DNA from: a virus
Reading direction: 5' to 3' (one strand)
Length of the DNA: 64,000 bases
Virus record (IMG/VR): IMGVR_UViG_3300037472_000016
Location: 31,216 to 95,215 of that record
This document shows, piece after piece, positions 1 to 64,000 of the stretch. The notes under the pieces are model-generated. The model saw nothing but the letters and a program-made list of their open reading frames with translations. It had not been told where the DNA came from and did not search any database. The position numbers and the translations under genes are program-made. How positions within the stretch are numbered: position 1 is the stretch's first letter; the number at the start of each line of letters is the position of its first letter.

Positions 1-237
1 GGTGAGTGCCCCGTAGAACGTGGACTTGTTGCTGTTGGACCAGGTACAGGCGACTGTGCCCCAGTAGAGGCAATCGAGCGCATCTATGTTGCTTACCGTG
101 CGCTTTCAATTGAGAGCGTTACAGTATCTGCAAAGCGTGACGAAGCAACCATGTTCGAGGTATCGTTCCGTCTGCTTCCAAACGACCAAGGTTCGTATGG
201 AAAGATTGTAGACCGTACCATCCCAGCGGGTTCGTAA
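1..237 (+). CDS. Major tail protein, C-terminal part (runs off the window)
   Basis: Frame 1 is open to TAA at 235-237 (GECPVERGLVAVGPG...MFEVSFRLLP...GKIVDRTIPAGS). It lies directly upstream of the chaperones and tape measure and is followed by a strong terminator. Confidence 0.7.
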   Translation, partial: GECPVERGLVAVGPGTGDCAPVEAIERIYVAYRALSIESVTVSAKRDEATMFEVSFRLLPNDQGSYGKIVDRTIPAGS

Positions 238-257
238 TACAAAGCCCGCTAAACTTG

Positions 258-292
258 ACTGCTCAGACTTCGGTCTGGGCAGTTTTGTTTTT
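258..292 (+). terminator. Rho-independent terminator
   Basis: ACTGCTCAGAC-TTCG-GTCTGGGCAGT stem with a cUUCGg loop, followed by TTTGTTTTT. Confidence 0.85.
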
Positions 293-300
293 GCTACACT
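292..300 (+). promoter_or_regulatory. Extended -10 promoter (TGCTACACT), probably leaderless
   Basis: TGnTAnnnT ends 6 nt before ATG 307; no SD sequence. Confidence 0.6.
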
Positions 301-306
301 TAGTGT

Positions 307-984
307 ATGGCTATAGAAATATACAAAGAAGAAGAAGTTTTTTTGGTAGACGGAACATCTATGATACTGGCTCCACTCAAGATTGTTTATCTTAAAAGAG
401 TTATGGACAGGTTCAGCCTTTTGTCCGAGTCTTCGAGGGAGATGGATAAGACAGAGGTTCTTGTCTCTTGTGCTCTTGTTGCTATGAAGCAGTACCGTCC
501 AGAAATCGACACGGTAGAAAAGGTGGAAGATGTTGTAGATATAGATATCATATACAAGATTCTAGACATTGGCGCTGGAATAACAATGAAAGAGCAAGAG
601 CCAGAGACCAAGGCCAAAGATGCAAAAGGTAAGTCTGACTGGGCATCCCTAGACCTGGCCTCGCTTGAGGCAGAGGTGTTTTTGCTGGGTATATGGAAAA
701 GCTATGAAGACCTAGAACTGTCTATATCAATGCCAGAGCTTATAGCAACACTTGAGTCTCAAAGAAAGTCAGACTACGATAGCAAAAAGTTTTTTGCAGC
801 AATTCAGGGTGTGGACATTGACAAGAATAGCTCAAAGGGTAACGAATGGGAAGAAATGAAGGCTAGGGTATTCAGTGGAAACAAGACCGATGACCCCAAT
901 GACATACTTGCATACCAAGGGGTTAGTGCTCAAAAGGCAGGGTTTGGAATTAACATGGGCCTAAGCTACGAAAAGATTGACTAA
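307..984 (+). CDS. Tail assembly chaperone, long (GT-like) form
   Basis: Sits between major tail and tape measure genes; the N-terminal ~95 aa are visibly homologous to the next ORF, plus a C-terminal extension. Confidence 0.7.
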   Translation: MAIEIYKEEEVFLVDGTSMILAPLKIVYLKRVMDRFSLLSESSREMDKTEVLVSCALVAMKQYRPEIDTVEKVEDVVDIDIIYKILDIGAGITMKEQEPETKAKDAKGKSDWASLDLASLEAEVFLLGIWKSYEDLELSISMPELIATLESQRKSDYDSKKFFAAIQGVDIDKNSSKGNEWEEMKARVFSGNKTDDPNDILAYQGVSAQKAGFGINMGLSYEKID

Positions 985-1042
985 TTAAAAACCTCCCCTG
1001 TGATATAATTGACACAGACCTTTGAAGGAGGAAAATACAATA

Positions 1043-1357
1043 ATGTCAGAAGCGACAATTAACGAAAAAAAGACAGTTACCCTTATTGACGGCACCAAGA
1101 TTGTGGTGAGACCACTAAAGATTTCACTACTAAGGCCATTTCTAGATAAGTTTGGAGAGATTCAAAAAGTAGCAGAAGACAACTCAAAGTCTATGACAGT
1201 TCTTCTGGAGTGTGTACAAATTGCAATGAAGCAGTATGAGCCAAAGCTTGCAGAGGACCTTGACGCAATTGAAGACAACATTGATCTTCCAACGGTATAT
1301 GCAATTATCGAGGCAGCATCTGGAATCACTCTTGATGGAGCTAGTCTAGGTCTATAG
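1043..1357 (+). CDS. Tail assembly chaperone, short (G-like) form
   Basis: SD AAGGAGG before ATG 1043 and its own TGATATAAT promoter near 1000; shares LIDGT/PLKI/AMKQY/GIT motifs with 307..984. Confidence 0.7.
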   Translation: MSEATINEKKTVTLIDGTKIVVRPLKISLLRPFLDKFGEIQKVAEDNSKSMTVLLECVQIAMKQYEPKLAEDLDAIEDNIDLPTVYAIIEAASGITLDGASLGL

Positions 1358-1380
1358 ACCCAGATAAGAGGTGTTGATGA

Positions 1381-4300
1381 ATGGCTGATATTCAATCCAA
1401 CATAGATATTAATGTTTCGACTGGCACCGCGCTAGCGAACATTCGTAGTCTGCAAAGGGAAATATCAGCCTTTCACACCTCTATGGCGAGAGGCGGCGCA
1501 GCCGCCAATGTTCAGTCTGCTCAAATGCAGCAGAACTTGCTCAACACCGTTAATGCAACGGGTAAGTTTAGAGCGTCTATTCAGAACATTTCCACAACTA
1601 CGGAAACATTTACAAACGCCCTAGAAAAGAACAAGCTCTCAATGGCAGAGTCTTTTCGCTTTGCCGGGGCAGCGAGTGGAAAGTTTGGACAAAGATTCTC
1701 TACTGAAATGTCAACTATTGACAAGGTTGCTAGAGAAAGGGTCAAGAGTGTCCAGACCCAGTTTATTAAATTAGGAAGAGATGCCAACGGCTCTCTCAGG
1801 GGAATTGCTGTAAGGCCGCTAGCTCTTGACATGGACAATCTGGCCACAAGGACGGCTATAGCGGCACAGAAGCAGCAACTGTTTAACAAGCTTGTGAATC
1901 AGGGTTCAACAAACCTTCTAAACTTTGGTAAGAATACTCAGTGGACTGGTCGCCAACTTATGGTTGGTTTCACAATTCCTCTAGGAATCTTTGGAGCAAC
2001 AGCATCAAAGGTATTCATGGACCTAGAGAAGCAGGCCATCGCCTTCAAGAAGGTATACGGAGACCTCTTCACCATTGAGTCTGAGAAAAACAAGGCACTC
2101 AAAGATGTAGAAGACATTGCCAAGTCCATGACTACTTATGGCGTTGCAATCAAGGACACAATGGGGCTTGCGGCAGAGGCAGCAGCCGCAGGTTTTCAGG
2201 ATGCACAACTCATGGCCCAGACCGAGCAAGCAACAAGGCTCGGAATCCTTGGTCAAATCGATAGCCAAAAGGCCCTAGAAACAACAATTGCTCTACAGAG
2301 TGCATTCCAGATTTCCACGGAAGACCTTGCAGACTCCATTAACTTCCTTAACGCCGTAGAGAACCAGACAGTTCTTTCTCTAGACGATGTGACTACAGCC
2401 ATTCCAAAGGTTGCTCCAGTTATTCAGCAGCTTGGCGGTGACGTAAAAGACCTAGCATTTTTCCTTTCAGCTATGAAGGAAGGTGGCATCAACGCATCCG
2501 AGGGTGCTAACGCTCTAAAGTCTGGTCTTGCCTCCATGATTAACCCCACCAAGCAGTCTTCTGAGATGCTCGCCCAGATGGGTATTGATATTAATGGTAT
2601 CGTTAACTCAAACCAGGGAGACCTAAAGCAGACAGTCGTTGGATTTGCCGAAGCCCTAGATACCCTTGACCCACTGAACAGGGCAAAAGCCATTGAGCAG
2701 CTATTCGGTAAGTTCCAGTTTGCTAGAATCTCCGCACTGTTCTCTAACGTTATCCGCGACGGTAGCCAGGCATCAAGAGTTCTAGACCTTGCAGGAACGT
2801 CACTAGAAGAGCTATCATCTCTAGCAGACTCCGAGCTTGGAATTGTTGCAGATGCAACGTCTACAAAGTTTATGGCAGCAATGGAAAACATAAAGTTTGC
2901 AATTGCCCCAATTGGAGAAGAGTTCCTTAAGCTCGTAACCCCCATACTCACTTTTGGAACAGAAGTCTTAACGGCTTTCAACAGTCTTGATGCTGGCATG
3001 AGGCAGTTCGTTATTGGAACGATTGGTGTTCTCGGCGGTATAGCACCAATAGCCATTATGGTATTTGGTCTATTAGCTAACGGTGTAGCAACATCCATTA
3101 AGGCATTCATGTTCTTGAGAAACCTGTTCCTTAAAACAGGAGGCTCTTCTCAGATACTTGGTCAGCAAACAGAATACATGACACAGCAACAGCTTGAGGC
3201 AGCGGCTGTAGCAGCATCTCTGGGGCAGACACACAGTCAGTTGACTCAAATCTTTACAGCCGAGGCTGGAGCCGTTACAGCCCTTGCAGCGGCCTATAAC
3301 AGCGCTACAGCAGCGCAGAGGGCATTTAGCGGTCCAGTCATGGGTAGCACCCTGGGTCGTGGTCCAAAGGTTCCTGGATTCAACAAGGGAAAAATGGCGG
3401 GGTACAACAAGGGAATCGTAATGGTTCCTGGTTCTGGAAACAAAGACACAGAGCCAGCAATGTTGACACCAGGCGAAGCAGTCATTCCAGCAGACATGGC
3501 TAAAAAGTATGGGTCTCTAATCAACGCAATGATTAGCGGAAACATTCCTGGGTTTAGGACTGGAAGACCAGGGGAATCTGGTCAGATACAGGTGCCGTCG
3601 AGCCAAACAAATTTTAGAATGCCTCTTGGAGAAGGCTTTGAGCTTTCACACTTTTCATCAGCAATTAATCTTACTGGTACAGAGCTTATTGAGCACGCCC
3701 GCCTAATGGGAGCGACAAATAACCACATTAGCCGAATAAATGAAATGATTGCCAGGGCAGGAGGCGACTTAGAACAAACCTTTAGAGTTTTGGATAGCTC
3801 TGTAGAACTTTTAAGCACAGAGCTTAACCAGGGTATTGGCGCAATCGGAAGTGGAAAAACAGTACCAAGAAGCCTAGTTGAGCGCGATCTTGTTGAGAGA
3901 GGAGATGTAGCAAGGTCGCCACTAATGAAGTATATGGCCATAGACGGCGTTGCACCCGATAAGGCTCTAGCGAATGCAAGACTAATAACCGAAAAAGTTC
4001 AAGAACAACTAGACCTTGTTGGCGACCGGCTTGTCTTTACAGCCGAACAGATTCATGACATAACGAAAAAAGCTTATGATGCAGTTTTGCTTGACCCCTC
4101 AGTTTCTGAGACAGCAAAAACAGAAATATCTAATGCTAGACAAAGAATGAGTTCTGGTCTTGTTGTTGTAGATGAAACGACTACCGAAAGGGGTAGTCGT
4201 GGAAACAGAATTAATGCAACACCAAAAACATACAAGAGCCTTTCAACTTCAATTAGAAAACGGGCTGATGTTCCGAGTAATTCATTTTTGGCTAGTTCAG

Positions 4301-7300
4301 AAATTCCTCAAACGCTGGGAATCTCTCAAGAAGAGTTTTCGCAAACATTTTCAGGGCTTCCCGAGGCCGCTAAGGCTGCACTATTTAGGCTAAGAAAAGA
4401 TATTGATGGTTTTGTAGAGGAATTCCGTAGACAGACTGCGACAGAACTAGATCGTGCATCACAATCAAACTCTCCATCACAAAGATTTATAAGGTCTGCG
4501 GCAAACAATATAGTCGATGGTGTTGAGGTTGGTATTCAGCAAGGCCGCGACGATATGGTTACCGCTGGTCAGGGCCTAGCAGATGCAACAGAATCTGGCG
4601 TAAAACGCAGCCATAGAAGAGCCTCTTCTGCTGGCGGTAGCCCCGGACAAATGTTTGCCCCCCAATCACAACAAATAGTAACAGCAAATCCAAGAACTAA
4701 TAGAAGGGCCTCCGCTCCAACGCAAACTATTGGTTCATCAGTAATACCACCAGCACACTTTGAAAAGATAATAGCTGGTAACCAGGCAGCGGCAGACAGT
4801 CAACAAAAGGCTTCTGTAGCTCAAGCAGCAGCAAGCCAAAACTTCTCAAGCAAGGTTATGGGGCTGAGCTTTGGAATCACTGGACTTGCCGGGGTAATGT
4901 CAATATTCGGTGGAGAAATGGCCCAAGTCTCTAGTGTAATCTTCCAGGTAAGCGGTGCATTGACAGGACTGATGTTTGCGTTCCAGGCTCTTCCAGCAAC
5001 AATGACTAAAGGAATAACAGAGCTATTTGACAATAGAGCAGCGGCTTTTACACAGGCAAGAAACTCTACCCAGGTAGTTCCAGTAGGTGGTGGGGGAGGT
5101 GTTGGTGCTAAGGGGGGCGTAGCGGCGGGGGCAGCAAAAGCTGGAGGAGCACTGGCAAGCCTGGGCAGAGGAGTCATGGCTTTTCTTGGAGGCCCATTTG
5201 GTCTAGCTATTACTGCCTTCCTTTTGCTAGCGGGATTTGCAATTCCAGCCCTTATAGATGCATACCAGGAACAGAAAAAACGTCTTAGAGGTCTTTCTGA
5301 CGTTGCAGATGTTGCATCTGACAGAGTAAAAAAGTTTGCAGAAGCTTTGGGGCAAGAAATAAAAATATCTCCACTTGGTGGAGAACAGGGTATATCCTTT
5401 AGTGGTGCAAACCTAAATCCAGAAGAAAGAAAGTCAGTAGGCTCTGTGGTAGAGTCTTACGGTGGAGCAGAGAAATTTCAAGAAGATTTTAAAGATGATA
5501 TTGATAGAATAAATGAGGCTGGCAGCAGAGGAAAAGAAGAGCTTAATCGAGTATTTACAGAAAAAGCATCTAGTTTAGCAATGGCTGGTATTGACGAAGC
5601 CGGAATTCAATCGCTACTGGATGCACTATTTCAATTTTCAAATATTGAATTTACTTTTGACGTAAAGGGAGCAGGAATTTTTGACGAAAAAGGTAACTTT
5701 GATCTAGATGCATTTAAGGCCCGTGCAAAAGAAGCAGCAAGGGCTTACACTGATTCATATGATGCAGAAGTTGCTAATTATAGTCCAAACGAAACAATTG
5801 ACCAGCAGGCTGTTTTGAATAGTGCGGGATACTCCTCTGTTGGTGACCTTGAAAAAGCAGTAGAAGGTCAAAAAGTGGCTGTGGGAATTGCTGAAGAGAA
5901 TGCATTGTCCAAAGGACTAAAGCCAGAGCAGGACTCAGACTTTATAGCTCAAATGTCAGAGCTAAGACAGTTAGAGGGATATCTACAAGAATTTAAGTTT
6001 ATTGCTTCAGAACCTTTAGAAATTTTAAAAATTGAAACAATATCAAACGCCGCTGACCAGATTAATGGTCTGAACACATTGCTTTCAGAAGGAAAAATTT
6101 CTGCAATAGAGTTTTCTGACGGAATAGGGGTTGTAGCTGAGGGTATCCTTGAAATGGATGATGGTGCAAAAGCTCTTCAAGACTTACTAAAAGAGCTTGG
6201 AGTTAAAGACTTCGAGCTAATAAAAGACCCAGAAGCACAAATAGCGGCATTGCAGGGTGCTACGGCAGGGCTTGATTTAACAAAGTTTTCTGGACTTTCA
6301 TCAGAAGATGAGCAAGTAAGGGCACAAGCAATTAACGAAGTTGCTCAAGCAATTAGAAATACGGTTTCGGCAAGGGAGCAAGAAGCTATAGTTAATCAGC
6401 AGATTGCTGAAATGACTGCTGCAAATACAGAACTTGAATCAATGGCTAGCGACATTGAGCAAGAAGCTAATGCTTATGCCTACCTAACTGCAAATGGAAT
6501 ATCTGCCGCCGACGCGATAGACCTTATTGCTAACGCAAATATTAGAGCAGCCGCTGCTGCGGCATTTGCTGGTGCAGAAACCACTGGATTTATTGAAAAC
6601 ATAAATGCAATGTTAACAGCAAAAGCAAATAGTCCGGTAACCGTTGCAAGGAGATCAATTGGTTCAGGTGGTCGAGGAGGCGGTGGCAAAAGCGGTCCAG
6701 AAGCTTCCGGCCTAGACAAAATACTAGAAGACATGGCCAGAGTAGTTTCTGTTCAGACTACAATGACAAAGGGGTTTGCTGCATCGAGAACCGCCCTAGA
6801 CAGAATGTTCGGCGGTAGCAACTCTTCTGGACTCTTCGGTGGCCTTGAACAACAGATGCGTGCCCTTGGTGGAGGAGAAGACCTTATTAAGCTGATTGCT
6901 GGAATGCCTCCAGAAGAGTTTAATAAGAGGAAGAAAGAACTCTTTACTTTTGACGGTGCCGGAAATATTTCATCGTTCAGAGACAGCCTTGTTTCCATTG
7001 GAGAAGCACTCAGAAAGATTGCACTTGGAGAGTTCCAGAGCAAGCAGCAGGCCACTGTTAAGTCTTTCAACGATCAAATGGTTGCTGTCAACAGGCTCGT
7101 TGGTGCAGGTGCAAGCTATGCAGATGCATACGAAATTGCTGGAGATGCAGCACTGGCAGCAGCAATCGCCAACGAAACAAACTCAGCAGCTATTAGGCAG
7201 CTTGTCAGAGATACTAAGGCGGCAGAGAAAGCCACAAAGGATTTTGCAGCAGCCCAAAGCGTCGCGGCATCCAACAACTCATTTGTTGACCAACAGAAGC

Positions 7301-8937
7301 TTCTAACAAAACTACAGCAAAACAGTCTAGGACTAAGCAATGCCCAAATCCAAGCAGTGCTTGACGACACAGACCTTCAAAGACTATTCATGGACCCATC
7401 TATTGATGCAAAGACATTGCAAGACGCTCTTAACAGCGTTGCGTCTAGAGCAGCACTAGAACTAGAAATAAAGAAGCTAACTGTCGATGGTCTTGAGTCA
7501 ATCTTTGATGAAGGCTTTAGCAAAGCTATGGAGGCTTTCGACGCACAAGAAAAAAAGATTGAGCTTGAGTTTGACGTAAAGACAAAGCCTTTCGAAGATG
7601 CCATTAGGGATGCGGAAGAGCAAATTTCAGATATCACCAACGGTGTTGGTGGAATAGACGACCTTGAGGCAGACCTCGAAAGAATATCTGAGCAAGAAGA
7701 AGAAATTAATAAGAAGTATGATGAAAGAGCCAAGGCGCTCTCTCTCGTTAAAGACCTTAACGCACAAATGTCTCAGCAGCAAAAGACACAGCTTACTCTG
7801 GCAGATGCCCTTTCCCAAGGAGATATCGCTGGTGCCGCCAGGGCAGCGCAAGAGATGCGTGCTCAGCAACAAGCAAAATCTCTAGAGCTTCAAGAAAAGG
7901 CGCTAGACAAGGCAAGAGAGCTAGAGCTTGGTGCAATTGTCGGCAACATGGGCCAGACGAGAGAGCAAATAGAACAAAGAATTAAGGAACTAAAAGCACA
8001 AATTCGTGAAATAGAAGAGGCAACTCTTGAGCCAGCCCGACGCAGGGTAGAGCTTCTAGACAGAGAAGAGCAGAAGCTTCTTGCGTCTGTGACGGTGCTG
8101 GGTAGAACCAAGCTTGAGTGGGAAACCATCAAGAATAAGATTGATATTGCCAAGACTGGCAGCGATAAATATACCGAAGCCATTGGTGCCGCCCTAGGAG
8201 TTGTTACAGATATTGTTGAGTATTGGGATGAGCTTGACGGCAAAGAGGTAAATACCGTTCACGTTGTGACGACTACATATAAGACAGTGGGGACTCCCCC
8301 ATCGCCCACCGTTCCATCAGCACCATCTGGTGGAGGCAGCGGCAGCGACAGCGGCATTGTTGGCAAGACCGCAGCAGAGTTGGCAGAAGAGCAAAGGGCT
8401 TCTGCTTCGGCACAAGCCAGAGCACGAGTGCAAAGAGGATTAAACGATAGAGCAATACGTGGAATAATATCTGCAAGGCTTGCTAGCAAGGCGGGTGCAA
8501 CGACAGGAGGAGAAAGCGCAAGGTCATCGAGAATAGCAACATATCTATCAAGAATTACAAAAGCTCAGGCAGATCAAATATTGCTGAACAACGCGAAGGG
8601 TGGCGGTGCGCTGTACTACAACTCTGGAGGCCTTGTCTCTTCTAGGGTTGGCTCTCCCAGACTGGGTATTGGAAAAATTCCATCTATGGGCACAGACTCT
8701 GTATCTACAATGCTTACCCCAGGAGAATTTGTAGTGTCTAAGTACGGTGTACAAAAAACTGGCATTAAAAACATGGAAGCAATAAACAATGGAACATACG
8801 GTGGTGAATCAGTGTATAATTATGGTATCAACATAAACGTTAGGTCAGAGTCAGACCCTAATCAGATTGCCCGCACGGTAATGGGTACAATCAAGAGTGT
8901 TGATGCTCAAAGAATTAGGGGTAATAGACTTGGCTAG
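1381..8937 (+). CDS. Tape measure protein (2518 aa)
   Basis: Very long Ala/Gly-rich helical protein with a TP901-type core (aa ~200-500), hydrophobic stretches, coiled coils and two D..(P/S).MLTPGE.V motifs. Confidence 0.92.
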   Translation: MADIQSNIDINVSTGTALANIRSLQREISAFHTSMARGGAAANVQSAQMQQNLLNTVNATGKFRASIQNISTTTETFTNALEKNKLSMAESFRFAGAASGKFGQRFSTEMSTIDKVARERVKSVQTQFIKLGRDANGSLRGIAVRPLALDMDNLATRTAIAAQKQQLFNKLVNQGSTNLLNFGKNTQWTGRQLMVGFTIPLGIFGATASKVFMDLEKQAIAFKKVYGDLFTIESEKNKALKDVEDIAKSMTTYGVAIKDTMGLAAEAAAAGFQDAQLMAQTEQATRLGILGQIDSQKALETTIALQSAFQISTEDLADSINFLNAVENQTVLSLDDVTTAIPKVAPVIQQLGGDVKDLAFFLSAMKEGGINASEGANALKSGLASMINPTKQSSEMLAQMGIDINGIVNSNQGDLKQTVVGFAEALDTLDPLNRAKAIEQLFGKFQFARISALFSNVIRDGSQASRVLDLAGTSLEELSSLADSELGIVADATSTKFMAAMENIKFAIAPIGEEFLKLVTPILTFGTEVLTAFNSLDAGMRQFVIGTIGVLGGIAPIAIMVFGLLANGVATSIKAFMFLRNLFLKTGGSSQILGQQTEYMTQQQLEAAAVAASLGQTHSQLTQIFTAEAGAVTALAAAYNSATAAQRAFSGPVMGSTLGRGPKVPGFNKGKMAGYNKGIVMVPGSGNKDTEPAMLTPGEAVIPADMAKKYGSLINAMISGNIPGFRTGRPGESGQIQVPSSQTNFRMPLGEGFELSHFSSAINLTGTELIEHARLMGATNNHISRINEMIARAGGDLEQTFRVLDSSVELLSTELNQGIGAIGSGKTVPRSLVERDLVERGDVARSPLMKYMAIDGVAPDKALANARLITEKVQEQLDLVGDRLVFTAEQIHDITKKAYDAVLLDPSVSETAKTEISNARQRMSSGLVVVDETTTERGSRGNRINATPKTYKSLSTSIRKRADVPSNSFLASSEIPQTLGISQEEFSQTFSGLPEAAKAALFRLRKDIDGFVEEFRRQTATELDRASQSNSPSQRFIRSAANNIVDGVEVGIQQGRDDMVTAGQGLADATESGVKRSHRRASSAGGSPGQMFAPQSQQIVTANPRTNRRASAPTQTIGSSVIPPAHFEKIIAGNQAAADSQQKASVAQAAASQNFSSKVMGLSFGITGLAGVMSIFGGEMAQVSSVIFQVSGALTGLMFAFQALPATMTKGITELFDNRAAAFTQARNSTQVVPVGGGGGVGAKGGVAAGAAKAGGALASLGRGVMAFLGGPFGLAITAFLLLAGFAIPALIDAYQEQKKRLRGLSDVADVASDRVKKFAEALGQEIKISPLGGEQGISFSGANLNPEERKSVGSVVESYGGAEKFQEDFKDDIDRINEAGSRGKEELNRVFTEKASSLAMAGIDEAGIQSLLDALFQFSNIEFTFDVKGAGIFDEKGNFDLDAFKARAKEAARAYTDSYDAEVANYSPNETIDQQAVLNSAGYSSVGDLEKAVEGQKVAVGIAEENALSKGLKPEQDSDFIAQMSELRQLEGYLQEFKFIASEPLEILKIETISNAADQINGLNTLLSEGKISAIEFSDGIGVVAEGILEMDDGAKALQDLLKELGVKDFELIKDPEAQIAALQGATAGLDLTKFSGLSSEDEQVRAQAINEVAQAIRNTVSAREQEAIVNQQIAEMTAANTELESMASDIEQEANAYAYLTANGISAADAIDLIANANIRAAAAAAFAGAETTGFIENINAMLTAKANSPVTVARRSIGSGGRGGGGKSGPEASGLDKILEDMARVVSVQTTMTKGFAASRTALDRMFGGSNSSGLFGGLEQQMRALGGGEDLIKLIAGMPPEEFNKRKKELFTFDGAGNISSFRDSLVSIGEALRKIALGEFQSKQQATVKSFNDQMVAVNRLVGAGASYADAYEIAGDAALAAAIANETNSAAIRQLVRDTKAAEKATKDFAAAQSVAASNNSFVDQQKLLTKLQQNSLGLSNAQIQAVLDDTDLQRLFMDPSIDAKTLQDALNSVASRAALELEIKKLTVDGLESIFDEGFSKAMEAFDAQEKKIELEFDVKTKPFEDAIRDAEEQISDITNGVGGIDDLEADLERISEQEEEINKKYDERAKALSLVKDLNAQMSQQQKTQLTLADALSQGDIAGAARAAQEMRAQQQAKSLELQEKALDKARELELGAIVGNMGQTREQIEQRIKELKAQIREIEEATLEPARRRVELLDREEQKLLASVTVLGRTKLEWETIKNKIDIAKTGSDKYTEAIGAALGVVTDIVEYWDELDGKEVNTVHVVTTTYKTVGTPPSPTVPSAPSGGGSGSDSGIVGKTAAELAEEQRASASAQARARVQRGLNDRAIRGIISARLASKAGATTGGESARSSRIATYLSRITKAQADQILLNNAKGGGALYYNSGGLVSSRVGSPRLGIGKIPSMGTDSVSTMLTPGEFVVSKYGVQKTGIKNMEAINNGTYGGESVYNYGININVRSESDPNQIARTVMGTIKSVDAQRIRGNRLG

Positions 8938-9622
8938 CATAGAGTATGTCAACGGCAGGAAGAGGTATGCCAGGCCACAAGCAATGTTATTCTCCAATAA
9001 CCCAGGCACCACAGCCGTAGACTCCGACACAAACTCTCCTACATCTGGTCAGGTCTTTCACGTTCCTCTTGGCTCTGAAATAAATGCCGCCGCCCAAACA
9101 AACGACGGTAACGAGTTCATGATTCTATCTGACGATAACCGTGGAGCCATAGACATTGCATCAGAAAGAATAGAGCGCAGAGAAAGAATGATTAATGGCA
9201 GGATGCGCTCGTACCATATTGCTGACAAGATTGCTATATCAACCTCTTGGGATATGCTCCCCTCTAGATCGTTTGCTACCGTTCCAGGACTAAACTCCAC
9301 AGGCAAGTCAAGCCTTCCCCAAGACTTTAAGTATACGACTGATGGTGGCGCTGGTGGCGCTGAACTTGTTGAGTGGTACGAGAACTACACAGGCTCATTC
9401 TACTTGTTTCTGGCATACGATAAATTCACGGTATTTGAAAAGGCAGAGGGTGACCCATCGACAGAAGAATACGAAGAAACAAACAATAGAAGATACAACA
9501 GCATGAACAAGTACAACCAGGTCATTGAGGTAATGTTCTCAGACTTCTCACACTCTGTCGTAAAAAGAGGAGCGGGAACGCATGACTTCTGGAATGTGTC
9601 TTTGTCTTTGGAAGAGGTCTAG
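8930..9622 (+). CDS. Minor tail protein (distal-tail position)
   Basis: TTG start overlaps the tape measure stop; ends in WNVSLSLEEV, typical of tail-tip proteins. Confidence 0.6.
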   Translation: MASIEYVNGRKRYARPQAMLFSNNPGTTAVDSDTNSPTSGQVFHVPLGSEINAAAQTNDGNEFMILSDDNRGAIDIASERIERRERMINGRMRSYHIADKIAISTSWDMLPSRSFATVPGLNSTGKSSLPQDFKYTTDGGAGGAELVEWYENYTGSFYLFLAYDKFTVFEKAEGDPSTEEYEETNNRRYNSMNKYNQVIEVMFSDFSHSVVKRGAGTHDFWNVSLSLEEV

Positions 9623-9624
9623 AA

Positions 9625-12600
9625 TTGTTTCAAGACGAACAGTTAAACGAATACCTAAAAACATCTTCTTCTATTAACTCAAAGGCTTTGATTTTGGCCG
9701 AGTGGAATCTAAACTTTGCAGACAACATAGAGACTGTTGGAAATTATCGCTTTAGGCCCAATGCCGAAACTGGTTCTCGTGATGCACTATTTTCAAATAT
9801 TCAGGGGTACTTTGATAGGAACGATGCTCGAAACCTAGAAGAAGGAGTCCAGTTTTACACAGGAGCAACAGACGCAGACATAACCGTTGACGGTGGATTT
9901 GTTGATGGCCAAACCCTCATTCCCCAAGCCTTTACATCTAAAAAAGAAAAAGAGAAGCAGTTATACTCTCTGGAGGAATGCTTTGGAAGATTTAGACCAC
10001 GCTCAGGTATAAACAAGGCAAGGTTCTTTAATCAAAAGTTTTTGCAGTTTGACAGTAAGGATGTTTTTTCTAGGCCACGGTACTACATGGGGCACAGAGA
10101 CGACAAGTTTAAGTACTGGTCTTCTTACAGAACAGAGTCTAACATTGAAAGAGGAATTTCTCGATTGCTCAACGGAGCAAACGTGATTGATGATACCGCT
10201 CCTTTCGTGGTGTACAAAGCAGAAGTTCCTGCAAACAGGATTGTAGTAAAGATGCAAACAGGAGTGGGGGACATAGACCTTGGCCCATTCCAAACATCGT
10301 ATTCCACAAGCTCAGACCCCTTTTTTGGTTATGAGAATCAGGCGACACCCGTTTCTTGGAAGATTCAATATCTTAAAAACGATAGCTGGATAGATGCAAT
10401 CGAGTTTGACCCAGTATCCACTAGGGTCAATGGAGATAGGGTCATTGGGATTGATGGACACGTTGAGGTGTCTTATGGATTAGTTATACCGCTGGAGCAT
10501 CGTCAAACAATGTCTCTTGTTGGAGAGTATTCCAGTGAGGCCATTCTTCCTGTTGTTGCCGAAACAAACGAGGCATACCTTGTGGGTGCTTCTAGCACTG
10601 CCGCAGGTAGGGTTTTTGTTTGGACTGGAAGCTCTTACGATTCTTTTCCAGCAATCTACGGATGGTTCTTAAGGGAAGAAACAGATGCCAGCCTTGTGGG
10701 GGTAGCCTCAGAGCTTGTTAATCCTAAGTTCTTTGTCGCTGATGGACAGACTATATACAGAGAAGTATCAAAGATTTCCGGTATAAGAATTGTAGTTCAA
10801 ACAATGAACACCCTAGACTCAACCTTAGAGCTTATTGAGATATCTCCCAGGTTAGTTGTCAACATGACAGACAGAACTTCTGCATTCAACGTTACCAAGA
10901 GTGCATCAGACCTTGGAATCAGCGGTATGCCGGTAGGACAGTTGCTTGCATCTGTTGGCTCAATCTCTATCTTTGACTACGACTCTGCATTCAATGAAAA
11001 CAACGTGGGCAGCATTATATCCTCATTTTCATCTAAAAATATGAAGGTGAAGTTCTTCGAAGATATCGTTGATGGTTCTGGGCAAAGATATTTAATTCCC
11101 ATAAAGACTCTTTATGCAGAGGGCTTTCCCACTACATCAGTTCAAGACAGATCAGTCTCTGTGCCACTAAGAGACCTATTCTTCCTGCTAGAGTCTATGG
11201 AAGCGCCAGAGCTATTTTTGCAAAATGTTTCTATGACCTATGCAGTTTCAATTTTGCTAGACTCTATTGGGTTTTCTAACTATACCTTTAAGAGAATTGA
11301 CGATGAAAGCGATGCGATTATCCCTTTCTTCTTTGTTCAGCCAGGAAAAACGGTAGCGCAAGTTCTTCAAGACATTGCAGTTTCTACACAGACAGCCATG
11401 TTCTTTGATGAGTACAATAATTTTGTTATGATGACAAAGAACTTCATCATGCCAGCAGAGGGAGAGCGCCCAGTAGACCTAGTTCTTCGTGGCTCCAAGG
11501 ACTTTTCCGTTAGCGGAGTAGAAAAAAACAAAACTGTGCCAGGCAAGCAGCTTGCAAACATTCAGTCGATAAGCTCTATGCAGAATGATGTATACAATGA
11601 TGGAACCATTAGATATTATGCACGGCATATTCAAAGATCATACGGCTCCTTAAAGCAGAGTATGCTTATTGATAAAGACAAGTCTTGGAGCTATAAGCCA
11701 GTTCTGCTTTGGGAGGTTAGCCCTACTCCAAAGGTCAAGTCCCAGGGAGACGATGCTGGAGATCAGTCATCCTATGTGTTGTCTGCAATTCCCCTTAACT
11801 CAGACCTTAGCGAAGAAGTTCCTACAGTTGTTGGCGGAGAAGTTATAAACAATATCATTGAGTTTGGCGAGGGCATTTATTGGTTGTCTCGTTACAACGG
11901 ATACTTTTACTCCAATGGAGAAGTCATCAAGTACGATGCCGCTGAATATAGCGTGGCAGGAATTGGAGATGTTTGGGTTTCTAGCGCACAGGATTACCAC
12001 AAGCTCTTTTCTCAGGTTCCATTTAACGGAAAGATGTATCCTACAGGCACGCTTAGAATATTTTCAGAACCAAGCTACGAACTTATCGACGGCATCAGGG
12101 TAGCGAAAGACGGTCCAGTTGCTAAGCATGGAAGGGGTCAGTTTGACACCAAGGTTGTTGGGCACAGGGCAGGGCTAGACCCTTATTGGTCTAGTAACGA
12201 ATCTGTTGCTGGATGTAAAATGCAATCAAGTATTCTGTTTTCAAAAACTAAAGAGTTCTTCGTTGATGCCAGAAGTGATGTTTCTACTGGACTACCACCC
12301 ATAACACAATTTATTAGGGTCTCTGACATAACAGGATTAAAGATTGGTCTTTTGGTAGAAGTTGTTAGTGGTCCAGGAAGGCTTTCTCCAGGCTCAAAAA
12401 TTACTGGAATAAACGAGGCACAAAAAACCTTCGTTGTGGATAAGCCCATTCTTGTGCCCTTTGCATCAGTGCCCGGCTCTCCTGAACTTGCAACAACAAG
12501 GCTTAGAATGTCTGAGCTTGTAGACGTTGAGTCTTTAACGGTTGACACTGCTTCCGAGGTTTCGGTTGCTGGCTCCGCACCGGAATTTGCTAGGTCCACT

Positions 12601-14256
12601 ACCAGAAACGGTATAATTAAAAATTTTTTGTCTGCATCAAACATAACAGAGACACAGGCAAACTCTTTTTATTCCACACAGTCTGGAACAATTCAGTCTT
12701 CCGCCCTTGTTATGCAAGGTTCTCCACTTGGCGTTGACGAAAACCCCATAGACTTTATTTCGTATGTTCACAAGCCACTAAACGAAAAGTTTACTCACTT
12801 TGGTACTAGGATGAGAATTGTCGGAAAAGTTTCTAGCTCACAGGACAGGCAGTCTCCAGTAGGGAGTATGCCGTACTACTCTGTAGAGAGTGCGCTGTCA
12901 GAAGAAAGCGTTTCCATATCTGGTGGTTCGGGAGGAATTGCCGTACTGCTAAACCCATTGACAAACAATGGATACTACTTAGAGATTATATCTCTTACAG
13001 AGACTGATGTTTCAAGGTATGGAGAAGGAGCAGAGCTATATAGCATAGTGTTTTACAAGTTAATGAGAGAAAGAAGAGTCGCTAGTGGCGGTCAGACCGC
13101 TGTCTCACCTGAAACTCCAGCAATTCCAATAAAGCTTTGGGGTGGTGTCCTTCCTGTTGTGGTAGACGACGGACTGTTTGCTGGTCAAGCGAGGGTCTTC
13201 GGTGAAGAAAGCCCTAGCGTATATGACTTGTCTGTTGAGTATGTGGACTCTGGAGGAACAAGAAACTTTTATCTATACGTAAACAACAAACTGGTAAAAG
13301 TTGTTCAAGACACAGAGCCTCTTCCTGTATACAACAATATGGGGCTGTTTGTTCGTGGAACTTCAAGGATTATGTTTGAAAACATATTTGCCCTGTCCAA
13401 CAACGTTTCTCAAAACTCTGTAGCAACTCTTGATACTGCAATTGGCTCGGTATTTGCTAATCAGGAAATAACAGTTAACGACTCATTAAGAAAATACGCC
13501 ATGAGCGGAATGGTTCAGAGTACATATCTTTCGGGAGTCGGTAACTCAGAGCCACCGAAGTACTCCATATACTTTGAAGAGTTTGGCACAATCATGAGAG
13601 AGGCTGCATACTTCAACGTAAAGTATGACAGAGCCTATCCAGCGCTATACGCTCAAATTTCCCCAACCTTTAATAACATGAAGGGGTACACAATTTCTGG
13701 TTTTATTGCCGGGGCATACGGAGCGGAGTTCTTAATCTTTAATAATACAGATACCGCACTAAACCTTGATGAAACAACAGGAAACTATCTAAGAATTCAG
13801 GGTGTTGCGTTTACTCAGCAGACCCAGTATGACTTGACAGTAGATGAATATTTTGGGGTAAAAAGCAATATGTCTACTGCGCTATTTCAAAAAGATAATA
13901 CAATTGAGGGAGCCAATAGAGCAAAAGAAGACATAATTGGTATTAGACAAAACAGGATATCTTATGGAAGAAAAGAATTCTCTATTGACCCTATATATAT
14001 ACAATCAGAAGATGCTGCAAACGAGCTTATGGATTGGATGATATCCAAAACAATGAGCAAGAAAAAGTCAGTAGGCTTGCAGTTGTTCGGAACACCCACC
14101 CTGCAATTGGGAGACATTGTGTCTATTGATTACAAGGATTCTGCGGGGGTAGACGAAGTGGCCATTGATTCTGAAACCTTTACTGTGTACAGTATTGAAT
14201 ACTCTAGAGATGCCTCTGGACCATCAACGTTGGTGTATTTGAGCGAGGTTGCATAG
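9625..14256 (+). CDS. Large minor tail / baseplate hub protein (1543 aa)
   Basis: Position; beta-rich; C-terminal PTLQLGDIVSI motif typical of hub/Tal proteins. Confidence 0.7.
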   Translation: MFQDEQLNEYLKTSSSINSKALILAEWNLNFADNIETVGNYRFRPNAETGSRDALFSNIQGYFDRNDARNLEEGVQFYTGATDADITVDGGFVDGQTLIPQAFTSKKEKEKQLYSLEECFGRFRPRSGINKARFFNQKFLQFDSKDVFSRPRYYMGHRDDKFKYWSSYRTESNIERGISRLLNGANVIDDTAPFVVYKAEVPANRIVVKMQTGVGDIDLGPFQTSYSTSSDPFFGYENQATPVSWKIQYLKNDSWIDAIEFDPVSTRVNGDRVIGIDGHVEVSYGLVIPLEHRQTMSLVGEYSSEAILPVVAETNEAYLVGASSTAAGRVFVWTGSSYDSFPAIYGWFLREETDASLVGVASELVNPKFFVADGQTIYREVSKISGIRIVVQTMNTLDSTLELIEISPRLVVNMTDRTSAFNVTKSASDLGISGMPVGQLLASVGSISIFDYDSAFNENNVGSIISSFSSKNMKVKFFEDIVDGSGQRYLIPIKTLYAEGFPTTSVQDRSVSVPLRDLFFLLESMEAPELFLQNVSMTYAVSILLDSIGFSNYTFKRIDDESDAIIPFFFVQPGKTVAQVLQDIAVSTQTAMFFDEYNNFVMMTKNFIMPAEGERPVDLVLRGSKDFSVSGVEKNKTVPGKQLANIQSISSMQNDVYNDGTIRYYARHIQRSYGSLKQSMLIDKDKSWSYKPVLLWEVSPTPKVKSQGDDAGDQSSYVLSAIPLNSDLSEEVPTVVGGEVINNIIEFGEGIYWLSRYNGYFYSNGEVIKYDAAEYSVAGIGDVWVSSAQDYHKLFSQVPFNGKMYPTGTLRIFSEPSYELIDGIRVAKDGPVAKHGRGQFDTKVVGHRAGLDPYWSSNESVAGCKMQSSILFSKTKEFFVDARSDVSTGLPPITQFIRVSDITGLKIGLLVEVVSGPGRLSPGSKITGINEAQKTFVVDKPILVPFASVPGSPELATTRLRMSELVDVESLTVDTASEVSVAGSAPEFARSTTRNGIIKNFLSASNITETQANSFYSTQSGTIQSSALVMQGSPLGVDENPIDFISYVHKPLNEKFTHFGTRMRIVGKVSSSQDRQSPVGSMPYYSVESALSEESVSISGGSGGIAVLLNPLTNNGYYLEIISLTETDVSRYGEGAELYSIVFYKLMRERRVASGGQTAVSPETPAIPIKLWGGVLPVVVDDGLFAGQARVFGEESPSVYDLSVEYVDSGGTRNFYLYVNNKLVKVVQDTEPLPVYNNMGLFVRGTSRIMFENIFALSNNVSQNSVATLDTAIGSVFANQEITVNDSLRKYAMSGMVQSTYLSGVGNSEPPKYSIYFEEFGTIMREAAYFNVKYDRAYPALYAQISPTFNNMKGYTISGFIAGAYGAEFLIFNNTDTALNLDETTGNYLRIQGVAFTQQTQYDLTVDEYFGVKSNMSTALFQKDNTIEGANRAKEDIIGIRQNRISYGRKEFSIDPIYIQSEDAANELMDWMISKTMSKKKSVGLQLFGTPTLQLGDIVSIDYKDSAGVDEVAIDSETFTVYSIEYSRDASGPSTLVYLSEVA

Positions 14257-14810
14257 TGGTTAAGCCAAACAAAAAGAGGTCACGCCGATCATCACCCGGA
14301 ATTGAGGGTACCGTTACAACAATGCCAGTAAGTCCGGTTCCTCCCTATATGCCAACCTCAATGCCCACGTTTACTATCGATACTCCAGTAAAAGTAGCGA
14401 CTCCAGAGTTAGTCATAACAGGAGAGGCACCCATGACTGTTGAAGAAATGACAGACCTGGTGTTTGAAAAAATAGGCGGTCACGAAATTATTAATCTTCT
14501 AAGGCTTGAAAATGTGAACGGAATCAATGCGTCATATCAGCCAATAAGAAACGTTGCACAGCTTGCAGCAGAGTATGGCCCCATTACAATATTGCCACTA
14601 CCTCGATCAACTAATTTTTACTTTAATGGTTTTGCTATTGATCTTTTGGCAAGGGTGCCTCAAAAGGGATTGGGTTCCAACATATACATAGATGCAAGTC
14701 AGGTAGGACCCTCAAGCTTAATCATCGAGGTAGCGAATATGCTGCCAGAAGAACGAGTAGAGGTAGAAATAATAAAGACCAAAGATGCGTTTAATGATAC
14801 AATTGTGTAG
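14256..14810 (+). CDS. Minor tail protein
   Basis: Coupled to the previous gene within the tail module. Confidence 0.5.
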   Translation: MVKPNKKRSRRSSPGIEGTVTTMPVSPVPPYMPTSMPTFTIDTPVKVATPELVITGEAPMTVEEMTDLVFEKIGGHEIINLLRLENVNGINASYQPIRNVAQLAAEYGPITILPLPRSTNFYFNGFAIDLLARVPQKGLGSNIYIDASQVGPSSLIIEVANMLPEERVEVEIIKTKDAFNDTIV

Positions 14811-14818
14811 GTGAAAAA

Positions 14819-16333
14819 ATGATAACGGAAACTGGAAAAGCAATTCTGTCAAAGTATCTCATTGGGCAAAGCCCAGGCTATGCTTCGCACATTGCTCTGG
14901 GATGTGGCCCAAGGCCCCTTGCAGCAGGAGAGGCTTTCGGAGATTATTCTAACAAGGAGTCTCTAGATTTCGAGATGTTTCGAGTGCCCATTATTTCTCG
15001 GGGGTACGTGACAGAAAACAATCAAACAAGCATTGCACTAACGGCAGAGCTTCCCACAGAAGAAAGATATGAAATCACCGAGGTTGGAATATATTCCGCT
15101 GGAGCAAACCCCTCTGCTGGTTCAAGAGATAGCAAAACTGTATTTTCTTTTTCTAGAAACGAGGGTTGGGAGTATCATGCAGAAGGAGTAGCGCAATCTC
15201 TTCCAGTCCGTAACCTTCCTCTAAACTCTCTAAGCCCTACAGACATAGACTTTCCAACGCTTACAGAGCAGTACAGGTATCACGTTTTAGCTGACGGTCT
15301 TACTGCAAACAGCTTTAGGGTTTCTGAAAGCTTGTTCAAGATTGTAATCGCTCCACCAGCACCACCTGCATCAGTAATTAGCGACATTGTTGTGTCAACA
15401 ACAGGGCCTCAGTCCGGCACACACACTGTCTTGAACTCTGATGGAGAACCTATTGGAGCCGTCACAATGAGCGATAGTGGTTCAAATCTAATCAGTCTAA
15501 ACGGGCATGGATTGTCTGCCCAAGACTCTGTTTATTTTGTTAGCAGCGGAAGCCTTCCGCCCTCGATACTGTCTGCGCGACCAGTAGTTCCAGCACTTCA
15601 AACAGCCTCTAGCAACGTTATTTTTGTTCAAGAGGCAAGGGTGAAAAGGAATGAGCGGTCTCGATTCCTAGACAACGTTATTTTGTTGGGCGGAGACACT
15701 GGAAACATTGTGGTAAATCCTGATACTGGAAATCTAGAAGAAGGACCGCTTTCCAGGCACATTCATTTAACGGGACAATCTTTTTCTTTTGACAAAAACT
15801 CCTCTACAGATGAGTTAAGAATTGCCTTTTCTGTTGTAAATAGATTAGAGGCATCCGACAATCCAGAAGCGGTTAGGATTCTTGTTGAATTTCGTTCAAC
15901 TGAAAGTGTAGGAGAGGGGTCTCAATTTGCAAAATTTGAGGCAGAGGTTTTCTTTGTTGAGCCACCAGCAGGAGTCAGTCAAAACAGGTACATCGTTTTG
16001 TCTAAGAAGCTAGAAGATTTAGAAAAAAGTGCAAACTTCACCTGGAGCGCAATGAATGTTGCAAAAATTTCGGTATCGGTTCTAGATACCGTTTTAGCCC
16101 CACCCCCAGGAGACCCACAAGGAGCACCAACCCTACAGCAACTTCAATCAGACAAATGGTATGTCGCACTAGATGCTTTGAGGTTTGAAAACACATCCAT
16201 TAAAAACCCTCTTTACGGTTTGACGGGGTATTCGGTTGTTAGGACCGAAACCGCAGATGGATTGCCCATCATTAAAGGTTCAAACACAAAGAGCCTTGTT
16301 GAATTCAGGTTTGCTTTGTCTGTGGGAAACTAG
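14819..16333 (+). CDS. Minor tail / baseplate protein
   Basis: N-terminal MITETGK...HIALG.G...EITEVGIY resembles tail-fibre/baseplate attachment domains. Confidence 0.6.
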   Translation: MITETGKAILSKYLIGQSPGYASHIALGCGPRPLAAGEAFGDYSNKESLDFEMFRVPIISRGYVTENNQTSIALTAELPTEERYEITEVGIYSAGANPSAGSRDSKTVFSFSRNEGWEYHAEGVAQSLPVRNLPLNSLSPTDIDFPTLTEQYRYHVLADGLTANSFRVSESLFKIVIAPPAPPASVISDIVVSTTGPQSGTHTVLNSDGEPIGAVTMSDSGSNLISLNGHGLSAQDSVYFVSSGSLPPSILSARPVVPALQTASSNVIFVQEARVKRNERSRFLDNVILLGGDTGNIVVNPDTGNLEEGPLSRHIHLTGQSFSFDKNSSTDELRIAFSVVNRLEASDNPEAVRILVEFRSTESVGEGSQFAKFEAEVFFVEPPAGVSQNRYIVLSKKLEDLEKSANFTWSAMNVAKISVSVLDTVLAPPPGDPQGAPTLQQLQSDKWYVALDALRFENTSIKNPLYGLTGYSVVRTETADGLPIIKGSNTKSLVEFRFALSVGN

Positions 16334-16343
16334 AAGGTACGTA

Positions 16344-16547
16344 ATGGAAGAGTTAGTCAAAAAGATTATTGTTCCGGTATCTGAGATACAACGTCTAACT
16401 GAAACAGACATTCAAGATGGTATCAAGCAGTATGTTCGATACCGAATTATTTCAGAAGACCGTAACAGAACTTCATCGTGGTCTCCGTTAGTAGAGTTTT
16501 CTTTGGATGAAGCTGGCCTAAATGTTCTAGATGGTGGTGCTCCTTGA
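16344..16547 (+). CDS. Small tail-associated protein
   Basis: ATG after AGAAGG; [19 protein letters not shown] is an Fn3-like terminal strand. Confidence 0.5.
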
Positions 16548-17911
16548 CCCAGGTGGACAGTAGGGCATTTTCTAATATCCAGGTGCGCCGTGGTACGGCA
16601 GAGCAGTGGATAGCCAAAAATCCCATTTTGCTTGTTGGAGAGTTTGGATTTGAAACATCCAGCAATCGTGTAAAGATTGGCGATGGGGAGACACCGTGGA
16701 ACTCTATGCCGTATTTTTCCACTACTGGTGGTGGAGCAACGGGTCTTACAGGAGCTACAGGCTCTACAGGTCCACAGGGTGCCGTAGGCCCCACAGGACC
16801 AACAGGAGCCATAGGTCTTACAGGACCAACAGGAGCCACAGGCTCTACAGGTCCACAGGGTGCCGTAGGCCCCACAGGACCAACGGGAGCCATAGGTCTT
16901 ACAGGACCAACAGGAGCCACAGGCTCTACAGGTCCACAGGGTGCCGTAGGCCCCACAGGACCAACGGGAGCCATAGGGCTAACGGGAGTCGCAGGCCCAA
17001 CTGGTCCAACAGGAGCAGACTCCACGGTACAAGGTCCAACAGGCCCAGAAGGAAGCATAGGGCTAACAGGACAGCAAGGTTCTACGGGAGCCACAGGACC
17101 AACGGGGCCTTCATTTGTTGTAGAATCGGCAACAACAACAGATTCAGGCATTGTTAAGCTTGCCACTGCTGAGGAAACACTGGCAGTTGCAGATGGTAGC
17201 TTAGCAGTTACTCCACTTTCTCTTGCTGGTTTTTTGCCTGCTGGAATGGTTTCTCCCTTTGCTGGCAGCGCGGCACCAGCGGGCTGGATGTTTTGCGACG
17301 GGCAGGCTGTTTCACGCACTGTGTTTGCAGTCTTGTTTAATTCCATCGGCACTCAATACGGCGGAGGTGACGGCTCAACCACCTTCAACCTTCCTGACAT
17401 GCGGGGCCGCGCGGTCGTCGGACGCGATGCGGGCCAGTCGGAGTTTGACTCGCTCGACCAAGCGGGCGGCGCTAAGACTCATTCGCTGAGCACGATAGAG
17501 ACGCCCGCTCACAGTCACACTGTGAGCGCGACGACAAGCTCGGACTCGCATACCCACACCTTCAGCGCGACGACAAGCTCAGACTCGCACAATCACACCT
17601 TCAGCGGCACGACTGACAATCATGACATTCGCGCTGGGTTCTCAAGCGCTGACGGCAGTTCAGGGTCAGGTCGAATAAGAGCAGGGTTCGAGACGAACGG
17701 GCGATACACGCAAAGTCTCTCAGGCGGTGATCATTCGCACCCTTTCAGCGGCACAACAGCGTCAGACTCGCACACGCACACAGTCAGCGGCACAACAGCG
17801 TCAGACTCGCACACGCACACAGTCAGCGGCACAACGAGCACAACGCCGACAGCTGCCGCGCACAATAATCTTCAACCGTACCGAGTGCTCAACTTCATCA
17901 TCAAAACCTAA
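16544..17911 (+). CDS. Tail fibre: Mtd-N/hyaluronidase-type N-terminus, collagen repeats, tail-collar domain, His-repeat tip
   Basis: [22 protein letters not shown]...KIGDG; Gly-X-Y run; PAGWMFCDG...[15 protein letters not shown] collar; HxH repeats; ends [15 protein letters not shown]. Confidence 0.85.
16751..16987 (+). repeat. About 3 x 81-bp tandem repeat (collagen unit [27 protein letters not shown])
   Basis: Near-identical units start at 16751, 16832 and 16913. Confidence 0.9.
17746..17836 (+). repeat. About 2.3 x 39-bp tandem repeat ([13 protein letters not shown])
   Basis: CAGCGGCACAACAGCGTCAGACTCGCACACGCACACAGT is repeated exactly; degenerate copies occur at ~17510-17610. Confidence 0.85.
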
Positions 17912-17922
17912 CGGGAGAAAAA

Positions 17923-18021
17923 ATGACTGTGCAAGAGCTACCATCAGGCGCAACGCCTCGACGGGTGCGTTTGCAAGTCGCTAACGGAGCACACGTCGAA
18001 GCGTCCTACACGAAAGGTTAA
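17923..18021 (+). pseudogene. 32-codon ORF, possibly a remnant of a gene acquired with the fibre tip
   Basis: GGGAG SD, then ATG right after the fibre stop; GC-rich like the fibre tip; ends early. Confidence 0.3.
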
Positions 18022-18160
18022 CCTTCGGTGCTAGTGGAAATACTGACAGCGGAAGGAAGTGCGTCATTGCTTGTTTTTGACCGCCTTGTCGTGATAGAAT
18101 GTATCTATGACAAAAACAATCATTATTATATTTGACTTTTCAGCGAAAGGGTAATAGATA

Positions 18161-20233
18161 ATGGCTCCAATTTCTTCCAGCATCGGAAGCATGTTCTTAG
18201 GCACCACCCCTGTTAGCCTTGCCTATCTTGGTGCTGTTCCTGTCCTAACGAACACCCAACCCCCTGCCAACCCGATCACCATTACTCCCTCCAACTCGCT
18301 AGAGTCAATGGCGGTGCAACACGTAAGCAACTTCCGCACCTGGCTTGGTGGAGGACTGCAAGGATTTATTGGAGAGTTTGGGGTACCTAACGACCGTCCT
18401 GTTTCTGAGCAAGACCAGTGGAATACCATGCAGGACAAAATGCTTCACAAGCTTAACGCTGACAAAATTGGGTGGACGTTTTGGGCTACCGGCCACTTGT
18501 GGGGCAACGGGTACAACGTTAGTTATTACGAAAACAACGGCAACCCAGGAGGAACTTGGTCACTAGAAGATAGTGCCGCGACAATGGAAACGCACTACAA
18601 CGACCCTGTACCGTTTACGGGTGGTAACTATGCAGGACACGAGTTCTTCAATGGATCAACGGCTCCTGCACTTGCCGACTGGCAGTTCCACAAGGGCCGC
18701 GGCATGAACTTAGCCCGCTATCCAATTGGGCCAGCATTTATTTACCCGACAGCAAACGCACCGTTGAACACAGCAAACTTGACGCACATTCTTGACACGT
18801 TAAACCGCGCGCAAACTGCGGGTATAACTGTGATGCTTGACGTTCTCCACCCTGGTAGTGGTAACGATTACGCGAGAATGTTTGGGTTGCCCCTAACAAA
18901 CCCCACTGCTCTTGCACACTATCAAGACTACATTACTCGCTTGCACGCGGCAGTTGGCGATCACCCTGCTCTGTGGGGCTACGACATTGCTAATGAGCCA
19001 AATGGCGTGACCCCTGCCCAATGGGAGACAATTAGTCAAACCTTGTACACATGGTACAGAACAACTCTCGGCTGGACAGGAAACATTGTCATTCCTGCCG
19101 GTTCGTTTTCCGGTGCCCATTCACTGAACTCCCTTCATCCGAACGGGCCGTGGATTCAAACAAGCGGATACGACGCAAACCTGTACTACACAGCCCACTA
19201 CTACCCAAACCGTATTGGACAGTTTGGAAGTTACGATGGAACATTCAACAATCCAGACGCAACTCAGGCAAGCTTTAATGCCAACGTGACGAGTGCTACC
19301 ACTGCTGGCTTTACAGGTGGAGCGTTTACCTACACACCGCGCACCACGGTAGCACCGTCTACACCTACAGCGCCTACCCTTACGTCGAAAACACATTCGC
19401 AAGTGGTGTTAGGTTGGACGGCAGTGGCTGGGGCTATCGGTTATGTCGTGTACCGTAGTGGGAATAGAATTTTAGATACCGCTCAAACGTCAGCTACAAT
19501 TACAGGCCTAACTCCAGAAACGGCATACCTGTTTTCTATTCGAGCATATAACGCTTCTTGGAATTTGTCAGCCAGTTCACCAAACCTGTCGGTCACAACA
19601 AATGTTGCCCCTGTTTCATCTGGCAATGTTGTGTTCGATGCGGTATCAAGCAGGACAACAAGTTTTGCCAACAACTACACGTTCACGCATACGGCATCCG
19701 GCGCAGATAGATATGCCCTGGTGTTTGTTGCCTTCCGAACTAACTCAATCACAGGCATTACCTATGGTGGGGCACCGATGACGCTGTTGCAGACAATCGT
19801 GAACACAAACGTTTCTGGTGGCCAAATTTGGGGCATTGCCGCACCAGCAACAGGCACGCAAACAGTTGCAGTATCTTTGAGCGGTTTCGTGCTAAACAAT
19901 GCGGCGGCGCTGTCTTTTACCGGGGTAAATCAGACGGCAAGTGTTGATGCTGTCGCTGGAATTCCTGGAGGCTTTTCAGCAACCTCATCTACGCCGATTA
20001 CGACCACAGTAAACAACGCACACATTGTTCACGCCTTTATGTCAAAAGAGAACAGAGTTCTCGATACAACCTCTGGGACAGAGCGCGTGGACATTGGAAA
20101 CCCAGATGCCAACCTGGGTTCACTTGCCGTAGCTGACCTTGTTAGGGTCACGGCGGGTACTGGCTCCGTGGCTTGGACTGCGGATATCTCAGACAATTTT
20201 AGTACCATCGCGGTAGCGCTCCGACCAGTATAG
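18161..20233 (+). CDS. GH5-like glycoside hydrolase (circularly permuted) + Fn3 + C-terminal beta domain; putative virion-associated depolymerase
   Basis: Motifs GNYAGHEF, GMNLARYP, VMLDVLH, YDIANEP, YTAHYY, FIGEFG, GWTFW; Fn3 signature W...GYVVYR...TITGLTPETAYLFSIRAYN. Confidence 0.8.
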   Translation: MAPISSSIGSMFLGTTPVSLAYLGAVPVLTNTQPPANPITITPSNSLESMAVQHVSNFRTWLGGGLQGFIGEFGVPNDRPVSEQDQWNTMQDKMLHKLNADKIGWTFWATGHLWGNGYNVSYYENNGNPGGTWSLEDSAATMETHYNDPVPFTGGNYAGHEFFNGSTAPALADWQFHKGRGMNLARYPIGPAFIYPTANAPLNTANLTHILDTLNRAQTAGITVMLDVLHPGSGNDYARMFGLPLTNPTALAHYQDYITRLHAAVGDHPALWGYDIANEPNGVTPAQWETISQTLYTWYRTTLGWTGNIVIPAGSFSGAHSLNSLHPNGPWIQTSGYDANLYYTAHYYPNRIGQFGSYDGTFNNPDATQASFNANVTSATTAGFTGGAFTYTPRTTVAPSTPTAPTLTSKTHSQVVLGWTAVAGAIGYVVYRSGNRILDTAQTSATITGLTPETAYLFSIRAYNASWNLSASSPNLSVTTNVAPVSSGNVVFDAVSSRTTSFANNYTFTHTASGADRYALVFVAFRTNSITGITYGGAPMTLLQTIVNTNVSGGQIWGIAAPATGTQTVAVSLSGFVLNNAAALSFTGVNQTASVDAVAGIPGGFSATSSTPITTTVNNAHIVHAFMSKENRVLDTTSGTERVDIGNPDANLGSLAVADLVRVTAGTGSVAWTADISDNFSTIAVALRPV

Positions 20234-20292
20234 TCCTGATTCGCAAAACAATCTTAAATCGTCACTGCCCTGAAACCTGCTATAATTAAGAA

Positions 20293-20739
20293 ATGGCAAG
20301 ATTACCACTACCAAACAGGGCGCAGCCCCTAGACGTTAACTATATCTATCAGATTGCAAATGAGCTAAACGCTCTCTCAGAAGAGGGGTCTGCTCTTGCA
20401 CAGGGAAACAACTTCTTATTTTCTGGAAGAGACGAGCCTCCCAGGTCTTCAAAGATTTACGGAGCACAAATTTTTGCAGCAGTAAAAAAAGCAACAAAGG
20501 AAGTAGTAAACGCTTCTGAAACAGAAAGCATTACCTTTGACTTTCAGCCAGGATTTGCATATCCCCCAGTTGTACAGGCAACAATCGAAAACTCTGGAAG
20601 AACAATCACCCCTGTTGGTGCAACGGTTAATATTCAAAGTGTTTCAACTTCGTCTGCTGTCGCAGTAATAAGTTTCGCAAGGTCTGGGGCCTTCACTGCA
20701 AATATTCACCTTACGGCAATCGGTCTACCCGTTTCTTAG
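20293..20739 (+). CDS. Probable virion/minor tail protein
   Basis: Last gene of the tail module; F.PGFAYPPVVQAT lectin-like motif; TGCTATAAT 6 nt upstream. Confidence 0.5.
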   Translation: MARLPLPNRAQPLDVNYIYQIANELNALSEEGSALAQGNNFLFSGRDEPPRSSKIYGAQIFAAVKKATKEVVNASETESITFDFQPGFAYPPVVQATIENSGRTITPVGATVNIQSVSTSSAVAVISFARSGAFTANIHLTAIGLPVS

Positions 20740-20747
20740 GGGATAGC

Positions 20748-21275
20748 ATGGGCGTAAGTTTAGAAGAGTATAACTCTGAACCAGTTGTTCCGGCATGTAA
20801 AACTATTTGGTTTTTAAACGGAGACTTGGTAAGGCCAAAGCATACCAGTCGTGCATCAGGTCTAATGTCTATTTATAATATTACAAAGGACAGGATAGAG
20901 GCCTGCTTCTTGTCTGATTTTAGAAAGAATCGCAAAAGAGCATATACCGTAAAGCAAACAGCACTGCTTGTCAACAGGCACCCAAAGCACATTCCCAGAC
21001 TTATGGGCTGGGGTGAAATTCCAGAGCCAACTGGAGCACAAAAAGATGGAACGCGAGCTTGGCAGGTGCGAGCGTATTACTCAGAAGATCAAGTCTATGA
21101 AATCCGTGATATCCTGGCAACGTACAACATTGGTTGGCCAAGAAAAGATGGGCTTGTCTTCAATAACATTACCCCCACTCGCCAGGAGTTGACACGCAGA
21201 CTTGGCGACGGTATACTGACATATACACGAACAGACGATGGTCGCTTCATCCCAATCTGGGCTGAGAGCATTTAA
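20748..21275 (+). CDS. HTH DNA-binding protein (MerR-like)
   Basis: YTVKQTALLVNRHPKHI...IPEP...RAYYSEDQV pattern. Confidence 0.55.
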   Translation: MGVSLEEYNSEPVVPACKTIWFLNGDLVRPKHTSRASGLMSIYNITKDRIEACFLSDFRKNRKRAYTVKQTALLVNRHPKHIPRLMGWGEIPEPTGAQKDGTRAWQVRAYYSEDQVYEIRDILATYNIGWPRKDGLVFNNITPTRQELTRRLGDGILTYTRTDDGRFIPIWAESI

Positions 21276-21293
21276 CAGAAAAGAGAGAGAAAC

Positions 21294-21500
21294 ATGAATA
21301 ACGACAACACGCAAGTAACTGTTTCACTGGGATACACAATCAACCTGGGCAACTTTCAGTCTATCCGTCTTGATTTTTCGGTAGACGACTATGCTCGTCA
21401 GGGAGAGAACGTCAACGATGCCTTTGAACGTGTCTACAAGTTTGTAGAGTCTAAGCTAGTGGAGAAGTCAGAAGAGGCCAAGCAAGCCCTGGCAGAATAA
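21294..21500 (+). CDS. Hypothetical phage protein
   Basis: SD and coupling to the next gene; VSLGYTINLGNFQSIRLD. Confidence 0.6.
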   Translation: MNNDNTQVTVSLGYTINLGNFQSIRLDFSVDDYARQGENVNDAFERVYKFVESKLVEKSEEAKQALAE

Positions 21501-21808
21501 TGGCTGAACGCAAGGAAAGAATGACCTTGCTCAGCAGGTACTCAAAGCTGCACACCGCGCGGTACGAGGCCAAGCCAACCTATAACATCAATGTTGAGCA
21601 ATGGGCGGCAGACGGACTAGTAGAGTCATATGGTATGCCTATGTGTTATGACCTGCTAGACTACTACTTTAGTGTTGCAGAAAACCCTACGTGGAAGTAT
21701 TTTGCAAACTACGCAGAAAAGATTATTCATGCACGAGCAGAGGTTGAAAGAGACCTGCAAGAGCGATTCGAGAGAAAGAAAATGGCTGAGAGGTGGTTGA
21801 ATGAATAA
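21500..21808 (+). CDS. Hypothetical protein (possible helicase loader)
   Basis: Coupled directly upstream of the helicase. Confidence 0.5.
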   Translation: MAERKERMTLLSRYSKLHTARYEAKPTYNINVEQWAADGLVESYGMPMCYDLLDYYFSVAENPTWKYFANYAEKIIHARAEVERDLQERFERKKMAERWLNE

Positions 21809-23024
21809 CACAGAGTCAAAGCTTATGTCTGCTGTACTTGACGACAAGCAGATTTACGTTTTGCTACAGGCCAACGTGTCAAATCTCCTAAGCACTCACG
21901 GAGATATTTGGGAGTTCATTAGAAACTATTTTGAAAAGAATGGCTCTGTTCCTCCCACTGGGCTAGTCGTTGACAAGTTTAGAGATTTTGCACCAATCCA
22001 GGGTATCGGCTCAACCAAGCATCACTTAGAGGAGTTGCAGTCTGAGTACCTTACAGACAGCCTCAAGACAATTCTTCGGTCAGCGGCCTCTGAGGTTCAG
22101 GGCGGTAGCGGAACAGATGCTCTTGAAGCAATCATTTCACAGACCTCTGAGCTAAAGAAGAACACCTCTAACATCAGGGATATTGATGCTACAGACATTG
22201 AGTCTGCTGTTGCCTACTACGAGGACGTTCAGAAGAAGAATGCTCTAGGCTCTATTGGCATCAAGACCTCATTGCCAGGCTTTGACAACTACTTGCCCTC
22301 GGGCATTATGCCTGGTCAGCTTGGGGTTTTCTTGGCGTACCCCGGAATTGGAAAGTCGTGGCTCGCCCTGTATTTCGCGGTACAGGCATGGAGGCAGGGA
22401 AAGTCACCACTAATCATTAGCCTTGAAATGAGCGAGGCAGAGGTACGAAACAGAGTATACGCAATCATTGCAGAGGGACTGTTTACTCACAGACAGCTTA
22501 GTGCTGGTGAGGTAGACCTTGATGACCTACGGACATGGCATCGTAAAACAATGCAGGGTAAGCCAGAGTTCCATATCATTTCTAACGACAGTGGTGGAGA
22601 CATTACCCCATCGGTGATTCGTGGAAAGATTGACCAGTACCGCCCTGATTTTATCGTTGTTGACTACCTGCAACTCATGAGTCCTAACGGCAAGTCTGAG
22701 TCCGAAGTTGTTCGAATGAAGAACCTGTCTCGTGAACTAAAGCTTCTATCTATTGGCGAAGAGATTCCCATTCTTGCCATTTCATCAGCAACTCCTGACG
22801 ATGCCACCAAGATGGACACCGTGCCTACGCTTGGTCAAACCTCATGGTCACGACAGATTGCTTATGACGCTGATTTTGTCTTGGCTCTGGGCAGGGCATC
22901 AAACAGTGATGTACTGGAATGTGTTTTCAGAAAAAACAGAAACGGATTCATGGGTGAGTTTTTGCTCCAGGTAGACTTCAACAAAGGATTTTTTAAGTAC
23001 AAAGACTACAGAGAAGATGCGTGA
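21801..23024 (+). CDS. dnaB: DnaB-like replicative helicase
   Basis: Walker A AYPGIGKS, SLEM, VVDYLQLM, QIAYDAD, KNRNG. Confidence 0.93.
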   Translation: MNNTESKLMSAVLDDKQIYVLLQANVSNLLSTHGDIWEFIRNYFEKNGSVPPTGLVVDKFRDFAPIQGIGSTKHHLEELQSEYLTDSLKTILRSAASEVQGGSGTDALEAIISQTSELKKNTSNIRDIDATDIESAVAYYEDVQKKNALGSIGIKTSLPGFDNYLPSGIMPGQLGVFLAYPGIGKSWLALYFAVQAWRQGKSPLIISLEMSEAEVRNRVYAIIAEGLFTHRQLSAGEVDLDDLRTWHRKTMQGKPEFHIISNDSGGDITPSVIRGKIDQYRPDFIVVDYLQLMSPNGKSESEVVRMKNLSRELKLLSIGEEIPILAISSATPDDATKMDTVPTLGQTSWSRQIAYDADFVLALGRASNSDVLECVFRKNRNGFMGEFLLQVDFNKGFFKYKDYREDA

Positions 23025-23064
23025 TATACTTGCATAAGCAAATAACAAACAAAGACAAAACACA

Positions 23065-23409
23065 GTGCAGAGCATCCACCATAAGCCGATTAAGATGTTC
23101 AACCTTGCTGGAACGATAGCTAGCGATTCAGCTTTATGGAGGCTCAAGGAAGAGTTTGTTAGGCTTTTACAAATAGATATGCGTTCTGCTGGATACGTTC
23201 CTCGACTAGACATTCCAACAGACTTTACAATAGACTACAACCACGAGAAAGAATATTTTGAATTCTCATTGTCGATTCATGGAATATACCTAGGAAAGAG
23301 AAGAAGCGAATGGATAGCAGGGGTAGACGAGACTCGAATAATTCATATTCAGAAGAGCAAATCAAAAGAGTCCTCACAGGAATCGGAACCTCAATTGAGG
23401 GAGAAGTAG
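23065..23409 (+). CDS. Hypothetical protein
   Basis: ORF between helicase and primase, preceded by TGATATACT. Confidence 0.55.
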   Translation: MQSIHHKPIKMFNLAGTIASDSALWRLKEEFVRLLQIDMRSAGYVPRLDIPTDFTIDYNHEKEYFEFSLSIHGIYLGKRRSEWIAGVDETRIIHIQKSKSKESSQESEPQLREK

Positions 23410-24254
23410 ACTCCGACTTTCTGATCTTCTGCCCCTTCCATGGCAACTTTAGAACTCCTGCCGGAGAGATAGACAAAAGAACTGGAATCTTCTACTGCTT
23501 CTCCTGTCACAAGGTGGTAGAGCTAGAAGACTACGTTATGCACGTTTCGAACAGAACATACTTTGAAGCCGCACGGTATGTAAAGACTCGGGAACAAAGC
23601 ACAACCATTGAGCAAGACATTGTTCGTCAGCTAGAAGAAAAGCCAATGTATGTTCAGTTTGACGATGTTCTTGTCAAAAGACTAAGCACGCAAGCCATGT
23701 CTTCACCCAGAGCAATGCGGTACTACAGAGGTCGATCAATCACAGAAGACTCCATTAAAAAGTTTTCTCTTGGCTATTCCGAGAAAATGGACATGGTTAC
23801 TATACCTGTAGCGGCACCAGACGGAATGACCGTGGGCTTTGTTGGACGCTCCGTTGAGGGTAAAGAGTTTAAGAACACTCCCAAGCTGCCAAAGAGCAAG
23901 GTGTTGTTCAATTTGCACAGGGTAAAAGCATCGCGCCAGGTCTATGTGGTAGAGTCGTCTTTTGATGCCATTAGGTTAGACCAGGTAGGAATGCCAGCGG
24001 TAGCAACCTTGGGCGCAAACGTTTCAAACATTCAAACAGGCTTGCTTCAAAAATACTTTAACGACATTATTGTTGTTGCAGATAATGATGAAGCTGGAGG
24101 AAACATGAAGGACAGGCTTATCGAAAGGCTTGGCTCTCGTGTCTCTGTCGTCCAACTGGACAAACAGTACAAAGATATTGGCGATATGTCAGACGAGGCA
24201 ATTGAGGAGATAAACTTCACATTTGACAAGTCCATTATGGCCATGTTACAATAA
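23310..24254 (+). CDS. dnaG: DNA primase (Zn finger + TOPRIM)
   Basis: CPFH...CFSC, VVESSFDA, ADNDEAG, KDIGD. Confidence 0.9.
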   Translation: MDSRGRRDSNNSYSEEQIKRVLTGIGTSIEGEVDSDFLIFCPFHGNFRTPAGEIDKRTGIFYCFSCHKVVELEDYVMHVSNRTYFEAARYVKTREQSTTIEQDIVRQLEEKPMYVQFDDVLVKRLSTQAMSSPRAMRYYRGRSITEDSIKKFSLGYSEKMDMVTIPVAAPDGMTVGFVGRSVEGKEFKNTPKLPKSKVLFNLHRVKASRQVYVVESSFDAIRLDQVGMPAVATLGANVSNIQTGLLQKYFNDIIVVADNDEAGGNMKDRLIERLGSRVSVVQLDKQYKDIGDMSDEAIEEINFTFDKSIMAMLQ

Positions 24255-24281
24255 ATAACAACCAAAGGAGAAACAAAAACT

Positions 24282-24944
24282 ATGAGCGTAATCAAGGGAC
24301 TAAAGAATATCAATGCCCTGCTTAATGAGCAAAAGTATGACGGTGGCTCAAAGGTTCGTTGGGTCAAGCTGGCTGACGGCCAGGCTGTCAAGATTCGTTT
24401 TGTTGAAGAGCTTGACGAAGATTCTGCCCACTACAATGAAGAGCGTGGTTTAGCCCTTGTTGTTAAGGAGCACCAGAACCCAAAGGATTACAGGCGCAAG
24501 GCTGTAGACACCATGGACGACGAGGGTCGTGATTGGGCAGAGGAAATGTACCGAAAAGACCCCAAGGGTAACTCAGGATGGAAAGCTCGCAAGCGCTTCT
24601 ACTGCAACCTCTTGGTGGACGACGGCACAGAGGCCCCATATGTCGCGGTATGGTCAATGGGTGTCAGCAAGCAGTCCTCTGTCAATACTCTTATTGAGTA
24701 TGCAATGGACACTGGTAGCGTGTCAAACCTTGTCTGGAAGCTAAAGCGTAACGGCGTAGGCACAGAGACAAGCTACATGCTTCTTCCAGGTGCTCCTGAC
24801 TCGGAGCCTTTTGCATGGGGAGACACAAAGCCTCACGCTCTAGAAAAGGCTATCAACCAGATTCCTTATGCTGAGCAGGAGTCTTTCTACCTTGGCTTTG
24901 ATGGTCCATCAGAGGCTTCCACTTCTGCAACCGCAGAGTGGTAA
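24282..24944 (+). CDS. Single-stranded DNA-binding protein (gp32-like)
   Basis: VKLADGQAVKIRF...WKLKRNG.GTETSY with an acidic C-terminal tail; strong SD; replication module. Confidence 0.7.
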   Translation: MSVIKGLKNINALLNEQKYDGGSKVRWVKLADGQAVKIRFVEELDEDSAHYNEERGLALVVKEHQNPKDYRRKAVDTMDDEGRDWAEEMYRKDPKGNSGWKARKRFYCNLLVDDGTEAPYVAVWSMGVSKQSSVNTLIEYAMDTGSVSNLVWKLKRNGVGTETSYMLLPGAPDSEPFAWGDTKPHALEKAINQIPYAEQESFYLGFDGPSEASTSATAEW

Positions 24945-24954
24945 GATAGTTCTC

Positions 24955-24997
24955 GTGGGGTTCACCTTGTCTTTCTAAAAGTCAGGGTGGACCCTAC
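24955..24997 (+). promoter_or_regulatory. Long hairpin between ssb and dnaE
   Basis: GTGGGGTTCACCTTG pairs with CAGGGTGGACCCTAC (15 bp including G-U); no U-tract. Confidence 0.55.
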
Positions 24998-25035
24998 ACC
25001 AGTTTCTGCACACAAACGAGAGAGAGATTATTTTT

Positions 25036-28000
25036 TTGACTAGTTACGTACCACTACACGTTCACTCCGATTTCAGCCTATTTGATGGTATTGCAAAGCC
25101 CCAAGAGTATGTAGACCGAGCCGTATCTCTGGGCATGAGCGCAATCGCTCTAACCGATCACGGCACCTTGTCTGGTCACAGGCAGATGTACCGTGCTGCA
25201 AAAGAGGCAGGCATCAAGCCCATCTTGGGAATTGAGGGGTATATTACCAAAGACCGACTTGAGCACACAGACAAGAAGGCGCTTAACGACCCTCTTGACC
25301 TAAACTACAACCACTTGATTATTCTGGCAAAGGATGCCAAGGGTCTAGAGAATGTCAACAAGCTAAACGAGTTGGCATGGACAGAAGGCTTTTACCGGAA
25401 GCCCAGGATTGACTGGAAGATTCTGGAGAAGTTCAAAGAGGGCTTAATCATTACCTCTGGATGCCTCAGCGGAGTGTTGGCAAAAGCCATTGAGTCAGAT
25501 AACCTTGCATATGCTAAGGACCATATTCTCTGGGCCAAGAAGGTATTCGGAGATGACTACTACATCGAGGTCATGCCTCACAACCCAGCAGAGATTAACC
25601 ACATTCTTCTGGAGCTTGCCGATGAGTTTAAGATCAAGGCTGTCGTTACTCCAGACTGCCACCACTCAGGGCCAGAGCAAAAAGAAATCCAGGAGCTAAA
25701 GCTAATCCTGAACTCTTTCAGCAACAAGGTTATTCGTGGAACAACGTATGAAGAGTCTGCAAAGATTGACGACATGATGAAGCGTCTGGACTACCTCTAC
25801 GGTGAGGACCGTCAAATGACCTTTAACAAGTTTGACATTCACTTGTTGTCAGACGAAGAGATGCACATTGCTATGAAAGCGCAGGGTATTGATCGAGAAG
25901 ACATTTACCAAAATACCCTAGAGATTGCCGACAAGATTCAAGACTATAACATCAAAGATAACCTTGACCTTCTTCCAGCACAGTACCCCAAGCCCAATGA
26001 AGAACTTCGAAGCCTGTCTTTGGAGGGACTTAAGGCTCTAGGGTTCGAGGGCAACGAAGAGTATCTTGCAAGGCTTGAGGAAGAGCTACAGGTCATCTCA
26101 GACAAGAACTTTGCTCCGTACTTTTTGGTAGTAAGAAACATGATTGTTTGGGCCAAGAAAGAGGGAATCCTTGTAGGGCCAGGCCGAGGTTCAGCCGCAG
26201 GCTCGCTCCTTTGCTATGCTCTGGGGATTACAGACATTGACCCCATCAAGCATGGACTGCTCTTCTTTCGGTTCATCAACCCAGACAGAAACGACTTCCC
26301 CGATATCGATACTGATATCCAGGACTCTCGTCGTGACGAGGTAAAAGACTACCTGGTTCGCCAGTACCGCCACGTTGCATCAATTGCCACCTTTATGCAA
26401 TTCAAGGGTAAGGGAATGATTAAGGACATTTCTCGTGTTCTTAATATCCCTCTTGCAGACGTAAACAAGGTTAACAAGACGATTGATACCTGGGAAGACT
26501 TCTGCTACTCCAAGCAGACAGAGTGGTTCAGGGACAAGTATCCAGAGATAGAGAAGTATGGAGAGCTTCTGCGCGGTAGGATTCGCGGTACAGGAATCCA
26601 TGCGGCAGGAATTGTTACCTCTCGTGAGCCTATCTTCAAGATTGCTCCTCTAGAGACTCGTACAGACCCAAAGACCAAGCAGAGAATTCCTGTTGTTGGT
26701 GTTGACATGGAAGAGGCTGAGAGAATTGGCCTCATCAAGCTTGATGCTCTTGGTCTTAAGACTCTGACTGTCATTGATGATGCAATCAAGATCATCGCAG
26801 AGCGTCATGGAGAGAAGATTGTTCTTCTTGATATCGACATGCACGACAAGAGGGTTTACGAAATGCTTTCTTTCGGACACACTAAGGGAGTCTTCCAGTG
26901 TGAGGCCGCTCCCTACACGAACCTACTAGTCAAGATGGGTGTCAAGGATTTCAACGAACTTGCAGCATCTAACGCTCTGGTTCGACCAGGAGCTATGAAC
27001 ACAATCGGAAAAGACTACATTGCTCGCAAGCACGGGAAGCAGAAGATTTCATTCAGCCACACTGTGCTAAAAGAGTTTACGTCTGATACCTATGGTTGTA
27101 TTCTGTACCAGGAGCAGGTCATGCAGGCCTGTGTCCAACTTGGTGGAATGAGCATGGTAGAGGCTGACAAGGTTCGCAAGATTATTGGCAAGAAGAAAGA
27201 TGCCAAGGAGTTTGACGAGTTCCAGGATAAGTTTGTTGCCGGTGCCACACAGTTTATTGGTAAGACTGCTGCTGAGGATATGTGGCATGACTTTGAGGCT
27301 CACGCAGGGTACTCATTCAACAAGTCACACGCTGTAGCATACTCAACCCTTTCCTATTGGACTGCATGGCTCAAGTTCTACTACCCAATTGAGTTCATGT
27401 TCTCAATCCTAAAGAACGAGAAAGACAAGGATGACAGGACCGAGTATCTTATTGAGGCAAAGCGTATGGGCATTCCTGTTCGACTTCCCCATGTCAATGA
27501 GTCAGACCTTGACTTTAAGATTGAGGGCAAGGGGATTCGATTCGGTCTTACTGGAATCAAGTACATATCTGACAACATTGCGTCTAAGTACATTGCTCAG
27601 CGCCCCTTTGCATCTTACAAAGAGCTTGAGGAGTTTACCTTCACCAAGGGCAGTGGGACAAACAGTCGTGCGCTGGCATCGATGAAGTTAATCGGTGGTG
27701 CTACGTTTGATGACAATCCTCGTAATGATTTTGAGATTAAAGAGAACCTTTACGAGTACTTGGGGTTGCCAGAGTTTAACCTCTCTGTTCCTCCCCACTA
27801 CCATGCCTTCATTAGCCCTGTAGAGGACTATGAGGAGAAGGGAGCCTTTATCCTCATGGGCATGGTGAAAGAGGTTAAGAGGGGCAAGGGTTGGACTAGG
27901 ATAGAGCTTCTAGACAAGACTGGCTCGACTGGTATTTTTGATATCGAGGGTAGCACCATTGAGCCTGGAAAGACTTACATGATTCTTGCCAGTGACAATC

Positions 28001-28329
28001 GTGTAATGGAAGCCATTCCATCGGAAGATATCAAGGCGTCGAAGTCTAATCTAATTAAAATGCTTAACTACAAGCAGTTGCCATTCTCTGGTGAAGAACT
28101 CTTTGTGGTAGCCTTTAATGTCAGAGTGACAAAGACAACTGGTAAAAAAATGGCTAACCTCGTGGTTGCAGATACCTCTAGAGACCTAAAGTCTATAGTC
28201 GTGTTCCCCATGCAATTTGCGAAGGCATATATGAAAATTGAAGAGGGCAAGGCCTATAACCTTGAACTTGGACAAGCAAAAGACGGAACAATAACACTAG
28301 CCAACATCTTGGAGGATGCGAATGTTTGA
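25036..28329 (+). CDS. dnaE: DNA polymerase III alpha subunit
   Basis: PHP motifs LHVHSDFSLFDG and TDHG; GPGRGSAAGS; PDIDTD; GIHAAG; YSFNKSHAVAY. Confidence 0.97.
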   Translation: MTSYVPLHVHSDFSLFDGIAKPQEYVDRAVSLGMSAIALTDHGTLSGHRQMYRAAKEAGIKPILGIEGYITKDRLEHTDKKALNDPLDLNYNHLIILAKDAKGLENVNKLNELAWTEGFYRKPRIDWKILEKFKEGLIITSGCLSGVLAKAIESDNLAYAKDHILWAKKVFGDDYYIEVMPHNPAEINHILLELADEFKIKAVVTPDCHHSGPEQKEIQELKLILNSFSNKVIRGTTYEESAKIDDMMKRLDYLYGEDRQMTFNKFDIHLLSDEEMHIAMKAQGIDREDIYQNTLEIADKIQDYNIKDNLDLLPAQYPKPNEELRSLSLEGLKALGFEGNEEYLARLEEELQVISDKNFAPYFLVVRNMIVWAKKEGILVGPGRGSAAGSLLCYALGITDIDPIKHGLLFFRFINPDRNDFPDIDTDIQDSRRDEVKDYLVRQYRHVASIATFMQFKGKGMIKDISRVLNIPLADVNKVNKTIDTWEDFCYSKQTEWFRDKYPEIEKYGELLRGRIRGTGIHAAGIVTSREPIFKIAPLETRTDPKTKQRIPVVGVDMEEAERIGLIKLDALGLKTLTVIDDAIKIIAERHGEKIVLLDIDMHDKRVYEMLSFGHTKGVFQCEAAPYTNLLVKMGVKDFNELAASNALVRPGAMNTIGKDYIARKHGKQKISFSHTVLKEFTSDTYGCILYQEQVMQACVQLGGMSMVEADKVRKIIGKKKDAKEFDEFQDKFVAGATQFIGKTAAEDMWHDFEAHAGYSFNKSHAVAYSTLSYWTAWLKFYYPIEFMFSILKNEKDKDDRTEYLIEAKRMGIPVRLPHVNESDLDFKIEGKGIRFGLTGIKYISDNIASKYIAQRPFASYKELEEFTFTKGSGTNSRALASMKLIGGATFDDNPRNDFEIKENLYEYLGLPEFNLSVPPHYHAFISPVEDYEEKGAFILMGMVKEVKRGKGWTRIELLDKTGSTGIFDIEGSTIEPGKTYMILASDNRVMEAIPSEDIKASKSNLIKMLNYKQLPFSGEELFVVAFNVRVTKTTGKKMANLVVADTSRDLKSIVVFPMQFAKAYMKIEEGKAYNLELGQAKDGTITLANILEDANV

Positions 28330-28639
28330 AGAATTATCTAACGAAATTCATAGAAATGCGGTAGACAAGGGCTTCTGGCCTGAGAAGGTTGACGATATCT
28401 TCATCACCAAGCAGTTGATGATGATTGTCTCAGAAGCGGTAGAGGTCATGGAGGCTATTCGTAAGAGCCAGGGCAAGAGGGCTGTAGCAGACGAAATGGC
28501 AGACATTATCATCCGTACCTTGGACCTGCACGCAGGACTCCTAGAGCATGGCTATACAGACACCTCGCTGGCAGAAGCAGTCATGCACAAAGCGGCTGTC
28601 AATGTAAAGCGACCAGCACTGCATGGGGTCAAGTTCTAG
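28322..28639 (+). CDS. MazG-like nucleotide pyrophosphohydrolase
   Basis: SEAVEVMEAIRK...DEMADIIIR. Confidence 0.8.
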   Translation: MFEELSNEIHRNAVDKGFWPEKVDDIFITKQLMMIVSEAVEVMEAIRKSQGKRAVADEMADIIIRTLDLHAGLLEHGYTDTSLAEAVMHKAAVNVKRPALHGVKF

Positions 28640-29652
28640 TGGCTGTTACGGCGGCAGAGGTATTGGCCCAACTAAACCCAAAGCTTAAGAAGCTAATCAC
28701 CACAGGAGACTCTGTAGAGGCCACAGAGTACCAAAAGACACCAAGCTTTGGCTTGAATCGTGCTCTAGGTGGGGGCCTTCCCTATGGTCGGCAGGTTCTC
28801 ATCTGGGGAAACAAGTCAGCGGGCAAGTCTTCGTTCTGTTTGCAGATGGTTGCAGACGCTCAGAAGGAAGGCAAGCTTTGCGCCTGGATTGATTCGGAAA
28901 TGTCTTTTGACGCTGAGTGGGCAAACCGTTTAGGGGTGGACGCTTCTGACCTCATCTATTCACAAGCCAGGACAATCAACGACATGGTAGACATTGGTGC
29001 CCACCTAATGGAAGCGGGAGTAGATTTGGTTGTTGTTGACTCAATCTCCGCTCTATTGCCAGCTATCTATTTTGAGAAAGATTCTGCTGACCTTAAGCAG
29101 CTTGAGAACACCAAGCAGATCGGTGCTGAGTCGAGAGACTTCTCGAATGCCTGGAAGATGCTTAATTATGCAAACAACAAGAACAGCAAGACCTTGTTCG
29201 TAATCATTAGTCAAGCAAGAAACCAGATCAACGCCATGTACACTATGGCGGCACCGATGGGCGGTAACGCAACAAAGTTTTACTCTTCAACAATCGTAAA
29301 GCTATTCTCTTCTGAGTCAGACAACCAGGCCATTAAGGGAAAGGTTGCCGTAGGAGACAAGCTGATTGAGCACAAGGTGGGTAGAAAAGTTAATTGGGAT
29401 GTTCAGTTCTCCAAGACCTCTCCGGGCTTCCAGAACGGCTCCTATGACTTCTATTTCCGTGGGGACAAGATTGGTGTAGACACCGTTGGTGACCTTGTGG
29501 ACACGGCAGAGCTTGCTGGACTGGTTAATCGAACTGGTGCTTGGTACCAGCTTGAGGACGGCACAAAGGTCCAGGGTAGAGATGGATTCGTAAAGCGAGT
29601 AAGTGAAGACAAAGAGCTATACAACTCACTAATGGAGCAACTAAATGGCTAA
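28639..29652 (+). CDS. recA: RecA/UvsX-like recombinase
   Basis: GGGLPYGR...GNKSAGKS, VVVDSI, GGNATKFYSS, GAWY. Confidence 0.9.
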   Translation: MAVTAAEVLAQLNPKLKKLITTGDSVEATEYQKTPSFGLNRALGGGLPYGRQVLIWGNKSAGKSSFCLQMVADAQKEGKLCAWIDSEMSFDAEWANRLGVDASDLIYSQARTINDMVDIGAHLMEAGVDLVVVDSISALLPAIYFEKDSADLKQLENTKQIGAESRDFSNAWKMLNYANNKNSKTLFVIISQARNQINAMYTMAAPMGGNATKFYSSTIVKLFSSESDNQAIKGKVAVGDKLIEHKVGRKVNWDVQFSKTSPGFQNGSYDFYFRGDKIGVDTVGDLVDTAELAGLVNRTGAWYQLEDGTKVQGRDGFVKRVSEDKELYNSLMEQLNG

Positions 29653-29815
29653 GTACACGGTATACCAGGGCGACCTAAAGTGCAGCAAGTGCCCAATGGA
29701 CGTAAGGTCTTTTAGGCACTATCCCAATGCAGCAACACTTAGCTGGGCCTGTCCTGATAAGCATGTAACAGAGGTAAGCCTTAAGACAAGAAAGAATCGT
29801 GAGGACTTTGACTGA
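29645..29815 (+). CDS. Small Zn-ribbon protein (56 aa, not in the ORF track)
   Basis: MAKYTVYQGDLKCSKC...WACPDKH; overlaps both neighbours. Confidence 0.6.
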   Translation: MAKYTVYQGDLKCSKCPMDVRSFRHYPNAATLSWACPDKHVTEVSLKTRKNREDFD

Positions 29816-30113
29816 GCGAGGAGAGGCCAACAGGATAGGGGCCAAGTTACAGAAAAACAGTGGCCGTGGCAAGATTCAAAAGGGCGATGCCCGTTGGCAC
29901 AACTTCATTGTAGACTTCAAGGAGTTTGGTAAAAGCTTTTCCTTGAGCAAGGATGTTTGGGCAAAGGCATCAACGGATGCCATGCGCCAGCAGTCAGACC
30001 CCATGATTATTGTCGTCTTGGGTTCACCCGATGAATCAAAGACTAGGTTAGCAGTTGTAGAGTTGGCTCTGCTAGAACAGATGTTAGATGAGTTACAAGA
30101 TACTAAGACATGA
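29808..30113 (+). CDS. Holliday-junction resolvase-like PD-(D/E)XK nuclease
   Basis: E...NSGRG..KGD.....VDFKE. Confidence 0.65.
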   Translation: MTERGEANRIGAKLQKNSGRGKIQKGDARWHNFIVDFKEFGKSFSLSKDVWAKASTDAMRQQSDPMIIVVLGSPDESKTRLAVVELALLEQMLDELQDTKT

Positions 30114-30144
30114 GAGACCCTAGGATTGGTGTATAATTATTAAT

Positions 30145-30459
30145 ATGCAAGAAAACACAGATGGTCAGACTACTATCGACATGGTAAATGGTCTAGCAGA
30201 TATTGCGGATTACATGAATGATAAAGAGCTTACCGATGCTCTAGTCATGATATCTAAACTAATTATAAAGCCAGATATCCCTCTAAACATAGCGACGATT
30301 GAAATTGTGAGACTACAAGCGATTGCAGCAAAAATGTCATTTAGGGCTACCTGGTTAACTAACGTCGATAAGACAGATAGGGCACGCAAGAATATATATT
30401 ACACTGCTGCTGAGAGCATCAACAACTTAGTTTCAGCACTAAAGTATATTCTTCGCTAG
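30145..30459 (+). CDS. Hypothetical protein
   Basis: TATAAT 7 nt upstream of the ATG. Confidence 0.6.
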   Translation: MQENTDGQTTIDMVNGLADIADYMNDKELTDALVMISKLIIKPDIPLNIATIEIVRLQAIAAKMSFRATWLTNVDKTDRARKNIYYTAAESINNLVSALKYILR

Positions 30460-30466
30460 GAAAATT

Positions 30467-31261
30467 ATGAAAAATCTAATCAGTGAAGTAATGGAGCGAC
30501 CAGTTCGGGTAAAGAAAGACCCAATCGACCCAGAGGGCATCATTGCAAAGATCAGAGAGGGGTACACAGTAAACCGTGGCCCCAAGTATCAGCAGAAGAA
30601 AAGCTTTGCACCGTCCACTGTGGCATACTCTCACGGAGAATGCGCCAGGTACTGGTACTTAGCTTTTGAGGGCGGAGTCTTTGAGGACAACGCAGATGCT
30701 TTTGCTGGTGCCAACATGACTAACGGAACAAAGTCTCACGAGCGAATCCAGCAGGCTATGGCTGATTCTGGAATGCTTGTAGATTCTGAGTTCAAGGTCA
30801 TCAGCCAAGACCCTCCAATTTTCGGGTATGGAGATGTTCTTTTAGACTGGCAAGGAGAAGTCCTTCTAGGAGAAATTAAGACCATGATGAATGAAGGCTT
30901 CGAGTATCGCAAGATTAACGAGAGGCCCAAAGCAGGACACCTTATTCAGCTTCTCATTTACATGAAGATTCTTAATAAGCAAAAGGCAGTCCTCATTTAT
31001 GAAAACAAGAACAACCACGAGTTGCTGGTTCTTCCTGTTGAGATGAATGAGTATTACAAAAAGTGGGTAGACCAAGCATTTGAGTGGATGCGAGAGGTTC
31101 GTACTGCGTGGGAAGAAAAGACCCTTCCAGTAAAGAACTATCGATCAAACTCAAGAATCTGCAAGACTTGTCCTTTGTACAAGATTTGTGCAGAAGCTGG
31201 AACTGGAGAGATCAAGATTAAGTCTCTGGAGCAGATAGATGAAAAGCTGTCAGTGGTGTGA
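30467..31261 (+). CDS. Cas4-like exonuclease
   Basis: N-terminal C (ECAR), GT.SHERIQ, GDVLL...GEIKT, QLLIY, C-terminal CKTCP...C. Confidence 0.85.
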   Translation: MKNLISEVMERPVRVKKDPIDPEGIIAKIREGYTVNRGPKYQQKKSFAPSTVAYSHGECARYWYLAFEGGVFEDNADAFAGANMTNGTKSHERIQQAMADSGMLVDSEFKVISQDPPIFGYGDVLLDWQGEVLLGEIKTMMNEGFEYRKINERPKAGHLIQLLIYMKILNKQKAVLIYENKNNHELLVLPVEMNEYYKKWVDQAFEWMREVRTAWEEKTLPVKNYRSNSRICKTCPLYKICAEAGTGEIKIKSLEQIDEKLSVV

Positions 31262-31532
31262 GAACGCCTTCGTAGCAAGAGTAAAGTATCAGATATATTG
31301 TTCTGACTCTTGTAGGGAAGGTGCTACCAAGCAAAAGATTGCAGACCGCTACGCGATTGCGAGGCGCACGAGGCTAATGTCTAAGACTAGGCTTTGTGCG
31401 TCTTGCAAGCTTCCCCTGTCGGCATACAACGACGAAGAAGTTTGTCAGGCTTGCTTGGTAAATCCAAAAGATGTAAAGAAAGCACTTAAAGAAATTAAAT
31501 CAATCTCTAGGGGAGGGAGCAGAAATGAGTAA
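31239..31532 (+). CDS. Cys-rich Zn-binding protein
   Basis: Four CxxC/CxxxC pairs. Confidence 0.6.
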   Translation: MKSCQWCENAFVARVKYQIYCSDSCREGATKQKIADRYAIARRTRLMSKTRLCASCKLPLSAYNDEEVCQACLVNPKDVKKALKEIKSISRGGSRNE

Positions 31533-32085
31533 GAAAATCTGTTCCATTGACGCTAGTACAAACAACATAGCTTTTGCTCTCTTTGATTCAAATACTTTGT
31601 TGATGGTTGGAAAGATAAACTTTGTTGGAAGAAACACTTACGAAAAAGTTGCAGACTCGGCCAAGAAGATTAGAGACTTTTTTGCCCTAGAGCTTATGCA
31701 AGGCATAGATGCCATTGTCATTGAGCACACGGTATTTATGAACAGTCCCAAGACTTTGGCTGACCTTACCCTGGTTCAGGGCGCGGTATTGGGAGCGGCC
31801 TCCACAGCGGGGGTACCAGTCATAAAGAGTACAAACCCTATGGCTTGGCAGTCCTTCATTGGTAACAACCGATTGACAAAGGCAGAACAACAAGAGATTA
31901 AGGACTTCTATCCAGGTAAAACAGAGGCTTGGTACAAGAAGGCTTCCCGAGAAGTTAGAAAGCAGAGAACAATAGAGTTTGTGGAAGAGCACTACGGTAG
32001 GGTAGTATTGGACAATGATGTGTCTGATGCAATCGGAGTTGGACACTATGCCGTTCACAACTGGGAGAAGCTAAACAATGGCTAA
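31525..32085 (+). CDS. RuvC-like resolvase
   Basis: SIDAST, IVIEH, DNDVSDAIGV. Confidence 0.8.
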   Translation: MSKKICSIDASTNNIAFALFDSNTLLMVGKINFVGRNTYEKVADSAKKIRDFFALELMQGIDAIVIEHTVFMNSPKTLADLTLVQGAVLGAASTAGVPVIKSTNPMAWQSFIGNNRLTKAEQQEIKDFYPGKTEAWYKKASREVRKQRTIEFVEEHYGRVVLDNDVSDAIGVGHYAVHNWEKLNNG

Positions 32086-32233
32086 TAAGCTATACCAGTC
32101 TGAGGCCTGGCTCCGCAAACGCTTTCATCTTGATAGAAAAACACCAGAGCAAATAGCCGCTGAGTGCGGAGCAAGTGTAGAAACCATTTACGTTTATTTG
32201 GCAAAATTTAAATTAAGGAAAAGTAGAAGATGA
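32078..32233 (+). CDS. Small HTH protein (51 aa, not in the ORF track)
   Basis: LYQSEAWLRKR...KTPEQIAAECGASVETIYVYL; coupled on both sides. Confidence 0.7.
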   Translation: MANKLYQSEAWLRKRFHLDRKTPEQIAAECGASVETIYVYLAKFKLRKSRR

Positions 32234-32562
32234 CATTTGATGTTTACGAACCAAGAAAAAGTGCTACCCGGTATGCAAAAATGGGGCCTCCCTTTCAGCA
32301 CTCTCCCGCAGAAGTATTTCAGCAGGCAGCAGAAGACCTGGTTAATCGCCCGACGCACTACACAAGCCACCCTAGCGGCGTAGAGGCAATCCAGATTACT
32401 CGGCACTATGACTTTGCCATTGGAAATGCAATTAAGTATTTGTGGAGGGCTGGACTAAAGAAAGACCAAAGCAAGAAAGACAGAGACAAAGAGGTGGAGG
32501 ACTTGAAGAAGGCGGTCTTCTATATCAATGACAAGATTGCTACTCTTGAGGGTAAAGCATAA
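32230..32562 (+). CDS. DUF3310-like protein
   Basis: VNRPTHY...GNAIKYLWRAG...EDLKKAVFYI. Confidence 0.8.
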   Translation: MTFDVYEPRKSATRYAKMGPPFQHSPAEVFQQAAEDLVNRPTHYTSHPSGVEAIQITRHYDFAIGNAIKYLWRAGLKKDQSKKDRDKEVEDLKKAVFYINDKIATLEGKA

Positions 32563-32852
32563 TGGGTCGCCACAAGAAAGTGGCGGTACAGCCACCACCG
32601 TCTATTTTTATTAAGGACACCTCGCCCTTAACGCTACCCTCTGGCGGAGTGCTAGAACAGGGAGACGTATTCCGGGTACACGGAGAGTACGGAACAAGGT
32701 TTAAGTTTTTTAGTCTTACCACCAATAAAGAAACAGGTGTTTCTTGGGTGGACTGCTTTGAGGTCTACAAGCTTAGAAGCGGTGTTATGAGGTCGTTCTA
32801 CATAGAAAGAATCAAGAAGATTCCTGTAAGGAGGAAGCGCCGTGTCAAGTGA
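32562..32852 (+). CDS. Hypothetical protein
   Basis: Coupled ORF. Confidence 0.55.
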   Translation: MGRHKKVAVQPPPSIFIKDTSPLTLPSGGVLEQGDVFRVHGEYGTRFKFFSLTTNKETGVSWVDCFEVYKLRSGVMRSFYIERIKKIPVRRKRRVK

Positions 32853-33384
32853 AAATGATTTGGTAGAACACCTTGACCAGATGAACAAGGTTGTATCAAA
32901 ATACTTAGAGGGAAACGATGAGACAAAGATTGCTCGTCAGTTAAGCCTACCCAGGCAAAAGGTCGTGGCCTTTCTGGGGGAATGGCGACAAATGGCATCC
33001 AACAATGCTGCAATCAGAGAGAGGGCCAGAGAAGCCCTTGTAGCCGCTGATACCCACTACAGCAAGTTAATCCAGCAGGCCTATGAAGTTATTGATGAGG
33101 CAGGAAGCCAAGGAAACTTGTCAGCCAAGAACTCTGCTATCAAGCTAATTCTTGACATTGAGTCCAGAAGAATTGAGATGCTGCAAAAGGCTGGTCTCCT
33201 AGAAAATAAAGAGCTTGCCGAAGAGATGATGGAGATTGAGCGCAAGCAAGATGTTCTTATGAGCATCCTGAAAGACATTGCCAAGGACTATCCACAGGTT
33301 CGTGATGAAATCATGAGACGCTTGTCTTCTGCCGCTAAAGAGGGAGAGGCAATCGTTATTGTTCAGAATCCGGTGGTCAAGTAA
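32842..33384 (+). CDS. HTH/helical protein, candidate terminase small subunit
   Basis: N-terminal HTH (ETKIARQLSLPRQKV); coupled to the large terminase. Confidence 0.55.
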   Translation: MSSENDLVEHLDQMNKVVSKYLEGNDETKIARQLSLPRQKVVAFLGEWRQMASNNAAIRERAREALVAADTHYSKLIQQAYEVIDEAGSQGNLSAKNSAIKLILDIESRRIEMLQKAGLLENKELAEEMMEIERKQDVLMSILKDIAKDYPQVRDEIMRRLSSAAKEGEAIVIVQNPVVK

Positions 33385-35165
33385 TGTTTGATGACTTCCT
33401 AGATGCACTCAAGGACAATCCTTTTATAGAGACTCCTGTAGATGTAAAGACATTTGTTGAGGGCGAAGACTACCTTGCACAGCCGCCGCTCTCAAGCATC
33501 CAGTACGACATAGTAGAGGCAATGAGTCAAATCTACCGTCTGGAAGAGTTGCAGCAAGTGATGGGCACCGTTGCTGGACAAAAGCACCACAAGAAGTACA
33601 CCAAGAATGAACTGATTTTGATGCTAGGAAAAGGAAGTGGGAAGGACTTTGTTTCTACTGTGGCCTGTGCTTACGTGGTATACAAGCTTCTCTGCCTTAA
33701 GGACCCTGCAAGGTACTACGGAAAGCCCAGTGGAGACGCTATTGATATTATCAACATCGCCATTAACGCTGCCCAGGCAAAGAACGTTTTCTTTAAGGGC
33801 TTTAGGACAAAGATTGAGAAATCACCCTGGTTTGCTGGAAAGTATTATTCCAAGGCAGACAGTATTGAGTTTGACCACTCTATAACCGTATACTCTGGCC
33901 ACTCGGAAAGAGAGTCTCATGAGGGGCTGAACCTCTTAATGGCAGTTCTAGATGAGATTTCTGGATTTGCTACAGAGGTGGGGACTGGAAACGATCAAGG
34001 AAAAACTGCTGACAACATCTACAAGGCGTTCCGTGCATCAGTAGATTCTAGGTTTCCCGATGTGGGAAAGGTTGTGCTTCTTTCCTTCCCCCGTTATCCA
34101 GGAGACTTTATTTCTCAGAGATACGATAGCGTTATCCTTGAGAAGGAAGTTATTTCAAAGAGTCACAGTTTTATTATGAACGACGAGTTGCCAGAAGATA
34201 TGGAGGGCAACTCACTAGACATTACCTGGGATGAAGACACAATTCTTTCTTACAAGATTCCTGGGGTATTCGCAATTAAAAGACCAACATGGGTCGTCAA
34301 TCCCACCAGAAGAATAGAAGACTTTAAGCTAGCCTTCTATACAGACCTGGGAGATGCCATGATGCGATTTGCCTGTATACCCACCTATAGCTCTGATGCT
34401 TTCTTTAAGCAGGCAGACAAGGTACGTTCAGCAATGACCACGGTGAACCCCCTAGACACCAACAGGAGATTTCTTCCAAACTTTAAGCCTGACCCAGACA
34501 AGAAGTATTTCATTCATGCTGACCTTGCACAGCTTCATGATAAGTGTGCTGTAGCAATTGCTCACGTAGATAAGTGGGTAAACATTCAGGTCATTAAGGA
34601 CTATCAGCAGGTCGCTCCAATTGTTGTTGTCGATGCCGTGGCATGGTGGGAGCCAAAGGTTGAGGGGCCAGTTAATCTTTCAGAGGTTAAGCAGTGGATT
34701 CAAAACCTTAGACGGCTTGGCTTTGACATTGGCATGGTCAGCTTTGACAGGTGGCAGAGCTTTGACATTCAGAATGAACTAAAGCAGGTTGGCATCAGAA
34801 CAGAAACTGTATCTGTGGCAAAGAAGCATTACGAAGATATGGCTATGCTCATCTATGAAGACAGGCTTGCCATGCCAGCAATTGACTTGCTTTTCGAGGA
34901 GTTGACAGAGCTTAAGATAGTTAAGCAGAACAGAGTTGACCACCCTCGTAAAAAGTCTAAGGACTTGGCAGATGCTGTGTGCGGTGCAATTTTTGGAGCT
35001 ATCTCTCACACACCAAAGGACACATTCGGTGAGATAGAGGTCCATACATTTAGGGATAGGCCAAAGACCACGGTAGCGCCACAGGACCATAACGTGGTAC
35101 AATTAACTCCCAAGGAAATGCCGAACGATATAAAAGACTATCTTGACAGTTTTGGCTACCTATAA
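33384..35165 (+). CDS. Terminase large subunit
   Basis: GKGSGKD Walker A, VLDEISG Walker B, HADLA and SFDRWQS nuclease motifs, DHP...SKDLADA. Confidence 0.9.
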   Translation: MFDDFLDALKDNPFIETPVDVKTFVEGEDYLAQPPLSSIQYDIVEAMSQIYRLEELQQVMGTVAGQKHHKKYTKNELILMLGKGSGKDFVSTVACAYVVYKLLCLKDPARYYGKPSGDAIDIINIAINAAQAKNVFFKGFRTKIEKSPWFAGKYYSKADSIEFDHSITVYSGHSERESHEGLNLLMAVLDEISGFATEVGTGNDQGKTADNIYKAFRASVDSRFPDVGKVVLLSFPRYPGDFISQRYDSVILEKEVISKSHSFIMNDELPEDMEGNSLDITWDEDTILSYKIPGVFAIKRPTWVVNPTRRIEDFKLAFYTDLGDAMMRFACIPTYSSDAFFKQADKVRSAMTTVNPLDTNRRFLPNFKPDPDKKYFIHADLAQLHDKCAVAIAHVDKWVNIQVIKDYQQVAPIVVVDAVAWWEPKVEGPVNLSEVKQWIQNLRRLGFDIGMVSFDRWQSFDIQNELKQVGIRTETVSVAKKHYEDMAMLIYEDRLAMPAIDLLFEELTELKIVKQNRVDHPRKKSKDLADAVCGAIFGAISHTPKDTFGEIEVHTFRDRPKTTVAPQDHNVVQLTPKEMPNDIKDYLDSFGYL

Positions 35166-35182
35166 ATAGAAGGTAGAATAGA

Positions 35183-35578
35183 ATGTCGGCAGATATCGTA
35201 TACTACTCCAACAGGTCAAACACTACACATAAGTTTGTCCAGAAGCTAGGAGTCGAGTCTTTAAGGATTCCGCAAAGCGGTGATTTCTTTGTTGACAAAG
35301 AGTATGTCTTGTTTGTTCCTACGTATGGGAGTGGGAACGACGGTCATAGTATTCCTAGACCAGTAGCAAATTTTTTAAACGTTCCCCGGAACAGAAGCCT
35401 CTTAATAGGGGTTGTGGGGTTTGGAAACACAAACTTCGGGGAACACTTTTGTAAGGCAGCAACCCTCATTTCAAATAAAACAGGGGTACCAATTTTGGCA
35501 CGAGTAGAGCTTTTGGGGACACCAGAAGACGTAAAATTAGTTAAGGAAAGGCTAACACTACTAGATGAACAACTATAG
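35183..35578 (+). CDS. nrdI: Class Ib RNR flavodoxin NrdI
   Basis: [34 protein letters not shown]. Confidence 0.93.
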
Positions 35579-37685
35579 CTATCACGATCTAAATGCAATG
35601 CTTAATTTGTGGGGACCAGACGGCAAGATTCAGTTCGACAAAGACAAGCAGGCAGCAAAGTCATACTTCCTAGACCATGTTAATCAAAACACGGTCTTCT
35701 TTCATTCTCTTGAGGAAAAGCTTGATTACCTTGTAGAGCAAGACTATTACGACAAGTCAATCTTGGACCAGTACTCTGTTGATTTTGTCAAGTCCTTGTT
35801 CAAGCAGGTGTACTCTCACAAGTTTAGGTTTGAAACCTTTCTGGGCGCATATAAGTTCTACACTGGGTACGCACTAAAGACGTTTGACGGTAAGCGATAC
35901 CTGGAGCGATTTGAAGACCGAGTGGCCATGAATGGCCTCATGCTTGCCAGGGGCGATGAGAAGGTTGCTAAGGGCATCGTGGAAGAGCTTATCTCCGGTC
36001 GCTTCCAGCCAGCCACTCCAACCTTCCTGAACGCTGGTAAGGCCCAGCGAGGGGAGTATGTGTCCTGCTTCTTGCTTAGGATTGAAGACAACATGGAGTC
36101 CATTGCAAGAGCAATCAATTCATCATTGCAATTGTCTAAGCGTGGCGGTGGCGTGGCTCTTAACCTTACCAACTTGCGTGAGGCTGGTGCTCCCATCAAG
36201 AAGATCGAGGGGCAGTCCTCTGGCATTGTTCCAGTAATGAAGATGCTTGAAGACGCTTTCTCCTATGCTAACCAGCTAGGAGCCAGACAGGGCGCTGGCG
36301 CGGTATACCTGAACGCTCACCACCCAGACATTCTTACCTTTCTCGACACCAAGAGAGAGAACGCAGACGAGAAGATTAGGATTAAGACTCTTAGTCTTGG
36401 AGTTGTTATTCCCGATATCACCCTCAAGCTTGCAGGGAACAAGGAAGATCAGACAATGTATCTCTTCTCTCCCTATGACGTAGAGCGTGTGTACGGCATT
36501 CCCATGAGCGATATTTCTATTACAGAAAAGTATCAGGAGATGGTTGACAACCCAGAGATTAAAAAGACAAAGATCAATGCTCGCGTTCTGTTTGAGCGCA
36601 TTGCAGAGGTTCAGTTTGAGTCTGGGTACCCCTACATCGTCTATGAAGACACAGTAAACAATGCTAACCCTATCGACGGTCGCATCAGCATGAGCAACCT
36701 GTGTTCAGAGATTTTGCAGGTAAGCACTCCAACAACCTACAACAATGACCTAAGTTACAAAAAGATTGGCAAGGACATTTCTTGCAATCTTGGCTCTCTT
36801 AACATTGCAAAAGCCATGGATTCCCCAGACCTTGGAAAGACTATTGAGATAGCCATTCGCTCTCTGACGGCGGTATCAGACCTAAGTTACATTGATTCCG
36901 TAATGTCTATTGCAGATGGTAATAGCAAGTCTCATGCCATTGGCCTTGGACAGATGAACCTTCACGGCTACCTTGGCCGTGAGCGCATCATGTACGGCTC
37001 AGAGGAGGGCATTGACTTCACAAATATCTACTTCTACACAGTTGCCTACCACGCAATTAAGGCATCTGCAAAGATTGCCCAAGAGCGTGGACAGCACTTT
37101 GAAGGCTTTGAGAAGTCAAAGTATGCCTCTGGTGAATACTTCGATAAGTATGTAAACAACGAGTGGTTGCCAGCAACAAAAAAGGTTGCAGGTATTTTTG
37201 CAGACTCTGGCATTGCAATTCCTACCCAAGAGGACTGGAAGTCATTGGCCAAGTTTGTAAAGAAGCACGGTATCTACAATCAGAATCTACAAGCTGTGCC
37301 ACCAACAGGCTCTATCTCGTACATCAACAACTCAACAAGTTCTATCCACCCGATTGCATCTCAGATTGAGATTCGTAAAGAGGGTAAGCTTGGCAGGGTA
37401 TATTTCCCAGCACCGTACCTCACTAACGAGAACAGGGAGTACTTCCAAGACGCATATGAGATCGGTCCTAGTGCTATAATTGATACCTACGCTGCGGCGA
37501 CTCAGCACGTAGATCAGGGTCTGTCTCTAACGCTATTCTTTAAGGACACAGCAACTACAAGAGATGTAAACCGTGCTCAGATTTATGCATGGAAAAAGGG
37601 AATCAAGACGGTGTATTACATCAGAATCAGGCAGCTTGCTCTTGACGGAACCAGTCAGGAAGAGTGTGTGTCATGTCAGCTTTAG
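35565..37685 (+). CDS. nrdE: Class Ib ribonucleotide reductase alpha subunit
   Basis: [32 protein letters not shown]-terminal CVSC. Confidence 0.97.
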
Positions 37686-37702
37686 AAAGGCGCAAATTTT
37701 AA

Positions 37703-38653
<951 letters not shown>

Positions 38654-38667
38654 CTAAATAGGTTAAG

Positions 38668-38712
38668 AGGCAGGCTCATTGGTATAGCGCCGGTGGGCCT
38701 GTTCTCGTTTTT
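38668..38712 (+). terminator. Terminator after nrdF
   Basis: CAGGCTCATTGGT-ATAGC-GCCGGTGGGCCTG followed by TTCTCGTTTTT. Confidence 0.65.
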
Positions 38713-38737
38713 CCGGGGCATGTGGTACACTATCATA

Positions 38738-38866
38738 ATGGAAAACTTGCAATACTGGGAAGACCTAGCAAAGAAGCTAGAAGATAAAGAGTACAGAGAA
38801 GAGTTCTTCTTACAATCTCTGGCAACTGTCTGGATTGACAAAGACGAGCAACCCATGCTATGGTAG
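38738..38866 (+). CDS. Small hypothetical protein (42 aa), leaderless
   Basis: TGGTACACT 6 nt upstream; MENLQYWEDLAKKLEDKEYREEFF... Confidence 0.5.
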   Translation: MENLQYWEDLAKKLEDKEYREEFFLQSLATVWIDKDEQPMLW

Positions 38867-38885
38867 CAGGACACAATAAAACAAT

Positions 38886-38958
38886 GCCTTGTTAGTTCAG
38901 CGGATAGAATACCTCTTTCCTAAAGAGTAGGTCACTGGTTCGAGTCCAGTACAGGGCA
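38886..38958 (+). tRNA. tRNA-Arg(CCU)
   Basis: GCCTTGT/ACAGGGC acceptor; loop TT-CCT-AA; T arm ACTGG-TTCGAGT-CCAGT. Confidence 0.85.
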
Positions 38959-38992
38959 CGCATTGAGTGATGATGTTTGTCATTCTTTTCAA

Positions 38993-39066
38993 CGGAATGT
39001 AGCTCAGCTTGGTAGAGCGTTCGGTTTGGGTCCGAAAAGTCGCAAGTTCAACTCTTGTCATTCCGA
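38993..39066 (+). tRNA. tRNA-Pro(UGG)
   Basis: CGGAATG/CATTCCG; TTCGG-TTTGGGT-CCGAA. Confidence 0.9.
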
Positions 39067-39068
39067 CT

Positions 39069-39139
39069 GTGGCTGTCGTCCAAAGGCAGGACAACAGTTT
39101 GTGGAACTGTGAATGAGGGTTCGATTCCCTCCGGTCACC
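39069..39139 (+). tRNA. tRNA-His(GUG)
   Basis: GTGGCTG/CGGTCAC with C73; ACAGT-TTGTGGA-ACTGT. Confidence 0.88.
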
Positions 39140-39162
39140 GACACAATTAAATAGTGTATACT

Positions 39163-39258
39163 GTAATTAGCTCCACACAGGGCAAGGTCGCACTTTAGGA
39201 TGGTTTGTTACCAAAATTCCGGGCCATATGCAAGGTTCTGTGTGGGGCATTACTTTTT
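39163..39258 (+). ncRNA. Putative ~90-nt rod-like ncRNA
   Basis: TATACT just upstream; 14-bp closing stem GCTCCACACAGGGC/GTTCTGTGTGGGGC; inner stem ATGGTTTG/CGGGCCAT; followed by a U-tract. Confidence 0.5.
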
Positions 39259-39259
39259 G

Positions 39260-39337
39260 GTCATGAGCGCTGGGACGCAAAGGAGACTGTAAATCTCTTT
39301 CCAATCGGATAGACGAGTTCGATTCTCGGGCATGGCA
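39260..39337 (+). tRNA. Atypical tRNA-Tyr(GUA)
   Basis: GGAGA-CTGTAAA-TCTCT; variable arm TCC-AATC-GGA; T loop TTCGATT; short D arm and 6-bp acceptor. Confidence 0.6.
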
Positions 39338-39535
39338 CTCAACGGTAAAATGTTGTGATACAATTGGAGCTATGATGAAAAAGCAAGTACAGAGAGCCTG
39401 GACAAACGTCCGTCTCTTTGGGCTGCTTGGAGTCAAGTAAAAAAGCTACTTGACAAAATCAATTGCAGCCCCTAGAATATATCTGGGGGCTTTCTGCATA
39501 TGCACTTTTAAAAATAAACAGAGAAAAATTTGTAT

Positions 39536-39609
39536 GCTTCTATAGCTCAGTTGGTCAGAGCATTCGCCTCTTAAGCGAAGGGTCCAAAGTTCAAGTCTTT
39601 GTGGAAGCA
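39536..39609 (+). tRNA. tRNA-Lys(CUU)
   Basis: GCTTCTA/TGGAAGC; TTCGC-CTCTTAA-GCGAA. Confidence 0.92.
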
Positions 39610-39622
39610 CGCAATACAAAAT

Positions 39623-39696
39623 GCCCCTGTAGCTTAGCTGGTTAGAGCATCCCGCTCATAACGGGACGGTCCTCGGTTCAAGTCCGAGTGGGGGCA
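39623..39696 (+). tRNA. tRNA with CAU anticodon (elongator Met or Ile2)
   Basis: GCCCCTG/TGGGGGC; TCCCG-CTCATAA-CGGGA; no initiator features. Confidence 0.88.
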
Positions 39697-39697
39697 C

Positions 39698-39793
39698 TAT
39701 CCTGGCGGTTCAAATCCGCATAAAAGCTGGTTGCAAACGGCTTTAGTCGCTGCTTTACTACGCGGGCGGTGATACCCATGGCGGGGCAGGGTA
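39698..39793 (+). ncRNA. tRNA-like RNA with permuted arm order
   Basis: Closing stem TATCCTG/CAGGGTA encloses a T arm, a GCA hairpin, a 7-bp acceptor-like hairpin and a D-like arm. Confidence 0.55.
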
Positions 39794-39802
39794 CAGTTTT
39801 AT

Positions 39803-39876
39803 GCTTCTATAGCTCAGGTGGTCAGAGCAACGCTCTTTTAAAGCGTGGGTCCTCGGTTCGAGTCCGAGTGGGGGTA
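39803..39876 (+). tRNA. tRNA-Lys(UUU)
   Basis: ACGCT-CTTTTAA-AGCGT; acceptor rich in G-U pairs. Confidence 0.85.
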
Positions 39877-39887
39877 CGCAAGAAAAT

Positions 39888-39959
39888 GTACCTATGGTGT
39901 TAACGGTAGCATGGCGGATTCCAAACCCGCTGGTTCGGGTTCAAATCCTGATGGGTGCG
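39888..39959 (+). tRNA. tRNA-Trp(CCA)
   Basis: GTACCTA/TGGGTGC with G73; loop TT-CCA-AA. Confidence 0.8.
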
Positions 39960-39993
39960 CTAAGGTGGCAACAGCCTTAAAATGTTGCATCCT

Positions 39994-40064
39994 GGGGTAT
40001 TAGCATAGTGGTAATGCACGCGCCTTCCAAGCCTGTTAGGGGAGTTCGATTCTCCCATACCCCT
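39994..40064 (+). tRNA. tRNA-Gly(UCC)
   Basis: GGGGTAT/ATACCCC with U73; loop CT-TCC-AA; one C-C mismatch in the anticodon stem. Confidence 0.82.
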
Positions 40065-40097
40065 CGAACCAAGTATTTCTCTTAATATTTGGTTTAC

Positions 40098-40172
40098 GCC
40101 TCTTTAGCTCAGCCTGGCCAGAGCGTCGCTCTTGTAAAGCGAAAGTCATCAGTTCGAATCTGATAAGAGGCT
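40098..40172 (+). tRNA. tRNA-Thr(UGU)
   Basis: GCCTCTT/AAGAGGC; TCGCT-CTTGTAA-AGCGA. Confidence 0.92.
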
Positions 40173-40181
40173 CGTAATATT

Positions 40182-40253
40182 GGTTCGATAACTCAGAGGA
40201 AGAGTGCCTGCTTTACACGCAGGAGGTCGGGATTTCGAAATTCCCTCGAACCA
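40182..40253 (+). tRNA. tRNA-Val(UAC)
   Basis: GGTTCGA/TCGAACC; CCTGC-TTTACAC-GCAGG. Confidence 0.9.
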
Positions 40254-40357
40254 CTAGCCAGTATTGATAATAAAACACCAGCTAGCCTTCTAGCCGGTAT
40301 TGTATTGTCAAAAGTATTGGGTGCGTATTAGATAGATCAAAATAAAGGAACTTACGA

Positions 40358-40430
40358 GGGGGATTAGCTCAATTGGTAGAGCGCCTGCTTTGCAAGCAGG
40401 AGGTCAGGAGTTCGATTCTCCTATCTTCCA
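40358..40430 (+). tRNA. tRNA-Ala(UGC)
   Basis: GGGGGAT/ATCTTCC with G3-U70; CCTGC-TTTGCAA-GCAGG. Confidence 0.93.
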
Positions 40431-40479
40431 CTACTCACTTTAATTCGGTGGGTATGCTAAAATTAATCAGCAACACTAG

Positions 40480-40554
40480 TGGCGTATAGCTCAACGGCAG
40501 AGCAGGAAGCTGTTAACTTCAAGGTTCCTGGTTCGAATCCAGGTATGCCAGCCA
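40480..40554 (+). tRNA. tRNA-Asn(GUU), CCA encoded
   Basis: TGGCGTA/TATGCCA-G-CCA; loop CT-GTT-AA. Confidence 0.92.
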
Positions 40555-40581
40555 AAAACAATACAGAGAATGAGAGGTGCA

Positions 40582-41007
40582 ATGTCCACGGTAGCAATCC
40601 TTAACATGGGTGGCCAAGAAGTCCTTGGCATTGTTCCTATTCATAAGGCAATAACAATGATTCATAGGGGTGTAGCAAGGGTTCACACCCCATCGGGAAA
40701 TGGCAAGTTTGGTCCTTACCTGATACCAGCGGCAGTTGAGTTAATCAAATACATATTTGCTAAGTGGAAATATGACCCCGGCAACAAGAGGTATTCTAAA
40801 AAAGCTGTTATGGAAAGAGACTTTTTTCTTTGCGGGTACTGTAAGGGTAAGGCCACAACTGTTGACCACATTATCCCCAAGTGCAATGGTGGTGGTTCTA
40901 GTTGGCTTAATGTTGTAGCAGCTTGTCAAAGGTGTAACCAGAAGAAGGGTGGGAGGACCCCTGAGAGCGCTGGGATGAAGCTCAAGGTTGTTCCACACAA
41001 GCCTTAG
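40582..41007 (+). CDS. HNH endonuclease
   Basis: RD..LCGYC...TVDHIIP..GG.SSWLNVVAACQRCNQKKG. Confidence 0.9.
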   Translation: MSTVAILNMGGQEVLGIVPIHKAITMIHRGVARVHTPSGNGKFGPYLIPAAVELIKYIFAKWKYDPGNKRYSKKAVMERDFFLCGYCKGKATTVDHIIPKCNGGGSSWLNVVAACQRCNQKKGGRTPESAGMKLKVVPHKP

Positions 41008-41045
41008 TAGAAACTGGTTTACGGTCCAGTCAAAGCCGTACACAT

Positions 41046-41118
41046 GCCCTCATAGCTCAGTGGATAGAGTTGCTGGTTTCTACCCAGTCGGTCGGGAGTT
41101 CGAATCTCTCTGAGGGCG
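41046..41118 (+). tRNA. tRNA-Arg(UCU)
   Basis: GCCCTCA/TGAGGGC; GCTGG-TTTCTAC-CCAGT. Confidence 0.9.
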
Positions 41119-41134
41119 CAATGATAAAACACTT

Positions 41135-41208
41135 ACCCCGTTCGTCTAACGGCAAGACGCGAGTCTTTGGCACTCGTTATCGAGGTTCGAATCCTTGACG
41201 GGGTGCCA
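41135..41208 (+). tRNA. tRNA-Gln(UUG), CCA encoded
   Basis: ACCCCGT/ACGGGGT-G-CCA; CGAGT-CTTTGGC-ACTCG. Confidence 0.9.
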
Positions 41209-41226
41209 ACAAAAAGGAGATGGTGC

Positions 41227-41433
41227 ATGTTCAATAAATGGTATACAAGAAAGAGTTTGGATGCCGCCTTTAATCAAGGAATGGAAGCCGGAGAGAGTCT
41301 TGGAAGCTTTAAGGCCAGCGAGGAGGCGCGCAAAGCATTTAACGAAGGAAGCATTGAGTTTTGGTTAGAAAAAAATAGGGCCAAAACAATGGAGGAGTGG
41401 GAGGACTGGGAAAAAGAAAACGGCCCCCTGTAG
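41227..41433 (+). CDS. Hypothetical protein
   Basis: AAGGAG SD before ATG 41227. Confidence 0.55.
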   Translation: MFNKWYTRKSLDAAFNQGMEAGESLGSFKASEEARKAFNEGSIEFWLEKNRAKTMEEWEDWEKENGPL

Positions 41434-41512
41434 GATAAACCCTATGATTGCAATGATAAAATAAAACTGATATACTTTACGTGGGGGGAAAACCCTAAAA
41501 TTGGAGGGTGAT

Positions 41513-41779
41513 ATGGTAGGGTTTCAAACGTTTTGGAACTACGCATTTGAGCGTGCTGCAAAAACGGTAGCTCAAACAGCAGTAGCTCTATTAACAGTAG
41601 AAAGCATAATTGAAATAACTGAAATAGATTGGGCACTTGTTGGTGGTGCAGCAGCACTCGCTGGTTTAGTGTCAATCTTGACTTCGATAACAAGTTTTGA
41701 TTTTGCAGCAAACAGAACAGTAGTTTCTCAAATTAATCAAAACACTCAAGAGACAAAAATAGTCAAGGACAATCAGTAA
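41513..41779 (+). CDS. Holin (r1t-like)
   Basis: FW..AFERAAKTVAQTAVALL...DW......A.LAGLVSILTS; two TM segments. Confidence 0.82.
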   Translation: MVGFQTFWNYAFERAAKTVAQTAVALLTVESIIEITEIDWALVGGAAALAGLVSILTSITSFDFAANRTVVSQINQNTQETKIVKDNQ

Positions 41780-41793
41780 AAATAGGAGAATCT

Positions 41794-41979
41794 GTGGCAG
41801 TCTATGAATATTCTTGCACATCTTGCAAGAGGAATAGCTTGGTCACTAGAAGTATAAATGAGGGTGCCGCAGTCTCTTTATGTGAGATTTGCGGCATCTC
41901 CCTTAAGAGGATATACTCTAGTGTAGGAGTTGCATTTAATGGTGCTGGTTTTTACCGCACAGACAACCGTGGAAGGTAA
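41794..41979 (+). CDS. FmdB-family Zn-ribbon protein
   Basis: YEYSCTSC...CEICG...F.GAGFYRTD. Confidence 0.82.
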   Translation: MAVYEYSCTSCKRNSLVTRSINEGAAVSLCEICGISLKRIYSSVGVAFNGAGFYRTDNRGR

Positions 41980-42218
41980 TGCTTATGATAGACGTAGTTG
42001 AAGAAGTTGCCGCAGAAGACAAACTTGCTGCCACGGACAGGTGTGATAGCTGCGGTGCCCAGGCCTATGTTTTGGCGCTGGGGGTATCTGGAGAGCTAAT
42101 GTTTTGCGGTCACCACTACAAGAAGATACAAGCCAGCGATGCTGGAAAAGAAGCGCTGAGCAAGTTTGCCTTTGAGGTAGTTGACGAGCGTCATAGGATT
42201 AGCGCTAAGTCTTCTTAG
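41979..42218 (+). CDS. Zn-binding protein of actinobacterial type
   Basis: DRCDSCGAQAYV...LMFCGHH. Confidence 0.7.
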   Translation: MLMIDVVEEVAAEDKLAATDRCDSCGAQAYVLALGVSGELMFCGHHYKKIQASDAGKEALSKFAFEVVDERHRISAKSS

Positions 42219-42233
42219 TGTTTAGGTGATTCC

Positions 42234-42626
42234 TTGGAATATTTAGTGGGGGCTTTTTTCGGCTCGGTTATGTTCATTGTCATTAGTCTTGTCCTGAATA
42301 GGCCAAGCACCAAATCTGTGCCGGTAGTTAGGTATTCACAATCGCGTCTAATTCAGTTGATTAGCTTAACAGACATTGACTACAGTGTGTCCTATGAGGA
42401 AGACGACAGATCAGATGATGACGACGATGACGATTCAGAAGACTTTGTTGTTGTTTTCTTAGAAAACAGGGCTTACTGGATTGAGGGGGACGACTTCTTT
42501 GTTGCAGATACAGAGGAGGACGAAGTTCTCGTTGACACAAAAGCAAAAGTTGACACAATGACCATGAGTCCTGTAGAATTAAAGAAGCTAATAAAGGTAG
42601 TAGAAATATTGAGGGGTAACGCATGA
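42234..42626 (+). CDS. Membrane-anchored acidic protein
   Basis: N-terminal TM segment and a poly-Asp tract. Confidence 0.55.
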   Translation: MEYLVGAFFGSVMFIVISLVLNRPSTKSVPVVRYSQSRLIQLISLTDIDYSVSYEEDDRSDDDDDDDSEDFVVVFLENRAYWIEGDDFFVADTEEDEVLVDTKAKVDTMTMSPVELKKLIKVVEILRGNA

Positions 42627-42973
42627 TAATTGGAGTACAGGGAAGTAAAAACTTTTCGGACTATGCAATCTTTATGAGAGCTATGGGTACAGCATTAAGT
42701 TCAATGAAAGAGGGAGACTCCTCTATTGCTATCTTTTCTGCTGGACCACATAAAGTAAACAGCATGGTGTCGGAGTTCGTAAACATTTCTGAACGAGGAG
42801 TTAAGGCAAGAGGAATGTCTATTAAGATGGTTCGCTTTGCCCCTTCTTGGATTAAGTCCAACATGAGTTCTATCGATCACTTCATCTATCTCAGCTTACC
42901 TAAAGAACCATTGTCCGATCTTGTCCGTGAAGCAGAAGATAAGGATATCTTTGTTGGAGTATACAGGTACTAG
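42623..42973 (+). CDS. Hypothetical protein (SLOG/YspA-like N-terminus)
   Basis: MIIGVQGSKNFSDY. Confidence 0.5.
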   Translation: MIIGVQGSKNFSDYAIFMRAMGTALSSMKEGDSSIAIFSAGPHKVNSMVSEFVNISERGVKARGMSIKMVRFAPSWIKSNMSSIDHFIYLSLPKEPLSDLVREAEDKDIFVGVYRY

Positions 42974-43331
42974 TTTAAGCAACAGAGAGAAGTCTTTTCT
43001 TTCTGTAGCCAGGTACCTTGCAACCAAGTCAACCTCTAGGCGAAGGCATGGTGCCATTATTGTCAAGTCTGGTAGGGTTCTCGGTTCGGGGTACAACAAA
43101 GATAGAAACGACCCGCTATACGTTTCTCCTCATCACATAAAGACCCACTGCTCTCGGCACGCAGAGATTAGCGCAATTCTTGATGCCAACAGCAATGTTG
43201 GTGGAGCAGTCCTGTATGTTGCAAGAGTCAACAGGCAGGGAAAAGACAGAAATAGCAGGCCATGCCAAAGGTGTGCGTCAGTTATCGAGGTCTTGAAAAT
43301 AAAAAAAGTAATCTATACAGAAAGTGAATAA
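42954..43331 (+). CDS. CMP/dCMP-type Zn deaminase
   Basis: HGAIIV...GYN...HAE...PCQRC; start uncertain. Confidence 0.8.
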   Translation: MEYTGTSLSNREKSFLSVARYLATKSTSRRRHGAIIVKSGRVLGSGYNKDRNDPLYVSPHHIKTHCSRHAEISAILDANSNVGGAVLYVARVNRQGKDRNSRPCQRCASVIEVLKIKKVIYTESE

Positions 43332-43542
43332 CATGAATATCACATCACTTGAAAAAATGGAAGAAATTGTCAAAAACAACAAGACTCTTTCTTGGGACGG
43401 CTGGACAGTAGTTGCAAAAAAGCATTCATCCTCGGCCTGGATGCGACCTAATGCAGTTTTTGTTCACGGCAAGTGGTACCAGGCAGACAGGTTTGAGCCG
43501 GGAATTTTGGGCTGGAAGATGCCTCACAGTCTTGTGAGGTAG
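43324..43542 (+). CDS. Hypothetical protein
   Basis: Coupled Trp-rich ORF. Confidence 0.55.
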   Translation: MNNMNITSLEKMEEIVKNNKTLSWDGWTVVAKKHSSSAWMRPNAVFVHGKWYQADRFEPGILGWKMPHSLVR

Positions 43543-43546
43543 CCCA

Positions 43547-43834
43547 TTGAATAGGCATGAATGGAAAGACAAGGCTAGCTGTCTTTCTAGAGATACCAAA
43601 GATATGTTTGAGGGTTATGAAGAAGACCCAGACCTTAGAAAGCAGATAGACTCCATGTGTGGGGCCTGTCCTGTTCGAAAGGAATGCTTTGCCGTAGGGG
43701 TCTCACAAAAAGAGTGGGGCGTTTGGGGCGGGGTATACATTGAGAATGGCAAAATCTCTAGAGAGTTTAACAATCACAAGACCAAAAAAGACTGGGCAAT
43801 AACCTGGCAAAACCTAACAATGGATACAGAATGA
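43547..43834 (+). CDS. whiB: WhiB-family transcription factor
   Basis: W...ASC...C.ACPVRKEC...GVWGG. Confidence 0.9.
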   Translation: MNRHEWKDKASCLSRDTKDMFEGYEEDPDLRKQIDSMCGACPVRKECFAVGVSQKEWGVWGGVYIENGKISREFNNHKTKKDWAITWQNLTMDTE

Positions 43835-44088
43835 GTGAAGACTCTACGCTATACACACCATCTATGAGGAGAGCATTCAGAAGCGTTCTAGCGCCCAAGG
43901 GCCTAGATGTGTCTGTGGCAGAGCATTCCCATCAGGGAACGCTGCTCTTCTTAGAGCTAATCGTTAGCGAAAAGCAAATTATGTCTCTGGGGGTTGACAA
44001 CCAGAGGAGGGCAATGGTATATTTAATGAAAGTCTCAGACGCTCTTATGCAAGAGGGTGCCGTCGTTCAAATATCTAGGAGTGAATAG
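43831..44088 (+). CDS. Hypothetical protein
   Basis: Coupled ORF. Confidence 0.5.
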   Translation: MSEDSTLYTPSMRRAFRSVLAPKGLDVSVAEHSHQGTLLFLELIVSEKQIMSLGVDNQRRAMVYLMKVSDALMQEGAVVQISRSE

Positions 44089-44468
44089 TGCAATTTGATT
44101 GGTTAAGCCTCACGGCTTTTATTATATACTCTGTTGTTCTTACTGGAATGTTTGTCTTGCTGATGATTCAGCAGGCAGGTGCCAGAAGGCTTAAGGAACA
44201 AAGAGACCAAGCACTCATTGATAAGTTTTTTCTCTATGGAGAAATTCAAAACTTTAAAGATGCTGGCGGCGTATCCGAGTCCGAGTCTTTTATTGCTTAC
44301 CTATCTAATTCTAGAGAGTCTGCTTACGAATACATTGCAGAAGTACAGACAGAAATTAAGGGGTTAATTGTTGCCTGGAACGGTCTTAGTCAGCCTCCAG
44401 CATCACCGCGATTAAATGATGCGTACCAAAATCTGGTAGCCATGTTGCCGAAAGGAAAAGATGACTAG
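44088..44468 (+). CDS. Membrane-anchored protein
   Basis: N-terminal TM segment. Confidence 0.55.
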   Translation: MQFDWLSLTAFIIYSVVLTGMFVLLMIQQAGARRLKEQRDQALIDKFFLYGEIQNFKDAGGVSESESFIAYLSNSRESAYEYIAEVQTEIKGLIVAWNGLSQPPASPRLNDAYQNLVAMLPKGKDD

Positions 44469-44778
44469 TCTAATTGCAGCAAAAAAACAAACAGAGGTTA
44501 GGGCTGTTCAGCTTTGTTGGGCAGACATGGATGATGTGTACGGGGTTCTTTGGGAAATAATTAACCCATATAGCCTGTACAAGATTGGACCAGAAGACGT
44601 AAGCGACACATGCAGAGAGCACGGTCCAGAATATCTTGCTCTTGAGGTTCCTACGAAAGATGGAGTATCTGTTGCTGTGCATGGAGATTACATAATCAGG
44701 ACAGATGAGGGAGACTTCTCCATACTTCATCCAAAAGTCTTTGAGAAGGAGTACGATATCATCACAGAACTGCCATAG
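44461..44778 (+). CDS. Hypothetical phage protein
   Basis: VPTKDG.....GDYII....G.F....P..FEKEY, a motif common in phage proteins. Confidence 0.6.
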   Translation: MTSLIAAKKQTEVRAVQLCWADMDDVYGVLWEIINPYSLYKIGPEDVSDTCREHGPEYLALEVPTKDGVSVAVHGDYIIRTDEGDFSILHPKVFEKEYDIITELP

Positions 44779-44785
44779 CTATACC

Positions 44786-44828
44786 GCGTGAACGGCATAC
44801 CTCAAGGTTCGAGTCTTTGGCACGCACA
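44786..44828 (+). pseudogene. tRNA remnant / minihelix (T arm + partial acceptor)
   Basis: GCGTG...CAAGG-TTCGAGT-CTTTG-G-CACGC-A. Confidence 0.35.
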
Positions 44829-44891
44829 CGCTAGAACCACAGAATTACCACACCACAAACTAATTCATATTGTGACAGGAGAATATTCGTA

Positions 44892-45107
44892 ATGCGTATT
44901 GCAAAAATTGTAGTTGATGGACATGACCCAATTGTTGTAGAAATCCCAGATGTAACTTATGAGGGGTTAGCAGGCAAAAACTCTTACTTTCATGCTGGTC
45001 AATGGAGTTTTAGTGTCTATGACGATGGAGACCCCGAGCATGTGAAGTCCTCAATTGGTTCATACATTGCTTGGCACCTAGTTCTTGAAGGAATGGAAAG
45101 GCCATGA
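44892..45107 (+). CDS. Hypothetical protein
   Basis: AGGAG SD. Confidence 0.5.
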   Translation: MRIAKIVVDGHDPIVVEIPDVTYEGLAGKNSYFHAGQWSFSVYDDGDPEHVKSSIGSYIAWHLVLEGMERP

Positions 45108-45253
45108 TGGAGTTTCTCGGCTATGCTGTGTCCGGTATTCTTTTAGCTCCAGTAGCTCTTCTAGTCGTTATGCTTTCTTCTGGATTCCTGTTTGGCCTAT
45201 CTGAACGAAGAGAAAGAAAGAAAAAAGAAAAGGGTGGCCGTCATGCCTCTTAG
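45104..45253 (+). CDS. Small membrane protein (49 aa, not in the ORF track)
   Basis: ATGA overlap with the previous gene; single TM segment then a basic tail. Confidence 0.5.
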   Translation: MMEFLGYAVSGILLAPVALLVVMLSSGFLFGLSERRERKKKEKGGRHAS

Positions 45254-45482
45254 CGTAGAAATAAAGATAAACGGAATTTCTTTAGAAACAATTCACATTG
45301 GTAGAATGGCCAGCGGAGGAACTCGACCCAATGATATAAATAATTACTTAGTCGTCAACGGGCAATTCCCCTCCAATTATGAGGCTTGGAACCATGATGG
45401 TGTGCAGTTCCAGCATAGATACGGAGATGGTGCCGTCGAGTGCGTCAGGCTTGCTCTGCAAGCGCTAAAGGAGAAGATATGA
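45243..45482 (+). CDS. Hypothetical protein
   Basis: MPLSVEIKING...HRYGDGA; coupled. Confidence 0.55.
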   Translation: MPLSVEIKINGISLETIHIGRMASGGTRPNDINNYLVVNGQFPSNYEAWNHDGVQFQHRYGDGAVECVRLALQALKEKI

Positions 45483-45856
45483 ATAAGAAAGAGCCAGATG
45501 CGCCACCAGCCGCTGAGCCAGAGGGGAATGCGTCCATTGCAGGCTTTGTAAAATCAAGACCAGAGAACAATGACCACTACATCAATCAGTTTAAAAAAGA
45601 CGAGTGGTATCCAGCCATTCTAAAGGCTCACAACGATTTGACTGCCGTTGTTCCGGGGTATAACATTGACCAAATCAAGGAAAAGTTTGGCTCACTCAGG
45701 TATTACATAAGCCTTCCAGAAGAGGTTAATGAAGGCGCAAGAGCAAAAGCCTATCATATCGTAGATAGGGCTGAGGCCTGGGTTGATGGATGGGAAGCCT
45801 CCAAATGGAAGTTGACCAAGCACAAATATAAATATGCGGCAAAACAAAAGAAATAA
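45479..45856 (+). CDS. Hypothetical phage protein
   Basis: QIKEKFGSLRYY motif; AAGGAG SD. Confidence 0.65.
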   Translation: MNKKEPDAPPAAEPEGNASIAGFVKSRPENNDHYINQFKKDEWYPAILKAHNDLTAVVPGYNIDQIKEKFGSLRYYISLPEEVNEGARAKAYHIVDRAEAWVDGWEASKWKLTKHKYKYAAKQKK

Positions 45857-45866
45857 AACAAACAGT

Positions 45867-46577
45867 ATGGGAGAGTTAGTGCTAGATAAGATTAATGTAC
45901 TAGACAAGGGATACGTTCGTCTAGTTGACGCTATGGGTACCGATCTTTCGGTTGTTAATGCCGCGAGGGTATCTTATGACAAAGAAACTCAAGAGTTAAC
46001 AGAAAAAGACAAGAGGCTCATTAACTTTCTTGTAAGGGAAAAGCACACCTCTCCATTTAGGCACGCCTCATTAACGTTTGAGGTCTATGCTCCTCTCTTT
46101 GTTGCTAGGCAGTGGTGGAAGTATGCAGTCTCTTCTTCTCATGTTGACGATCAAAATGGTTGGAACGAGAGTTCCCGACGGTATATTACAGAGGATGAAG
46201 AGTTTTACATTCCATTAGAAGACCAATGGAGAAGCCGTCCAGAGAATAGCAAACAGGGTAGTGGAGAGCCAGTTAACGTAGAGATAGGCTCTAGGTTTTT
46301 TAACAGACTTGAAGAGACCGTTGCCAACGGTACCAGGCTATATCATGAAGCTATTGAGGATGGAATTGCCCCAGAGCAAGCTCGACTATTCCTTCCAGCA
46401 TATGCAATGTATGTCCGTTGGCGTTGGACAACATCGCTACAAGGAGCTATGACATTCCTTGAGCAAAGGCTTCCCCATGATGCTCAGTCAGAAATTAGGG
46501 AGTATGCCAATGCAGTCTTAGAGTTAAGCAAAGACAAGTTTCCTGTAACCTTTGAATCGTGGGGTATTTCACAATGA
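45867..46577 (+). CDS. thyX: Flavin-dependent thymidylate synthase
   Basis: [45 protein letters not shown]; alternative start GTG 45879. Confidence 0.93.
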
Positions 46578-47830
46578 TGAATGAAAGTCTAAGCACTGTA
46601 GATAAAGAAATCTACGAGGTATTGGAAAAAGAGTTGCACCGTCAGAGAACTACCCTAGAGATGATTGCAAGTGAAAACTTTGCTCCTGTCTCTGTGTTGG
46701 AAGCTCAGGGTAGCGTCCTTACAAATAAGTATGCTGAGGGATACCCCGGAAAGCGATACTACGGTGGCTGTGAGTTCGTAGACGTTGCTGAAAACCTTGC
46801 CATTGATAGGGCAAAGAGTTTGTTTGGTGCCGCCTATGCTAACGTACAGCCACACTCTGGCTCAAGTGCTAGTGCCGCTGTCCTACATGCACTGGCAAAG
46901 CCCGGAGATACCATTCTAGGCCTTGACCTGGCACATGGTGGTCACCTGACGCATGGCATGAGGCTAAACTTCTCCGGTACAATATACAACTCTGCTTCAT
47001 ATCAGGTAGACCCACTAACAAACTTAGTAGATATGAACCACGTTAGAGACAGGGCTAGGAAGGAAAGGCCCACTGTCCTCATTGCTGGGTGGTCTGCCTA
47101 CTCCAGGCACTTAGACTTTCAGGAGTTTAGGGATATTGCTGACGAGGTGGGGGCCTATCTTTGGGTAGACATGGCACACTTTGCTGGCCTGGTTGCTGCA
47201 AAGCTTCACCCTTCGCCAGTGCCTTATGCAGACGTTGTTTCTAACACCATGCACAAGACGCTAGGAGGCCCTAGGGCTGGACTAATCCTTAGCCGCCATG
47301 AAGAACTTGGTCCTAAGCTTAATAGGGCCGTGTTCCCTGGTCAGCAGGGTGGTCCACTTATGCATGTCATTGCCGCCAAAGCCGTGGCCCTAAAGCTTGC
47401 AGCCACAGATGAATTTGTGGAGAAGCAACAGAGGACTATTGATGGGGCAAAGATTCTTGCAAAGAGGCTTTCCGAACAGGACTGTGCAAATTCCGGGGTA
47501 GAGGTAATGACTGGTGGAACAGATGTGCATCTTGTGCTAGTAAACCTTAGTAAGTCAGACATTGATGGAAAAACAGGAGAAGAGATGTTGCACCAGGTTG
47601 GCATCACAGTCAATAGAAATGCAGTTCCCTTCGACACCAGGCCACCAATGATTACTTCTGGTTTAAGGATTGGCACACCAGCCCTAGCGACAAGGGGCTT
47701 TCAGGAGGAGGACTTCGCAGAGGTGTCTGATATTATTGCAGAAACTCTTTTGAAGAAGTCCAACAGGCACAAGCTATCTCTTCGGGTAGGCAGGCTAGCA
47801 GAAAAGTTTCCTCTTTATGAAACCCTCTAG
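46574..47830 (+). CDS. glyA: Serine hydroxymethyltransferase
   Basis: [41 protein letters not shown] (PLP lysine), SGLRIGTPA. Confidence 0.97.
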
Positions 47831-47903
47831 CTGAACTTGAATAGTGTGTCAAAGGTTGCTACCATGGTATGCAGGCCTTCGAGTAGGTGAAAAGCCTACG
47901 CTT

Positions 47904-47977
47904 GGGGTGGTAGCATAACTGGTAAATGCAGAACGCTTATATCGTTCCGACAGAGGGTTCAAGCCCCTCCCACCCTA
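47904..47977 (+). tRNA. tRNA-Ile(UAU)
   Basis: GGGGTGG/CCACCCT with A73; GAACG-CTTATAT-CGTTC; upstream TGCTACCAT promoter. Confidence 0.85.
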
Positions 47978-48009
47978 CCCAGCAATTTTAAAACAAACAA
48001 TTAAGGAGA

Positions 48010-48642
48010 ATGCTTATGGCAGAAAAAATGGTACAAACTGGTTATGGAACTCCCGTTCAAGACGTTCCCAGGGAGCTAGAGTTGGTAAGAACTAAAGCTG
48101 CCGAAAAGCAGGCGCGGTACAGGAAAAACAAGACTGTAGTCGAAAAACAAAGTAATGAAAGATACATCAAGCAGGAAAGCAAGAGGGCCACTCGCCCACA
48201 GATCGATCAGAACGGAACCCTATATCTGGCGATAGTGCTTTCAGTCATTACGTTCTTGGCATCAGCCGCACTCGTTGCTAATGGAACTATCGGTGTGGCA
48301 GTGTTTATGGGGCTAGCTTATGACTGGCTGGCTTGGCTAGTCTTTGGTGCCCTTGAGGTAGCTATCCTAACCTTCCTGCTGTTCTATTTGATGATTGGTT
48401 CTCGTTCAGAAGACCAGGGCGGCGGAGAGAAGGTTGCAGAGCTTTGGTTTAGGCTAATGGTTGGTTTCTCTGCGATTGTTATTGTTGCAAACGGATTCCA
48501 CACTCTTGAGTTCTGGAACTTTGCTTGGCAAGAGCCTAGGATGTATGTAGGTGCCGCTCTATCAATGATCGTTCCACTGTCTTACGTGCTTGTCTCAAAG
48601 GGGCTTTCAACCGTAGTATTTGCTAAGTCTATAAAAGCTTAG
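48010..48642 (+). CDS. Four-TM membrane protein
   Basis: Charged N-terminus followed by four hydrophobic helices. Confidence 0.65.
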   Translation: MLMAEKMVQTGYGTPVQDVPRELELVRTKAAEKQARYRKNKTVVEKQSNERYIKQESKRATRPQIDQNGTLYLAIVLSVITFLASAALVANGTIGVAVFMGLAYDWLAWLVFGALEVAILTFLLFYLMIGSRSEDQGGGEKVAELWFRLMVGFSAIVIVANGFHTLEFWNFAWQEPRMYVGAALSMIVPLSYVLVSKGLSTVVFAKSIKA

Positions 48643-48649
48643 CCCCACA

Positions 48650-48762
48650 GCCCCTGTAGCTCATTGATAGAGCACCGAACGGCAGACGACAGCGGATTAG
48701 TCCTCGTAAAAGGCTACGCACTGTATCGGTTGTAGTGAGTTTGATTCTCACCAGGAGCACCA
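48650..48762 (+). ncRNA. tRNA-Thr(CGU)-like RNA with a 55-nt anticodon arm and encoded CCA
   Basis: GCCCCTG/CAGGAGC-A-CCA; D arm GCTC/GAGC; T arm GTGAG/CTCAC; long nested arm with apical CT-CGT-AA. Confidence 0.75.
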
Positions 48763-48763
48763 A

Positions 48764-49453
48764 TTATTTTTCGTACTGGCTTTTGCTGGGGAACATATCA
48801 AAAAGAATGTCTTTGCCCAGGGTAGCAAAAGACGCATCATTGCTAGATAGGTAAGGGCTAACTCCACTAAGGTAGTCGTATGAATGACTCATAGAGGAGC
48901 CACTCTCATACACCTTAATGTCCTTGGTTTCCTCTCCACCAATATCAAAGATGTTTCCGTAGGCAGTTCTTATCATAAGATAGTTTCTTCTTTGTGCCTC
49001 GTCTATTCCACTCTTGGTAATTTGCATGGGGACATGCATCTCGTAATCTATTGGATGCTGGTGACCAGAGGCTTTAAGTTTTCTATATGTAAGCATTAGC
49101 CTCTTTGTGTATGAACCCTGTGAAGAAAGTTTGGAGTACTGAGCAATCTTTTTTGAAAGAAGTCCTCCATTTAATACTGGGATGTTTGATAGTTTTTTTA
49201 TTGTAAAAAAGTCATCGTTCATCATAATGATGCTTTCTGAAACGTGTGGGTTAGACACTGCCGCTTTCCAGTTTGCTTTTGCATTCTCCTGTTTGCTTTG
49301 CTGCTGAGGCACCTCTATGTAGTCTCCTAGGTACCAGTCTGGCTTGCCCCCCACAACCCACACACGACCGCTGGGCAGGTTTTCAGCGGTAGCCCTAAGC
49401 GAATACCTAAGCTCTTCATTGTCACCATCACGACAGATATAAACGTAGTCCAT
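48764..49453 (-). CDS. Stealth-like sugar-phosphotransferase / glycosyltransferase
   Basis: MDYVY...NEELRYSLR...MMNDDFF...HVP resemble Stealth CR1/CR2 motifs. Confidence 0.6.
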   Translation of the reverse strand: MDYVYICRDGDNEELRYSLRATAENLPSGRVWVVGGKPDWYLGDYIEVPQQQSKQENAKANWKAAVSNPHVSESIIMMNDDFFTIKKLSNIPVLNGGLLSKKIAQYSKLSSQGSYTKRLMLTYRKLKASGHQHPIDYEMHVPMQITKSGIDEAQRRNYLMIRTAYGNIFDIGGEETKDIKVYESGSSMSHSYDYLSGVSPYLSSNDASFATLGKDILFDMFPSKSQYEK

Positions 49454-49488
49454 ACTCTAATTTTATCACAGTGCTATACTTGTCTTAT

Positions 49489-49743
49489 ATGTTGAAGGCA
49501 TCTGAATACCTCCCTGTACTGAGACGGTACAAAGAGAGTAGCGGCTGCATGGATTGTCACGCTGAATACCCCCATTACATGCTAGAGTTCGATCACAGGC
49601 CGGAACACAAGAAGCTTGACAACGTTTACAGGGTCTTGAAGAAGTATGGAGTTGACATGGCGTGGAAAGAGATATCCAAGTGTGATGTGGTCTGTGCTAA
49701 TTGTCACAAGATCAGGACATGGCAACGACTTGAAGATTCTTAA
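49489..49743 (+). CDS. Small HNH endonuclease
   Basis: CMDC...LEFDH...EISKCDVVCANCH. Confidence 0.8.
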   Translation: MLKASEYLPVLRRYKESSGCMDCHAEYPHYMLEFDHRPEHKKLDNVYRVLKKYGVDMAWKEISKCDVVCANCHKIRTWQRLEDS

Positions 49744-49776
49744 TATGTTTGGTACACTTGTAACATAACTAAACAT

Positions 49777-50098
49777 GGGAGTGACAGGTTTCGATTGGTC
49801 ACATAGACCGAGGGAAGCACGCAGCGCTGGGTAGCGCTTTAGAAATTGCTCAAACCAAATAAGTGCAAGCAACCAAAGCACATACGCTCTAGCTGCCTAA
49901 CAGTGGCTCCAGCACCCAATTAGCAGTGGTTTCGCTGGGCAATTGGTTCTTTAAATAATGAAGCAACGCCTTACCTTTGAACCAGTTTGTGCATTAGGGT
50001 TAGTACATATGCACGATGTAACACAGAACTAACTAAGCGTGTAGAAGACTCGTAACATTTGTTCCAAGACGGGGTTTCGACTACCCCCACTTCCACCA
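49777..50098 (+). ncRNA. ssrA: tmRNA; tag reading frame ASNQSTYALAA* (49865-49900)
   Basis: 5' GGGAGTGACAGGTTTCGA; 3' GACGGGGTTTCGACTACCCCCACTTCCACCA; G3-U70 pair; AATAAGT-GCA resume context. Confidence 0.93.
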
Positions 50099-50105
50099 AC
50101 AGAAC

Positions 50106-50137
50106 AGGCCCCCAGGTATTCTCCTAGGGGCCTTTCT
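50106..50137. terminator. Terminator between convergent units
   Basis: AGGCCCC-CAGG...CCT-A-GGGGCCT then TTCT. Confidence 0.65.
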
Positions 50138-50175
50138 GCTTGTTTAAGCTGTTTATCACTTAGGGGGGAAGTCTT

Positions 50176-50808
50176 TTATCCGCCCAACACAGTTAGAGAG
50201 CTTCTTCTGTGGGCGACTGTTGTGTCTGTTGCTTTTCCATCTCGGTAAAGGGTGATGACAACAGCAGGATTTTCTGCGGTACCGCTAATATCAAAGTCTG
50301 TTCCAGGAACCTTATAAGAGCCACTAGAGATAAGCCTACGAACCTTGCCAGTAGCCCTACCACCAGAGCTATTCCAAGAAACCATTTGGCCAGCCCTTAC
50401 GCTTTCGGCCTTAAAGACTTCTGACAGTTGCTTGACATTGGTGTGGTCTGTTCCAAAATTAGAGAATAACATTTTTTCTTCATTCCTTTTCACTATAGAT
50501 TTTGACCAGGCAAAACCTGGGTCTCCTCCCCAAGCTTCCCACATTATTCTGCCGTTGCTTGGATTGGATGTGTTGTAAAAGTCTTTTCCTTTTTTGTCAA
50601 CTTCGTGACGAGCAAAGAACGAATACATTCTTTTTACTACACTGAGAGACATGGACCTTCCAGAAGCAATATCTGTTGCTCTGCCCCAGCCAACTGGTGT
50701 CCCAGCCCCTGTGGATTTACCTTCTTGCTTCCATTTTAAAGCACGCTTCGCCGCCGCTTTCATTCCCTCAACAGGGAAATAAGATTCTGCTTTTGAAAAG
50801 TTACTCAC
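50176..50808 (-). CDS. Two-domain protein resembling head-associated phage proteins (W..WGGD.G helical domain + Tudor/SH3-like domain)
   Basis: GTG start overlaps the upstream stop; GTPVGWGRA...RMYSFFARH...SNGRIMWEAWGGDPG; GQMVSWNSSGG. Confidence 0.6.
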   Translation of the reverse strand: MSNFSKAESYFPVEGMKAAAKRALKWKQEGKSTGAGTPVGWGRATDIASGRSMSLSVVKRMYSFFARHEVDKKGKDFYNTSNPSNGRIMWEAWGGDPGFAWSKSIVKRNEEKMLFSNFGTDHTNVKQLSEVFKAESVRAGQMVSWNSSGGRATGKVRRLISSGSYKVPGTDFDISGTAENPAVVITLYRDGKATDTTVAHRRSSLTVLGG

Positions 50809-51247
50809 TTCTAAATACTTCTGTAAGTCTTTGAGCCTTGGTGTGATCTGTTCCGAATCCATAAAACATTTCAGTACTCTTTGCAGGCTCGGCACCCATC
50901 GTCATGGCATCATCTTCTTCATCAATAAACTCAACAGGGGTAGCCTTGTCAGACGAGCACAGAATGTATTCATCACAGCCATACCATTCTCCGTCTTCGT
51001 CCTGCTTAAAAACTCTAATGAATAGTGCTGGGTTTTCTTCGGAGGCCTGGACTGTCATTTCATCACCAGGTTGACCAACAGAGCCAGCAGTCATAACGTG
51101 GACCACTTGTCCAACCACAGTTTTTTCGTCTCCATAGGAGGCTAATACAAAGCCACCTTCTTCAAGCATCATCTTCTCCATACCGTCTTTGTTCTTCATA
51201 CGGTAGGACTTTCGTTTCTTTTTCTTGTCATAGTCTGAATAGGTCAT
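50801..51247 (-). CDS. Hypothetical protein, paralogous to the C-terminal domain of 50176..50808
   Basis: Shared GS...PG......ENPA and FGTDHT motifs; TGATATAAT 5 nt upstream. Confidence 0.6.
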   Translation of the reverse strand: MTYSDYDKKKKRKSYRMKNKDGMEKMMLEEGGFVLASYGDEKTVVGQVVHVMTAGSVGQPGDEMTVQASEENPALFIRVFKQDEDGEWYGCDEYILCSSDKATPVEFIDEEDDAMTMGAEPAKSTEMFYGFGTDHTKAQRLTEVFRSE

Positions 51248-51311
51248 AGTTTATTATATCAGAACATTGTCGGTTGCAGACGCAACAAAAAAGTTTAGCT
51301 AGGGTATGCCA

Positions 51312-51479
51312 TTACCCGTTTTCGATTATTTCAATGAGGTCGTAACCAAGGGTAGAGAAAAACCTATCTGCCTCTACACCAAAGTAGAAGTCTCTTATCT
51401 CTTCTTCTTCAATCATAGACACGAGTATGTTTACAATTCTAGCCTTTTCGTCAACGACCCCATCAAGATAATCTTTCAT
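51312..51479 (-). CDS. Small hypothetical protein (55 aa)
   Basis: MKDYLDGVVDEKARIVNIL...; TGGTAGTAT 6 nt upstream. Confidence 0.5.
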   Translation of the reverse strand: MKDYLDGVVDEKARIVNILVSMIEEEEIRDFYFGVEADRFFSTLGYDLIEIIENG

Positions 51480-51619
51480 ATATCTATACTACCAGGTCTT
51501 CTAGAACTAATCCAACAATCTTATCTGCCAGCAAAAACGGGGTAGGGCATTCTGGGTCTAAGCAATCACATGGGCAATGCTTCTTTAGAACTTCCATAAC
51601 TTTGTTTACAGCATCTAGT

Positions 51620-51766
51620 CTATACAATGTCTTCCCATTCTCCTATATCCCTTGACTGAACGGTGTGCCCAAGAACCAAAAGCTTTTGAGCAAAGTGCTC
51701 GTCAATCATGGGGTTTGCATGTGGAATAAATTTGGTTACCTTGTTCAGGATTCTATATTCTTTCAT
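51620..51766 (-). CDS. Small hypothetical protein (48 aa)
   Basis: MKEYRILNK...IGEWEDIV. Confidence 0.4.
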   Translation of the reverse strand: MKEYRILNKVTKFIPHANPMIDEHFAQKLLVLGHTVQSRDIGEWEDIV

Positions 51767-51797
51767 GTTCCAATTCTCTCACACTTTACCGTAAAGT

Positions 51798-52292
51798 TCA
51801 AGGCTTTTCCTCTTTGCTTCTTAATGCCGTACCACCAATAATAAGGGCACAGGAGATGATTACAAGGTTCTTAATTATGTACTGACCCTCAAGGGTAAGT
51901 CCAAAAGGAAAAACGGTAAAGCAAACTGCGGGAAGAAGAATCAATGGCAAGAACGTAGCAGGCATTTGAGGTGCCAAAAGAAGTAACGCCACTCTGGTTA
52001 GGGGTGGAAAGAGAAAAGCCAATCCAATTGCAACTTCCCAAAGCCCAATTAGTGGAATGATTATTTCGGGGGTAAGCCAATAAATCGTGGCAGCAACTAA
52101 GTCATAGGCTGGACTAAGCTCTCCAAACATCTTAAGAGCACCAAACCAAACAAAGATTACTCCAATAGAAAACCTAGCAAACTTAATGCCAAAATTATCC
52201 ATTGTCCATACGACTAGACGATCAAAACCCTGGGTCAGTTCTTTTAGACGCGCCCTAATCAATCTTTGACCCAAGAGCCTGGACTGATTCAA
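51798..52292 (-). CDS. DoxX-family membrane protein
   Basis: RFSIGVIFVWFGALK...GLWEVAIG...TLEGQYIIKNLV; true start is probably downstream of 52292. Confidence 0.72.
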   Translation of the reverse strand: MNQSRLLGQRLIRARLKELTQGFDRLVVWTMDNFGIKFARFSIGVIFVWFGALKMFGELSPAYDLVAATIYWLTPEIIIPLIGLWEVAIGLAFLFPPLTRVALLLLAPQMPATFLPLILLPAVCFTVFPFGLTLEGQYIIKNLVIISCALIIGGTALRSKEEKP

Positions 52293-52536
52293 GTACGTCC
52301 TTAACGTCAGAAGAAGTTAGCCAGCCTATAACGTCATCAGTGATTCCCGTTACATAGCTGATTTCTCCAGTAGTGTCGAGCACAGCAATCTCATAGAGGT
52401 CTTCCGCTCCACCATAGGTGTGAGGGCCACGGATAACTGATGCTCCAAACCCGTTGGAAAATTTAAGAATGACTTGGGTTCCATCATTTATTTCGTGCTC
52501 AAGTATTACAAATTCTTTGAGACTTTCAGGTATCAT
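52255..52536 (-). CDS. Hypothetical phage protein
   Basis: FSNGFGASVI....YGG...LYEIAVL...DDVIGWL. Confidence 0.65.
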   Translation of the reverse strand: MIPESLKEFVILEHEINDGTQVILKFSNGFGASVIRGPHTYGGAEDLYEIAVLDTTGEISYVTGITDDVIGWLTSSDVKDVLESVQALGSKID

Positions 52537-52802
52537 TGCGTTTCCTTTCTGTAGGGGTTACTTTTTCGTTCCCAAGACATTTTGTTTCCCAGGAAAGATT
52601 TCTCGGACATGGCACCCTTCTTCCAGCCGCTTTCCCATGCGGCCTCTCTTGCTTCATCCAAAATCTTGTCTAGCCAACGGTCGAACTCAGCATCCCCGCG
52701 ATACCCGTCAATGCCGTAACTGGTGGGACTGGTTTGCACAAAACTACCGCAAGCGTGCACATCGCGCACCCGTTGCGTCGTCGGCGTGTAGTCGTTAGTC
52801 AT
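52533..52802 (-). CDS. Hypothetical protein
   Basis: YTPTT...EFDRWL...NPYRK; coupled. Confidence 0.6.
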   Translation of the reverse strand: MTNDYTPTTQRVRDVHACGSFVQTSPTSYGIDGYRGDAEFDRWLDKILDEAREAAWESGWKKGAMSEKSFLGNKMSWERKSNPYRKETQ

Positions 52803-53271
52803 GGGGTGCCTTTCTGTAGGGGTTCATTGGGGGTAGGCCAAAGCTTTCCTTGTTGTACCAGCGAAAATGACCAGCGTCTAGCCCAGCATACCAAGCCGTC
52901 TCTGCCACCTGCCGGTCGTGCTCTTCCTGAATCATTTCCGCACCAGTGTCCTTGCGGCGTCGAACGCGCTGCGTATTCGCTTCACAACACCTGTCGCACC
53001 TGCACCCATAATTATACGTGGACCCAGAGCCGCCGTGATTCCACGTAGACGGGTCCCCACGTGTTGCCCTTTTTCTATCAGGACCATCGCGCAAGGATGT
53101 AGCAAGGTGACCTTGCTGCCAAGCTATACTCGCAATTTTTTGGTCATGTTCGGCAAGCCACCGATCAAACAAAGCCTCACGCTCTTTGCTGTAATGTTCA
53201 GCATTCCCATCTCTGTACCAAGAAACATAGTGGCGAATGTCCCCGGTTGTCGGCATGGATTCTTCACTCAT
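52795..53271 (-). CDS. Hypothetical protein with an H...Y..GCRC..C Zn motif
   Basis: GGGAGG SD; paralogous to 52533..52802. Confidence 0.6.
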   Translation of the reverse strand: MSEESMPTTGDIRHYVSWYRDGNAEHYSKEREALFDRWLAEHDQKIASIAWQQGHLATSLRDGPDRKRATRGDPSTWNHGGSGSTYNYGCRCDRCCEANTQRVRRRKDTGAEMIQEEHDRQVAETAWYAGLDAGHFRWYNKESFGLPPMNPYRKAPHD

Positions 53272-53497
53272 TGTTGGCCTCCCAGCCTTTTCTTGCCAAA
53301 AAAGCAGCCCATGCCCGCCACTCCTTAACAGATTGTTCGGCATCTTCAACACTGGCATCATGGCTTGGCTGCACGACACCGTTTTTGTCAAAACAAATTT
53401 CTAAAGACCAAGAGCCAACACTGTAATATTGAACTTTGCCACCATCGCGCAGTGGATGTTCTCCATTAAAGGTTACATCTAAATTGTCGTCACTCAT
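53264..53497 (-). CDS. Hypothetical protein
   Basis: AAGGAGG SD; coupled. Confidence 0.55.
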   Translation of the reverse strand: MSDDNLDVTFNGEHPLRDGGKVQYYSVGSWSLEICFDKNGVVQPSHDASVEDAEQSVKEWRAWAAFLARKGWEANNE

Positions 53498-53750
53498 GGG
53501 GTGCCTCCTTCGTGAGCATGGCTGCCATTTCAGACTCAAGACGATCCGCAATGCAGTCGTACTCAGCGGCCCAAATTGTGTAACTGTCTGCAATCCGCCG
53601 CGCAATATGATCAGCCACGTGTCGGGTTCCGTAGTTCATGCGCAGCTCAAGACCACAACTTGCTGACAAGTGCAGGTCTCTCAAATCAGCGGCCTCATTA
53701 CGAGCGGTACGCGCCTGCTCGCGCTTGTATTCATAGTTTGCGATGCTCAT
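53490..53750 (-). CDS. Hypothetical protein
   Basis: ATGA overlap. Confidence 0.5.
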   Translation of the reverse strand: MSIANYEYKREQARTARNEAADLRDLHLSASCGLELRMNYGTRHVADHIARRIADSYTIWAAEYDCIADRLESEMAAMLTKEAPHE

Positions 53751-53929
53751 TCGTCTGCTTCTTTCTCTTTCGCCAGTTGCGCCATTTCGGTCATGGCTTG
53801 CAGTGTTGCCCAAATGCTCAAAACTTCGCCCTTATCGGGGTCTCTTGGCTCTGGCACCGCTGGGGCACCCTCCGATACCATATCCTGCTCGGAATCCAAA
53901 GGCTCATTGTCTTGTTCAATCATTGTCAT
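53747..53929 (-). CDS. Small acidic hypothetical protein
   Basis: GAGGAG SD. Confidence 0.45.
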   Translation of the reverse strand: MTMIEQDNEPLDSEQDMVSEGAPAVPEPRDPDKGEVLSIWATLQAMTEMAQLAKEKEADE

Positions 53930-54197
53930 TCTCCTCATCGATAGAAATAATTTCTGTAGACATATACCATCCGTCACTGCTAGAAACATACATAGACAGC
54001 CCCACAGCGGGCTTATCCATTTTCCAAATTGCGTCAACATCGAGCAGGCCATAAAAGTCATCAAAAGAAGAAATCTTGATTTTGCCCTTCCTGTCAAAGA
54101 AGAACATCTCTTGGATGCGCCAACTGATGCCACCATTCCTTGAAAAGTATCCGTCTTTAACCGTGTACTCTGAGCCTCTTTCTGTTGTAATCTTCAT
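53916..54197 (-). CDS. Hypothetical protein
   Basis: Leaderless; TAATAAT 6 nt upstream. Confidence 0.55.
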   Translation of the reverse strand: MKITTERGSEYTVKDGYFSRNGGISWRIQEMFFFDRKGKIKISSFDDFYGLLDVDAIWKMDKPAVGLSMYVSSSDGWYMSTEIISIDEENDND

Positions 54198-54228
54198 ACT
54201 GTAATTATTACATCAAAAGTACTCAGTG

Positions 54229-55284
54229 TCAAGACCTAGAGCAAATCTCTGCATTCTGCTTTAGTCGTTCATTACTTGGCTCTAGAAGCCACGCAGTTGT
54301 TGAATAAGCCTTTGCTCTGTCAAGCATTCCTAGGTTGTGAGCAGCAATTGCGGCAAAGTCATAAGGGGCAAAGCCCCAAGCCTCAGCCTCACACAGATAG
54401 TCCAAAGGCTTTTCCTTTATGTCTAAAGCCTTTTCAGAGGCCTCAAGGCACTCTTCCCATCTGGACTCTTGGTAGTAGAGGGATGCAAGATCGACTAAAG
54501 GCTCTCTCCTGCCTGGTGATTCTTTTTCTGCAAGCTCTAGCCATTGCTCTGCCTGGTCTGGCAAACATTTTGCAACCAGCCTCATCGATGCCCCTCGCTC
54601 TGGTGCCCATACTGCCGAGGGTAGCGCAAGATGCCTCAACAACTCCTTTGCAGCATCTTGATATTGACCATAGAAGTACAGTTCTCTACCATAGTAGAAG
54701 GCGTTTCTGTCATCATAGGGGTCTTCCTTTGTAGCTATCTCCAGAAGTGGTAGATATGAAGAGCGACTCTTCGTGTTGTCTGGGTGATGATGGATTTCAA
54801 AGTCACACCATCCATGCTTTTCTTCAAGCCTATCCGTAACCATGACCTCATGGACAGGATGCTTCCATCGGTATCCAGAACGAGAATGAATCTTGTCGCC
54901 AGAATACTCTAGGCCAGGGATAGTCTCTTCTGCATCATTCCATGACCAGGTGTATTTGTATCGTGGTCGAGTAACACCGTCAGCAAGGCAAGCCTCAAGA
55001 GAAGGCCTCCAGTCGCCAACAACAACTTCATCCATATCCAAAGCAATGCAGTAGTCAATGTCCGAGGGTATGCTCAGCAGAGCGGCATCTCTGGCCCTAT
55101 CAAACCTCCAAGGCTTAACAGAAACGTTAATGACGTTGATGCCAAGGCTTCTTGCCACCTCCACGGTATTGTCAGAGCTACCAGTATCAGCAATAAGAAT
55201 ATAGTCTGCATCCTTAACAGAATCATACCATCTTTCTACAAACTGTTCCTCATTAAGTGCAATGGTGTACACAGCAACCTTCAT
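54229..55284 (-). CDS. GT2 glycosyltransferase with TPR repeats
   Basis: IALNEE, DTGSSDNT, FDRARD, LDMDE (DxD), W.HPVHE, followed by TPR helices. Confidence 0.88.
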   Translation of the reverse strand: MKVAVYTIALNEEQFVERWYDSVKDADYILIADTGSSDNTVEVARSLGINVINVSVKPWRFDRARDAALLSIPSDIDYCIALDMDEVVVGDWRPSLEACLADGVTRPRYKYTWSWNDAEETIPGLEYSGDKIHSRSGYRWKHPVHEVMVTDRLEEKHGWCDFEIHHHPDNTKSRSSYLPLLEIATKEDPYDDRNAFYYGRELYFYGQYQDAAKELLRHLALPSAVWAPERGASMRLVAKCLPDQAEQWLELAEKESPGRREPLVDLASLYYQESRWEECLEASEKALDIKEKPLDYLCEAEAWGFAPYDFAAIAAHNLGMLDRAKAYSTTAWLLEPSNERLKQNAEICSRS

Positions 55285-55505
55285 ATGCGTTCCGATCTTT
55301 CTATGAGTTCAATCTTAAACTTTGGGTATACGGAGTTAAAGTATTCTTCGTTTTGAGCCATACATATTGTTCCCATAAAGGAAATCACGTAACTGCCCCA
55401 AGGGTCTGCGAACACACGCAGAGGTTGAAACTTAAATCCCGTATCCCTGTGTGACACCTGAACCTTGTCGCCTGGATAGTAGTTCACTGCTGGGGTTCTC
55501 CTCAT
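55281..55505 (-). CDS. Hypothetical protein
   Basis: Coupled to the GT2 start; its own start is uncertain. Confidence 0.4.
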   Translation of the reverse strand: MRRTPAVNYYPGDKVQVSHRDTGFKFQPLRVFADPWGSYVISFMGTICMAQNEEYFNSVYPKFKIELIERSERI

Positions 55506-55602
55506 TGTTACTCTTGTAAAAAACTCTGTTACCTTATCATACCAAAACATCGGCGGTATACCAACTCTTGACTTACACCTCACCGTACTATAGAATAGCA
55601 CT

Positions 55603-55851
55603 ATGGTAAAAACAAAGTCAGGCAAGGTCCCTAGTGGATGGTGCATCACAGGACACCACCCTGGATGCCCCAAAGACTTTGCACATGGAACGTGTGTATG
55701 TGATTGCCACAGCGAGAGGAAGAGTCCTCGGGTGGCTTCTCCAGAGATTAAGAAGAACATCGAAAAGAAAGCACTCCCTACGCCTAGGCCCAGTATTGAG
55801 CCTGAGACAAAGAGAGATAGTCTTTCATCCATTATCCGTAAAATGAGATAG
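55603..55851 (+). CDS. Small Cys/His protein
   Basis: TTGACT...TAGAAT promoter ending 6 nt before the ATG; SGWCITGHH.GC...CVCDCH. Confidence 0.55.
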   Translation: MVKTKSGKVPSGWCITGHHPGCPKDFAHGTCVCDCHSERKSPRVASPEIKKNIEKKALPTPRPSIEPETKRDSLSSIIRKMR

Positions 55852-56190
55852 CGACAGCAAGTTTCGTCGCGGTAAAGTTCGGAGAGAAAATGATTTTATC
55901 CACAAACAATACAAATGTACCACGTATCCCCAAACACCTAAAGGATGAACCATCCAAAAAAGATATGGGCAAAACATATAGGTACCCAGTATCCTATCCA
56001 ACACGCAGCATTAAACGCCATGCCAACGCCAGTACCAAGAGCCTGTATATGATTCTGGCTCCTACGGCGTACATCGCTGCTGTCATCGCTGCTGATAGAA
56101 ATCTACATCTTCGGTCTTGGACATGGAGAGAGTCGGAAGATGTGGGGGTATTTATTAATGAAAAATATATCAATAGGGCACCCAGGAGTA

Positions 56191-56439
56191 ATGATGAATA
56201 GAAGGATTGAACCAGGAGACATTGGCCATACCGTTGAGGCCAAGGTCTTCAACAGGCAAGACAAAATTGTATCAACAAGTGTAGGAGTGCTTTCTGCCTA
56301 TATGGATACAAAGGAAGTCACCTATATCTTCTTTAAACATTGTCACACACCTGTCTCCTTTGACACAAAGCTCTTCTATGTCAGGATTACACGGCACCCT
56401 ATTTTCGGGGGCACAGAAGGCGTTCCCTTTACCAAATAG
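56191..56439 (+). CDS. Hypothetical protein
   Basis: CAGGAG SD. Confidence 0.5.
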   Translation: MMNRRIEPGDIGHTVEAKVFNRQDKIVSTSVGVLSAYMDTKEVTYIFFKHCHTPVSFDTKLFYVRITRHPIFGGTEGVPFTK

Positions 56440-57480
56440 TATAACTATTCCTATAGTAAGGAACACTCTATGTTGATAGGTTGATAGCCTGGATAGCTGG
56501 ATAGCTCCTATAAGAGACTAGCCTTCAAGATGGATACTGTGTACCGCGAATATTTTATACCGTGGATACTTTATACCCCAAAAATATACACTATTTGTTG
56601 ATTTATATGGTGTGTAGGGGTGAAATTGATTAGTGTTTGTGTTACTGTGGGTGTATTGTTTTGATGGAGTAGATGTTTGAGTAGTATATTGGAGTAATTG
56701 AGTGACCAATATCGTAGATCGTAATCAAATCTTACAAACATTTCCTTCTCCCTATACAAACTAACCAGCCAAACACCTAAACACTAGTCACTATGCTCAA
56801 ATAGCATCTATCTCCTTATACTGTGTTTTATACTATACGAAATTGGTATAATTTGGTCAATAAATACCCTGGAAAAAATACAATAACCTATACCAAATAC
56901 TCACAAACACTATACAAACTAGCCTAAAGCTTATCTAATATATACCTTATAGGTGCATTTGTGATAAGTGTTTATACTATGGGGAAAGTGTATCAAGTTT
57001 GTCTTTGATACCCCGAAAAAACCGGGGCATTGTCTTGACCAAATACATACTCATAGCAAGGGATGTATCCTGCCTAATGGATAGCCCCCAATGTGCCCAA
57101 TGCAAATCCTGGGAAAAAATAAGTGTTCTTCTTAATGGTGTTTATACTATAGAGAATTGGTACCTAATCGTTATACCGGGGCAAATAGACAGATAGTTTT
57201 ATTTGTGATGTTCGGGGGTATTAACGAAAAGGATTAGTCATTAACCATAGTGCTATACCACACACTAGTATGATAATAAAGAACTCCATGATGTTCCTTT
57301 CTGATATTCTGGGGAAAAATATTTGATGATCGTAATGTATTTTGATTTTGAGAGAATCCCGGATAAATGCTGGGAAAAAATTTGATTCGTTCTTAATGTA
57401 TTTATTTTTTTATATTTATGCTTCCTGAGTGTTTGCTGGGCGTGCCCGGCCCTGCGGCTCCCTTGCGGGAACCACAGACC
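56440..57480. other. ~1 kb AT-rich non-coding region (candidate origin or control region)
   Basis: No credible ORF; GTGTTT(T)ATACTAT x3; three CTGGG-N-TCNTAA motifs; local skew flip. Confidence 0.55.
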
Positions 57481-57747
57481 CTAGGCGAAGTCTTTAACGA
57501 AACGCCCTAGCACATCATCTACAGTGTCTGCAACATAAGCAGCGTGCCAGCCACTAGACAAACGATCACGCTGTGACAATGCATGATACTCAGAGTCCAT
57601 CTTCCAAATCATGATATCACCATAGCTGTCAGGCTCACCAGTCATTGAATTGTACTTGCCGATTACCTCTGCCCATGCGTGCCAGCGGTAAGCCTCTACC
57701 TCACGCTCTTTGTTCTCTTTGCCGATAATGCTAACACCTAAGTACAT
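57481..57747 (-). CDS. Hypothetical protein
   Basis: Tightly packed minus-strand ORF. Confidence 0.55.
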   Translation of the reverse strand: MYLGVSIIGKENKEREVEAYRWHAWAEVIGKYNSMTGEPDSYGDIMIWKMDSEYHALSQRDRLSSGWHAAYVADTVDDVLGRFVKDFA

Positions 57748-57750
57748 GGT

Positions 57751-58038
57751 CTACTCTTCATCCTCTTCGTCGTCTGCATTCTCATCAAGTAAAATCTGTC
57801 CCAGACTTGAGAAGCCAATGTCCTCCGCATCTACCGCGAGAAGAAACAAATTGAATGCCTCCTGCACATGAGCAGATGCCCTGTCAGTCAACTCCACAAT
57901 GCCGTAGTCGATAGCGAATGCAAGAGGGAATGCAATGTCTGCATACTCAAACAGAGCCTCGAACGCTTCCTGGTCTCGGTAGTCAACCCACAACTCACTG
58001 AGAATCTTTACCTGTGACTCAATGGGGGTGATATTCAT
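57751..58038 (-). CDS. Hypothetical acidic protein
   Basis: ILSELW..YRD...F...F.Y.D..FPLA. Confidence 0.6.
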   Translation of the reverse strand: MNITPIESQVKILSELWVDYRDQEAFEALFEYADIAFPLAFAIDYGIVELTDRASAHVQEAFNLFLLAVDAEDIGFSSLGQILLDENADDEEDEE

Positions 58039-58213
58039 TTCTTCCTTCTTTCTGGTCTACTGCTGATTCTGCTACGGCGATGACTCTATTGTATAGTACC
58101 GCCGAGGATATGTTTGCCACATAGACTCCAACGGCATCAAGGTCTAGTCCCAGATCGTTCACTGAGTCTAGAATCTTCATGGCCGCCTTCTCTTCCTTCG
58201 TTAGCCTTGCCAT
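58019..58213 (-). CDS. Hypothetical protein
   Basis: GGAG SD; coupled. Confidence 0.55.
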   Translation of the reverse strand: MARLTKEEKAAMKILDSVNDLGLDLDAVGVYVANISSAVLYNRVIAVAESAVDQKEGRNEYHPH

Positions 58214-58246
58214 GTTACTCCATCATATACGTTGGTGGCTGAGTTG

Positions 58247-58819
58247 TCAAGCCTTTGCGAGAACGTCTGCCAAAGAGATGAAGGCTTCGTCTGTGGGCAG
58301 GTTGTCCAAAGAAAATTCTGCAATCTTCTGGATGGGCAGGTAGCCGTAACCGTTGACGACCTCGCCACCATCCCAAAGACCATCAAGCACCGTTGCTTCT
58401 TTCAACAGTCCAGCGTATACGTGTAGCTCATGGTTGTCAAGGTCTACGATGTAGGCCCACTCACAAAACAAACCATCTTTGCCGAAGTCAAATGAGTCCA
58501 GGATGTATCCAGACTGAATGATCGCATCCAGGTCCCCCTGGCACCCACGTAGTGCAGAGTACCAATCCCTACCAGTGCTAACATCAGAAACTGAATAGTT
58601 AGCAATAGCAAGAGCTTGGCTCTTGGTGGGCACACCATTCTCTGGCACCACAACAAGGGCATCAACAAGGCTACCGAGGCTAAAGCCATAGCTGTCTTTG
58701 ATACCGCGAGCAAAGGCCAAGACGTTCATGCCCACACCCTCGGGGTAACCGTCATACTGGCCATAGCTAGCCTTGGTAATACCCTGGTGAGTAAAGCCGA
58801 CAAGGTGTCGAGTTCCCAT
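58247..58819 (-). CDS. Hypothetical phage protein
   Basis: MGTRH...YGQYDGYPEG.G...LFCEWAYIVDLD; AGGAG SD. Confidence 0.65.
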   Translation of the reverse strand: MGTRHLVGFTHQGITKASYGQYDGYPEGVGMNVLAFARGIKDSYGFSLGSLVDALVVVPENGVPTKSQALAIANYSVSDVSTGRDWYSALRGCQGDLDAIIQSGYILDSFDFGKDGLFCEWAYIVDLDNHELHVYAGLLKEATVLDGLWDGGEVVNGYGYLPIQKIAEFSLDNLPTDEAFISLADVLAKA

Positions 58820-58829
58820 TTTGTATCTC

Positions 58830-59120
58830 CTAGTTGTTGAGGGCTGTAAGCCAAGTGTACAGGCGAGCGGAGCGGTTGTCAATTAGCTGAGACAGAGGCT
58901 GTGCCTCGACCCAGGTGTCGTCCAGAACAAGTCCAAGACGAACAAGCATTGCTGACTCTTCACTGGTAAGTTGAAGAACGATAGGCTCAACAGATGTGTC
59001 CGTCTCGTAGTAACCACGGCCAGCGTCGTTTCTCATCGGGTACGCATCAAGTGTTACCCTGTCCTGGCCCTCATCGTTGTAAGCTCCCCAGTTAAAGATG
59101 TTCACATCGTAATTAGTCAT
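58830..59120 (-). CDS. Hypothetical protein
   Basis: GGGAG SD with TTGACT upstream. Confidence 0.5.
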   Translation of the reverse strand: MTNYDVNIFNWGAYNDEGQDRVTLDAYPMRNDAGRGYYETDTSVEPIVLQLTSEESAMLVRLGLVLDDTWVEAQPLSQLIDNRSARLYTWLTALNN

Positions 59121-59283
59121 GATACATACTCCCACACAACGTTAGAAAAGTCAACCCCACAGCACATGCAAAATAAATCGGTATCAAGATAAATAAGATG
59201 GTCAAGCTTGTCTGCATCTTCATGACCCATATACCACGCCTCAATAGCGTTGTTAAACTTTACGTTCCATTCTTGTCCACGCA

Positions 59284-59742
59284 TCATGCATCCTTAAGTA
59301 TAGAAACAATATCGCTGAATCGATCAAAGTCGCAAACGTTCCTACCAAAGTTAGCAAACCTAGTAGTGATTACGATATTGTCGCTGGAGTAGTCTCCATC
59401 AATCTTTATCTTGTCAATCGATGGAGCGAGAGGATGTTTTGGCATCCAGTCGGGATGATCTTTGTACAGCAGTTCAAGGTCTAACTCTACACCAAACCAG
59501 TAGCATTTGCCACCTTGGTTAAACCAGATTTCTTCTATCTCTTCGGGTGTAACAAGAATCTTAGCAGGCACCCAGGCCTTTTGCAAACCACCACTGGCAC
59601 CACCTACAGAGGAGCCTGTGCCTTCCATCCTTCGTCTATTGGTTGAAGAGTTAATGACTGTCCAGTTGCCCTCGGCATCTTGACGAACACCATTAGAGAG
59701 GATGGAAGACCACAGTTTCCTAAAGTAGTTTCTGTTAGACAC
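59284..59742 (-). CDS. HNH-like nuclease
   Basis: W.NQGGKCYW.G...PSIDKI....DY..DNIV.....AN. Confidence 0.6.
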   Translation of the reverse strand: MSNRNYFRKLWSSILSNGVRQDAEGNWTVINSSTNRRRMEGTGSSVGGASGGLQKAWVPAKILVTPEEIEEIWFNQGGKCYWFGVELDLELLYKDHPDWMPKHPLAPSIDKIKIDGDYSSDNIVITTRFANFGRNVCDFDRFSDIVSILKDA

Positions 59743-59917
59743 TAACTTCTACGACTAACGGCAAGTCTTCATTTACGTTTTCTGCTAGGGTAGACCAGAA
59801 CTCCTCAATCGCAAAGGCTCTGAACTCTGCATCAGACATTGCACCAAAACTCAAGTCGTAGTCCTCGTCGTAAAAGTTAAAATTGAAAGACAGACCTACA
59901 GTCACACTGCGAGGCAT
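59735..59917 (-). CDS. Hypothetical protein
   Basis: AGGAG SD. Confidence 0.5.
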   Translation of the reverse strand: MPRSVTVGLSFNFNFYDEDYDLSFGAMSDAEFRAFAIEEFWSTLAENVNEDLPLVVEVSV

Positions 59918-59925
59918 AGCATCTC

Positions 59926-60144
59926 CTACTTTAGTTTGGACAACTTGTCTGGGTCATAGCCACTCCACGACCCAATACTTGACTCTACCACAGGTGCGGC
60001 ACGAAAGCCAAGTGCTACAATTTTTTCCAGGGCATCTGCATCAGTCTCAATATCAACAGTCTCATAAGCAATAGCGTGCATGTCAAGGTAACGCTTAGTA
60101 GCATCACACTGAACACAATTCTTTTTAGTATATACAATAGTCAT
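59926..60144 (-). CDS. nrdH: Glutaredoxin-like NrdH
   Basis: VYTK.NCVQC.ATKR...GFRAAPVV...WSGY.PDK. Confidence 0.92.
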   Translation of the reverse strand: MTIVYTKKNCVQCDATKRYLDMHAIAYETVDIETDADALEKIVALGFRAAPVVESSIGSWSGYDPDKLSKLK

Positions 60145-60161
60145 ATTACAAGTATAGCCTA

Positions 60162-60404
60162 TCAGTAGTCTCTGGCCATACGGATGTTAAATCGTTTATC
60201 GTCTGCATACCGTCGAGAATCCATCCAGGCAGTTTCCCCTTTGAAGTATTTTGCTTTTTGGCCAGGTACTGAGACCTTGTGAAAATCAGGAATATACCTA
60301 GTGTAAACATTATGGTAGATAGCGGCTTCTTCTTCAAGGACTCCTTCACCAGATGAGATAACATCCCATCGAGCAACATCTCCTACCTTGGGCACAGTGT
60401 ACAT
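60162..60404 (-). CDS. Hypothetical protein
   Basis: GGAG SD; KYFKGETAWMDSRRYA.D. Confidence 0.55.
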   Translation of the reverse strand: MYTVPKVGDVARWDVISSGEGVLEEEAAIYHNVYTRYIPDFHKVSVPGQKAKYFKGETAWMDSRRYADDKRFNIRMARDY

Positions 60405-60524
60405 TCTATCTCCATTCGTTGTGAGGTTTGAGTCTATCATTGCTGGAAAAAAAATACAAGCGCTCTTAATAGATGTTTCTAGTGTTTAGAAATAAATAAA
60501 GATATGCCCGGCCCGTAGGCCTCC

Positions 60525-60761
60525 CTACCAGCCCTTCGTCTGATGGAAGTGTGCAAACTCAAATCCAGCGGTTTCGCACATCGTGGCAAGCTCAAAAGAG
60601 TAGTCTACAGAATTAGGGTCAAGACTATCCAGGATAGTGTCTACCAAAACAGCAGCACCCTCTGGAGACTTGCCCTCGGGGATGATGAGGTAGATATCAT
60701 AAGCGGGGTCATGCTTGTCTGGAACAAGAATTACATTGTTCACAAAGCTTTTGAGTTTCAT
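60525..60761 (-). CDS. Hypothetical protein
   Basis: Coupled. Confidence 0.5.
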   Translation of the reverse strand: MKLKSFVNNVILVPDKHDPAYDIYLIIPEGKSPEGAAVLVDTILDSLDPNSVDYSFELATMCETAGFEFAHFHQTKGW

Positions 60762-60967
60762 TAGTCTCTTTCTATATCGGGGTTGACGACGAAGACCAGT
60801 TCCTCTTTGCTAAGAGAAAAGACCGCATTCCCCAGCAAACCGTCTTCTACAGCAAACACCAGTTTTAGTTCTGGTAGAGGGGTGACGTTATTGACACTAA
60901 CCTCAAGTGCCTTGTTGTATGAATCAAGCAGATCAGCAATGTCTCGTAGTTCGTCTGCTGTAATCAT
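60761..60967 (-). CDS. Hypothetical protein
   Basis: Coupled. Confidence 0.5.
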   Translation of the reverse strand: MITADELRDIADLLDSYNKALEVSVNNVTPLPELKLVFAVEDGLLGNAVFSLSKEELVFVVNPDIERD

Positions 60968-61140
60968 GCTCCCACCTTTACTTCCGTTACGATTGCTTCG
61001 TATACTTCTTGGTATACTTGGGTACCCTTGCGACGCAGGTCGCAGTTAGAGGCATATTCCAGAGCCTCGTCTTCGTCATCTGCTACTACATCAATAGCGT
61101 ACATGGTGTGAATCTCTACATCGATAGAGTATGTTGGCAT
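60964..61140 (-). CDS. Small hypothetical protein (58 aa, not in the ORF track)
   Basis: AAGGGA SD and TTGACA upstream; V.ADDEDEALEYA. Confidence 0.55.
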   Translation of the reverse strand: MPTYSIDVEIHTMYAIDVVADDEDEALEYASNCDLRRKGTQVYQEVYEAIVTEVKVGA

Positions 61141-61344
61141 CTTGTGTCCCTTCGTTGTTTCTATTATGCTACAGAATGACTGTGCTTGTCAATTTTCTGG
61201 GAAATAGGTTATCTATTCGTAACAATGTTTGTGAAAACATTTGGTGCCCGGCCCGTTTTGTGGGAATATAACCACCTGCTGCTGTGTGGCAATATCCCCA
61301 CAGGGGCATACTGGGCAGTTTAGTCTCATGCCAAGGAGGGAATG

Positions 61345-62358
61345 TTACACCAGGCCAAGCACTCCCTGAGTGACCGTGAGCAGACGGTTCTTCTCGGCAT
61401 TGATAGCCGCATCGAATCCGCTTGCAGAAATCAGCAGGTTGTCCTGGTTTCCACCACGAGCGGTACGGTACCAGTCAAGGCGCTCAGTCATAGCGTTGAG
61501 AACTCCCCAGCCAGTGCCGCTAATCATGTTGTTCGTGGGGCCAGCGTAAATGCTGTCGATGAGATCGACCTTGGTTTCCCACTTCTTGAGGCTACCCTTG
61601 GAATCAGTCTCAGGCATAGGGTACGCCGCCTGAATGATACGGGCATAGAGGTCAGACCGCACCTCCTGGGCAAACAGTTCCTTGGCCATAACGTCAAACT
61701 TGTCCATGTAGGCGTTGGTGATTCCCAAAGCCTCACGAGCCGCTTGCACCTTGCCGTTGGCAGTCTGCGTGTGGCGAATCTTGAAAGACTGCTTTGCCGC
61801 ATTGCGACCACGCCCACCCAGAGCGACATTGAGGGTATTGGCGCAGACGACACGAACGGGGGTCACGCTTGCCTGAATAGCAACGCTACCATCGTGTGAC
61901 GTATTTACCAGCAGGTACGTCTTCACAACGTCGCTCACGCCGAAAGGGTCAATCACAGACTCACGCTCAAGAGCGATAGAGCCGAAGACCTGACGGCCAC
62001 CCTTGATAGAGCCAGCGGTTTCCCATCGGCCTCCACCGTCAAGAATGGTATCCCCAAACGAGAACAATTCTTCATTCTGCACCACGTTGTAACGCTCGCC
62101 TACGACACCAAGAATGTCGTTTTCTGAACGCTCAAACGGGTTGGTGCGAGTCACAAAGTAGTGCGACTTGTCAGAGCGGAAGGTCTCAGGAATGTCAATT
62201 TCTTCCAGACGAACATTCCAGTTATCGAGGTGTGCAAGGCTGAGCATCTCCTGAGTAGAGACTTCTTGCTCGAACACCGTACCCAGGCCGTGCCATGCGG
62301 GTTCGCGCAGTGAGGCAAAGGAGACCTGTCCATCGTGCATTTCGAGTTCGTGAGCCAT
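61345..62358 (-). CDS. DUF932 / phage-plasmid-like protein
   Basis: PAWHGLG, LGVVG.RY.VVQN, ETAGS..GG..V, SHDGS, TPVRVVCANTL, GTGWG..NA.TE..D. Confidence 0.85.
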   Translation of the reverse strand: MAHELEMHDGQVSFASLREPAWHGLGTVFEQEVSTQEMLSLAHLDNWNVRLEEIDIPETFRSDKSHYFVTRTNPFERSENDILGVVGERYNVVQNEELFSFGDTILDGGGRWETAGSIKGGRQVFGSIALERESVIDPFGVSDVVKTYLLVNTSHDGSVAIQASVTPVRVVCANTLNVALGGRGRNAAKQSFKIRHTQTANGKVQAAREALGITNAYMDKFDVMAKELFAQEVRSDLYARIIQAAYPMPETDSKGSLKKWETKVDLIDSIYAGPTNNMISGTGWGVLNAMTERLDWYRTARGGNQDNLLISASGFDAAINAEKNRLLTVTQGVLGLV

Positions 62359-62551
62359 TAGGTTCACCTTTCTTTGGTTTGATAGCGGGGTTGCTATATA
62401 ACTAAGCATACATGAGAGGTGCGACATTGCCTAATCCTGGGAACATAATTTTCCCTTCGTAACCTATTTGTTATAAAGCAGCGCGGCCCGGCCAACTGTC
62501 GCAAAATATGCAACAGTTCGAGACAGTTTTCGGACTTGTCCAGGTCTTTTG

Positions 62552-62833
62552 TTACTTCTGCTCACTCATCACTTTTCGGACAATATCATCCAGTTCCTCA
62601 GACTCCTCTGCAATCTGGACTAGATGCTCTTCCCCAAGCAATTCACTGGCGGTAAAGGTAATAGCGGCAGTAGCAACAACAGCAGTATACACATAGAAGG
62701 CTTGAGACTTCTCATCAGGAGTGGCAAAGGGGTCTTCCATTACCTTCATGGTTTCAGATGCCGCAATCATGGTTTCTGCTGATGACATAACCCTTGAGGC
62801 TACCCCTTGCAATTCAGCCATTGTAGCACCCAT
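62552..62833 (-). CDS. Hypothetical protein
   Basis: Coupled. Confidence 0.5.
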   Translation of the reverse strand: MGATMAELQGVASRVMSSAETMIAASETMKVMEDPFATPDEKSQAFYVYTAVVATAAITFTASELLGEEHLVQIAEESEELDDIVRKVMSEQK

Positions 62834-63012
62834 TACTGGTTACCCTTGAGGATGTGAGCAATGTGATTCAAAGCAGTTTCATAGGCATCAATGACACCAT
62901 CGAAATACCCTCGGTCTTCTGAGTCTAGGCTGTTCTCATCTTTGCGAGAAGCATACTCCTCTTGCACCTTTGACAGTCGTTCTTCTAAAAAGGTCTCAAT
63001 GTTTTTTGTCAT
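62833..63012 (-). CDS. Small hypothetical protein (59 aa, not in the ORF track)
   Basis: MTKNIETFLEERL...RGYFDGVIDAY. Confidence 0.5.
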   Translation of the reverse strand: MTKNIETFLEERLSKVQEEYASRKDENSLDSEDRGYFDGVIDAYETALNHIAHILKGNQ

Positions 63013-63078
63013 GCTGTAATCCTATCTGTTTATGTGTTGCTGTGCAATTTTGCGAGGTAACGGATGTGTAACGAAAGA

Positions 63079-63468
63079 CTAAAGAATATTCTCGTCGTCT
63101 GCAAACTCAGACTCAGTGATAGACGACCTCAAGGAGTTACCCCAAGCAGTTCCTTGGTCTTGGTATAATTGAAAAAAGGAGAAGATAGACATTCCTGCCT
63201 CTGTAAACAAAAGGTCATGCTCTCTGAGAATATGCGTTGTATCTTGTATGGCGCTAGAGTCAATTCCCTCTTGGTCTAGGGAGTCTAGGGTTTCAATAGT
63301 CAATCCAGTAAGGAAGAGTGCCTGACCAATACCGCACGAGGGCTTTCCTTCATGCTGATATAAACATTTGCCCATAGGAGTTCTTCCGTAAACGAAATCT
63401 TCTCCACCAGCGGCGACTACCTGCTCAAGCAACTGCACTGCTAGTGTTCGATCAATAACGGTTGTCAT
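63079..63468 (-). CDS. Hypothetical phage protein
   Basis: GEDFVY...C.Y....PSCGIG.AL...Q..QD.G..WG; AGGAG SD. Confidence 0.6.
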   Translation of the reverse strand: MTTVIDRTLAVQLLEQVVAAGGEDFVYGRTPMGKCLYQHEGKPSCGIGQALFLTGLTIETLDSLDQEGIDSSAIQDTTHILREHDLLFTEAGMSIFSFFQLYQDQGTAWGNSLRSSITESEFADDENIL

Positions 63469-63477
63469 GTTGTTCTC

Positions 63478-63600
63478 CTAAAGAAAAACGGTAGGGTCAA
63501 GGTCACCAAAGTAATCTTCCATCTCTGAAAGACTCATGTCAGCAATGTCTTCATATACATCGCCACCTTCTTCAATACGGTCATAGATGTTGTCAAACAT
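63478..63600 (-). CDS. Small acidic protein
   Basis: AAGGAGG SD. Confidence 0.45.
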   Translation of the reverse strand: MFDNIYDRIEEGGDVYEDIADMSLSEMEDYFGDLDPTVFL

Positions 63601-63741
63601 TATTGCCTCCTTGGTTTGTTCTTTGAGTCTACATTCTGGGAAAGAAAGATACAAGTTCATAAGGTAACGTATTGGTAACGAGTGGCCGGGCCTCCTCCCC
63701 ACCAAAGCACAATGCAGTGATGGGGAAGGTGCGGCTACGGA

Positions 63742-63891
63742 CTATCGACCAACGATCTGAAACGAACTGGCGCTCAGAGCCTTTGTCTGGTTGGTTGCAC
63801 CCAAAAACTTACCATCAACGGTACGGACAACGGCTTTTGCAACGTTTCCGTTGACGGTGTTCCAGGTCTCGGTGCGAACAACGATCTGCAC
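63742..63891 (-). CDS. Small hypothetical protein (49 aa)
   Basis: GTG start; VVRTVDGKFLGATNQT. Confidence 0.45.
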   Translation of the reverse strand: MQIVVRTETWNTVNGNVAKAVVRTVDGKFLGATNQTKALSASSFQIVGR

Positions 63892-64000
63892 AATAATCTC
63901 TTTTCTTTTTGTTATGATTGGGGGGGGCAGTTTGGTATCATGCCCAGGATAAACACACTATCCCTTGACCGTAGTCCAGCGAGTCTCGCCATTTACATCA

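Follow-up and report, generated by a model that had tools for sequence, protein, structure and literature searches.

A putative non-decoding element assembled from tRNA modules, with its T arm on the 5' side, in the tRNA array of an uncultured actinobacterial phage

The tRNA clusters of phages can include stable RNAs that are not tRNAs. The species 1 and 2 RNAs of T4 (rnaC and rnaD) and the tRNA-like stable RNAs of T5 are co-transcribed with the adjacent tRNAs, released by tRNA processing and conserved within their phage groups. A different arrangement of tRNA modules is found in the YrlA RNAs, where nearly invariant T and D stem-loops are separated by one acceptor-like stem-loop, sometimes with a V stem-loop before the T stem-loop, and where the Ro60-binding stem has a 5' GNCGAAN0-1G motif (PMC4201824). 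The genes for YrlA RNAs lie on the same strand as the Ro60 gene, no more than about 4 kb away from it (PMC4201824). Circularly permuted tRNA genes are known from Cyanidioschyzon merolae (Soma et al. 2007, as reviewed in PMC4090602), and permuted tRNAs mature via a bulge-helix-bulge motif and a circular intermediate (PMC4090602).

Here, we examined a 96 nt element at positions 39698-39793 (+ strand) of the window, the whole 64,000 nt stretch of DNA that was analysed, which is part of a 95,215 bp IMG/VR virus record (IMGVR_UViG_3300037472_000016) estimated to be 88% complete. The element lies between two tRNA genes of an uncultured phage, whose host is probably an actinobacterium, judging from a WhiB gene and from a terminase that shares 53% identity with its counterparts in Streptomyces BE-cluster phages. 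Genes for the large terminase and a class I ribonucleotide reductase (RNR) are found upstream of the tRNA array, and those for an HNH endonuclease, holin, dCMP deaminase, WhiB, thymidylate synthase and tmRNA downstream. ARAGORN and Rfam found 15 tRNAs and called nothing between tRNA-Met(CAU) (39623-39697, +; 64.1 bits), which has its 3' end at 39696/39697, 1-2 nt before the element, and tRNA-Lys(UUU) (39803-39877, +), which starts a 9 nt spacer after it. This gap suits release of the element by processing of the flanking tRNAs, as the preliminary description had proposed. No canonical tRNA-Cys had been noticed in the window, and the whole 95 kb record also has none. A sigma-70-like promoter, TTGACA-17-TAGAAT (39450-39478, +; 11/12 consensus matches), precedes tRNA-Lys(CUU), and no + strand terminator-like site was found between it and the element. 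Co-transcription of the element with the tRNA operon is plausible on this basis. The coding potential across the element is limited to spurious 33 and 44 aa frames that overlap the tRNAs.

Several other features of the window were recorded. At 39260-39338 (+), Rfam and, at default settings, ARAGORN missed a low-scoring tRNA-Tyr(GUA) whose D arm is reduced and whose anticodon stem has 6 bp; this odd gene is probably real because it has clear homologues in related phage contigs (L071 and L073 at 6982, L074 near 10625). A long rod-like hairpin (39154-39258, +) lies between tRNA-His and this tRNA-Tyr and is present in the fold of 39140-39460. Further downstream, a tRNA-like sequence with a much lengthened anticodon arm and an encoded CCA (48650-48762, +) has a weak fold (z -1.25) and was not called by Rfam.

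The 5' strand of the closing stem (TATCCTG, 39698-39704, +) is acceptor-like, and its pairs, one of which is G-U, have probabilities of 0.66-1.0. It runs without a linker into the T arm (GCGG/TTCAAAT/CCGC, 39705-39719, +; pair probability 1.0), which has the G53-C61 pair and the T54-psi55-C56-R57-A58 consensus. After the linker ATA comes hairpin 1 (AAAGCTG-GTTGCAAA-CGGCTTT, 39723-39744, +), with a 7 bp stem (pair probabilities 0.82-1.0) and an 8 nt loop, GTTGCAAA, that is anticodon-loop-like (GCA or UGC). A single A separates it from hairpin 2 (GTCGCTGCTT-TACTACGC-GGGCGGTGAT, 39746-39773, +), which has 10 bp, five of them G-U, and the 8 nt loop TACTACGC. Another A leads to the D-like arm (CCC/ATGGC/GGG, 39775-39785, +), the weakest helix (3 bp; probability 0.6), with a 5 nt loop containing GG; it is preceded by UA, like U8 and A9 of a tRNA, and followed by one G, like G26. 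The 3' strand of the closing stem (CAGGGTA, 39787-39793, +) is followed by C and the 9 nt spacer. The sequence features listed in the preliminary description were thus all found in place, and the structure drawn there is exactly the minimum free energy (MFE) structure returned by RNAfold. Sequence and fold also bear out its description of a non-canonical, tRNA-derived structured RNA in which the T arm comes first and a D-like GG loop last.

When folded without constraints, the MFE and centroid structures of the element are the same five-helix junction (-38.5 kcal/mol; z -2.55), which 5/200 shuffles equalled; 500 dinucleotide shuffles gave z -2.63 (p 0.016). The frequency of the MFE structure (500 shuffles) was 0.25 (p 0.03), or 0.31 (p 0.004) with the 3' tail added, and the ensemble diversity was 4.7 versus 20.7 in shuffles (p 0.018). 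The true tRNAs for Met, Lys and Trp were poorer than the element on every fold measure. Overall, helix pair probabilities are 0.9-1.0, apart from 0.6 in the 3 bp arm and 0.66 at the outermost closing-stem pair, and the helices are retained when the element is folded within the Met-to-Lys precursor. All of the predicted pairs (31/31) form with no mismatch or bulge. Because 7/31 of them are G-U, the reverse strand has no stable fold (-21.9 kcal/mol; z +0.38), and any structure is therefore that of RNA from the + strand, which also carries the tRNA array. A reverse-strand tRNA at this position, with no fold on that strand, was ruled out. A 12 nt internal tandem duplication (GGCTTTAG/TGCTTTAC) was unsupported by Tandem Repeats Finder.

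Inside the closing stem, the order is T arm, hairpin 1, former anticodon arm (hairpin 2), short variable stretch and GG-loop stub, so that the T and D loops have exchanged places. The closing stem abuts the T arm directly, and the two could therefore stack to give an 11 bp acceptor/T minihelix of normal polarity, with the remainder of the element inserted in the 3' strand. Standard tools do not recognize this arrangement as a tRNA. ARAGORN made no tRNA call on the whole element, even at -ps70, and RF00005 had no match to it at E<=10. Loose-threshold Rfam matches to mir-485, mascRNA and a partial tRNA-Sec (E>4) were discarded as noise.

The T-arm sequence, GGTTCAAATCC, is identical to the T arms of many real tRNAs. 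A slipped copy of the tRNA-Met 3' end was considered as its source, and tRNA-Met ranked only 15th among 215 tRNA 3' ends, which gives this origin no specific support. Hairpin 2 is identical at 21/26 positions, with one loop insertion, to the anticodon arm and start of the variable loop of the window's tRNA-Val(UAC) (p 0.006 in shuffles over 16 tRNAs), and tRNA-Ala(UGC) aligns nearly as well. This significant similarity indicates that hairpin 2 probably originated as an anticodon arm and variable loop of the Val(UAC)/Ala(UGC) type and gained 1 nt in the loop. The preliminary description had taken the hairpin at 39746-39773 to be a closed acceptor, and that assignment gives way to the tRNA-Val/Ala anticodon arm and variable loop (p 0.006). 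Hairpin 1 had no significant similarity to tRNA segments. The two candidate anticodon loops, those of hairpins 1 and 2, are both 8 nt; the canonical loop is 7 nt. Thus, as a scrambled tRNA would, the element has tRNA-homologous segments, lies in a tRNA array and cannot decode.

The neighbouring genes carry signs of exchange. The 5' 27 nt of tRNA-Lys(UUU) are of the Lys type and nearly identical to tRNA-Lys(CUU), and its 3' 30 nt are 28/30 identical to the tRNA-Met at 39623-39697. Four G-U pairs are found in its acceptor because the 3' end is Met-type. This Lys/Met chimera shows that the array recombines. Divergence from the closest contig (see below) is also mosaic: 38654-40069 differs at 5/1416 nt (0.35%), spacers included, and the next spacer differs by approximately 15%. 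tRNA-Val(UAC) and tRNA-Ala(UGC) have a common 41 nt block of anticodon arm and variable loop (40198-40238 and 40375-40415, both +; 85% identical), which looks like recruitment by anticodon shift. The spacer between these two genes (40255-40357, +) contains a long hairpin (z -3.1) and has 16 substitutions relative to the closest contig, several of them compensatory in the stem; from these changes it appears to be a structured element retained in an otherwise fast-diverging spacer.

When the element was used as a query in blastn and nhmmer searches (81 loci), megablast and blastn searches of INPHARED phages and exact and degenerate pattern searches of IMG/VR, only one near-identical contig was returned. 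This sole other copy is in IMGVR_UViG_3300037862_000030, which is approximately 98% identical over 10.8 kb. Seven further loose-pattern matches in IMG/VR were ordinary tRNAs followed by a chance GTTGCAAAC. The contig also has approximately 1.07 kb of extra DNA (L082:8956-10027) at about 33635, within the large-terminase ORF (33384-35165), which could represent a mobile element, such as an intron, intein or homing endonuclease, inserted within the terminase gene or beside it. The two copies of the element differ by one substitution in 96 nt, 39764 G>A in hairpin 2, which changes U-G to U-A and keeps the pairing in the MFE register and the ancestral register alike; A is also the base at the aligned position of tRNA-Val and tRNA-Ala. 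The change says nothing about constraint, because the whole block 38654-40069 is of low divergence, with only 5/1416 positions differing.

Beyond this contig, the closest relatives found in IMG/VR and JGI metagenomes share 77-78% identity in the RNR small subunit, the gene for which adjoins the array. A covariance model built from the element (R1) had no match in approximately 230 loci around the RNR gene, in 50 whole related IMG/VR records (completeness of 90% or more in three) or in Streptomyces phage Coruscant, and its single weak match (L118, E 1.5) is within a ZIP-transporter coding region and was attributed to chance. The structural conservation in related phages by which the preliminary description would have the element judged was thus not seen in these approximately 230 loci and 50 records; this absence is weak evidence, because the adjacent RNR protein of these relatives shares only about 77% identity with that of the phage. 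A protein search revealed an intermediate RNR small subunit cluster at 88% identity, with contigs of up to 37 kb, and this cluster is absent from IMG/VR. A further idea, that the element carries a host tRNA 3' end as an attP, was dropped: the T loop plus TAAAAGC, searched in 185,579 prokaryote genomes, gave two chance matches in flavobacterial coding DNA. No integrase gene was found in the phage.

In several related phages, a conserved tRNA-like gene of approximately 67 nt takes the place of tRNA-Gly(UCC) (L066:6248-6314, L070:8644-8710, L057:9834-9900, L074:10145-10211, L046:10753-10821 and L077:5649-5716). Acceptor, D and T arms are present, the anticodon arm is reduced to a stub of 2-4 bp, and the stems show covariation between contigs. 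When a covariance model (R2) was made from this gene, the tRNA-Gly(UCC) of other relatives scored next best and the element was not matched. The gene seems to descend from tRNA-Gly and to have lost its decoding role. RNAs that come from tRNAs but do not decode are therefore both generated and retained among these phages.

The best explanation, which we hold with a little less than even confidence, is a scrambled pseudo-tRNA particular to this lineage, which the operon transcript would carry and which maturation of the tRNAs on either side would free as a stable by-product. We prefer this reading because the element is made of tRNA parts (a perfect T arm and a hairpin like the tRNA-Val/Ala anticodon arm) and is not a tRNA (no ARAGORN or Rfam match, 8 nt loops); because the array recombines, as seen in the Lys/Met chimera, the common Val/Ala arm and the mosaic divergence; because the only other copy is in an approximately 98% identical contig and R1 gave no credible match in the relatives searched; because no TROVE, Ro-like, RtcB, RNA ligase or integrase gene was found in the record; because co-transcription is plausible; and because relatives carry an anticodon-less tRNA derivative at the tRNA-Gly place. 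Duplication and recombination shuffling the phage tRNA array would have produced a non-decoding RNA built from tRNA modules, namely an acceptor-like 7 bp stem, a real T arm, an anticodon arm copied from the Val/Ala type and enlarged by one loop base, another anticodon-like hairpin and a GG-loop stub. It would be transcribed from the promoter at 39450 within a Lys-Met-...-Asn precursor, and 3' processing of tRNA-Met together with the RNase P cut at tRNA-Lys(UUU) would release it. Its fully paired ends may then protect it, so that it would accumulate as a stable by-product of approximately 96-105 nt, and enzymes that act on tRNA ends may trim it too if the 11 bp acceptor/T minihelix forms. It would have no Ro60 partner and no decoding role.

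Like the tRNA pseudogenes and chimeras of phage arrays, such as the Lys/Met chimera and the tRNA-Gly derivative of the relatives, the element is built from tRNA segments, occupies a tRNA slot and is unrecognized as a tRNA by standard tools. Unlike them, it has its arms in a scrambled order (T arm 5', GG-loop arm 3') and contains two anticodon-like hairpins, and all of its stems are intact rather than eroded. Compared by description with rnaC and rnaD of T4 and the stable RNAs of T5, it differs in being an orphan without conservation in its group. A relic is not what every observation would suggest. Decay predicts mismatches in stems, yet 31/31 pairs are intact; the fold is stabler and better defined than those of the adjoining true tRNAs, and the structure is confined to the transcribed strand. 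The full T-loop consensus has been kept and a GG loop is available for docking, while the closing stem meets the T arm without a linker and the spacing is like that of a tRNA gene. The substitution at 39764 keeps pairing, though its place in a low-divergence block gives it little weight, and absence from relatives that are 77% identical in RNR is compatible with selection in this lineage.

The same observations lend themselves to a working tRNA mimic that is independent of Ro60, which we regard as a serious possibility though a less probable one; it comes close behind the pseudo-tRNA, given the element's wholly intact stems and unusually sharp fold. In such a mimic, the acceptor/T minihelix and an elbow formed by the T loop and GG loop would let the RNA be handled by RNase P, the CCA-adding enzyme, TruB/TrmA and tRNA-binding proteins, and the two protruding anticodon-like hairpins with their 8 nt loops would act as baits that cannot be cleaved or do not decode, with host anticodon nucleases and modification enzymes among the possible targets. 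In its favour are the exceptionally well-defined, strand-specific fold with zero mismatched pairs, the intact T-loop consensus, G53-C61 pair, UA linker, GG loop and single G before the closing strand, the tRNA-like spacing within an active-looking operon and a substitution (39764 G>A) that preserves pairing. The phage group also retains another non-decoding tRNA look-alike with covarying stems. However, because the two known copies are near-identical, covariation evidence for the element itself is nil, and the element is missing from relatives. The fold support is moderate (p about 0.01-0.03 before correction for multiple testing), the closing helix would be found about 7% of the time by chance (see below), and the D-like arm is weak (probability 0.6). 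Nor is there a candidate partner protein nearby, the neighbours being RNR, the HNH endonuclease, holin, deaminase and WhiB.

A more specific form of the mimic seems unlikely to us, namely that the element is the first 'mirror-wired' tRNA mimic, an acceptor/T-arm minihelix with the body on the 3' rather than the 5' strand. This body would comprise a pair of anticodon-like hairpins, their loops enlarged, together with a GG loop docking on the T loop, and the RNA would serve as a Ro60-independent bait or competitor for tRNA-recognizing enzymes, such as host anticodon nucleases, in an infected aquatic actinobacterium.

The structure could also be an accident, with leftover fragments of a T arm and an anticodon arm in an ordinary spacer and a closing stem and hairpin 1 that pair by chance; the stretch would then matter only as a spacer and not as an RNA. 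In 1.5 Mb of related DNA, about 25/358 T arms had a perfect 7 bp mirror partner, in which the 7 nt just upstream of the T arm pair 35-110 nt downstream, and the closing helix alone is therefore an event of approximately 7%. The whole-fold statistics correspond to approximately 1-3% before allowing for the choice of one spacer among several, and the thermodynamic support is thus moderate. A chance fold accords with these figures, with an energy z-score of only -2.6 and with the lack of conservation. It nevertheless requires several coincidences together, namely two independent 7 bp helices, perfect nesting of all the helices, a match of the element's ends to the inter-tRNA gap and an ensemble diversity as low as that observed (p about 0.01-0.02). 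Chance is not needed to explain the T arm or hairpin 2, both of which were inherited from tRNAs as hairpins. On balance, we consider a purely accidental fold improbable.

The preliminary description had raised a YrlA-like class, and a YrlA-type Y RNA, in which a permuted tRNA-like module tethers a Ro60/Rsr protein, now appears very improbable. The element does resemble YrlA in that a closing helix encloses a T stem-loop first and a D-like arm last, the T stem-loop having the tRNA T-loop nucleotides and a G-C closing pair; both RNAs are tRNA-derived and non-decoding, and YrlA too can sit among actinobacterial phage tRNA genes. However, the Rfam YrlA model (RF02553; gathering score 69 bits) had no match at E<=10 to 39680-39810 (131 nt) and none on the element in array-wide or genome-wide searches. 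The GNCGAAN0-1G motif (PMC4201824) is absent, with no CGAA anywhere in 39698-39793. In place of the long bulged stem of YrlA there is a plain 7 bp helix, acceptor-like and with tRNA-like spacing rather than an opened anticodon stem. Two hairpins, one of them homologous to an anticodon arm, stand between the T and D arms where YrlA has one acceptor-like stem, and only 3 bp (probability 0.6) make up the D-like arm. Neither TROVE (PF05731) nor the Ro-like protein of Coruscant had a match in the 95 kb record, which is 88% complete, nor did RtcB, and the proposed search beyond the window for a Ro60/TROVE or RtcB gene came back empty within that limit.

False positives of the YrlA model on tandem-tRNA junctions have been warned of (Chen et al. 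2014, PMC4201824), and RF02553 does score such junctions in this array, for example Arg-Pro (38930-39018) at 22 bits. A full-length but sub-threshold RF02553 match (15.6 bits) at 39088-39194 overlaps the start of the rod-like hairpin at 39154-39258. Streptomyces phage Coruscant (L174, NC_070782.1), a distant cultured relative, encodes a Ro-like protein and two RNA ligases (81095-82705, 87955-88608 and 102058-103176) in a dispersed tRNA region, and RF02553 found no Y RNA there at E<=0.01; a partner RNA of this protein, if there is any, is uncatalogued. The model is thus not sensitive to every phage Y RNA, and this, like the Ro-like gene of Coruscant itself, counts somewhat in favour of a YrlA-type RNA here. 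Its silence on the element accordingly carries less weight than the lack of the protein and the motif.

A permuted or split tRNA-Cys gene that matures by circularization or ligation had been suggested by the TTGCAAA-like loop of hairpin 1, by the lack of tRNA-Cys in the phage and by a T-arm segment that, as in Cyanidioschyzon merolae, lies upstream of a D-like segment. ARAGORN called no tRNA in any of the 96 rotations of the element at the default threshold. At -ps90, a 73 nt 'tRNA-???' was returned with a 2 nt anticodon and a 5 bp acceptor with two mismatches, in which GCTTT/AAAGC served as acceptor and the GG-loop hairpin as anticodon arm, helices that differ from the MFE fold. The YrlA and tRNA model searches proposed earlier gave no Rfam match on the element, and its circular permutations gave no proper tRNA in ARAGORN, only this sub-threshold call. 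CysRS uses U73 of tRNA-Cys. With 0/96 rotations called, an 8 nt loop in hairpin 1, C rather than U73 after the closing stem, no cloverleaf from the rejoined ends as in the eukaryotic genes of C. merolae, no match in the record to RtcB or either RNA-ligase family (PF01139, PF09414 and PF09511; a host enzyme is possible) and none of the bulge-helix-bulge structure that permuted tRNAs need (PMC4090602) noticed on informal inspection, a permuted tRNA-Cys is scarcely credible.

As far as the two leading readings are concerned, two near-identical copies do not decide between a working tRNA mimic and a recombination relic, and the relic is the one we tentatively favour. A T arm and a D arm inside a helix do not by themselves make a Y RNA. 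Phage tRNA arrays are increasingly viewed as tools for counter-defence and for tuning translation, and odd tRNA look-alikes recur in them without explanation. If the element is a relic, it is a clean snapshot of the scrambling of tRNA modules by recombination in a phage tRNA array. If it is functional, it would extend the known design space of tRNA mimicry to a wiring that places the T arm 5', includes two anticodon-like arms and has no Ro60 partner.

Follow-up and report, generated by a model that had tools for sequence, protein, structure and literature searches.

A tRNA-shaped phage RNA with a near-invariant 47-nt arm in place of the anticodon loop

Results

The window considered here, a stretch of DNA of 64,000 nt, comes from a 95-kb IMG/VR phage contig whose DNA is found mainly in salt-lake metagenome runs. 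Within it, a 121-nt intergenic space separates the stop codon of a gene coding for a 210-aa predicted membrane protein of no Pfam or PHROG family (48010-48642, plus strand) from a convergent 229-aa gene belonging to phrog_7999 (48764-49453, minus strand). A search with the tRNA model RF00005, combined with direct reading, places in this space an RNA gene (48650-48762, plus strand) that starts 8 nt after the stop codon of the 210-aa gene. An earlier note on this DNA had described the RNA as abutting a convergent Stealth-like gene and lying close to a tmRNA. Both neighbours are present, the former with a Stealth_CR2 match that is weak (E 3e-4, below the Pfam cut-off), the latter at 49777-50098 according to both ARAGORN and Rfam. 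Just upstream of the tmRNA, a 90-aa ORF (49471-49743) matches phage HNH endonuclease families over their C-terminal part only and may be the remnant of a homing endonuclease.

ARAGORN with default settings and an Rfam scan, each run on the whole window, list 15 tRNAs and the tmRNA and miss the gene at 48650-48762. A local RF00005 search of a 311-nt region recovers it at 48650-48759 with 40.1 bits (E 2.6e-07, gathering score 29), in an alignment that covers the entire model (positions 1-71) and in which 47 nt occupy the place of 9 anticodon positions. At the level of this region, a canonical tRNA cloverleaf is thus found, with a 7-bp acceptor, D and T arms and a score above the gathering threshold. 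Direct reading and RF00005 bear out the body proposed in the earlier note: an acceptor stem in which GCCCCUG (48650-48656) pairs with CAGGAGC (48752-48758), followed by the discriminator A73 and an encoded CCA that ends at 48762, a D arm GCUC-AUUGAUA-GAGC (48659-48673), and a T arm GUGAG-UUUGAUU-CUCAC that spans 48730-48751 together with the variable loop UUGUA. The same two approaches recover the 55-nt arm at 48675-48729, to which RF00005 assigns the 47-nt insert. The acceptor stem contains a C3.A70 mismatch that had escaped the earlier note.

The D loop carries G18 and A19 and the T loop carries U56, as expected from the proposed replacement of the G19-C56 elbow pair by A19-U56. Because the two other lineages described below have G19 and C56 (alignment A4), this is a genuine double change within the family, and such a compensatory switch argues that the L-shape is under selection. 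A 3′ CCA is encoded by none of the 15 canonical tRNAs of the window (38886-41208 and 47903-47981); its presence in the long-arm RNA alone may reflect a different origin or a different maturation route.

BLAST against GenBank phages matched positions 48672-48729 of the window to an unannotated gap in the Microbacterium phages SadLad and RubyRalph (E 6e-5). RF00005 identifies the SadLad gap as a tRNA (46.3 bits), also with a 47-nt replacement, on a body unlike that of the window (acceptor GGGCGGG, T arm GGAGG). Fransoyer, another Microbacterium phage, is a close variant of SadLad, and the locus of the RNA is left without annotation in all three phages. A 17-nt core pattern then identified G001, a complete 53.8-kb IMG/VR phage with terminal repeats, which displays the arm on yet another tRNA body. 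Outside its cap the arm is invariant between the window and G001, and it is ~80% identical between the window and the SadLad group; the RNAs of G001 and SadLad are 81% identical over 90% of their length. The tRNA bodies of the carriers differ from each other by compensatory changes. Homologues of the long arm, the absence of which the earlier note would have counted against its own reading, are therefore present in two other phage lineages. The carriers range from 46% G+C (window, a salt-lake phage) through 58% (G001) to 69% (Microbacterium phages), and the CCA is encoded in the window and SadLad but not in G001. In G001 and SadLad, the long-arm RNA is the sole tRNA-shaped gene. In SadLad (L044:1440-1476) and in G001 (L046, minus strand), 1-4 nt separate the 5′ end of the RNA from a strong G+C-rich hairpin that precedes it and could serve in processing or termination.

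The long-arm RNA is found in none of the relatives of the genes that flank it in the window (31 Stealth-like loci, 4+7 loci of the 210-aa gene). Ordinary tRNAs come directly after the Stealth-like gene in these relatives, and the slot between tRNA-Ile(UAU) and the Stealth-like gene, occupied here by the 210-aa gene and the RNA, is variable. In IMG/VR, two exact patterns designed on window-specific stretches retrieved nothing and four designs of exact patterns on the arm core retrieved G001 only, plus one chance hit (L045). The family is thus rare, as four differently designed IMG/VR scans yielded no member beyond G001. Among the matches listed, a pattern scan of genome_contigs contained only chance ones, which says nothing about bacteria, and the same type of scan on 401 Actinomycetota genomes gave one chance hit, located within a terminator hairpin.

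At the SadLad locus, the Gillianvirus phages Marcie (L047:1158-1231) and Kelcole (L048:1158-1233) carry a tRNA of 74-76 nt that shares its acceptor and T arm with SadLad. This tRNA has a different D arm, a 6-nt anticodon loop, CGAUAU, and G3.U70, and is annotated either as tRNA-OTHER or as tRNA-Tyr(ata). Marcie differs from SadLad from the D arm through the variable loop and not by a simple insertion. Given the 6-nt anticodon loop of Marcie and Kelcole, the tRNA-shaped lineage at the SadLad locus is non-canonical with or without the arm, and the gene of Marcie and Kelcole is probably also a non-decoding mimic.

The architecture of the arm was derived with RNAalifold from alignment A4, which comprises five sequences from three independent lineages. 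Besides the cloverleaf, RNAalifold returned an arm composed of stem P1 (CCGR/YCGG), a bulged A, stem P2 (RCGG/CUGY), a 9-nt loop, CAGACGACA, that faces a single A, stem P3 (GCG/CGC), an asymmetric loop (GAUYAGU/CYA) with one invariant G-C pair, and stem P4 (CCUC/GAGG) with its cap. On the plus strand of the window, the 5′ strands of P1 (CCGA) and P2 (ACGG) lie at 48675-48682. They are followed by the 9 unpaired nucleotides of loop L1 (48683-48691), which are identical in all three lineages apart from single-base variants, and by the invariant 5′ strand of P3 (GCG, 48692-48694), which pairs with 48717-48719. The 5′ side of loop L2 (GAUYAGU, 48695-48701) contains the invariant G that pairs with the C at 48714. 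The P4 hairpin itself (CCUC-GUAA-AAGG, 48702-48713) consists in the window of 3 bp and a C.A mismatch under a GNRA-type tetraloop cap, and the 3′ side of the arm (48714-48729) reads CUA (L2), CGC (P3), A, CUGU (P2), the bulged A and UCGG (P1).

Our comparative model retains part of the fold drawn in the earlier note and replaces its tip. The stems CCGA/UCGG, ACGG/CUGU and GCG/CGC were also returned by RNAalifold, and two of their pairs covary. By contrast, conservation does not extend to the apical stem UAGUC/GGCUA and its CU-CGU-AA loop. The cap varies between lineages (GUAA in the window, GGGA in G001, AGCU or AGUU in the SadLad group), and the relatives form CCUC-GGGA-GAGG and CCUC-AGYU-GAGG; the apical stem and loop proposed earlier are therefore specific to the window. 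What had been taken for an anticodon loop at the tip of the arm, with extra sequence on both sides, is a short P4 hairpin with a variable cap. The comparative model outscores the earlier fold by 7 kcal/mol in G001 and trails it by 2 kcal/mol in the window alone. Since the folding energy of the window arm is at the level of shuffled sequence (z = 0.15), support for the fold of the arm is comparative.

In a pair count on an independently written structure, 98.6% of the cells of A4 are paired. Nine pairs change on both sides; the acceptor accounts for four of them, the T stem for three, and P1 and P2 for the other two (A4 pairs 31-79 and 32-77, from A-U to G-C). None of 500 shuffles reaches this number, and slid controls give 1-3 pairs. 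With only three independent lineages known, covariation within the arm rests on two pairs, and the stem pairs of P3 and P4 display no change on both sides. Together with the homologues in two lineages, the nine pairs support the earlier suggestion of a maintained tRNA-shaped RNA that cannot decode normally.

Population variants were taken from contigs of four salt-lake and lake runs, no RNA runs being among those listed. Two natural variants fall within the RNA, 48685 G>A in L1 (run X2) and 48706 G>C in the cap, each on one low-depth contig; Fransoyer has a further single-base variant of L1, GAUGAC. Every within-lineage variant is found at an unpaired position of the arm, and L1, altered in run X2 and in Fransoyer, tolerates single changes in two natural variants. 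A ~10%-diverged population variant has 13 substitutions and a single inserted base over the 130 nt upstream of the gene and no change in the first 29 nt of the gene (estimated P of about 0.04-0.07). Contig L037, 98.8% identical to the window, has an unchanged RNA where ~1.3 changes are expected, and is therefore uninformative.

These data bear on whether the gene could be a decaying tRNA pseudogene or a site that acts at the DNA level, such as a recombination or attachment core, without any RNA function. That default gene finders overlook the gene, that the folding energy of its arm is unremarkable and that the flanking-gene relatives of the window phage lack the RNA would all be compatible with this explanation. 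However, from one lineage to the next, the four tRNA helices and the elbow pair are all preserved by compensatory changes, the arm is retained in genomes of 46%, 58% and 69% G+C, and SadLad and G001 lack any other tRNA that could have given rise to a pseudogene. We consequently regard it as extremely improbable.

The window RNA lacks a canonical anticodon arm, that is a 5-bp stem and a 7-nt loop with U33 and a purine at position 37. The earlier note had seen a Thr-like tRNA with CGU as its anticodon. The identity set of bacterial tRNA-Thr comprises G1-C72, C2-G71, G4-C69, G5-C68 and, within an anticodon loop, G35 and U36 (PMC9976931). Only G1-C72 and C2-G71 are present in the window acceptor, which has C4-G69 and C5-G68 instead, and the apical CGU lies in a non-conserved cap, outside any conserved anticodon loop. 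The Thr reading falls since the short P4 hairpin with its variable cap takes the place of the presumed anticodon loop.

Another interpretation is that a short intron-like element interrupts the tRNA, and that its excision and rejoining of the ends would give a working molecule. Short unexplained inserts have been recorded in the tRNAs of Lak megaphages (10.1101/356790), ARAGORN with a lowered threshold proposes as its single solution a tRNA-Gln(CUG) with a 40-nt intron, and the occurrence of one and the same insert on distinct bodies might hint at mobility. Yet none of the single excisions that we enumerated, in the window and in its relatives, leaves a 5-bp stem and a 7-nt loop in which position 33 is U and position 37 a purine, hence our rejection of an intron-bearing tRNA. 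In the ARAGORN solution itself, these two positions are occupied by A and by a pyrimidine, respectively. The 5′ flank contains no U and the 3′ flank is CACUGYA; 47 nt is far below the size of a group I intron, and no intron family of Rfam matches the window RNA at E ≤ 10. A bulge-helix-bulge motif is absent from the RNAalifold structure, in which both bulges are on the same strand. Moreover, it is the entire segment from the D arm to the variable loop, rather than the insert alone, that distinguishes Marcie from SadLad, and carriers without any other tRNA would gain at best one odd Gln tRNA. An intron thus appears highly improbable.

Charging could also occur without an anticodon. In this case, the RNA would be an aminoacylatable tRNA mimic, recognized for instance by AlaRS, which serves as an amino-acid donor or as a tmRNA-like ligand of the ribosome, with the arm as a specificity element. 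Bacterial Ala determinants are G1-C72, G2-C71, G3.U70 and A73, and some 3:70 mispairs support charging (PMC9976931). SadLad and Marcie carry all four determinants, the CCA is encoded in the window and SadLad, and the C3.A70 mispair of the window is found at the very position where some mispairs support Ala charging. On the other hand, C.A is absent from the mispairs listed in PMC9976931, in G001 the 3:70 pair is an ordinary G3-C70 and the CCA is not encoded, and the invariant arm is left unexplained. Judging from these sequences, anticodon-independent charging is possible for some members and not family-wide, and we consider an aminoacylatable mimic an unlikely account of the RNA.

We also compared the arm with Y RNAs of the YrlA type, in a re-wired form of which it would dock the protein Ro60 (Rsr). 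YrlA shares the same design logic, a tRNA-like domain and a protein handle (PMC4201824), and GACGACAG in L1 is one mismatch away from the YrlA handle motif, GNCGAAN0-1G (PMC4201824), a resemblance that we estimate to arise by chance about 1 time in 10 in an arm of such size. GACGACAG is found on the strand that follows the D arm, whereas the YrlA motif is on the T-arm-side strand. The permuted topology of YrlA, with a closed acceptor and ends located at the handle, is not observed, the acceptor ends of the window RNA being free and carrying the CCA. No TROVE domain was found in the 95-kb contig of the window, in the complete genome of G001, in SadLad or in Marcie, nor in any of 121 sampled Microbacterium genomes (host sampling covered Microbacterium only), while control genomes were positive. 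The YrlA family RF02553 has no match to the window RNA at E ≤ 10, and the arm has no local similarity to the YrlA handles at the Ro60 loci of Nocardia, Streptomyces and four actinophages, where our model R1 detected ordinary tRNAs only and no such arm. With no TROVE domain in these phages or in the sampled Microbacterium genomes, no RF02553 match and no local similarity between the handles, the arm was rejected as a Ro60 handle, and a Y RNA is decidedly improbable.

Comparison of the three carrier genomes by blastp and phmmer revealed no shared phage-encoded partner, nothing being common to them except the endolysin amidase. The 210-aa protein has a homologue in G001 (29% identity; L197:12205-13029, minus strand), ~3 kb from the RNA, and none in SadLad. 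The RNA is flanked by genes for a 432-aa protein without assigned function and a helicase in G001, and for SSB and a RuvC-like resolvase in SadLad; these neighbours are replication genes. Inside the carrier genomes, no antisense target of L1 or L2 rises above chance. Given that the carriers share no protein except the endolysin amidase, a host-encoded partner is more likely than a phage-encoded one, and we infer that the partner of the arm is most likely a host protein or RNA.

Discussion

Near-identical arms on different bodies, in two unrelated phage groups, indicate a conserved non-decoding RNA rather than a broken tRNA. We propose, with moderate confidence, that the product of the gene is a stable non-coding RNA, shaped like a tRNA but not engaged in decoding, whose arm serves a conserved partner as a sequence-specific handle. 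The acceptor, D and T arms build a normal L-shaped body, which according to this proposal would allow the transcript to be trimmed by tRNA-end enzymes, to carry CCA and to resist nucleases. The 47-nt arm stands in place of the anticodon loop and, as its unpaired letters are nearly unchanged in phages of unrelated hosts, would provide the sequence-specific handle. During infection, the RNA would then act as a decoy, a sponge or an adaptor for the partner. The identity of the arm across phages could alternatively stem from recent transfer of a cassette rather than from strong constraint. As the RNA retains no anticodon loop, it is unlikely to act as a decoy against anticodon nucleases. More specifically, and only tentatively, the handle might capture some component, different from Ro60, that is universally conserved in bacteria, such as a ribosome, RNA-processing or RNA-repair factor, which phages of unrelated hosts would thereby disarm or redirect; we consider this narrower version possible though rather doubtful.

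The long arm matches no Rfam family, and our word and sequence searches of the literature found no description of the RNA. To our knowledge, the arm has no convincing likeness to the 3′ end of 16S rRNA (GGAUCA...CCUC), loop E, k-turns, small ribozymes or riboswitch aptamers. Ponchon and Dardel reportedly used a tRNA as a scaffold for recombinant RNA. In such engineered scaffolds (PMC3753655), a structured RNA replaces the anticodon loop and the chimera is reportedly processed and stable; these are artificial constructs, of which the long-arm RNA would be a natural counterpart.

Among natural RNAs, YrlA (RF02553) offers parallels of design, being non-decoding and made of a tRNA-like domain (T arm, D arm, acceptor-like stem and tertiary pairs) with a separate, conserved handle (Chen et al. 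2014, PMC4201824). YrlA of M. smegmatis is cleaved by RNase P and receives CCA (PMC4201824), and both YrlA and the long-arm RNA occur in actinobacteriophages. The two nevertheless differ in that the acceptor of YrlA is closed and its ends are at the handle, whereas the long-arm RNA has free acceptor ends with CCA and a handle that is a closed hairpin. They are further separated by the lack of a covariance-model match, by their dissimilar handles and by the absence of Ro60 from the carriers and from the sampled host genus.

The inserts described by Devoto et al. in Lak megaphage tRNAs (10.1101/356790) are likewise made of tens of extra nucleotides in the anticodon region, cause bacterial tRNA finders to miss the genes and are highly conserved in sequence between genomes, as is the case for the long-arm RNA. 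However, Lak tRNAs have assignable anticodons and belong to huge genomes with many tRNAs, while no anticodon loop can be recovered here and two of the carriers lack any further tRNA. BLAST similarity of the long-arm RNA to Lak genomes is restricted to the T arm.

The tRNA-like domain of tmRNA and the T4 RNAs rnaC and rnaD are also tRNA-derived, non-decoding and stable RNAs of bacteria and phages. A tmRNA was rejected because the 113-nt RNA has no tag reading frame, resume codon or pseudoknots and carries G3.U70 in the SadLad lineage only. In T4, rnaC and rnaD are located at the end of the tRNA cluster and rnaC retains a T arm; we excluded them as members of the family given that rnaC has only a 17.5-bit tRNA-Sec match and that no arm sequence is shared. 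We likewise excluded a 60-nt minihelix-like element of Gordonia phage Trax (L211:384-443), located inside the annotated 43-aa ORF gp91, in which an acceptor-like stem of 7 bp joins a perfect T arm and both the D and the anticodon arm are absent. Elsewhere in the window, a rearranged tRNA-like element (39698-39793) has no match to YrlA or to any other Rfam family at E ≤ 5 and no motif in common with the long arm.

Non-decoding tRNA-shaped RNAs such as tmRNA and YrlA have each revealed a distinct cellular machine. The near letter-for-letter conservation of the arm in three phage groups, on bodies that drift in a compensatory manner, points to a specific and widely conserved target. SadLad, RubyRalph and Fransoyer are in culture and have a laboratory host, which makes the function of the RNA directly testable. 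Standard tRNA and RNA-family annotation is blind to this RNA. If the narrower version given above is correct, it would represent a new class of phage non-coding RNA, in which a natural tRNA scaffold displays a nearly invariant 47-nt handle.
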